Numbered from the stretch's first letter, positions 1-28,543 are shown. The stretch: DNA of 28,543 nt from Bdellovibrionales bacterium (GCA_043739185.1 JAYUEN010000500.1:1-28543), one strand, 5' to 3'. Notes: a model not told the origin generated them from the letters alone. Numbers and translations: made by a program.

Positions 1-203
1 AGTTTTATATGATTGAATCTGTAAAGGGCGTGGTGGGTTCTTTATTCTCTTAGTTGAAAATTGTTGAGAATCTCAGCGTCAGGCAATCAGAATTCAGTCA
101 ACGGCCGCAGATTCAGAGTCTGAAGGGGTATCTGCCTGACACACTAAAGGCTGATCACCGAAACTGGCAGGCGGTTGACTGCCGCTGCTGCCGTTTAAAC
201 TGA

Positions 204-713
204 TCAATTGCCTTTAGAATGCGAAGAATTCATTTCCTTTTGAATCCACTTTTGCCCGTTTGAGCCGCTAGCCAAAATTTGTTGATTGGCATCAACAACC
301 ATAATGTGGGGGACGCTTGAAATTGCATGTGCCTTTGAAAACTGTTTGTCGGTATCGGCAAAGGAAGGTCCATCGATTAGCTTAGCCATTTTTTCAATTT
401 CAGGTTTTGAATCCATTCCTATTACATATTTTAAGCCGGGCCGGTTGGTATCCTTCCAGGCTTTTTGTACTGAAACTAGTTTGGGAAGCAATTGATGACA
501 GTAACCGCACCACGGCGCCACATACACATAAACGCACTGGCTGCGACCCGTACAAGGATCTAAGCCTGCCTCGCGTGAAGAGCTCAAGCTTGCCGAATTC
601 ATTTTGAGTTGATTCGCAATCTCAGGACTAAACTTGGGTTTATGGTGTTTCTTCCAGCCCCAAATTCCAATTGCTAAAACTAAAATGATAATTAATTTAG
701 AATCAAATCTCAA
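204..713 (-). CDS. Membrane-anchored thioredoxin-like (TlpA/ResA-type) disulfide oxidoreductase
   Basis: N-terminal TM anchor (LIIILVLAIGIWGW), thioredoxin motif APWCGYC and cis-Pro loop ISSVPHIMVVD; TTG start. Confidence 0.85.
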   Translation of the reverse strand: MRFDSKLIIILVLAIGIWGWKKHHKPKFSPEIANQLKMNSASLSSSREAGLDPCTGRSQCVYVYVAPWCGYCHQLLPKLVSVQKAWKDTNRPGLKYVIGMDSKPEIEKMAKLIDGPSFADTDKQFSKAHAISSVPHIMVVDANQQILASGSNGQKWIQKEMNSSHSKGN

Positions 714-749
714 AAAATTGGCCTTTCGTAATTATCAATAAGTTTATAC

Positions 750-777
750 TTATCGGTTTAAGAAGGCTAAAAATTTA
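750..777 (-). promoter_or_regulatory. Candidate sigma28 (FliA) promoter for the thioredoxin-like gene
   Basis: Minus strand reads TAAA-N16-ACCGATAA, about 36 nt upstream of the start; consensus is TAAA-N15-GCCGATAA. Confidence 0.4.
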
Positions 778-802
778 AGTCTCAATTTGATTCAGTTTTG
801 AA

Positions 803-2068
803 TCAATTGGCTCGATTGGGTTTGGCGGGCTTGAGAGTTCCCACCTTTTTAGTAATTAAGAGATCCCAAGGTCCACTTTTTTCGTCGCGATTTAAATATT
901 CAACAGATATGAGGAGGTAGCCCATTTTCTTAGGATTCCTTGTTTTATTTCCGTTGATATCGCGATTTCCGATTGGTCCCCACGAGTTTTGTACAATGAG
1001 ATAAGTGGGTACTAAGGGATCATCTTGAAACAAATAATTGACCACCAGAAGCTCGTGTTGGCCGTTGACCTCTTTGCAGTTTGTTCCGCACGTGGCAGAT
1101 GAAAGTAAGCCCTGATTTTGTTCATTCATCCATACAGCGTCGTCACCGAAAAGTTCCATGCCGATCAGAGCTGGTAAACCAAATTCACGAATCGAAGTAG
1201 CGATAGATTTAAGAGCCGCTCGTTGGTTATAAGTACTGGTTTTTGTGTATTGATATTCTCTCGGATCAAATTGCAGAAAATCCTTTAAGAAAAGTCGTGG
1301 AGTGGTCCTGATATTTTGGTAGCTGAATTCTTGATTGGGCCTGAGCGGCACTTGAGTAATAGCATGTTCATGTTGCATCAGTGAAGTTACCAGATCATTA
1401 AAAAGTGCGGTATTGACGCCGTCTTTTTCGTCAAATTCTTTCGCATATCGTTCAATGTGATCACCCTTCAAAAGGTAATTTCCAACAAAATGAGCCAAGC
1501 CATTTTCAATTCTTTTCTCTCTTTCATCAGTCGAAATTTCTTGTTTATAACGAATGAATGGAACCACTCCTGAAAAGTGGAGCTTCGAAATAGCTTCATC
1601 TGCGTTGGCGCCAACATCAATTTGAAATCCCAAAGAAGTATTCACTCGCCGCGAAGGACCAAGTCCATAAGCATCTTTAAAAAGTTTTTGTAACTTGAGT
1701 GTTCTTGCACTCGGGTTTGGATCTTGGTATTGCTCTCGCATATTCGTGAATTTGCGAATATTAGATCGGACCTGCACATAGACATGCCAGAAAAGATCAT
1801 ATTCGGGGGATAGGCGAACGTCCTTGCCGGTTTTAGCAAAATAGTGAGCTTCAACCAATTCAGTGATTGCCTGTGCCCAACAATCTTCGCCTGATTTTTG
1901 ATTGTGAATACGACCATGAGCAATGCCACCAGGAATGGCAACGTAATTTCCTTGGATCTGCTTACTCTCTTGATAAAATAAGCTAGGACATGAGTTAAGG
2001 CCTTTTGAGTCGGCGCGGGGAGTAAGACTTAGGATTGAAATGAGTACGATGAGAAAGGCTTTAAGCAT
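803..2068 (-). CDS. Secreted papain-like cysteine peptidase (family C1, aminopeptidase C/bleomycin hydrolase-like)
   Basis: Signal peptide; oxyanion Gln and catalytic Cys in HNQKSGEDCWAQA; LSPEY motif; catalytic His in GQHELLVVNY; Asn in IVQNSWG. Confidence 0.85.
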   Translation of the reverse strand: MLKAFLIVLISILSLTPRADSKGLNSCPSLFYQESKQIQGNYVAIPGGIAHGRIHNQKSGEDCWAQAITELVEAHYFAKTGKDVRLSPEYDLFWHVYVQVRSNIRKFTNMREQYQDPNPSARTLKLQKLFKDAYGLGPSRRVNTSLGFQIDVGANADEAISKLHFSGVVPFIRYKQEISTDEREKRIENGLAHFVGNYLLKGDHIERYAKEFDEKDGVNTALFNDLVTSLMQHEHAITQVPLRPNQEFSYQNIRTTPRLFLKDFLQFDPREYQYTKTSTYNQRAALKSIATSIREFGLPALIGMELFGDDAVWMNEQNQGLLSSATCGTNCKEVNGQHELLVVNYLFQDDPLVPTYLIVQNSWGPIGNRDINGNKTRNPKKMGYLLISVEYLNRDEKSGPWDLLITKKVGTLKPAKPNRAN

Positions 2069-2080
2069 AGTGAAGTCTAA

Positions 2081-2096
2081 AGCAACAGCTATACCA
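2081..2096 (-). promoter_or_regulatory. Sigma54 (-24/-12) promoter for the C1 peptidase
   Basis: Minus strand TGGTAT-AGCTG-TTGCT, exact GG-N10-GC spacing, ending 12 nt before the ATG. Confidence 0.65.
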
Positions 2097-2642
2097 GCTA
2101 TTGGACTTTTAAACTCACTGCCCTAAGTTTCAAACGTTTAACTTTTCGCCAGGGTGGCCGGGAAATGCCAGGATGTACCTGCTTAGTTTTGGAGGCGCTC
2201 CGCGTTTAAGTAGAAACCGACTTTGATATAACTGAAGCATTATTTAATATGATGCTCAATCGTCTGACTGATCCAGGTAGCAAACGACAATTGACGTTTT
2301 GGGAACAGGAAGTTGAGGGAGCTAAGCAATTTGGCGTTCACCAATATTGCAAATACAATATTACAGAGCTCTCGACCATTTGATTGATCACAAGGATGAG
2401 AAAGTGACTCAGATTTAGAAAAGAAGATCCGTGTTCTCACTATGAAGCAATAAGGCCTAGTGTCTCAAATGGACCGACACATTGACGGCTGGTCAGCGCA
2501 TCCGTTCCTTTAAGAACCACCCAACTTAAAATGTCTCCGAAGCCTTGAATAACCGTTAATGATAAATATCAAGAAGCCGATTAGTATTGGCACACTTACG
2601 TCTTTTTCAAATCGCGTGCGAAGTCGAAAGAAGAAATCAGCA

Positions 2643-3338
2643 ATGGAAGATAATAATAGAATTGCGAAAGCCAAGTTTGGACTGGAGAACGGCGACTCCA
2701 TCGACGTTTTTCCGCCGGGTTGGAACTACTCTATTGATTGGGCAAGCGACGAAGACCGATCCAAAATTATTGCTTTGAATTTGGCTGAAAATCGCCAAAT
2801 CATGAATCTCACTACTAGTAATTTGGCGAAGCTCTTCGTATTGCGCGATGAAGACAACAACAAGCGAATAGTTGGATGGTGTGGCGTCGACCTGGATCAT
2901 GATCCAAAATATCCCGAGTTCTTTTCTTGTTATTTGCTGCCGGAGTACAGAAACTACCTCTTATGGCTGGTACTCGAACACGCACGATCCACCTGGGCGT
3001 TAAGCCTTGGCGTAACACATCTTTACTTGAGAATGCAGAATGCGAGTAGTAGCGTTGATTCGTTGAAGGAAAAAAGACTAAAGACGGGAATCTATGCCCT
3101 GATTGAACCCAAAAAATTAGACGCCAAATTTATTAACAAATGCCAAAAATGCAATCTCTTTGCCAACAAGTGTTCAGATCAAATTTTCTTAATCGTCGAT
3201 GCGAACAAAATGATCGAACACGTTGTTGCCCGAATGGGCATAAACTCTGATCCACTTCCAAGATTTTTTTTCCTAAAACAAGAAGAAATGCGTAAAAAGA
3301 ATAAAGTAGGTCCATCTTGGAAGCGCATCGCTGCCTAA
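2643..3338 (+). CDS. GNAT-family N-acyltransferase-like protein
   Basis: GNAT beta4/motif A pattern (RIVGWCGV...FFSCYLLPEYRN...GVTHLYL) and a C-terminal CQKC-x6-C cluster. Start is taken as the internal Met at 2643; the ORF is open from 2559. Confidence 0.7.
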   Translation: MEDNNRIAKAKFGLENGDSIDVFPPGWNYSIDWASDEDRSKIIALNLAENRQIMNLTTSNLAKLFVLRDEDNNKRIVGWCGVDLDHDPKYPEFFSCYLLPEYRNYLLWLVLEHARSTWALSLGVTHLYLRMQNASSSVDSLKEKRLKTGIYALIEPKKLDAKFINKCQKCNLFANKCSDQIFLIVDANKMIEHVVARMGINSDPLPRFFFLKQEEMRKKNKVGPSWKRIAA

Positions 3339-3446
3339 TTTTATTAGAGCAGCCGCTCGGTTCAGAATGCAAAAAAATGTCGATGTACATAGGAGAATTA
3401 AAAACAATTCATGGTATTAGCTATTGAAATCAAGTAGAGGTGCGGG

Positions 3447-3998
3447 ATGAAAAATCGTTCCATGGTTCCAGAAAAAATTATAAACTACTGTCACCTCGAG
3501 ACGATAGCGCGTTTCGGATCGGTAACTGGTTTAAGCTTGTCAGAATCTAAAACGGTATTCCGCGAACTCATAAAGTTTTTGTGGCTGCGAAATAAGCTGA
3601 TTCAAGATTCAGATAAAAGGAAAAAGGGTCTCCCTAAAAAGATATATATGAGAGACGAAATGATTTTCATGGATGAAATGTGGCACATATTTCTCCAATA
3701 CATGGAAGACTATGAGCAATTCTGTCAGCGAAGCTTTGGTCGTGTTCTCCTTCACAGACCAACGCCAGAAAATGAGAAGGCTTGGCGTGTTCAGGCGTCA
3801 ATTAGAATTCAAATGGAAGAAGAGTATGAAAAATACTTCAAATATATTTATGAGAATTTAGGATCCAGGACTGCAAAGAAATGGTTTTCCTTCTTGTCTA
3901 GGCCATACTCAGATGTCGCCTTTAGGAACAGCTGGCAGAATTTCATGAAGACTGCGAAAGGTGGTCCCTCTTGTCGAACAAAAAAATCAGCTGCCTGA
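3447..3998 (+). CDS. GRDP-like (glycine-rich domain-containing protein / DUF1399-type) protein
   Basis: Family signature ELIKFLWL...DEMWHIF...YEQFC...FGRVLLHRP; GAGGT RBS upstream. Confidence 0.75.
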   Translation: MKNRSMVPEKIINYCHLETIARFGSVTGLSLSESKTVFRELIKFLWLRNKLIQDSDKRKKGLPKKIYMRDEMIFMDEMWHIFLQYMEDYEQFCQRSFGRVLLHRPTPENEKAWRVQASIRIQMEEEYEKYFKYIYENLGSRTAKKWFSFLSRPYSDVAFRNSWQNFMKTAKGGPSCRTKKSAA

Positions 3999-4086
3999 TG
4001 CGGGACAGACGAAAGCGAAGTGGCAGCGTGATTGTATATACCGCTATAGTCGTGGACTTGTGCTTGAGATTGCGCAACGCTGTTGC

Positions 4087-5286
4087 ATGATTTCAAAACT
4101 ACTGCGGGAGAGTCCGATAAACAAAGATTTGATAATCTTATTTCTTTGCCAGGCCCTCGGAATAACATCGACATCACTTATGGTCACCTCCACAGCTCTC
4201 GTTGGTCGGAGTTTGGCCGTCACACCGGAACTGGCGACACTACCTTATGCTGTGCAATTTATCGCCATGTTTGCAATGAGTTTCCCAGCTGCGGCTATGG
4301 CATCTAAATTCGGGAACAGATACATTTTGATATTTGGATCTAGCGTTCTTGTTATCTCGGGAGCAGTAGCAGCCTTTTCAGTTTGGAAGCTGAGCTATGT
4401 TGCCTTTATTTTTGCTAGCGGCTTATTTGGAGCGTTCAGCTCAATTTCAATGCGCTATCGTTTCGCTGCCGCCGAAGTTACTCAGGTTGGAAATAAGTTG
4501 TATGCCATTTCCTTCGTTATATCGGGCGGAGTCTTGGCGTCTTTTTGCGGGCCCGCACTTGCAGCGTCTGCGCGGGATGCCTTCATATCCGTCCCATTTT
4601 GCGGAAGCTTTTTGGTCCTCTGTGCTTTGGGCGTCCTTGGACTTCTGCTTCTCTCGTTTCTGTCAAATCCGAAACCGGCTGCTGAATTATCATTGGAACT
4701 TCGATCTTCTAGGAAACCTGAATTACGAGTTCCAAGTTTCATTGTTATCGTCATTTGTAGCGCAGTCGGTTACGGATCAATGAGTGCGCTAATGTCTGCG
4801 ACTCCTCTGGAGATGAGCGATTGTCATTTGTCATTTCAACAAACTGCATTTGTTATTCAGTGGCACATCTTTGCAATGTATGCACCCAGTTTAGTTTTGC
4901 CTCTGTTCTTCCGCCGCTTTGGAATTTTAAACGTGATTATCGGCGGAGATCTATTGATCCTCTGCTCAGTCGTCATAAATCTCTTGGGAGCTAATTTACA
5001 ATTGTTTTGGTCTTCGTTAATTGTTCTCGGCATCGGATGGAGCTGCATGTTTGTTGGTGCAACAAGCTTGCTCGCCCAATTTCTAGCGGACCGACAAGCT
5101 TCGAAGGCACAGGGTCTGCACGATGCTGTGCTGTTTTCATTCGTCGCCGTTTCTATTCTTGTCTCGGGAGCCATTCAATCGACTTGGGGATGGAAGGCGT
5201 TAAATTTAATGGTCTTGCCGATTCTCGTTGTGGCGTTTTGTGCATCCCTCTATGGCAAAAAATTAGGCTTGGATCAGCAAAAGTAA
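4087..5286 (+). CDS. MFS transporter
   Basis: About 12 hydrophobic segments, motif A-like ASKFGNR, and RFAAAE and WHIFAMYAPS motifs. Start is taken at Met 4087; the ORF is open from GTG 3961. Confidence 0.9.
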   Translation: MISKLLRESPINKDLIILFLCQALGITSTSLMVTSTALVGRSLAVTPELATLPYAVQFIAMFAMSFPAAAMASKFGNRYILIFGSSVLVISGAVAAFSVWKLSYVAFIFASGLFGAFSSISMRYRFAAAEVTQVGNKLYAISFVISGGVLASFCGPALAASARDAFISVPFCGSFLVLCALGVLGLLLLSFLSNPKPAAELSLELRSSRKPELRVPSFIVIVICSAVGYGSMSALMSATPLEMSDCHLSFQQTAFVIQWHIFAMYAPSLVLPLFFRRFGILNVIIGGDLLILCSVVINLLGANLQLFWSSLIVLGIGWSCMFVGATSLLAQFLADRQASKAQGLHDAVLFSFVAVSILVSGAIQSTWGWKALNLMVLPILVVAFCASLYGKKLGLDQQK

Positions 5287-5430
5287 TGCGGCTGAGTTAG
5301 CTCAGTGATCGTCAATCTGGTCTCTATGTCTGTCCTTTCATCATTTCGTCGCGCGACCTAAGATAAGTTTTGGGACTTTAGATTTTCATAAGGATATAAA
5401 TTTTAAATTTCATATGCTATCATCGATGCA

Positions 5431-6567
5431 ATGTTGAACTTTTCGGTCTTCTTTAATTTCGTTATTCTTACGATAGCAATTGCCTCCCATGCCGAGACAG
5501 GGGTGACTGATACCGAAATTGTGATAGGGCAGAGTGCGGCTTTTTCAGGTCCGTCCTCTGCAAAGGCGATTATAGCATCAAAGGGAGCAGATATTTATTT
5601 GAAGCGAATTAACGATCAAGGCGGTGTATACGGCAGAAAAGTACGAATTATTGCTTTAGATGATGGATACGAGCCCCAGGCAACCATTAAGAATACGAAA
5701 CGTTTAATTGAGCAAGAAAAAGTGTTCGCCGTTATGCACTATTTCGGAACACCTACGATGAGAGCCGCGCTGCCGATGCTGAAATCTAACGGAATCCCAG
5801 TTATGACTCCGTTAGGCGGCTCCGAAATTACCCGAAACCCGTTTCTCAGGAATGTTTTTGTAATCCGCGCTGGCTATTCAAAAGAGGCGGACTTAGCAAT
5901 TGATTTTGCAATCCAGCGCAACAAAAAGAAATTTGCGATCATCTACCAGGATGACGGGTATGGTACCGATGCGTTGAGCGGAACATTAAAGGCACTTGCG
6001 AAGTACAACATTAAGCCAGTCACTACTGCCCCATACCGCCGCAACACAAAAGATATGGAGATCGCAGTCAAGAAGGTCAATGACGCCGCCCCCGACTTTA
6101 TTTACGTATTTGCTATTGGCGATTCAGGGATTGATTTTGTTGAGCGGTTCGCAAAGAGCAAATGGGCATCACCGCCGATGGTCATGTTGGGCTCTCCATT
6201 GGTCTCGAACGAAATTGCAAAGGCGGTTGATCAATATAAACTTACAGTTTATGCCACTTCTGGTCTGCCCCTTCCGGACCCTTCGGTATTGGTTGCAGCG
6301 AAATCCTTTAAAAGAGACGCGATGGATCCTGTTATTTCGTCGGATTTATCTGGATTTGAGGGATACATTGACGCGGCGGTGCTAGTTGAAGCACTGAAGC
6401 GCGCGGGAAAGAGTCTCACACGTGGTACTTTTATTTCGGCTCTTGAGAGTATGTCGCCTTTCGATTTCGAGGGTCTTAACATCTCATTTAGCCCGACAAA
6501 TCACCAGGGAATGAACAGTGCCCATATCCTAATTTGCAAGAACGGCAAATTTGAAACTATCAAATAG
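5431..6567 (+). CDS. Periplasmic substrate-binding protein, branched-chain amino acid (Peripla_BP_6/LivJ-like) family
   Basis: Signal peptide; GVTDTEIVIGQSAAFSGP, INDQGGVYGRKV, LDDGYEP, YQDDGYG and EGYIDA motifs. Confidence 0.9.
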   Translation: MLNFSVFFNFVILTIAIASHAETGVTDTEIVIGQSAAFSGPSSAKAIIASKGADIYLKRINDQGGVYGRKVRIIALDDGYEPQATIKNTKRLIEQEKVFAVMHYFGTPTMRAALPMLKSNGIPVMTPLGGSEITRNPFLRNVFVIRAGYSKEADLAIDFAIQRNKKKFAIIYQDDGYGTDALSGTLKALAKYNIKPVTTAPYRRNTKDMEIAVKKVNDAAPDFIYVFAIGDSGIDFVERFAKSKWASPPMVMLGSPLVSNEIAKAVDQYKLTVYATSGLPLPDPSVLVAAKSFKRDAMDPVISSDLSGFEGYIDAAVLVEALKRAGKSLTRGTFISALESMSPFDFEGLNISFSPTNHQGMNSAHILICKNGKFETIK

Positions 6568-6799
6568 AAGAACCAGGGCAGACCAGCGCCATGACAATTC
6601 ATAAACTGCGCTGCACGATTTTTCAGGTGAAGTTAGTCCAAACAGAAATATAGTTCCCTGCGTGTCCCCAAATTACAATTCATTCGCATTACGAATTTTT
6701 CGGTGGTGGATTTAAAACAAAAACAAGCTCGCTTCATGCCGATAGGTAAAAAGCAAAACATAGGCCATTTTTAGGCCTTTACAGTCTAAGGGCCCAGTT

Positions 6800-8266
6800 T
6801 TAACTAGCCCTTTTATTTTCATCTATATTAGAATCTTGAGAATTCTCGAAATCCTGATCAGCCAGCTTGATCTTTTTAACTTTTCTGTTGGAAGTTCCCC
6901 TGATGCTGGTCTCAATGGACCTGGCAATATGATCGAGTCCTTGAACTTCAAATTCGAGGGCCTGAGAGGTGCGCTTTGATCTTTCAGCAATATCATGATT
7001 GAGATCTGTGGTTCTGTTTAAGTCGCTCATGGCTTTATTTGTTTGAACGATACCCAGCTCTTGCTCATTGGTAGCGGTACTTATATTAACAATCTGGGTT
7101 GAAACCAAATAAATGTCAGAAGCAATTTCTTTAAAACTCTTAAAGGCCTCTTCAGTGGCTTGGCGTCCTATGACAACGCGCTCTTGAGTATTTCGAATAA
7201 TGTCATCGACTTGCTTTTCAGAATCCCCAATGAGTGAAGCAATTTCTTTGGCAGCTTTACCAGACATATTAGCAAGTTTTCCGACTTCTTCGGCAACGAC
7301 CGCAAAACCTCGGCCATGTTGACCCGCGCGCGCGGCTTCGATTGACGCATTAAATGAAAGTAATTGAGTTTTAAATACGATGCTATTGATGACATTGGTC
7401 TTAGTAGATATCTCTCTTATAATATCTGCAATTTGCACTAAGTGATCATTGGCTTGTTTGACTGAATTCATAGAGGAAACCATTTGAGTCATGATATTCA
7501 TTCCATTATTTGCCTTTTGAGTCACCTTTAACATAATTTCTTCAGACTGCTTGGCATGTGAAGCAGTTTGATTCAGCATGCCGGACATTTCGTTCATGGC
7601 TGAAGTCGTATTTTGAACTGCACCTGATTGATCGCCCACGCCATCGGCGAGAGCTTGCGAAAACTTCGAGATTTCGTTTGATGTTTTCGACAGCACAGAA
7701 GAAGTTTTTGAAAGGCTTGAGAGTGTTCTCCTTATTGGTTCAAAGGCATTTTTTGAAATAAAGAATACGCTTAAAGACGATAAGCTTTGTATGAGAAATA
7801 CTGCAATACCGCCAAGCAAGGCAATTTGCCAAAATACGGTTTGAAACACATCAGTTTTATAACCGATACTAACCGAGCCAATGCTTTTGCCAGCGCGATC
7901 TTTGATCACTTTATTTACAAGTTGAATATTAGGGGCTGTAACTGTTCGCGAAGACTCCGTCAGAGCCTTGCCTTTTTCGTCAAGATAAACAACGAACGCG
8001 AAATCATTATCTCTGGTTGCGATATTTGAAAAACTTTCAAGAGCTGCGATATCATAATTGGTTAAATAGGTCTGACCAACAGTTTGTAAAAAGGTAGATA
8101 TTGATTCGATTTTAGATTCCATTGCTGATTTTAAAGTGGATTGAACTTTAAAGATCATGAGAAAGCAAAAGCATACAAGTAGCACAAAAGAAATAATATT
8201 GACCGGCCAAAGCAAGCGATTGATAAGAGATTTTTTTTGAAATGAAGCGAGCTCAGGTAAACGCAT
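6800..8266 (-). CDS. Methyl-accepting chemotaxis protein
   Basis: Two TM helices flanking a small periplasmic (Cache-like) domain; signalling hairpin KTQLLSFNASIEAARAGQHGRGFAVVAEEV; GGAG RBS. Confidence 0.95.
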   Translation of the reverse strand: MRLPELASFQKKSLINRLLWPVNIISFVLLVCFCFLMIFKVQSTLKSAMESKIESISTFLQTVGQTYLTNYDIAALESFSNIATRDNDFAFVVYLDEKGKALTESSRTVTAPNIQLVNKVIKDRAGKSIGSVSIGYKTDVFQTVFWQIALLGGIAVFLIQSLSSLSVFFISKNAFEPIRRTLSSLSKTSSVLSKTSNEISKFSQALADGVGDQSGAVQNTTSAMNEMSGMLNQTASHAKQSEEIMLKVTQKANNGMNIMTQMVSSMNSVKQANDHLVQIADIIREISTKTNVINSIVFKTQLLSFNASIEAARAGQHGRGFAVVAEEVGKLANMSGKAAKEIASLIGDSEKQVDDIIRNTQERVVIGRQATEEAFKSFKEIASDIYLVSTQIVNISTATNEQELGIVQTNKAMSDLNRTTDLNHDIAERSKRTSQALEFEVQGLDHIARSIETSIRGTSNRKVKKIKLADQDFENSQDSNIDENKRAS

Positions 8267-8387
8267 CCGTTACTCCGAAAGATTTGCAGTCTTATATTGA
8301 TCGGTTTTATTCAAAATATTTACACTGGACGTTTGGATTGAATGCGTGGCTAAGACTAGGATGAAGGTCCTGCAGCAGGAGACGTAT

Positions 8388-9392
8388 CTAATCTCCTTTA
8401 TAAGAAATAAGAAAATCTGACTCCGGAATTAAATTTTTCTCTTTTAAAAATACCGGATTAAATATCTTAGATTGATAGCGTAATGCGGAATCGCAAAGGA
8501 TAGTGACAATATTTTTCTTAGAGTTCTTATTTTGCATCGCAAATTGAAAAGCACCAAAAACATTGAGGGCAGAAGAAGTTCCGACCAAGAGTCCGTCAAA
8601 CTTAGCTAAATGATAGAGCATTGAAATCATATCTTGATCATTGATCCGTACGGCATCATCTATAATAGCTTCTTTGAAATTTGCAGTGACTCGCATAATA
8701 CCAATTCCCTCGGTGATTGATGAGCCTTGAGTTTCAATCTTTCCGTTTGTTATAAATGAAAATAAGCCAGAACCTTCAGGGTCGATAAGCCGAATATGAA
8801 TAGCTTTATTTTTTTCTTTCAAAAATCGTGAAACTCCTGCGAGCGTACCGCCAGTTCCGGTGGCAGCGAGGAAGGCATCAATTTTTCCCTGAGTTTGCTC
8901 CCAAATTTCTGGTCCAGTTGATTGATAATGCATTTTAAAATTTGCCGTATTTTCGAATTGATTGGCCCAGAAAGAATTTTTTCTCTCTGTCGCCAATTTT
9001 TTTGCAATATGATAGTAATTATTTTCATTTGCAAATGGGCAGGGCGGAACGGTCACAAGTTCAACGCCAAGGGCTTTTAAGGCATCATACTTTTCTTGGG
9101 CTTGATTATTTGGCATTACAATTAAGCATGGGTAGCCTTTTTGTGCAGCGATAGAGGCCAGGCCAATTCCGGTATTGCCGGCAGTTCCTTCAACAATCGT
9201 AAAACCAGATTTCAAAGCACCACTTTTTTCTGCCTCCACTATAATGCCCAGGGCTGTTCGGTCCTTTACGCTACCTCCTGGATTCAAAAATTCAGCTTTT
9301 GCAAAAATATTGCAGCCGGTAAATGCAGAAAGCGATTCAATTTTTATAAGAGGGGTGTTTCCGACGACTTCACAAACTTTTCCGGTTAACAT
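8388..9392 (-). CDS. cysK: Cysteine synthase (O-acetylserine sulfhydrylase, PLP-dependent)
   Basis: VGNTPL, KAEFLNPGGSVKDR (PLP Lys), EGTAGNTGIG, GTGGT and EGIG motifs. Confidence 0.93.
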   Translation of the reverse strand: MLTGKVCEVVGNTPLIKIESLSAFTGCNIFAKAEFLNPGGSVKDRTALGIIVEAEKSGALKSGFTIVEGTAGNTGIGLASIAAQKGYPCLIVMPNNQAQEKYDALKALGVELVTVPPCPFANENNYYHIAKKLATERKNSFWANQFENTANFKMHYQSTGPEIWEQTQGKIDAFLAATGTGGTLAGVSRFLKEKNKAIHIRLIDPEGSGLFSFITNGKIETQGSSITEGIGIMRVTANFKEAIIDDAVRINDQDMISMLYHLAKFDGLLVGTSSALNVFGAFQFAMQNKNSKKNIVTILCDSALRYQSKIFNPVFLKEKNLIPESDFLISYKGD

Positions 9393-9428
9393 TCTGATTC
9401 AATCCTTTCGGGGCAAATACTTGATCTT

Positions 9429-9959
9429 CTATTTCTTTGGTTTCTCTGATTTTTGAAACAATTGTTCGAATTCAGAATATCCGGCTTCTTTTAGCTTTTC
9501 TTTTGGAATGAATTTGAGAGAGGCCGAATTCATACAATAGCGTAATCCAGTTGGCTTTGGTCCGTCATCAAAGACATGACCGAGATGTGAATCGGCATAT
9601 CGGCTTCGCACCTCAGTACGATCTGATCCGAGCTTGTGATCGACCTTTTCAATTAAGTTTTCCTTCACTAGTGCTTTGCTAAAACTTGGCCAGCCTGTAC
9701 CAGAGTCAAATTTATCTAAAGAGCTAAAAAGGGGTTCGCCCGAAACGACATCGACATAAATGCCTTCTTTTTCATTGTGCCAATATTCATTCTTAAAGGG
9801 GGGCTCGGTATCACTTTCTTGCGTAATTTTAAACTGTGTAGATGAAAGTTTTTTTGCAAGAATTTGCTGGCTGGGCTTTTTAAAACTGTGAGCATCCCAG
9901 GCGGACGCCTTGGTTATATTTAAGATGGCTAATATTCCGAAAAAGCATTTCGCATTCAT
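9429..9959 (-). CDS. msrB: Peptide-methionine (R)-S-oxide reductase with signal peptide
   Basis: [21 protein letters not shown] and RYCMNS motifs; AGGAG RBS before ATG 9959. Confidence 0.95.
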
Positions 9960-9973
9960 CAGTAGGCTCCTCA

Positions 9974-10558
9974 TTACTTCTTTTTATCAAATGAAATCTT
10001 GCGTAAAAAATGATTGTCATAGCCGCCCGGATTTTTAACTAAATAATTTTGATGGTATTCTTCTGCCGGCCAAAAAGTTTTCGCTTCTGAGATTTCAGTC
10101 GTAATATTGCCCTTCCAGGCGCCGGAGCTTTCGACTTTCTTTTTGAAGTTTAGGGCTTCTTGTTTTTGCTTTTCACCATGATAAAAAATAGCGGATCGAT
10201 ACTGGTTGCCGGTATCATTTCCTTGTCGATCTTTGTTGGTTGGGTCATGCATCTTAAAGAACTGATCAAGGAGGAATTCGTAGCTTACTTTTTTAGGATC
10301 AAATTTAATTTCAACGCTTTCGGCATGGCCCGTATGGCCATCATTTGTTTCATCATACTTAGGGTTGGGAGTTGTTCCGCCGGTAAATCCAACCCTTGAT
10401 TCATATACGCCAGGAATCTTTCGAAAAAACTCTTCAGATCCCCAAAAGCAGCCCGCTGCAAAAGTTGCAGTTTCAAGATGAGTTGCTTTCTCTTTGTTAT
10501 CTGCCAGGCCTACATTAGCAGCAAATATTAGGGTAAGTGTGAAAAAGAATTTTATCAT
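9974..10558 (-). CDS. msrA: Peptide-methionine (S)-S-oxide reductase with signal peptide
   Basis: GCFWG, TGHAE, HDPT, RQGND.G.QYRS and AEEYHQ motifs; AAGGA RBS before ATG 10558. Confidence 0.95.
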
Positions 10559-10731
10559 AAATTCCTTAAGGTTTGTAGAGTCAGATTCGAACAGCAATTG
10601 CTGTTTTAGTCAATGAAGTCATTCATGACTTGGGCGCTAAAGCGGTGAAAAAAGCCTTGAGCTTTCGAAATGAAGCTGTCACTACTAAAGCCGTTTTTCC
10701 TGGCTAAATCTATCTTTTTGAGGAGCCTTTA

Positions 10732-12354
10732 ATGAAAACTTTATTGGTTATCTTGCTGATATTTTCTGCTCAAAATCTTTTTGCTGAAAGACCCGCAGAT
10801 TATTCTCAAACTTTCATAAAATCCTGCAATGAAAACCAAGATTGTAATTTATTGCTCTTCAATGAAATCGGTAAACTTTATCGCCCTTCGAAAGAAGAGA
10901 TTGCCGTTGAAAGATATATCCAGGCGTTGAAAGTGACGGCTGAGAATTTTATTTGGAAAACGCCACTTTGGGCACAACGAGACCAGATGGGTAATATTGT
11001 AATTCGGCTTCCAGCTACTGGTAAATTTAAAAATCTACCCAACCAAAAATATTTTGGACTGCTTTCTCATATGGATATGGTTCTGGCTTACGCGAAAGCA
11101 AAGCCAGGCGAAGACGTTCGTAAATATTTTGTTAACGGCGTCGATATGGAAGTTGTCAATGGTTGGATTCAGTCTAAGAATAAACAGACGACACTTGGCG
11201 CGGACAACGGAATTGGGGTGGCCTTTGCTCTTAGGTATTTGTTAGATAAAAATATTCCTCACCCGCCGCTTGAATTGTTATTTACCGTTCAAGAAGAAAT
11301 TGGTCTATTTGGCGCTGCGGGCCTAGAAATTCCATTATTAAGTAGGCGCATGCTTTGTCTTGACGGAATGACGCCTGAGCCGACCATGATCATCACCGGC
11401 TCACAGGGCGGAGCTACCGGACTCATTACTGGAGTGTTTAAGGGCGAGCAAGCGGGGACAGATCGTATGCAGTTGGCAGTAACCGTGACTAATTTAGCTG
11501 GTGGTCATTCGGGTGCAGATATCTTTCGAAAAAGATTGAACGGCGTAAAGGGTTTTGCTGAACTATTTAATTATTTAAAAACAATTATGCCAAGTGCAAG
11601 AATTCAATCTGTAGCCGACGGTGATCTCACGGTTTATAATAAAATTCCGAATCTTTTTACTGGCATACTTTCGGTAAGTAAAACGGAGTTAAAAGCGGAT
11701 TTTAAAAGTTTAATTGAAAATAAAATGAAGGAAATCGTAAGTCGATTTCCCGATGATAATAAGGATTACTCAATTGATGTTCAAGCTGCGGAATATGCGG
11801 CTCAAACTCCAATTGCCTCACAACTCGAGACCGAAGCTTTTATTAAGGGTATTTCAGATGCGCCAAATGGGATTGTGGAGACTGGGGGCGATCCTTATCC
11901 ACACGGTGATATTACTTCCTCAAATCTGTCCTTTTGGGGTTTCGGAAAAGCCGACTCCGGCGACCTCATCAGCCGCTTGGGATTTAATACGCGAAGTTTT
12001 TTTGCAAGCTCATTGAGTGCTACCGCAAACGCAGTGGCAAAGGCAATTGCTTCGCCACTTTCTTCGCTGGGTGAACTCAAGGTTGAAAAAATCGCTTCTT
12101 TCCCACCTTGGTTGGTACCAAGTTCTTCGCCGCTGCTAAAACAATTGCTTTCGTTAAAAGGCAGTCCGTTCTCAAAAACCTATTTGGTGCCCGTCGGACT
12201 AGATCCTTCAGCCCTGATGCAAAAATATCTTGATATGGATATTGTGGCCATAGGGCCAGTTATTTACTTTGCTCATACTGTGAACGAACAACTAGAGCTT
12301 GCAAGTGTTTCTCGAACGGCAAAGTCAATTGAGACCATTATTCAGTCTCAATGA
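10732..12354 (+). CDS. M20 metallopeptidase, aminoacyl-histidine dipeptidase (PepD)-like, with signal peptide
   Basis: Metal-ligand motifs SHMDMV, TTLGADNGIG, TVQEEIGL, CLDG, GGHSG and AHTVNE; GAGGAG RBS; N-terminal signal peptide. Confidence 0.85.
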   Translation: MKTLLVILLIFSAQNLFAERPADYSQTFIKSCNENQDCNLLLFNEIGKLYRPSKEEIAVERYIQALKVTAENFIWKTPLWAQRDQMGNIVIRLPATGKFKNLPNQKYFGLLSHMDMVLAYAKAKPGEDVRKYFVNGVDMEVVNGWIQSKNKQTTLGADNGIGVAFALRYLLDKNIPHPPLELLFTVQEEIGLFGAAGLEIPLLSRRMLCLDGMTPEPTMIITGSQGGATGLITGVFKGEQAGTDRMQLAVTVTNLAGGHSGADIFRKRLNGVKGFAELFNYLKTIMPSARIQSVADGDLTVYNKIPNLFTGILSVSKTELKADFKSLIENKMKEIVSRFPDDNKDYSIDVQAAEYAAQTPIASQLETEAFIKGISDAPNGIVETGGDPYPHGDITSSNLSFWGFGKADSGDLISRLGFNTRSFFASSLSATANAVAKAIASPLSSLGELKVEKIASFPPWLVPSSSPLLKQLLSLKGSPFSKTYLVPVGLDPSALMQKYLDMDIVAIGPVIYFAHTVNEQLELASVSRTAKSIETIIQSQ

Positions 12355-12358
12355 TAAG

Positions 12359-12763
12359 TTATTTGGTTCGTGTGCAATTGTAGTTAGCTGACCAGTAGCT
12401 ATCTTCAGTGCCACGTATTTGCATGATTCCACTTGGGGAGCCAGCGAGCATTTGCTTATACAAAATCACCCCTCTAGAGTTTCCGTTTTCAGTTCCGTTG
12501 AAGCGAACTTTGTTCAAATTTCCTTTGGGATGGTAATTGAAATCAAAGGCCGCCTTAAAGCTCATGCCGTTCATTTTATCAGTAGAAGTTAATGTGACTT
12601 CTTTGTCATTGAGAACGAGATCTTGTTCGGTGCCGTTACCATCTGTGACATTGCAGTGATAGCTGAGATTCAATCCGCTTGCGTTTGGGCCAATATAGTC
12701 GGCATGGGCAGAAAAGCTCACAAGTGTTGATGAAATGCTGATGAGGATCAGAAGTATTTTCAT
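12359..12763 (-). CDS. Secreted hypothetical protein
   Basis: Classic signal peptide ending AHA, GGAG RBS, and two Cys near the mature N- and C-termini (probable disulfide). Confidence 0.75.
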   Translation of the reverse strand: MKILLILISISSTLVSFSAHADYIGPNASGLNLSYHCNVTDGNGTEQDLVLNDKEVTLTSTDKMNGMSFKAAFDFNYHPKGNLNKVRFNGTENGNSRGVILYKQMLAGSPSGIMQIRGTEDSYWSANYNCTRTK

Positions 12764-12816
12764 ATTTTCTCCAGTATTTGAGTGTTAAATCCATTCTTTG
12801 CGTTGGCAATTGAATA

Positions 12817-12857
12817 CCACAGGTATGCCACAGGTATGCCACAAGTATGCCACGGTA
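12817..12857. repeat. 11-bp tandem repeat (CCACAGGTATG, three copies plus a partial copy)
   Basis: CCACAGGTATG CCACAGGTATG CCACAAGTATG CCACGGTA, read directly. Confidence 0.9.
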
Positions 12858-12988
12858 GAGTATGTCCAATTTGAAGTGAATTATTTATTCAGCCTAAGTC
12901 GAGAAAAATCTATAATTTATGATCTGAAAGACTGAAGCATTTTCAATCTGAGATTGACCTCCTTACCAGCCTAATAAGACAATTTACT

Positions 12989-13660
12989 ATGACTTTAATA
13001 GGAATAATCTGGGCAGTATTTGCCCCTCTATCACTAGTCCTGGTTGTTTGGGGAATTTGCCAAATTGCAAAAGCCTTAAGGATACCTGAGCGATTCGGCA
13101 TTAAGGAAACTTCTGCTCGAATCTTTCGATTGAGTACGGTGTCTTTGTTAATTATTTTTACGCTATTGGCAGCATATATTCCTCAAAGATTAAAATTTCA
13201 AAGGCTATGTGTTGAGCGGGGAACCCCAACGATTTTGAGAAGTGAAAAGGCCGATGGCTTTTTTTTAGATGATTCTACAGCCAATAGTTTTGGAATGAGG
13301 TATTTAAACGAAGATGGTTTCGCTTGGTTAGAGGCCAGAAGTATTTATCATCCTAAAAAATTTACTAGATATGAGATGAAACAGGGTAAAATTGAAGAAT
13401 TCGAAATTGAAAAAACAAATGCAAAATATATGGTGAAATCAGTGTTTCGAGAGGAAGGGGCCTTTGCCTTAAATGAACTAAGTGTATCGCGCATCGATTC
13501 TGGAGAGAAATTGGCTTGGGCAATTAGTATGAATTTTGATGGCGGAATTGCAAAATGGATTCTAGGCGCTTGGGGTACAGCAAGTTGCCCGAGTGCAATG
13601 ACCAATCCTGATGCTTTTCGAAAGATGTATAAACTTGCAAAAGAAACGCTTAATCCCTAA
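12989..13660 (+). CDS. Hypothetical membrane protein (two N-terminal TMs plus a soluble domain)
   Basis: 223-aa ORF filling the interval, with two hydrophobic segments. Confidence 0.75.
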   Translation: MTLIGIIWAVFAPLSLVLVVWGICQIAKALRIPERFGIKETSARIFRLSTVSLLIIFTLLAAYIPQRLKFQRLCVERGTPTILRSEKADGFFLDDSTANSFGMRYLNEDGFAWLEARSIYHPKKFTRYEMKQGKIEEFEIEKTNAKYMVKSVFREEGAFALNELSVSRIDSGEKLAWAISMNFDGGIAKWILGAWGTASCPSAMTNPDAFRKMYKLAKETLNP

Positions 13661-13747
13661 GTAGGCATTTATTGCAAGCTGAGTAATGTAAAAATAACCT
13701 TGAAATAACACTTCAATCAATAAGCCGTATTAGATTCATGTCATTTG

Positions 13748-13763
13748 TGGTACGTATTTGGCG
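13748..13763 (+). promoter_or_regulatory. Candidate sigma54 promoter
   Basis: TGGTAC-GTATT-TGGCG (GG-N10-GC) just upstream of the AAGGGAGG RBS; the -12 box is the TGGC variant. Confidence 0.4.
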
Positions 13764-13785
13764 CTTGTTAACAAGGGAGGAAAAT

Positions 13786-14226
13786 ATGAAAATATTTGTT
13801 AGTTTAATTTCGATTCTTTTTGTCGGACAAATGGCCATGGCTGTGAATTGTACTAATTATGGGAAGACGCAAACTTATCCGCTTTTTTGTAAAGGCAAAC
13901 TTTATTTAGAGATCAATGATGGCGGCGAATCTGAAGAAGCTTTTCCGACTATATCTTTTCAACGAAATTTCACCAAATCGGGAGTTGCGGGCACTATGCT
14001 TAAAGCAGGTACCTGTGCTTGGGCGGATCGCGCACTAAATGCAAATGAGCCGGCATCCCTCACGACTTGGATCAACCCCACCAATGGCAATACAGTTTCC
14101 TCAGCCATTTTAAGCATGATCAGTCGCTGTTCAGCTGATGCTAGTTGTGTTTTTGAAGTCTGTGCTTACCGTGAAGGACCGACCTTGAAATTTGTTCCGT
14201 GGACTGCGGCAACAATGTATCCTTAA
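13786..14226 (+). CDS. Secreted Cys-rich hypothetical protein
   Basis: Strong AAGGGAGG RBS, signal peptide ending AMA, six Cys, and motifs YPLFCKG and GTCAWADRALNANEP. Confidence 0.8.
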   Translation: MKIFVSLISILFVGQMAMAVNCTNYGKTQTYPLFCKGKLYLEINDGGESEEAFPTISFQRNFTKSGVAGTMLKAGTCAWADRALNANEPASLTTWINPTNGNTVSSAILSMISRCSADASCVFEVCAYREGPTLKFVPWTAATMYP

Positions 14227-14243
14227 AGTTCAGCTCCAAATCT

Positions 14244-15818
14244 TTAGTTTTTAAAATGAAGACGAATTTGCTCTGATAAATCTTCGTAAATTTCTTGCTT
14301 TTCAGACTCGTCAAATTTAATTTCAGGGATGAAAACAAGCGGCGCATAGGTTTCTGTTTTCATTAGACGGCCAAGACTTACTTCGGGGCCCTTGGGTAGT
14401 GGTTCATATTTATGCGCTGGTGTTTTTTCTTGAGATTCCGCTTTTGGTTTTTCTTTAAGAAATGAATCTACTAAGGCTTGATGAACGGCCGGGTCAAAAA
14501 TTCCCATTGCGGGTGTGCCGTCCATTCCGGAAATTCTTTTCATGGCTTCAGTAGGTGTCAGTTGAGGGTATCCCGAGCGAATACTGGTTAATTTATCAAA
14601 TACATCCGCAAACGCACAAACTTTGGCGTACACCGGAATCTCGTCGCCTTTTTTTCCTGTGGGAAAGCCACTTCCGTCGGTATGCTCATGATGAAATAGT
14701 ATCATATTTAAGACTTCTTGAGAGACTTCCAGTTTTCGCTTTTTTATCGAGACCCCTCCCAATTGTGGATGCTGCTTGTAAAGTTTGGCCTCATTCGGAT
14801 TCATATCTTGCAGTTCTTTGGTCTGCAAAGCGCTCGGAAGTTCAGCCATACCGATATCATGCAATAGGCCACCAATGCGTAAGGTTTCGGGTTCAGTAAG
14901 TCCTAATGTCATGCCAAACAAGCAGCAGTAAGCTGCGACATTTTGGTTGTGTGAAACGGTCGTCATCTTTTGTGATGCAAAAGTATTGGCAGTTTTTATT
15001 AAATCACTTTTTGGATTTGAGAAGCTTTCAAGATCAGAAACAAAGCCTTTCAAATTTTCAAGGAGCTGCTTGCCGTCGTCCTCGTTATAATCATCATCAG
15101 AAAAAAATCCTCCCATTAAGCTACCCAGTCGATTCGCAATTTTTTTGCTCTTATTCGTGGAGTCTAGTCCGGGCTGGTCATCAAAATTAGTAATTTGGCT
15201 ACGAATAAAAGATTGATAGAGGCCGATTTCAGCACGTTTGAGATAAAGCGCATAGTGAGACTTTTCACGAAATTTTTTAATGATTTTTTCGTCTAGAAAT
15301 TGATCTTTCTCAATATAGAGAATCGCTTTTTGATTCATCGGCAAATAAACATAAACTGAAAAAGGCAAGGATTTTGACTTTTCAATTTCGACTAGTTGAA
15401 TGCGCATGAGTTGATCAAGAGATAGCTCTTTTCCTACGCATTCAGAAGGTGCGATTTCGAAAATCTTATTAATAAGTAATTCTTCTTCAAGCGGATACTG
15501 ATAAGTTCCGCTGATTCCCGCTGCATAGAGCTCAGCTAAGGAATGACTCAGTCGACCCGAATAAGTAGCTAAAATGCACACAGAGAAGTTAGGGTGTTGG
15601 GCCTTGAAGCTTGCAATGCTTTCAGCGAGTAACTTCAAATTAAGGCGAAGTGATAGCGGGGCCAGTGCTAGTAAGGGCGCGCGTATCGCAAGGTCCTTGT
15701 ATTCCTGAGAGCGAAAATCAAGCACATTGTAGTCAAATTCTCTTAGTCGAGCAGCAAGAGGCTCCATAGCCTGAGGGATGGGTAGCAGGAGTGGGATTAA
15801 AGACTTTGGGTTTTCCAT
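14244..15818 (-). CDS. HD-GYP domain protein (putative cyclic dinucleotide phosphodiesterase) with a degenerate N-terminal receiver-like domain
   Basis: HNQNV, LLHDIG, HPQLG, HHEHTDGSGFP and ADVFD motifs; GGAG RBS before ATG 15818. Confidence 0.88.
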   Translation of the reverse strand: MENPKSLIPLLLPIPQAMEPLAARLREFDYNVLDFRSQEYKDLAIRAPLLALAPLSLRLNLKLLAESIASFKAQHPNFSVCILATYSGRLSHSLAELYAAGISGTYQYPLEEELLINKIFEIAPSECVGKELSLDQLMRIQLVEIEKSKSLPFSVYVYLPMNQKAILYIEKDQFLDEKIIKKFREKSHYALYLKRAEIGLYQSFIRSQITNFDDQPGLDSTNKSKKIANRLGSLMGGFFSDDDYNEDDGKQLLENLKGFVSDLESFSNPKSDLIKTANTFASQKMTTVSHNQNVAAYCCLFGMTLGLTEPETLRIGGLLHDIGMAELPSALQTKELQDMNPNEAKLYKQHPQLGGVSIKKRKLEVSQEVLNMILFHHEHTDGSGFPTGKKGDEIPVYAKVCAFADVFDKLTSIRSGYPQLTPTEAMKRISGMDGTPAMGIFDPAVHQALVDSFLKEKPKAESQEKTPAHKYEPLPKGPEVSLGRLMKTETYAPLVFIPEIKFDESEKQEIYEDLSEQIRLHFKN

Positions 15819-15892
15819 TTTTTCTCCAATATTTGTAGCGAATGAAAATATTGATTGTTCTACTGCCACAACTCCTGTCACAATTATTATAT

Positions 15893-16270
15893 ATGCGGAC
15901 GCTAGGATCAATCCTCATTGTCGATCGAGATTCAAATTTGGCCGCCATTTTGGGTCATTTTTTGACTGCCAATGGCTATACTGTGTGTTTTACCACCAGA
16001 GTCAGAGAAGGCATAAAAAAGCTACGCAATCAAAAGTTCACCCAAATATTTTTGGACCCGGAGGTGAGTCCAGATCCGGTTGGTGAAATGTTTGAAGAGC
16101 TAATGATGGCGGGTAGCTCCAACCAAAATACGCCCCTCACTTTAATGAGTTCGAATTCATCTTATATTCTCCCAATGAAATATGTTAAGCGGGTAAATTC
16201 AATTATGTCGAAGCCCTTTGCGCTAAGAGAATTTAGTTATAGGCTCAATTTGGGAATCGTAAAAACTTAA
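15893..16270 (+). CDS. Single-domain response regulator (receiver)
   Basis: ILIVDRD, IFLD (phosphoacceptor position), LMSS and KPF motifs; start taken at Met 15893. Confidence 0.8.
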   Translation: MRTLGSILIVDRDSNLAAILGHFLTANGYTVCFTTRVREGIKKLRNQKFTQIFLDPEVSPDPVGEMFEELMMAGSSNQNTPLTLMSSNSSYILPMKYVKRVNSIMSKPFALREFSYRLNLGIVKT

Positions 16271-16300
16271 ATTGCAATTGGTTAAAAGGGGAAATCACGT

Positions 16301-16747
16301 ATGCTGAATGCAGCTCAACTTCATTTATTGGTGAATCATATGCCGCTTGCAGCTCTTGGTTTTAGTTTTTTGATTTTGATCTGGGGCAAAACAAAGAACA
16401 ATATGGCGATTATTAAAGTTGCTTTTGCACTCTTAATCTTAGGTGGCTTTTTTGCAGCAGCTTCTTTTTTAAGTGGAGATGAAGCCAAAGAACTAGTTGA
16501 GAATTTGCCAAACTTTTCGAAAGACCATGCAAACGAACATGAATTGGCGGCTAAGTTCGGTCTTTGGTGGACCATATTCACGGCTGTCATTGCGGCTTTT
16601 GGATTCTTTCAATTGATAAAAAAAGGCAGTCTCGCAAGATGGCTTTTTTATAGTATCTTGTTCTTCAATCTATTCACTCTGACCGTCCTGGCAAGAACAA
16701 ATCATTTAGGCGGACAGATTTCTCATCCTGAGCTTCGACCGAAGTAA
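16301..16747 (+). CDS. DUF2231-like four-TM membrane protein
   Basis: HLLVNHMP, EHE and GGQISHPE His motifs with four hydrophobic helices; AGGGG RBS. Confidence 0.75.
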   Translation: MLNAAQLHLLVNHMPLAALGFSFLILIWGKTKNNMAIIKVAFALLILGGFFAAASFLSGDEAKELVENLPNFSKDHANEHELAAKFGLWWTIFTAVIAAFGFFQLIKKGSLARWLFYSILFFNLFTLTVLARTNHLGGQISHPELRPK

Positions 16748-16801
16748 TTTCCAAAATTTTCTTTTTGGTTTGAGTTTTCGGTGGATTTAAGAATTAGTGT
16801 T

Positions 16802-16826
16802 GCCGGTCAGAAACAGCTGGGCCGGC
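16802..16826 (+). terminator. GC-rich hairpin, possible terminator downstream of the DUF2231-like gene
   Basis: GCCGGTCAG...CTGGGCCGGC inverted repeat; only a weak U tract. Confidence 0.3.
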
Positions 16827-17039
16827 TTAATAAAGATCTTCACGGGGACTTTCAATCACTTAAGTAAGAGTGAAAAGCCAATGATCACTATTCGCTTGGT
16901 TTAGAAATAGCAATTTGATCCGATGAGCACCCAGTATGATTAGATATGATGAGATTTGAAATATAATTTAGGTGTAAATGTTTTTTTTTGACAGGCTTCG
17001 CAAAACCATACAGTCAAAGGCTTTCAGAGCTAGGGTTCG

Positions 17040-17055
17040 CGGCCTTAGGCTTGCA
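17040..17055 (+). promoter_or_regulatory. Candidate sigma54 promoter for the PL9 lipoprotein
   Basis: CGGCCT-TAGGC-TTGCA (GG-N10-GC), 33 nt upstream of ATG 17089, with an AGGGGG RBS in between. Confidence 0.45.
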
Positions 17056-17088
17056 AATCTAAGAATCACTAAACCTAGGGGGCATTTA

Positions 17089-19008
17089 ATGAGAATATAT
17101 GGTATTTGGCGAATGCTTGCTGTCAAACTTGTGTTCAAAAATATTCAGGTCTTTTTTAAATGCCTACTCGTTTGCGGAGCCCTGGCTTCATTTATGGGTT
17201 GTGGCGACTCTGGTTTTTCAACTTTGACTGTGAATGCAGGGGCGGCCAAACTCAGTAATTTAGCGACAAATAATAGTTTGCCCGTGCTGTTTCAAAATGC
17301 GCATTCAGGTCTTTGTCTTCACTCGGCTTCAGGCATATTGCAGAGCAACCTAAACCTAGTTCAAGGTGCATGTGATGCTTCAGCTCTCTTGATTTCTGAA
17401 AATGCTTTTGGTTCAAATCTAGAGCTCAGAATTGCCGGGACCGGATATTGTTTAGACGCAGGTTCAAACGCAACTGCAAATGCTTCTCCGGTAAAAATAT
17501 GGTCTTGCGATAATTCATTAGAGCAACGATTCACTCCTTTCGGCTCAAGTTCATTTCGGTCGGTGAGATCCGGCAAGTGTTTCGATATCGGTGGCAGCGG
17601 TAAAGCTCAAATTTGGAGTTGTGATAACTCTGACAATCAATTATTTACTCTTCTGAGTTTAATTTCTCCAACTCCTACGCCGAACCCATCGCCGGTCATT
17701 TCACTTTCTGTTCAAGGAGCTCCTAACTTAGCACTCAACGGAACTTCGACAATGGTTTCAGTTGGCTTTGTTAGTGGAACTCCAATACGTGTCGATTTGT
17801 CTCGTGATGGCTTTCCGACATTTGCAAGTTACCCAGCTGGTTCATTTTTTAGCTTGTCCTCTGACGGAAAATCTCTTACTGGCCAATGGTGTATTTCGAG
17901 CTCATGTTGGGGCAATGTAAGTGGTATTCATATTTTAAATGTTGTTGCCACTTATGCAAATGGGCTAACAGCAAATGCATCCGTGAGTTTAAATGTTGCG
18001 GATTCACAGCCCGCACCAACTCCGGCTCCAACGCCAGTTTCTCTGCCTCCACCAAGTGGAGTTGAGTACACAGGTGTGAGTGCTTCAATGTGGTCTGAGA
18101 TTAATTCAAAGAGATCAAGTTACGGTGATCCTAATGATTGTCAGGCTCGGATCAATGCTCTTCCTACGTCTGGTGGCGTGACTCTGCAACCGGGTGCAGA
18201 TATCAATTCCGCACTTGCAAATAACAATGTGGTTTTTTTATCTGGTGGAACTTATAACTTGAGCAGCCCGATAAATGTGCCTGATGGTAAAAAGCTCATA
18301 GGTATATCGGGCCAGAATGTTATCTTAAATGCAATCAATTCGGATCGGGGAGTGCAGCTAGGCAATAGTGCCGCTGTTGCCAATCTCACCATTGATAGTG
18401 CTGTGACCTTTGGTGCATTAACCTTTCTTCCTGGCTATGGTTATACGAGCAATGCCTTGCTGTACCGACTAGTTATTCGCAATACCGGATACTATAGCGC
18501 TACGAGTGATGGTGGTGAGGGAATATATATCAGCGGTGACGATGCCTCTCAAGTTTCAGCCTACAATTGTATTGTGAGTGTTGATGTATCTAATACTTGG
18601 AATGAAGTGGGCGGAGTCAATGCCAACGGTGGTAATGCGGATGGTATAGATAATAACTATGGCGCTCACGATAATACCTATATTGATATGTATACTCACC
18701 ACAACGGCGATGATGGCTTTGATACATGGCATGGAGGAGTGACTTATGTTTACTTCAGTGCTTCACATGACAACGCGAAGGTGCCGAATAAAGCCAATGC
18801 CGGAAACGGCAATGGATTCAAACTTGGGCCTTCATCTGCAGGCATTTGCGGTAGTGGCGTAGTTCAATATCTGTATAAAGTTTCAGCCTTCAACAACGTG
18901 GCTTACGGTATCGATATCAACGGCAACTTGTATGATCCCGTACTCGACTTTCTCAACTCCTATGGCAACGGATATGGTGCGGACTATACACATACGCCTT
19001 GTCCTTGA
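17089..19008 (+). CDS. Lipoprotein with a ricin-B lectin domain, a beta-sandwich domain and a PL9-type right-handed beta-helix polysaccharide lyase domain
   Basis: Lipobox FMGC; ricin QxW-type repeats (CLD...KIWSC...QRF, CFD...QIWSC...NQLF); Pro/Thr linkers; PL9 motifs GGNADG, NGDDGFD and GNGNGFKLG. Confidence 0.8.
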   Translation: MRIYGIWRMLAVKLVFKNIQVFFKCLLVCGALASFMGCGDSGFSTLTVNAGAAKLSNLATNNSLPVLFQNAHSGLCLHSASGILQSNLNLVQGACDASALLISENAFGSNLELRIAGTGYCLDAGSNATANASPVKIWSCDNSLEQRFTPFGSSSFRSVRSGKCFDIGGSGKAQIWSCDNSDNQLFTLLSLISPTPTPNPSPVISLSVQGAPNLALNGTSTMVSVGFVSGTPIRVDLSRDGFPTFASYPAGSFFSLSSDGKSLTGQWCISSSCWGNVSGIHILNVVATYANGLTANASVSLNVADSQPAPTPAPTPVSLPPPSGVEYTGVSASMWSEINSKRSSYGDPNDCQARINALPTSGGVTLQPGADINSALANNNVVFLSGGTYNLSSPINVPDGKKLIGISGQNVILNAINSDRGVQLGNSAAVANLTIDSAVTFGALTFLPGYGYTSNALLYRLVIRNTGYYSATSDGGEGIYISGDDASQVSAYNCIVSVDVSNTWNEVGGVNANGGNADGIDNNYGAHDNTYIDMYTHHNGDDGFDTWHGGVTYVYFSASHDNAKVPNKANAGNGNGFKLGPSSAGICGSGVVQYLYKVSAFNNVAYGIDINGNLYDPVLDFLNSYGNGYGADYTHTPCP

Positions 19009-19080
19009 GTAGGGATGGGGTTGCCGGCGCCGGCTGATTCTGATCTTGACAGCTTTGAAGCTTAGTCTGAGTCTAGAAAT

Positions 19081-19557
19081 ATGAAAGTTAAACTTTTATT
19101 TCTAATTCTACTTATCGTTCCCGGCGCATTTGCATCTGATTTTGTCTTGGCTAAGAATACAAAATGTAAGATCTTTTTAAAGCCCTCTCAAGTAAACCTG
19201 AAAGTAAATTGGCACGGGCGTTGTGAAAATGGCTTTGCCGATGGCTTAGGTGTAATCCGTTATATGAGCGGAAGCAAAGTTGATTCAACTTATTATGGTC
19301 AGCTAAAAAAAGCCTATTGGGATCTGGGAGTATATGAAAGCGCTGATGGCTTTTTAGCTGGCCAATTTAAAAACAACGAACAGATATCTGTTAAAGATGC
19401 CAATGGCATCGAAGATCGCAATGTGACAATTCATGCTTTTGAAAGTGCAAGTAAAGCAGCGATTCAGTTAAGTCAGGAATTCGAAAAACTGGGTAACAAG
19501 AATTCTGCTAAATACTATAAAATTGAGGCTGAGAAACTTTCCGGTCAGATGGATTGA
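19081..19557 (+). CDS. Secreted hypothetical protein with MORN-like beta-hairpin segments
   Basis: Signal peptide ending AFA; WHGRCENGFADGLG, YYGQLKK and LAGQFKN patterns. Confidence 0.7.
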   Translation: MKVKLLFLILLIVPGAFASDFVLAKNTKCKIFLKPSQVNLKVNWHGRCENGFADGLGVIRYMSGSKVDSTYYGQLKKAYWDLGVYESADGFLAGQFKNNEQISVKDANGIEDRNVTIHAFESASKAAIQLSQEFEKLGNKNSAKYYKIEAEKLSGQMD

Positions 19558-19584
19558 TGTTTTATAAATTCACTAGGCTTATTT

Positions 19585-19965
19585 ATGAAAAGAAAAATCG
19601 CGCTGCTATTTGTTTTTTTATTTTTGTCTGTAATTCTGATGGCCGAAATGCTTGGGATTACTTGGTCTCAGGAAGTCAAGTTTACCTCTTGTCAGCCGAA
19701 AGAATTGAGTTACGGTTCCTTTGAGCCATATTGTTTTCAAGTCATAAAGCTAAAGCAGCCACTTCATTCACGAAATATCATCTTGATATCGAAGAAAATA
19801 GAACCCAATTACGGATTTGTCATTAATTTCCCCACCACTGATATTATCGGCAAAGAGGAGCTAGATGGGCTGCAGGTTCAATGGCAAGCAGAAGGTCTGC
19901 AAATCGAAACCATTTGGAAGGTGAGGCTGTTTATTCCTAAAGAAAAATTCATCGGCGGGCGTTGA
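19585..19965 (+). CDS. Hypothetical exported or membrane-anchored protein
   Basis: Basic N-terminus plus hydrophobic helix; 126 aa; 27 nt after the previous gene. Confidence 0.7.
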   Translation: MKRKIALLFVFLFLSVILMAEMLGITWSQEVKFTSCQPKELSYGSFEPYCFQVIKLKQPLHSRNIILISKKIEPNYGFVINFPTTDIIGKEELDGLQVQWQAEGLQIETIWKVRLFIPKEKFIGGR

Positions 19966-20067
19966 TTCATTTCAAATTGAAGCACTAGTCTAATATTGAA
20001 ATTCGGATTTTGTTTTACAGATATATTGCCGAAAAAGAATGTACTAATGAAACGAGTCGGAGTCCAA

Positions 20068-20328
20068 ATGCAACTGGGTAAATTCTTAACAACTGAAGTT
20101 TTAAGGGCAAATCGAAATCTAATATTTGTAAATTTAGTAAGTGTGTTCCTAGTTGGCTGGATAGTATTTGTTAGCAGAGATTACTATGCTAGTTTTTTTA
20201 AAGGTCCAGTAAATATGAGTGTTGATGCATTAGACGCTCGGGGAAGAGGTAAAAGAGAAGTTAATTTTGTCTCTGTTTCGGGAGATAAAAGTTTTCAAAG
20301 TGTAAGAGGAGCTGGTCTTTTGCTGTAA
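20068..20328 (+). pseudogene. Probably 3'-truncated membrane protein gene (resembles the N-terminus of DUF6709-like proteins)
   Basis: GGAG RBS; RANRNL, a TM, YYASFFKGP and FVSVSGDK, then a stop after 86 aa, 3 nt from the end of the convergent gene. Family recalled from memory. Confidence 0.4.
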
Positions 20329-20331
20329 AGC

Positions 20332-23001
20332 TCACTCGTCTGCTGGCAAACTCTTTAAAAAATTCAAGCCAACTTTATTGAAAACGGCATGGCCCTCTTT
20401 AGGCCCAAATTTTTGAACGACATATTCCCTTTGCTGAGCGCTCAAATCTTCGAAAGTCGTTTCAGTAACACTTTGAACGCGAACTAAAGCCCGTCGCAGA
20501 CGTTTAATTATTTTGCGAGATGGTTTCTCTCGTTTGATCGAGTAAAGCGGAATCTTTTGGCCGACCACAAAGCATCCATCTTGAGGCCCAATCAAGACTT
20601 CAATTTGCTTTTGGGCCTCAAGTCTTGCCGCGTTTGCAAAGGAAACTTCAATTTCTTTATTGGGCGGCTCGGTTCGACAATCTAAGCTGCGATCAAGCTT
20701 TTCTGTGCTTCGCGCTTCAAAGTGGCTAGGTTCTATAAGCTTTATAGTCTGCAATCCGACGCTAACTATCACGAGACAAAGAATTGCCAATTTGATTTTC
20801 ATGCTTTTAAAAAATTGCGACGTGATCAGAAACAGAAAAGCTAAAACATAAAAAACGGCTGCGCCTTTCATGGTCGCGTAAAAGCCATATTGCAATTGAA
20901 TGTAAATAGCAAAAGGAACTCCCAGAAGAGTTCCTAAATTTTCAATGGTATAGGCTTTTGAACGTTCCTTCCCTTCAAAGTGGCGCAAAAGCCAAATATA
21001 GGGGAGTTCGGCGCAAACTCCGATCGGCGCAATTAGTAAGACAAAAATCAAAACTCGCAATACAGTGTTTTGAAGTCCTAGAATTTGAGTTTTTGCGGCC
21101 TCTAAAATATATGGGACTGCATAAATATAAATCGCTAAGAACAGTAAACTCCATTTAGAAAAAAGTTCAGAAACCTTTAGACCAAGTAGGCCGCCGATAA
21201 TTCCAAAAGCATACATGCTAACAAATAATACGGGTGTCGATAATTGTGGATCTCCTAAATACAAAGACAGCGGACCAATTGCCGCCGATATGAGCAAAAT
21301 GAATCCGGCGCCAATTAAGAAAAGCGACCAAGAATATTCAGACGCCGTAAGCGTATGACTACCGGTTGTATTTATTTTTGAAAAAATCGAAAAGCCTGCG
21401 AAAGCTAAAATTCCCAACAGTATGACCTGGCAACCCTTCAAAAACCACAAAATTAGATCTGAGTTTACGACAAAATAAGGATGTTCATCAATAATCGGAA
21501 ATTTCAGGCTTGATGAAATTTGCTCGGTTGGCAAAACACTCACTTCATTTTCTGCAAATATAGCACGAGTCTCTTCATCAAGTGAAATCTCTTTTTTACA
21601 AAGTAGCAAGCCCTCTCGCACCTTGCGGTTGGCACCATTTGGATTGTTCTTACTTTGGCGATAATTTACAAACAGGCTTTGGCGATCGAAACTTGGCAAG
21701 CTGAGCTCGGCCTTGGCCATTTGCAATACACTCTGCACGAGAGTACTTTGGCGGCCTCCGTTTTGAACACTCCATCTATATTCTTCAATCCAAAGGCAAC
21801 CATCTTCGGTCATGCGTCCCCACAAAGTAAGAAGGGATTCTTTGGTCAAAAGATGAGATTCGAGAAGTGACATATTAATAAAATTACTGTGACTACCGGT
21901 TTGAACTCCTTGCAAAGTGATGAGATCAAATTTTTCAGCTGTGGTTTCAACAAAATGTCTACCTTCGTCGACGACAATTTTTACTTTCGGATCGGTGTAA
22001 ATGCCGCCTGAAAAATCTCGAAGTTGATGGGTCATTATTTCGCTTACGGCAGGATTGATATCGAGTGCAATCACCGAATCTGCATTAAATTTTAGAGCAG
22101 AAATAATGTTGTTGCCTTCAGCTGAGCCAATGACTAAAACTCTTTTAGGTTTTTTAACTAAGTAGGGAACATCATAGCTTGGTATGAATGAAGACTGTTT
22201 GCGATGTTCAACTCGCTCAGCAGAGGCAACCACTGCAAAGCGCCGACCATTGGTTACTATTATGTAGCGATCATCTTCTGTATGAAAAAGGTCGGTGCGA
22301 ATGAGGGGGGTATAAATTGGTGACATTGCTTTTGAAGAAGCCTTGAAACCTTCCAAAAGACTTTCAGTTAAAAGTTTGGGCTCATAAAAACCGCGCATCT
22401 GTAAAATTACGGCAATTGTTGCCGTCAGCGCACAGAGGGCCCACATTTTCTTTTCAAACTTAAAGGCGGCATTTCCGATTGGTAGGAGGATGGCGATCAA
22501 TGCAAGGTAAGGCGCGATCCACTGAAAAAATACGCCCATTATTAAGTAAAGAGCTAGGCCCCCGACTCCGAAGCCAATCACCAATGACTTGAGGTTCAAT
22601 TGGGCATAGCAAGAAGAAAGGTATGCGCCATAGCCCATAAATGGAATTGTTGCCCAGAGTAAGCCTAATTTTGGTTCAAAACAAAATGCCCCTACGGAGA
22701 ATGCTGAAAGTACCGAAGAAATCAGCGCCCATTGATAAGGCGAAAGATTCGAAAGTTTACGGGCGTGAAATATGAGATTTCCGAGCGAAATACCCATGAA
22801 AATTACGACTGGAATAATATTAAGATAAATATCCTGCAGGAGGTAAGTCGCAAAATTATTGATGACGATTTCGGCTAAAAGTAGGCCGGAAGTTCCGATG
22901 CCGAGACTTGAAACATCATTCCAGTTCACGTTGTCGCGAGCAATTGATTTTATTTTGGATTGCTTTTCATTCATTTGATCATTCACTTTTTTATTCGGCA
23001 T
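20332..23001 (-). CDS. Polytopic membrane spermidine synthase-like (aminopropyl/methyltransferase fold) protein with a C-terminal ASCH-like domain
   Basis: N-terminal TM bundle; class I SAM-binding core KRVLVIGSAEG, LDINP, VVDEGRHFV, KFDLI and LLTKE; second TM bundle; soluble C-terminal domain. Start could be 23010, 23001 or 22974. Confidence 0.85.
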   Translation of the reverse strand: MPNKKVNDQMNEKQSKIKSIARDNVNWNDVSSLGIGTSGLLLAEIVINNFATYLLQDIYLNIIPVVIFMGISLGNLIFHARKLSNLSPYQWALISSVLSAFSVGAFCFEPKLGLLWATIPFMGYGAYLSSCYAQLNLKSLVIGFGVGGLALYLIMGVFFQWIAPYLALIAILLPIGNAAFKFEKKMWALCALTATIAVILQMRGFYEPKLLTESLLEGFKASSKAMSPIYTPLIRTDLFHTEDDRYIIVTNGRRFAVVASAERVEHRKQSSFIPSYDVPYLVKKPKRVLVIGSAEGNNIISALKFNADSVIALDINPAVSEIMTHQLRDFSGGIYTDPKVKIVVDEGRHFVETTAEKFDLITLQGVQTGSHSNFINMSLLESHLLTKESLLTLWGRMTEDGCLWIEEYRWSVQNGGRQSTLVQSVLQMAKAELSLPSFDRQSLFVNYRQSKNNPNGANRKVREGLLLCKKEISLDEETRAIFAENEVSVLPTEQISSSLKFPIIDEHPYFVVNSDLILWFLKGCQVILLGILAFAGFSIFSKINTTGSHTLTASEYSWSLFLIGAGFILLISAAIGPLSLYLGDPQLSTPVLFVSMYAFGIIGGLLGLKVSELFSKWSLLFLAIYIYAVPYILEAAKTQILGLQNTVLRVLIFVLLIAPIGVCAELPYIWLLRHFEGKERSKAYTIENLGTLLGVPFAIYIQLQYGFYATMKGAAVFYVLAFLFLITSQFFKSMKIKLAILCLVIVSVGLQTIKLIEPSHFEARSTEKLDRSLDCRTEPPNKEIEVSFANAARLEAQKQIEVLIGPQDGCFVVGQKIPLYSIKREKPSRKIIKRLRRALVRVQSVTETTFEDLSAQQREYVVQKFGPKEGHAVFNKVGLNFLKSLPADE

Positions 23002-23896
23002 TTCGAGCAAATGATATTTTTAATTTTGCCAGGTTTGAGATTTGTAAGTTTTGCGATTTAAATTCAATATTGTTTATCATATTGGCTGATGCTGGCTGTT
23101 CACCGAATTGATGAATTTGAATTTCAAATTGTTTGCAAATAAAAAATTCGAGGATGTAGTGAATGATCACATTGAGCTGGACATTCTTTAGCGTATTGAG
23201 TTCAAAGCTAATATAAGGATGGGGCTCGTCAGGGCTAAAGTGATAGCAATAAAAATCGAGATCTTTGATCGCGTTTATAGAGTATCCAATCGGTTCAAAA
23301 TCGTGGCTATCGACTTGAAAATCCTTCAAATAGCCACTCGTTTCCTTAGCAAAAATTCGAGCAATTCGCTCAGTTGAGCGGGCTTTTAAAAAACTATTTA
23401 GGCAATTACGATCGGGATCAAACATGAGAACTTGAATCGAAGTCGAAAGATTTTCAAAGTGGGTCTTGTCTTTTTGGTAAAATAAACTAAGACCTTTCAG
23501 GTTTGCAATTGAGTCTAACTTTGATTTGAGCAGCTCATAAATTTGAAGTTGAGTTCTTTCAAAATAATGGTCTGGAGATGGCACCAAGCCACGGCGTTGA
23601 TAGGTGACAAAATTAAGTTTGGCATCATTGAAATATTTCAGAATTGATCGAGTGAGGGCTAAAACATCTGCATCGCCACAAGTAATGATTTGGATGCGAT
23701 GGGGTAAAACAAATAGACTTGATTCAGATAAAATAAAGGCTGCAATATTTTCTGTTTTCGTTTCAGAAACAATTTTTATTTTTGCTGGGACCAAAAGCTC
23801 CTTCCAAAAGGAAGTATTATAATTGAGCAAGTTCGGGCCGGAAGCTTCGAAAAAGAAGTCGAGACGCTCTTCGATGTTGTATACTTTATCTGTCAT
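22991..23896 (-). CDS. speD: S-adenosylmethionine decarboxylase proenzyme, eukaryote-like class 2
   Basis: FFFE, pyruvoyl self-cleavage motif ILSESSLFV, TCG, FEPIGYSIN and HFSPDE...YISFE. Start could be 23896, 23908 or 23929. Confidence 0.85.
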   Translation of the reverse strand: MTDKVYNIEERLDFFFEASGPNLLNYNTSFWKELLVPAKIKIVSETKTENIAAFILSESSLFVLPHRIQIITCGDADVLALTRSILKYFNDAKLNFVTYQRRGLVPSPDHYFERTQLQIYELLKSKLDSIANLKGLSLFYQKDKTHFENLSTSIQVLMFDPDRNCLNSFLKARSTERIARIFAKETSGYLKDFQVDSHDFEPIGYSINAIKDLDFYCYHFSPDEPHPYISFELNTLKNVQLNVIIHYILEFFICKQFEIQIHQFGEQPASANMINNIEFKSQNLQISNLAKLKISFARNAE

Positions 23897-24407
23897 TCGA
23901 ACTTTCATTCTTCCAGGGCTGAAATTCATGACTGAGAGTCACGACCTCCGCGGACTTTGTTAACTTACTTGCATCTAAACTATGGTAGAGTTTTAAGATA
24001 CGATACCACATTTTACCTTTTTCTAGATGATAAGCATGATGATAACACAAACAATCGAATTTAAAATCAAGCGCCCTGATGCCGGGCTGAATTTCATGTG
24101 GAGCCACAAAAAAATCAGCCTTCATTTGAGACTTACTTTTTAGTACCAATCCAATGATTTTAGTTTCTCCTGCGGTCATTTCAATTTCGTTGCCTTTAAA
24201 CTCGCGTAGAGGTTCGAGCTGACGAATATCAATGAGGCTACCATTGGTTCCAACCTTATCGGCTCTGGTGGGTGAAAGTTCAAAGCTTTGAACACTAAAA
24301 TCAAGTGGCGTAGAATTACTAAATTTCAGCTTATAAATTGTCTTAGCAAAGCCAGATTGAGCTATCAGCAGGAGAGCAAGGCAAATGTATAAGTAATAAT
24401 TACGCAA
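23886..24407 (-). CDS. Exported Cox11/CtaG-like (Leptospira Lsa20-like) putative copper-binding protein
   Basis: AAGGAG RBS plus TTG at 24407; signal peptide ending GFA; FFVAPH and FKFDCLCYHHAY...WYRI motifs. Confidence 0.7.
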   Translation of the reverse strand: MRNYYLYICLALLLIAQSGFAKTIYKLKFSNSTPLDFSVQSFELSPTRADKVGTNGSLIDIRQLEPLREFKGNEIEMTAGETKIIGLVLKSKSQMKADFFVAPHEIQPGIRALDFKFDCLCYHHAYHLEKGKMWYRILKLYHSLDASKLTKSAEVVTLSHEFQPWKNESSNDR

Positions 24408-24411
24408 GTGC

Positions 24412-25023
24412 TTACTCCTTCTTTTCAGGAGGATCATATAACAATTGTCGATAATCTTTGACTGCTTTTGCCTCAGAAATTTCGATAAGGCTATGCGACA
24501 ACAAAACAAGATCCTGATTCTTCTTAGCAATTTTTGTAAAATCGGCTTCGAGTCTCACAATTCTATACCAAATCATCTTTGCCGGAAGCTTGTAAACATG
24601 GTGATTGCAAAAGCATTCAAAAATGACCCCCATGCTAACATTTCCGGGGTGAAAGGTGTGTGGAGTTGCAAAAAAATATCTAGTGTGGTCAGATTTATTT
24701 TCTACTACTAATACAAAGGTCTTGGCCTTATTTTCCCTTGAAAATGCGAGCTCACTTTTGATGGGTTCAGTAACTGGAATTTCTTTTATTGAACTTGCAA
24801 GCGATGTACGTGCCACCGAAAAGTTAAACTCACTTTTCACATCGTATAGCTTAAGCCGTAAGTCTGTATCTTTGTAGTCGAAGTGCAATTTGACTCGTAG
24901 ATTGAAGTCGGCGCCGTTGACCACGGTACCGATAAACTGGGATGCAATTAAAGCGAATCCCAAGAAACAAATTCTTAATAAATGACTAAAATCGGCAATA
25001 TTGGTCGATAAATAGATTTTCAC
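24412..25023 (-). CDS. Exported Cox11/CtaG-like putative copper-binding protein (paralog)
   Basis: N-terminal hydrophobic segment; YFFATPH and IFECFCNHHVY...WYRI, matching the Cox11 ECFC motif; GTG start with GAGAG upstream. Confidence 0.7.
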   Translation of the reverse strand: MKIYLSTNIADFSHLLRICFLGFALIASQFIGTVVNGADFNLRVKLHFDYKDTDLRLKLYDVKSEFNFSVARTSLASSIKEIPVTEPIKSELAFSRENKAKTFVLVVENKSDHTRYFFATPHTFHPGNVSMGVIFECFCNHHVYKLPAKMIWYRIVRLEADFTKIAKKNQDLVLLSHSLIEISEAKAVKDYRQLLYDPPEKKE

Positions 25024-25066
25024 GTTTGCTCTCTCATGCAGTTAAGAATAATACTAACATTAACAT

Positions 25067-26674
25067 ATGAAACTGACCTTGAAAAACATCGGTATTGCTT
25101 TCATCATTATTTTTCTGGCCGTAGTGGGTATTAAGAAAATGAGAAAACCACATCGCCAGCCTGTGAATGGCAATTCAGCGATTCGCAATGCTGTGCCGGC
25201 AGAAGTTGAAAGTCCAGTTCCTTTGGCTCAAAGTCCCGCGAGCCGAACGCCTTCTCCTTTATTGAAAGCAGCTCCAGTTGCGCCAGTGGTGACTCAGTTG
25301 GCATCAGAACTTGATAATCCCTTTTGTTTGAAGAACGACTTTGTCATTATTCCTTCGATTTATTTACGTGGTTTTTACTATGAAAACGCTTCTATGATCG
25401 CTCTACCTCAATCTTTTGCGAACTGTTTTCAGAAAAACAAGGATCTCGATTTTGTGTTTTTTGAATATCAAGGAGAGCATCAAATACCGTGGCTACACCT
25501 TGTCGGAATGCGCGGACGTATTAAAGACATAAAAAGCTACGTTAATTTTGCAGATCTCAAAAAAAATAGTGATTTTGCTGAAAGTATTATTGATAAATCG
25601 ATCACGCCATTAGTTTATCAGAATATTGGGGCTCATTTTCAACCTTACCTTAATGTGAGATGGGTCGTTGTTTCGATCTCGCGGGACTCAATTGAAGATC
25701 ATCCCGCCTATTGGCCAGAGGCTCCCAAGCTTCATCCTGTAGCTGAGTTTATTTCAGTTGCACAATTCAATGAATTAAAAAATCGTCGAGATGAAAATTT
25801 AATATTTCTCGATGTTCGTTCAAAGCACGCAAAGGAAGAATTTAAATTGCCATTTCAGACGATTGGCCTTCAACATTTTAAGAGAAATTTTGGAGCCTAT
25901 GTTTGGGAGCCTTCACAGCTTGCACAAATTAAATTTTTTTCTGAGCACAATATTATTCACCCACAAAGTCGATTTGTGGTAATTGCTGGCAATAGTTTCG
26001 ATGTTGGAGCAATCAATGCCGCGAACTTTTTGACCGAGAAGGGCTATCGTTCAATTTATATTTTGAAAGAGGGCGCCGCCGGTTTGGGAGGGCCTCCTGC
26101 ACGTCCGTTAAAAAATCTGCTTCATGTGATTGATGTCGATGGGCTTAAACGAATGTTAGAGAGCGAGCCTCAAAAAACTTTGGTCGTGGATTGTCGCGTT
26201 GGCGGACAAAAACATATTTTGATTCCGAATTCGGTCACGGTACAACAATCTGAGGCAGAAGACGGGCATCACAAGATTGATATTACTCCGGTTTCACAAA
26301 TGATCTCCAAGCTTGCGCCACATGCTATCGTTTTTGTCGGTCACTCTGATCATGATAATATGCCAGAACAAATTGCTAGCATGCTCAGCGAGAAGGGCAC
26401 AAATTTTTATAAATTGCGTGATGGTTTCAAGGCTTGGAAATTTTATTCCAACTATAAATGGGATGCCAAAGCAAAAAAAATTCTACATAGGACGTCCGCA
26501 AGGGCCCATATGTCGCCGCCTCATTTTCGGACGAATAACCCTATTAAAGCACCAATTAGAATAGATCCCGTAAAAGTCTATGGACCTCGAGTGGTCAAGC
26601 CTCAAAGAGTTAGGCCTGAAGAGATTGAGCAAATCAAAAGAAACAATCGTCTTCCTTCTCCTGTTAAACATTGA
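25067..26674 (+). CDS. Membrane-anchored protein with two rhodanese-like domains (active-site Cys absent)
   Basis: N-terminal TM and Pro/Ala linker; rhodanese patterns FLDVRS...AANFLTEKGYRSIYILKEG and VVDCR...YKLRDGFKAW. Confidence 0.8.
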   Translation: MKLTLKNIGIAFIIIFLAVVGIKKMRKPHRQPVNGNSAIRNAVPAEVESPVPLAQSPASRTPSPLLKAAPVAPVVTQLASELDNPFCLKNDFVIIPSIYLRGFYYENASMIALPQSFANCFQKNKDLDFVFFEYQGEHQIPWLHLVGMRGRIKDIKSYVNFADLKKNSDFAESIIDKSITPLVYQNIGAHFQPYLNVRWVVVSISRDSIEDHPAYWPEAPKLHPVAEFISVAQFNELKNRRDENLIFLDVRSKHAKEEFKLPFQTIGLQHFKRNFGAYVWEPSQLAQIKFFSEHNIIHPQSRFVVIAGNSFDVGAINAANFLTEKGYRSIYILKEGAAGLGGPPARPLKNLLHVIDVDGLKRMLESEPQKTLVVDCRVGGQKHILIPNSVTVQQSEAEDGHHKIDITPVSQMISKLAPHAIVFVGHSDHDNMPEQIASMLSEKGTNFYKLRDGFKAWKFYSNYKWDAKAKKILHRTSARAHMSPPHFRTNNPIKAPIRIDPVKVYGPRVVKPQRVRPEEIEQIKRNNRLPSPVKH

Positions 26675-26692
26675 TGAATTTTAGATAGTTAC

Positions 26693-28006
26693 TTAGTTCA
26701 AACGAACCAGGCCGTGATTGTCGATGTTAAAGAAAATCGCACCTTCGTTCACAGTAAAAGATCCACTGATAAATCCGCCCACTTCAATTTTTTGCAATGG
26801 CTTTAATGTTGCCGCATTAAAAAAGCAAACTTTTGTATTTTCACAAGAACTTACTAAATATGTTTCTTTCTTTGATTTAATGATGATTGGGCTGGGAACG
26901 CTATAGCGATTTTTAAGGCCGACTTCATTTAAAGGAGTTTGTTGGACAATTTTTCGAGAGGCAAGACTGATTTTGTAGATACTTCCAGATGAGCTTGAAA
27001 CATAGATGAGTTGATTTTCCTCATCTAATGCCGGGCTCGACTGGGAGGCGGCCTCAAGTGAGACTGAAAAAAGCTTTTCTCCGTTATGTGAGCTTACGCA
27101 ATTTAAACTCTTGTCCCAAGACCCAAAGCAAAATTGCCCTTTGTAAAATACTGCGGTTCCCTTGATGGGCCCATCTGTCATGAGTTTCCAAAGCGTGTGA
27201 CCGGTTTCGGCGTCAAGTCCCCAAAAAACTCCGGTATTGCTGCCAACACCAATAATTTTATTGGCTTCATCTAAAGTGGGTGAGGAATGCACTTGTTCTT
27301 CAAAATATTCGGAGACCCAAATCTTTTTTCCGCTATGGCGATTAAGTGCCACGGCATATCCTTGTAGCGGCTGGCCGAATTCAGCCGAGAAAATAACTTT
27401 ATCTTTATACAATAGAGGCGAGGAGCCGATGGCATTGGCTATCGTCGTCGTCCAAACTAATTCACCATTACTCTTATCAAGGCAGTAAAAATTGCCATTG
27501 TAGTTACCGAAGTATACATAGTCTTCGTCAACCAATGCAGTGCCGTGAATCCCTTGCTGGCCACTTTCTGTTTGAAAGCTCCAAATCAAATTTCCGGCAA
27601 GAGTATATTTATAAAAGATACCTAAATCCGTTCCGAAATAAACTCCCGACGAATCAACTGCAGGAGTTGATTTTGAAGCGTTGTGAATTCCTCCAAATAG
27701 TTTATCGATGTGGTAAGTAATGCCTTTTGGCAATTTAAAATTGTTGACTCGATAGGCTCCACTGCGACTGGTGTCGTTTCGGTAAATAGAGGTTAAGTTT
27801 TTTGCGGTTGTCGATGACTTAGTAAAGCCAACAATATTGAAAAAATCTTGAGCTCTGGGATTGAAGATAACTTCATCTTGTAAATGTCGAATCACAGGCA
27901 ATACATTGAGGAAAAAAGTAACGACGATAGTGACGAGTAAGAAAAGTGCCAGCAGTCTTATAAAATCGCCGCGATTGTTTCTGACTATTTTGGCCAAATC
28001 TTGCAT
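26693..28006 (-). CDS. PQQ-binding-like (BamB-type) beta-propeller protein with an N-terminal membrane anchor
   Basis: Repeated SSP...G...LD..G...W blades (STPAVD, SSPLL, SSPTLD, SSPALD); AAGGA RBS. Confidence 0.88.
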   Translation of the reverse strand: MQDLAKIVRNNRGDFIRLLALFLLVTIVVTFFLNVLPVIRHLQDEVIFNPRAQDFFNIVGFTKSSTTAKNLTSIYRNDTSRSGAYRVNNFKLPKGITYHIDKLFGGIHNASKSTPAVDSSGVYFGTDLGIFYKYTLAGNLIWSFQTESGQQGIHGTALVDEDYVYFGNYNGNFYCLDKSNGELVWTTTIANAIGSSPLLYKDKVIFSAEFGQPLQGYAVALNRHSGKKIWVSEYFEEQVHSSPTLDEANKIIGVGSNTGVFWGLDAETGHTLWKLMTDGPIKGTAVFYKGQFCFGSWDKSLNCVSSHNGEKLFSVSLEAASQSSPALDEENQLIYVSSSSGSIYKISLASRKIVQQTPLNEVGLKNRYSVPSPIIIKSKKETYLVSSCENTKVCFFNAATLKPLQKIEVGGFISGSFTVNEGAIFFNIDNHGLVRLN

Positions 28007-28542
28007 ATGTCCTTTTCCCGTACGATGACTAGATTATCAATGTCTGAAAATTGTCTTGAAACCAAATGTGCCTCGAGCGATCGCACGCGGGCGCTTTTAT
28101 TTTGACAAATATGTCGAGCTTGCTCGTAGAAAATTATGGGGTCACATTTGACTCTAGAGGCTAACTCCTCATTTTGAAAATCCAATTCAGTTGTTTGACT
28201 ATCCTCATGCGCAAAGAATACGCCTCGACACATGCTTCGCGCATCAAACATATTGAGGCTCCACAGACGAGATTGACTACCCAAGGCTTTTGCACGCGAA
28301 TTGTTGAGGGAGCTAATTTGCATAAAAATAAAAATGAGCCAAGAGATGGAGCCAAGCAAAAAACTAAGACTGCGAAACTGAATTTTGGTTTCCGTTCGAG
28401 GGGAAAACAAATCTATGAAAAAAAATGCCAGGAGACTTAACATGACGGCAGGGTAAAAAAAGCCGACCCAGTAATATGAAGCGATATGAAAGACGAATAG
28501 GAAGGCAAGGCCGCCCACTCGAAATCTAAAGTTTTTAAAGCT
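27985..28542 (-). CDS. 5'-partial HTTM / vitamin K-dependent gamma-carboxylase-like membrane protein
   Basis: Frame is open to the window edge; FHIASYYWVGFFYP..M and SRLWSLNMFD resemble HTTM/VKGC FH...G.FP..M and EG..FSWRM; C-terminal soluble domain with four Cys. Confidence 0.6.
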   Translation of the reverse strand, partial: SFKNFRFRVGGLAFLFVFHIASYYWVGFFYPAVMLSLLAFFFIDLFSPRTETKIQFRSLSFLLGSISWLIFIFMQISSLNNSRAKALGSQSRLWSLNMFDARSMCRGVFFAHEDSQTTELDFQNEELASRVKCDPIIFYEQARHICQNKSARVRSLEAHLVSRQFSDIDNLVIVREKDICKIWPK

Positions 28543-28543
28543 A

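Follow-up and report, generated by a model that had tools for sequence, protein, structure and literature searches.

Type IV pilins are decorated by, for example, phosphoethanolamine transfer and glycosylation, and pili are central to the attachment of Bdellovibrio to prey. Pairs of AdoMetDC with an MFS-SpdSyn-like fusion have reportedly been described as acting outside polyamine synthesis. A 7TM-spermidine-synthase-like fusion is described in the accessible text of PMC11237479, and characterized enzymes carry an hhhhGGG(D/E)G dcAdoMet motif according to an excerpt of PMC11107197. Cox11 forms a Cu2S4 dimer, and TlpA acts with it (available portion of PMC6696091). For the VKGC family, the available excerpts state that MloH carboxylates Asp and that pairs of HTTM and DUF5819 proteins exist, such as SdpB/SdpA.

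Here, we analyzed a 28,543-nt stretch of a Bdellovibrionales genome (referred to as the window), seven genes of which had been read in an initial annotation as a single envelope aminopropylation system. Sequence, structure prediction, and genome comparison together establish gene content, folds, co-occurrence, and the covariation of a pilin tail motif with the enzyme set. These seven genes very probably make up the lower half of a cluster conserved among Bdellovibrionales, and in our best reading the AdoMetDC and its partner transferase are an occasional make-and-export add-on to a periplasmic pilin-tail maturation system.

Gene layout and continuation of the locus

Re-reading the sequence gave four minus-strand open reading frames, at 25023-24412 (GTG start), 24407-23886 (TTG start), 23896-22991, and 23001-20332. 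The first two are separated by 4 nt and the remaining junctions are two 11-nt ATG-N5-TAA overlaps, which confirms the genes and junctions annotated previously. The first two encode Lsa20/NF047614-like Cox11-fold proteins, A (N-terminal hydrophobic segment; CxC at 137/139) and B (signal peptide; CxC at 119/121); the third encodes a divergent class 2 (eukaryote-type) AdoMetDC and the fourth an MFS-fold membrane protein with an inserted SpeE-fold domain, here called the transferase. Beyond this run lie a divergent plus-strand gene (25067-26674) for a 535-aa membrane-anchored protein with two rhodanese-like domains and a minus-strand gene (28006-26693) for a membrane-anchored PQQ/BamB-type beta-propeller. 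The latter overlaps by 22 nt the gene cut by the window end (27985-28543, minus strand), of which the window contains the 3' portion and whose product is a VKGC/HTTM-like membrane protein. An exact 98-nt overlap extends this gene onto contig C471 of the same genome (G000), where its 5' part occupies positions 1-706, followed by genes for a pentapeptide protein, three prepilins, a thioredoxin, an MBOAT protein, and a second HTTM protein. We treat the AdoMetDC and transferase genes as variable add-ons and the other five of the seven genes as core.

With a 19-residue hydropathy window, every product of these seven genes except AdoMetDC (maximum, 1.24) has a segment above 1.6, in agreement with the signal peptides or transmembrane helices annotated for all other products. 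Promoter-like sites are at chance level (18 versus 18.6), and there are 13 terminator-like sites versus 7.9, none clearly at an operon end.

The cluster across genomes and the pilin tail

A tally over 31 Cox11-fold loci gave 27 with prepilins, 22 with an Asp/Gly/Cys pilin tail, 22 with thioredoxin, 20 with VKGC-like genes, 17 with rhodanese, 15 with pentapeptide, 13 with propeller, and 9 with sulfatase-like genes; one further such locus lies in another order of the phylum. The genes unrelated to aminopropyl transfer are thus co-located in many genomes, but in the stretches examined AdoMetDC and the transferase appear in none of the 30 other loci and are confined to the window locus, so the gene-neighborhood check proposed with the initial annotation favors only part of its block. 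Elsewhere, a putative variable slot holds sulfatase-like genes, MBOAT plus AMP-ligase genes, or a 780- to 1,065-aa membrane family that gave no useful Pfam or PDB match and whose resemblance to GT-C glycosyltransferases is an impression only. No VKGC-like gene was found in 11 of the 31 stretches examined, some of which still encode a tail. One locus, G066, holds a lone Cox11-fold gene, and the tail in G112b is almost pure Gly. A literature search covering main texts and few subscription journals found no description of this cluster.

One of the three prepilins on C471 ends in the Asp/Gly/Cys tail. The class III signal model TIGR02532 (GFxxxE) matched 7 of 15 scanned cluster pilins (4 over cutoff) and none of the three from G000, whose N termini resemble that signal by eye. 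Within G000, the tail is present in only 1 of 14 open reading frames of the prepilin family, and 2 of the 5 tail-bearing frames among 3,998 adjoin VKGC-like/propeller genes. A VKGC-like/propeller pair on contig C180 of G000 had no tail-bearing neighbor that we could find. The tail motif follows the enzyme set: one type of locus has DG(G)C (13 of 14) and the other has GDC (6 of 7), and a single genome (G237) contains both types. The chemistry is therefore directly testable. This covariation may partly reflect descent because the relatives are not independent (the sequences of L013 and L078 are identical).

Core proteins

Both small proteins match NF047614, the Leptospira Lsa20 family, under its cutoff (E values of 1e-28 and, for protein B, 7e-20). 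The best match of the protein A structure model (pLDDT, 92.3) is apoCox11 1sp0 (Z, 8.6; rmsd, 3.0 over 116 residues; next match, 6.1), which upholds the earlier call of two Cox11-like proteins, and CxC is kept in 39 of 40 aligned relatives. PF04442 (Cox11/CtaG) matched neither window copy and 6 of the 40 relatives, all weakly (best E value, 1.8e-4). Foldseek with the model gave no Cox11 match at an E value of 0.001, and the family profile matched no sequence of a solved structure. No oxidase genes were recognized in the loci examined, and DNA and protein searches found no relatives in plasmids. We rejected orthology to the oxidase-assembly Cox11.

The annotated rhodanese-like and PQQ-propeller neighbors have their family matches (PF00581, E value of 1e-9; PF13360, E value of 8e-23), but the rhodanese-like protein lacks a Cys at either active-loop position, and none is conserved there among 21 relatives. 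We rejected sulfurtransferase activity, and the protein is a putative scaffold or binding protein. In the propeller, His108, His154, His240, Glu209, Lys112, and Gln238 are invariant in 14 of 14 sequences. Its scores fall far under the NCBIfam cutoffs (73.3 versus 285 for BamB and 51.8 versus 480 for PQQ alcohol dehydrogenase), and both identities were rejected; a BamB-like gene is present elsewhere in G000.

The family was aligned in 16 rows. Its assignment to VKGC depends on an Atlas model: the homologue L013 matches a cluster of HTTM plus VKGC-lumenal proteins (TM, 0.78 over 349 residues, both sides being predicted models). This predicted fold with a lumenal domain agrees with the HTTM/VKGC-like annotation. 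PF05090 (Pfam HTTM) matched 0 of 16 members, the family profile found no PDB match among solved-structure sequences (solved GGCX included), there was no match to an SdpB profile, and the family profile did not match an SdpB-like protein. A Lys in the membrane part, a possible counterpart of GGCX K218, is kept in 14 of 15 covering rows, and a His is also conserved. Complex prediction, another proposed check, gave a score of 0.69 for the homologous VKGC-like/propeller pair of L013, not the window's own (best of three controls, 0.00), with runs agreeing in at least 79% of contacts and partner pLDDT of at least 80; the mark for this score is reached by 116 of 157 solved pairs and 2 of 215 mismatched pairs. 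The propeller is thus a predicted partner of the VKGC-like protein.

AdoMetDC and the MFS-SpeE-fold fusion

The class 2 assignment of the AdoMetDC appears sound at the sequence level: PF01536 matches at 121.9 bits (cutoff, 22.2; E value, 4e-35), and the Glu58/Ser59 self-cleavage site is present in register with the human enzyme 1msv. Cys73, Phe200, Ser206, and His219 are kept in the 301-aa protein. The catalytic and substrate residues of the human enzyme are C82, F223, S229, H243, E247, and F7; the window protein has Asp at the E247 position and Val at that of F7, or Tyr with a one-residue shift. Its N-terminal motif is altered, and in a quick tree its branch is long (4.67); we draw no origin from this tree because long branches meet in it. 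There is one close relative cluster, at 62% identity, and the AdoMetDC of G022 is degenerate in its C-terminal half.

The model of the 889-aa transferase (pLDDT, 82.5) has 6+6 helices, a SpeE-fold domain that lies as an insert between the two sets of six (approximately residues 210-505), and a predicted small C-terminal domain. Its MFS halves match SV2A (Z, 26.8; rmsd, 3.7 over 325 residues) and NorC (Z, 23.8), and the SpeE-fold domain matches Thermus thermophilus SpeE 1uir (Z, 22.0; Foldseek E value, 2.7e-8). PF01564 matches residues 285-366 only (E value, 8e-10), and the NCBIfam speE cutoff is not reached (36.7 to 41.2 bits versus 250 to 260). In 21 of 21 relatives, QxxQ (Gln364 and Gln367) replaces the amine-site aspartates of the SpeE DxxD motif, from which we conclude that the protein is not a spermidine synthase. 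As G000 also encodes a separate GGGDG/DxxD SpeE, the annotated view that free spermidine is not the product seems, from sequence, to be right. Motif I of the window copy is GSAEG; the acid is kept in 16 of 21 relatives and is Gly in 5, and the glycines are not kept. Within the order, 9 of 384 genomes carry this subfamily. Seven of the nine copies have the dcAdoMet-type Glu, all from genomes with AdoMetDC, and the two lacking it are from genomes 94 to 95% complete where no AdoMetDC was found. By MFS topology the SpeE-fold domain is presumably cytoplasmic and therefore would have no direct reach to a periplasmic pilin tail.

Proposed mechanism and alternative explanations

We lean slightly toward the view that the cluster modifies the pilin tail. 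It is about an even call whether it matures three minor pilins, one with a flexible Asp/Gly/Cys tail, with the aminopropyl genes as an optional module; a functional tie between that module and the pilins is put forward tentatively, as less probable than its absence. The prepilins would sit in the inner membrane, exposing the tail to the periplasm, and the His-rich propeller would join the VKGC-like protein in a two-subunit membrane enzyme that acts on the DG(G)C repeats; leading guesses for the chemistry are Asp carboxylation, as in MloH, or Asp/Cys oxidation or cross-linking. The TlpA-like thioredoxin would keep the two Cox11-fold proteins reduced, and these may bind Cu(I) via CxC and load it into a His-rich site or the tail cysteines. 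The variable slot would provide extra decoration: here its AdoMetDC would make dcAdoMet, and the fusion might aminopropylate a nonamine acceptor at the cytoplasmic face and then pass the product across the membrane. More speculatively, and in our estimate rather doubtful, this could be RiPP-like pilus maturation in which a copper-loaded VKGC-like/propeller enzyme modifies the repeats (e.g., to carboxy-Asp or an Asp/Cys cross-link) and swappable modules, AdoMetDC plus the MFS-aminopropyltransferase being one, tune the attachment to surfaces or prey. Because pili are central to prey attachment, a change in one of their components could affect it.

The most serious competitor, to which we give a substantial but less than even probability, is that AdoMetDC and the transferase were inserted as a self-sufficient unit behind the pilin cluster, where they make and export, independently of that cluster, an aminopropylated small molecule or lipid head group; this view is compatible with a core that is a pilin-tail system. 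The absence of both genes from the 30 other Cox11-fold loci fits such a cassette, as do the lack of Cox11-fold, propeller, rhodanese, VKGC-like, and prepilin genes near any of nine other transferase loci and the occurrence of the pair in G022 in reverse order within a different cluster. However, three of those nine loci are on contigs of only 2 to 5 kb, the G022 cluster contains MBOAT, AMP-ligase, and SdpB-like genes, the G168 transferase adjoins an MBOAT gene homologous to the one in this cluster (E value, 4.5e-33), and the pair is translationally coupled to the Cox11-fold genes in the window. Relatives of AdoMetDC and Cox11-fold protein A (62 to 63% identity) also share longest contigs of 33912 and 6094, a coincidence of sizes only that suggests linkage in a second lineage. 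That all seven genes form one envelope aminopropylation system, with the copper and redox genes serving the transferase, is improbable: the tight coupling in this genome, the QxxQ site, unlikely to act on putrescine, and the dcAdoMet-type Glu agree with it, but both aminopropyl genes are missing from 30 of 30 other loci at which the copper, propeller, rhodanese, and VKGC-like genes recur, mostly with prepilins. What stands of that interpretation is the exclusion of a spermidine synthase, the covariation of Glu with AdoMetDC, the Cox11 and VKGC folds, and the co-location of the genes other than the aminopropyl pair in many genomes; its extension to the whole block, whose core is built around prepilins, is not supported.

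We consider it unlikely that the SpeE-fold domain uses AdoMet itself, for methyl or aminocarboxypropyl transfer, while the pyruvoyl enzyme decarboxylates another substrate or acts afterwards. The Gly at the motif I acid in 5 of 21 relatives, the departure of GSAEG from the characterized motif (PMC11107197), the long AdoMetDC branch and the altered N-terminal motif, and the ability of pyruvoyl decarboxylases to change substrate (accessible part of PMC10407285) would fit this account, but the window copy retains Glu, and Glu and AdoMetDC come and go together among the nine copies. Somewhat less unlikely is a core that is an assembly or metal-loading kit, with a tail that simply binds Ca or Cu, Cox11-fold proteins that are pilus-associated adhesins or chaperones, and a VKGC-like protein acting on another substrate. 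In loci showing no VKGC-like gene (G012b, G156, G173, and G112a), prepilins are interspersed with Cox11-fold pairs, the G112b tail is nearly all Gly, and the NF047614 model is named as an adhesin, all in its favor; against it, the tail motif shifts with the enzyme set, and in most loci of the corresponding type the pentapeptide and VKGC-like genes directly follow the tailed pilin gene. Spermidine synthesis by the pair, which we rejected as extremely improbable, could appeal to the best 30 loci in the order, 27 of which have class 2 AdoMetDC adjoining a soluble SpeE; yet 27 of 27 of these SpeE proteins have GGGDG and DxxD/E, versus QxxQ throughout the transferase family, and in human spermidine synthase it is Asp173 that deprotonates putrescine (excerpt of PMC10968388).

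Comparison with known systems

The Cox11-fold pair resembles Cox11/CtaG with a TlpA-type reductant (PMC6696091, in the portion available) in fold, CxC motif, export, and a CxxC thioredoxin neighbor, and differs in being two tandem paralogues with 12% identity to Cox11 and no oxidase genes in the loci examined. The Leptospira Lsa20/LIC11469 family is the best sequence family for both proteins, although they score under the curated cutoff of a model named for an adhesin; through this kinship, the Lsa20 family would gain a predicted Cox11 fold and a possible copper role. With the VKGC family (human GGCX, MloH, and SdpB/SdpA), the VKGC-like protein shares a predicted fold with a fused lumenal domain, the conserved Lys and His, and an Asp-rich candidate substrate; unlike that family, it has no Pfam HTTM or SdpB match, a predicted beta-propeller partner, and a pilin tail as its would-be substrate. 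Few substrates are known for bacterial VKGC/HTTM proteins, and the tail is a genetically encoded candidate.

The transferase is like the reported MFS-SpdSyn-like fusions in joining an MFS part to a SpeE-fold domain beside AdoMetDC and in its role outside spermidine synthesis. It is unlike them in the insertion of the SpeE fold between six-helix halves, the QxxQ site, and a pilin cluster as neighbor instead of DUF350/DUF4178 genes, and it offers a tractable protein bearing on what such fusions aminopropylate. Finally, the cluster recalls type IV pilin decoration systems in that membrane enzymes would act on periplasmic prepilin parts, with sulfatase-like genes among its variable members, and departs from them in its dedicated Asp/Gly/Cys minor-pilin tail and its core of VKGC-like, propeller, and Cox11-fold proteins.

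Extent of the cluster and its conserved core

The block first described is just the lower half of a cluster. The window is contig C500 of the host genome (G000, 97.65% complete) in full, and its last 98 bases are the first 98 of contig C471, which carries the start of the cut membrane gene, preceded by genes for a pentapeptide-repeat protein, three prepilin-like proteins, a CxxC thioredoxin, an MBOAT-like protein, and a second HTTM-like protein. Of the three prepilins, the one closest to the window has a Gly/Asp/Cys tail at its end, in which three DG(G)C-like or DG units occur. The seven window genes of the initial annotation lie where it placed them; the starts at 25023 (GTG), 24407 (TTG), 23896, and 23001 bear out its gap of 4 nt and its ATG-N5-TAA overlaps, two in number and 11 nt long, and every product but AdoMetDC has a hydrophobic segment. 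The window also encodes a 676-aa exported protein (16978 to 19008, forward strand) that carries beta-trefoil lectin repeats of the ricin type and weakly matches a pectate-lyase-like beta-helix, and positions 136 to 204 hold a ~65-nt repeat, REP-like or a noncoding RNA, that is scattered across many host contigs at 75 to 98% identity.

Both small window proteins match NF047614, under its cut-off. Of the order's 384 genomes, 27 gave hits to this Cox11-fold family, as did 8 of 351 genomes sampled across the phylum. Wide regions were retrieved for 25 of the 26 other genomes of the order (the exception is G081, whose weak hit lies in a long frame; G315, a weak hit on a 2-kb contig, was left out), and three metagenome loci were added while three more were merged with the genome loci they duplicate, giving 31 Cox11-fold loci, two of which (L013 and L078) are identical in sequence. 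Prepilins occur in 27 of these loci, a Gly/Asp-rich tail in 22, a thioredoxin in 22, a VKGC-like gene in 20, a rhodanese-like gene in 17, a pentapeptide gene in 15, and a propeller in 13; nine loci encode a sulfatase-like membrane protein. The Cox11-fold pair, three prepilins, and a tail were also found in a genome of another order (G527). The co-location expected initially holds for the core genes, which recur together in other genomes, but not for AdoMetDC and the transferase, which occur in one of the 31 loci, the window itself; many loci end at contig ends (stretches of 3.6 to 20 kb), so that absences are soft, yet 0 of 30 is nevertheless clear.

Pilin tails and enzyme sets

Tail motif and gene content covary. 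Of 14 loci with a pentapeptide gene and a short VKGC-like gene, 13 have a DG(G)C pilin tail and none has a GDC tail; of seven with an unnamed membrane family of 780 to 1,065 aa, six have a GDC tail and none has DG(G)C; and six other loci have DG(G)C in one case and GDC in none; the groups were set by gene content after the tails were seen, and kin are not independent. One genome (G237) has one locus of each type. The unnamed family, which marks the GDC-tail type (L056:6904-9654, L057:6925-9738, L059:10741-13473, L061:12241-14586, L065:14997-17342, and L144:12049-15246), gave no useful match in Pfam or the PDB. The covariation of tails and enzymes is as would be expected from a putative substrate-enzyme relation.

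In the host genome, the tail is found in 1 of 14 ORFs of the cluster's pilin family and in 5 of 3,998 ORFs of at least 150 aa, two of the five adjoining VKGC-like/propeller genes. The genome has two more such pairs, at C470:13978-17777 (L010), next to a lipoprotein-like ORF with a short Gly/Asp tail at its end, and at C180:29289-32238 (L011), next to a pentapeptide gene; no tailed neighbor of the C180 pair was found. Gly/Asp tails also occur on other exported or small proteins distant from the cluster enzymes (host C465:30634-31155 and C39:2171-2425; L054:2676-3476).

Protein folds and predicted partners

When the model of Cox11-fold protein A (pLDDT 92.3) was compared with 48,161 chains, apoCox11 came out on top (Z 8.6 with an rmsd of 3.0 over 116 residues, against 6.1 for the runner-up); Foldseek gave no match at E 0.001. 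CxC is conserved in 39 of 40 relatives. Cox11 is described as a CxC-bridged Cu dimer and copper chaperones as reduced by TlpA (PMC6696091), which fits a thioredoxin encoded near a tandem Cox11-fold pair. For the cut gene, a homologue of full length matched an HTTM plus VKGC-lumenal cluster with a TM of 0.78; no member of the VKGC-like family matched Pfam HTTM, and the profile matched no solved GGCX. Six residues (three His and one each of Glu, Lys, and Gln) are invariant in 14 of 14 propeller relatives. Most of them recur at an equivalent place from one blade to the next, and the central channel may hold a site for a metal or other ligand. The VKGC-like protein and propeller of L013 are predicted to bind: the complex scored 0.69 (best of three controls, 0.00), with at least 79% contact agreement between runs and partner pLDDT of at least 80. 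Among solved pairs, 116 of 157 attained the mark used for this score, and among mismatched ones 2 of 215, rates that are approximate with the alignments used here. The active-site Cys is absent from the rhodanese-like domains.

The putative aminopropyl module

The window AdoMetDC retains the cleavage site and main residues on a long branch. Class-2 AdoMetDC is rare in the host's family (2 of 34) and in the order usually adjoins a soluble SpeE (27 of the best 30 loci). Two class-1 AdoMetDC-like genes of the host (C387:237-707 and C405:9396-9836) have Asp-Ser replacing the usual Glu-Ser cleavage pair and belong to a duplicated cassette that also includes a glucoamylase-like gene; two more host membrane proteins with SpeE-like domains (C330:978-3467 and C72:18506-20944) fall outside the window transferase subfamily; and three genomes (G130, G178, and G203; L121, L122, and L123) encode SpeD-SpeE fusions of ~430 aa.

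In its model, the 889-aa transferase has a SpeE-fold domain set between two groups of six helices, and a small domain at its tail. Its helices match MFS transporters (SV2A, Z 26.8; NorC, Z 23.8) and its insert matches SpeE (Z 22.0). In MFS proteins the central loop lies in the cytoplasm, which would place the catalytic domain out of reach of a periplasmic tail, so that make-and-export is the simpler reading. The amine site DxxD is replaced by QxxQ in 21 of 21 relatives, and all 27 of the soluble SpeE proteins compared have DxxD/E; in the human enzyme, putrescine is deprotonated by Asp173 (PMC10968388). The motif-I acid, a marker of dcAdoMet binding (PMC11107197), is Glu in the window transferase and in 16 of 21 relatives. 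Among nine copies from eight genomes, all seven with Glu come from AdoMetDC-bearing genomes, and no AdoMetDC was found in the 94 to 95% complete genomes of the two without it, a covariation of small numbers in an order where class-2 AdoMetDC is common anyway (138 of 384). The tenth copy is a fragment from an 81% complete genome (G168) in which no AdoMetDC was found.

Proposed function and known relatives

We consider it about an even chance that the cluster is a periplasmic pilin-tail maturation system with a variable slot for extra groups. The VKGC-like/propeller enzyme would modify the DG(G)C repeats of the pilin tail, with copper supplied by the Cox11-fold pair and thioredoxin. The slot would provide extra groups; in the window it would make dcAdoMet and also yield an aminopropylated nonamine product for export. 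We infer each chemical step; gene content, folds, and covariation are observed.

The main rival, to which we give somewhat less than an even chance and which is compatible with the pilin-tail core model, is that AdoMetDC and the transferase form an independent cassette. Core genes are nearby in none of the nine other transferase loci, three of them on short contigs, and the AdoMetDC-transferase adjacency was seen again only in G022, in reversed order and with a degenerate AdoMetDC. Same-sized contigs of relatives, on the other side, suggest that the linkage of AdoMetDC with Cox11-fold protein A extends to one other lineage, and the G168 transferase directly adjoins a homologue of the MBOAT on C471. 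That G168 locus (L127:1667-3274) continues from the transferase into the MBOAT and an 80-aa ORF that by eye looks like an acyl carrier, an arrangement suggestive of a Dlt-like relay; the G022 locus (C43; L020/L129) has its two genes among two FG-GAP/ASPIC and RnfD-like pairs, an MBOAT, an AMP-ligase, and an SdpB-like gene.

No published description of the pilin cluster was found in main texts, a search covering few subscription journals, and a new RiPP-like pilus modification strikes us as possible, if on the doubtful side. In 2019, Li et al. reportedly described AdoMetDC with MFS-SpdSyn-like fusions, with a role outside polyamine synthesis. MloH is an Asp carboxylase (PMC12186529; bioRxiv 10.64898/2026.08.19.745780). 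Every part of the cluster has known kin, and as a whole it would belong with pilin decoration and VKGC-type tailoring.
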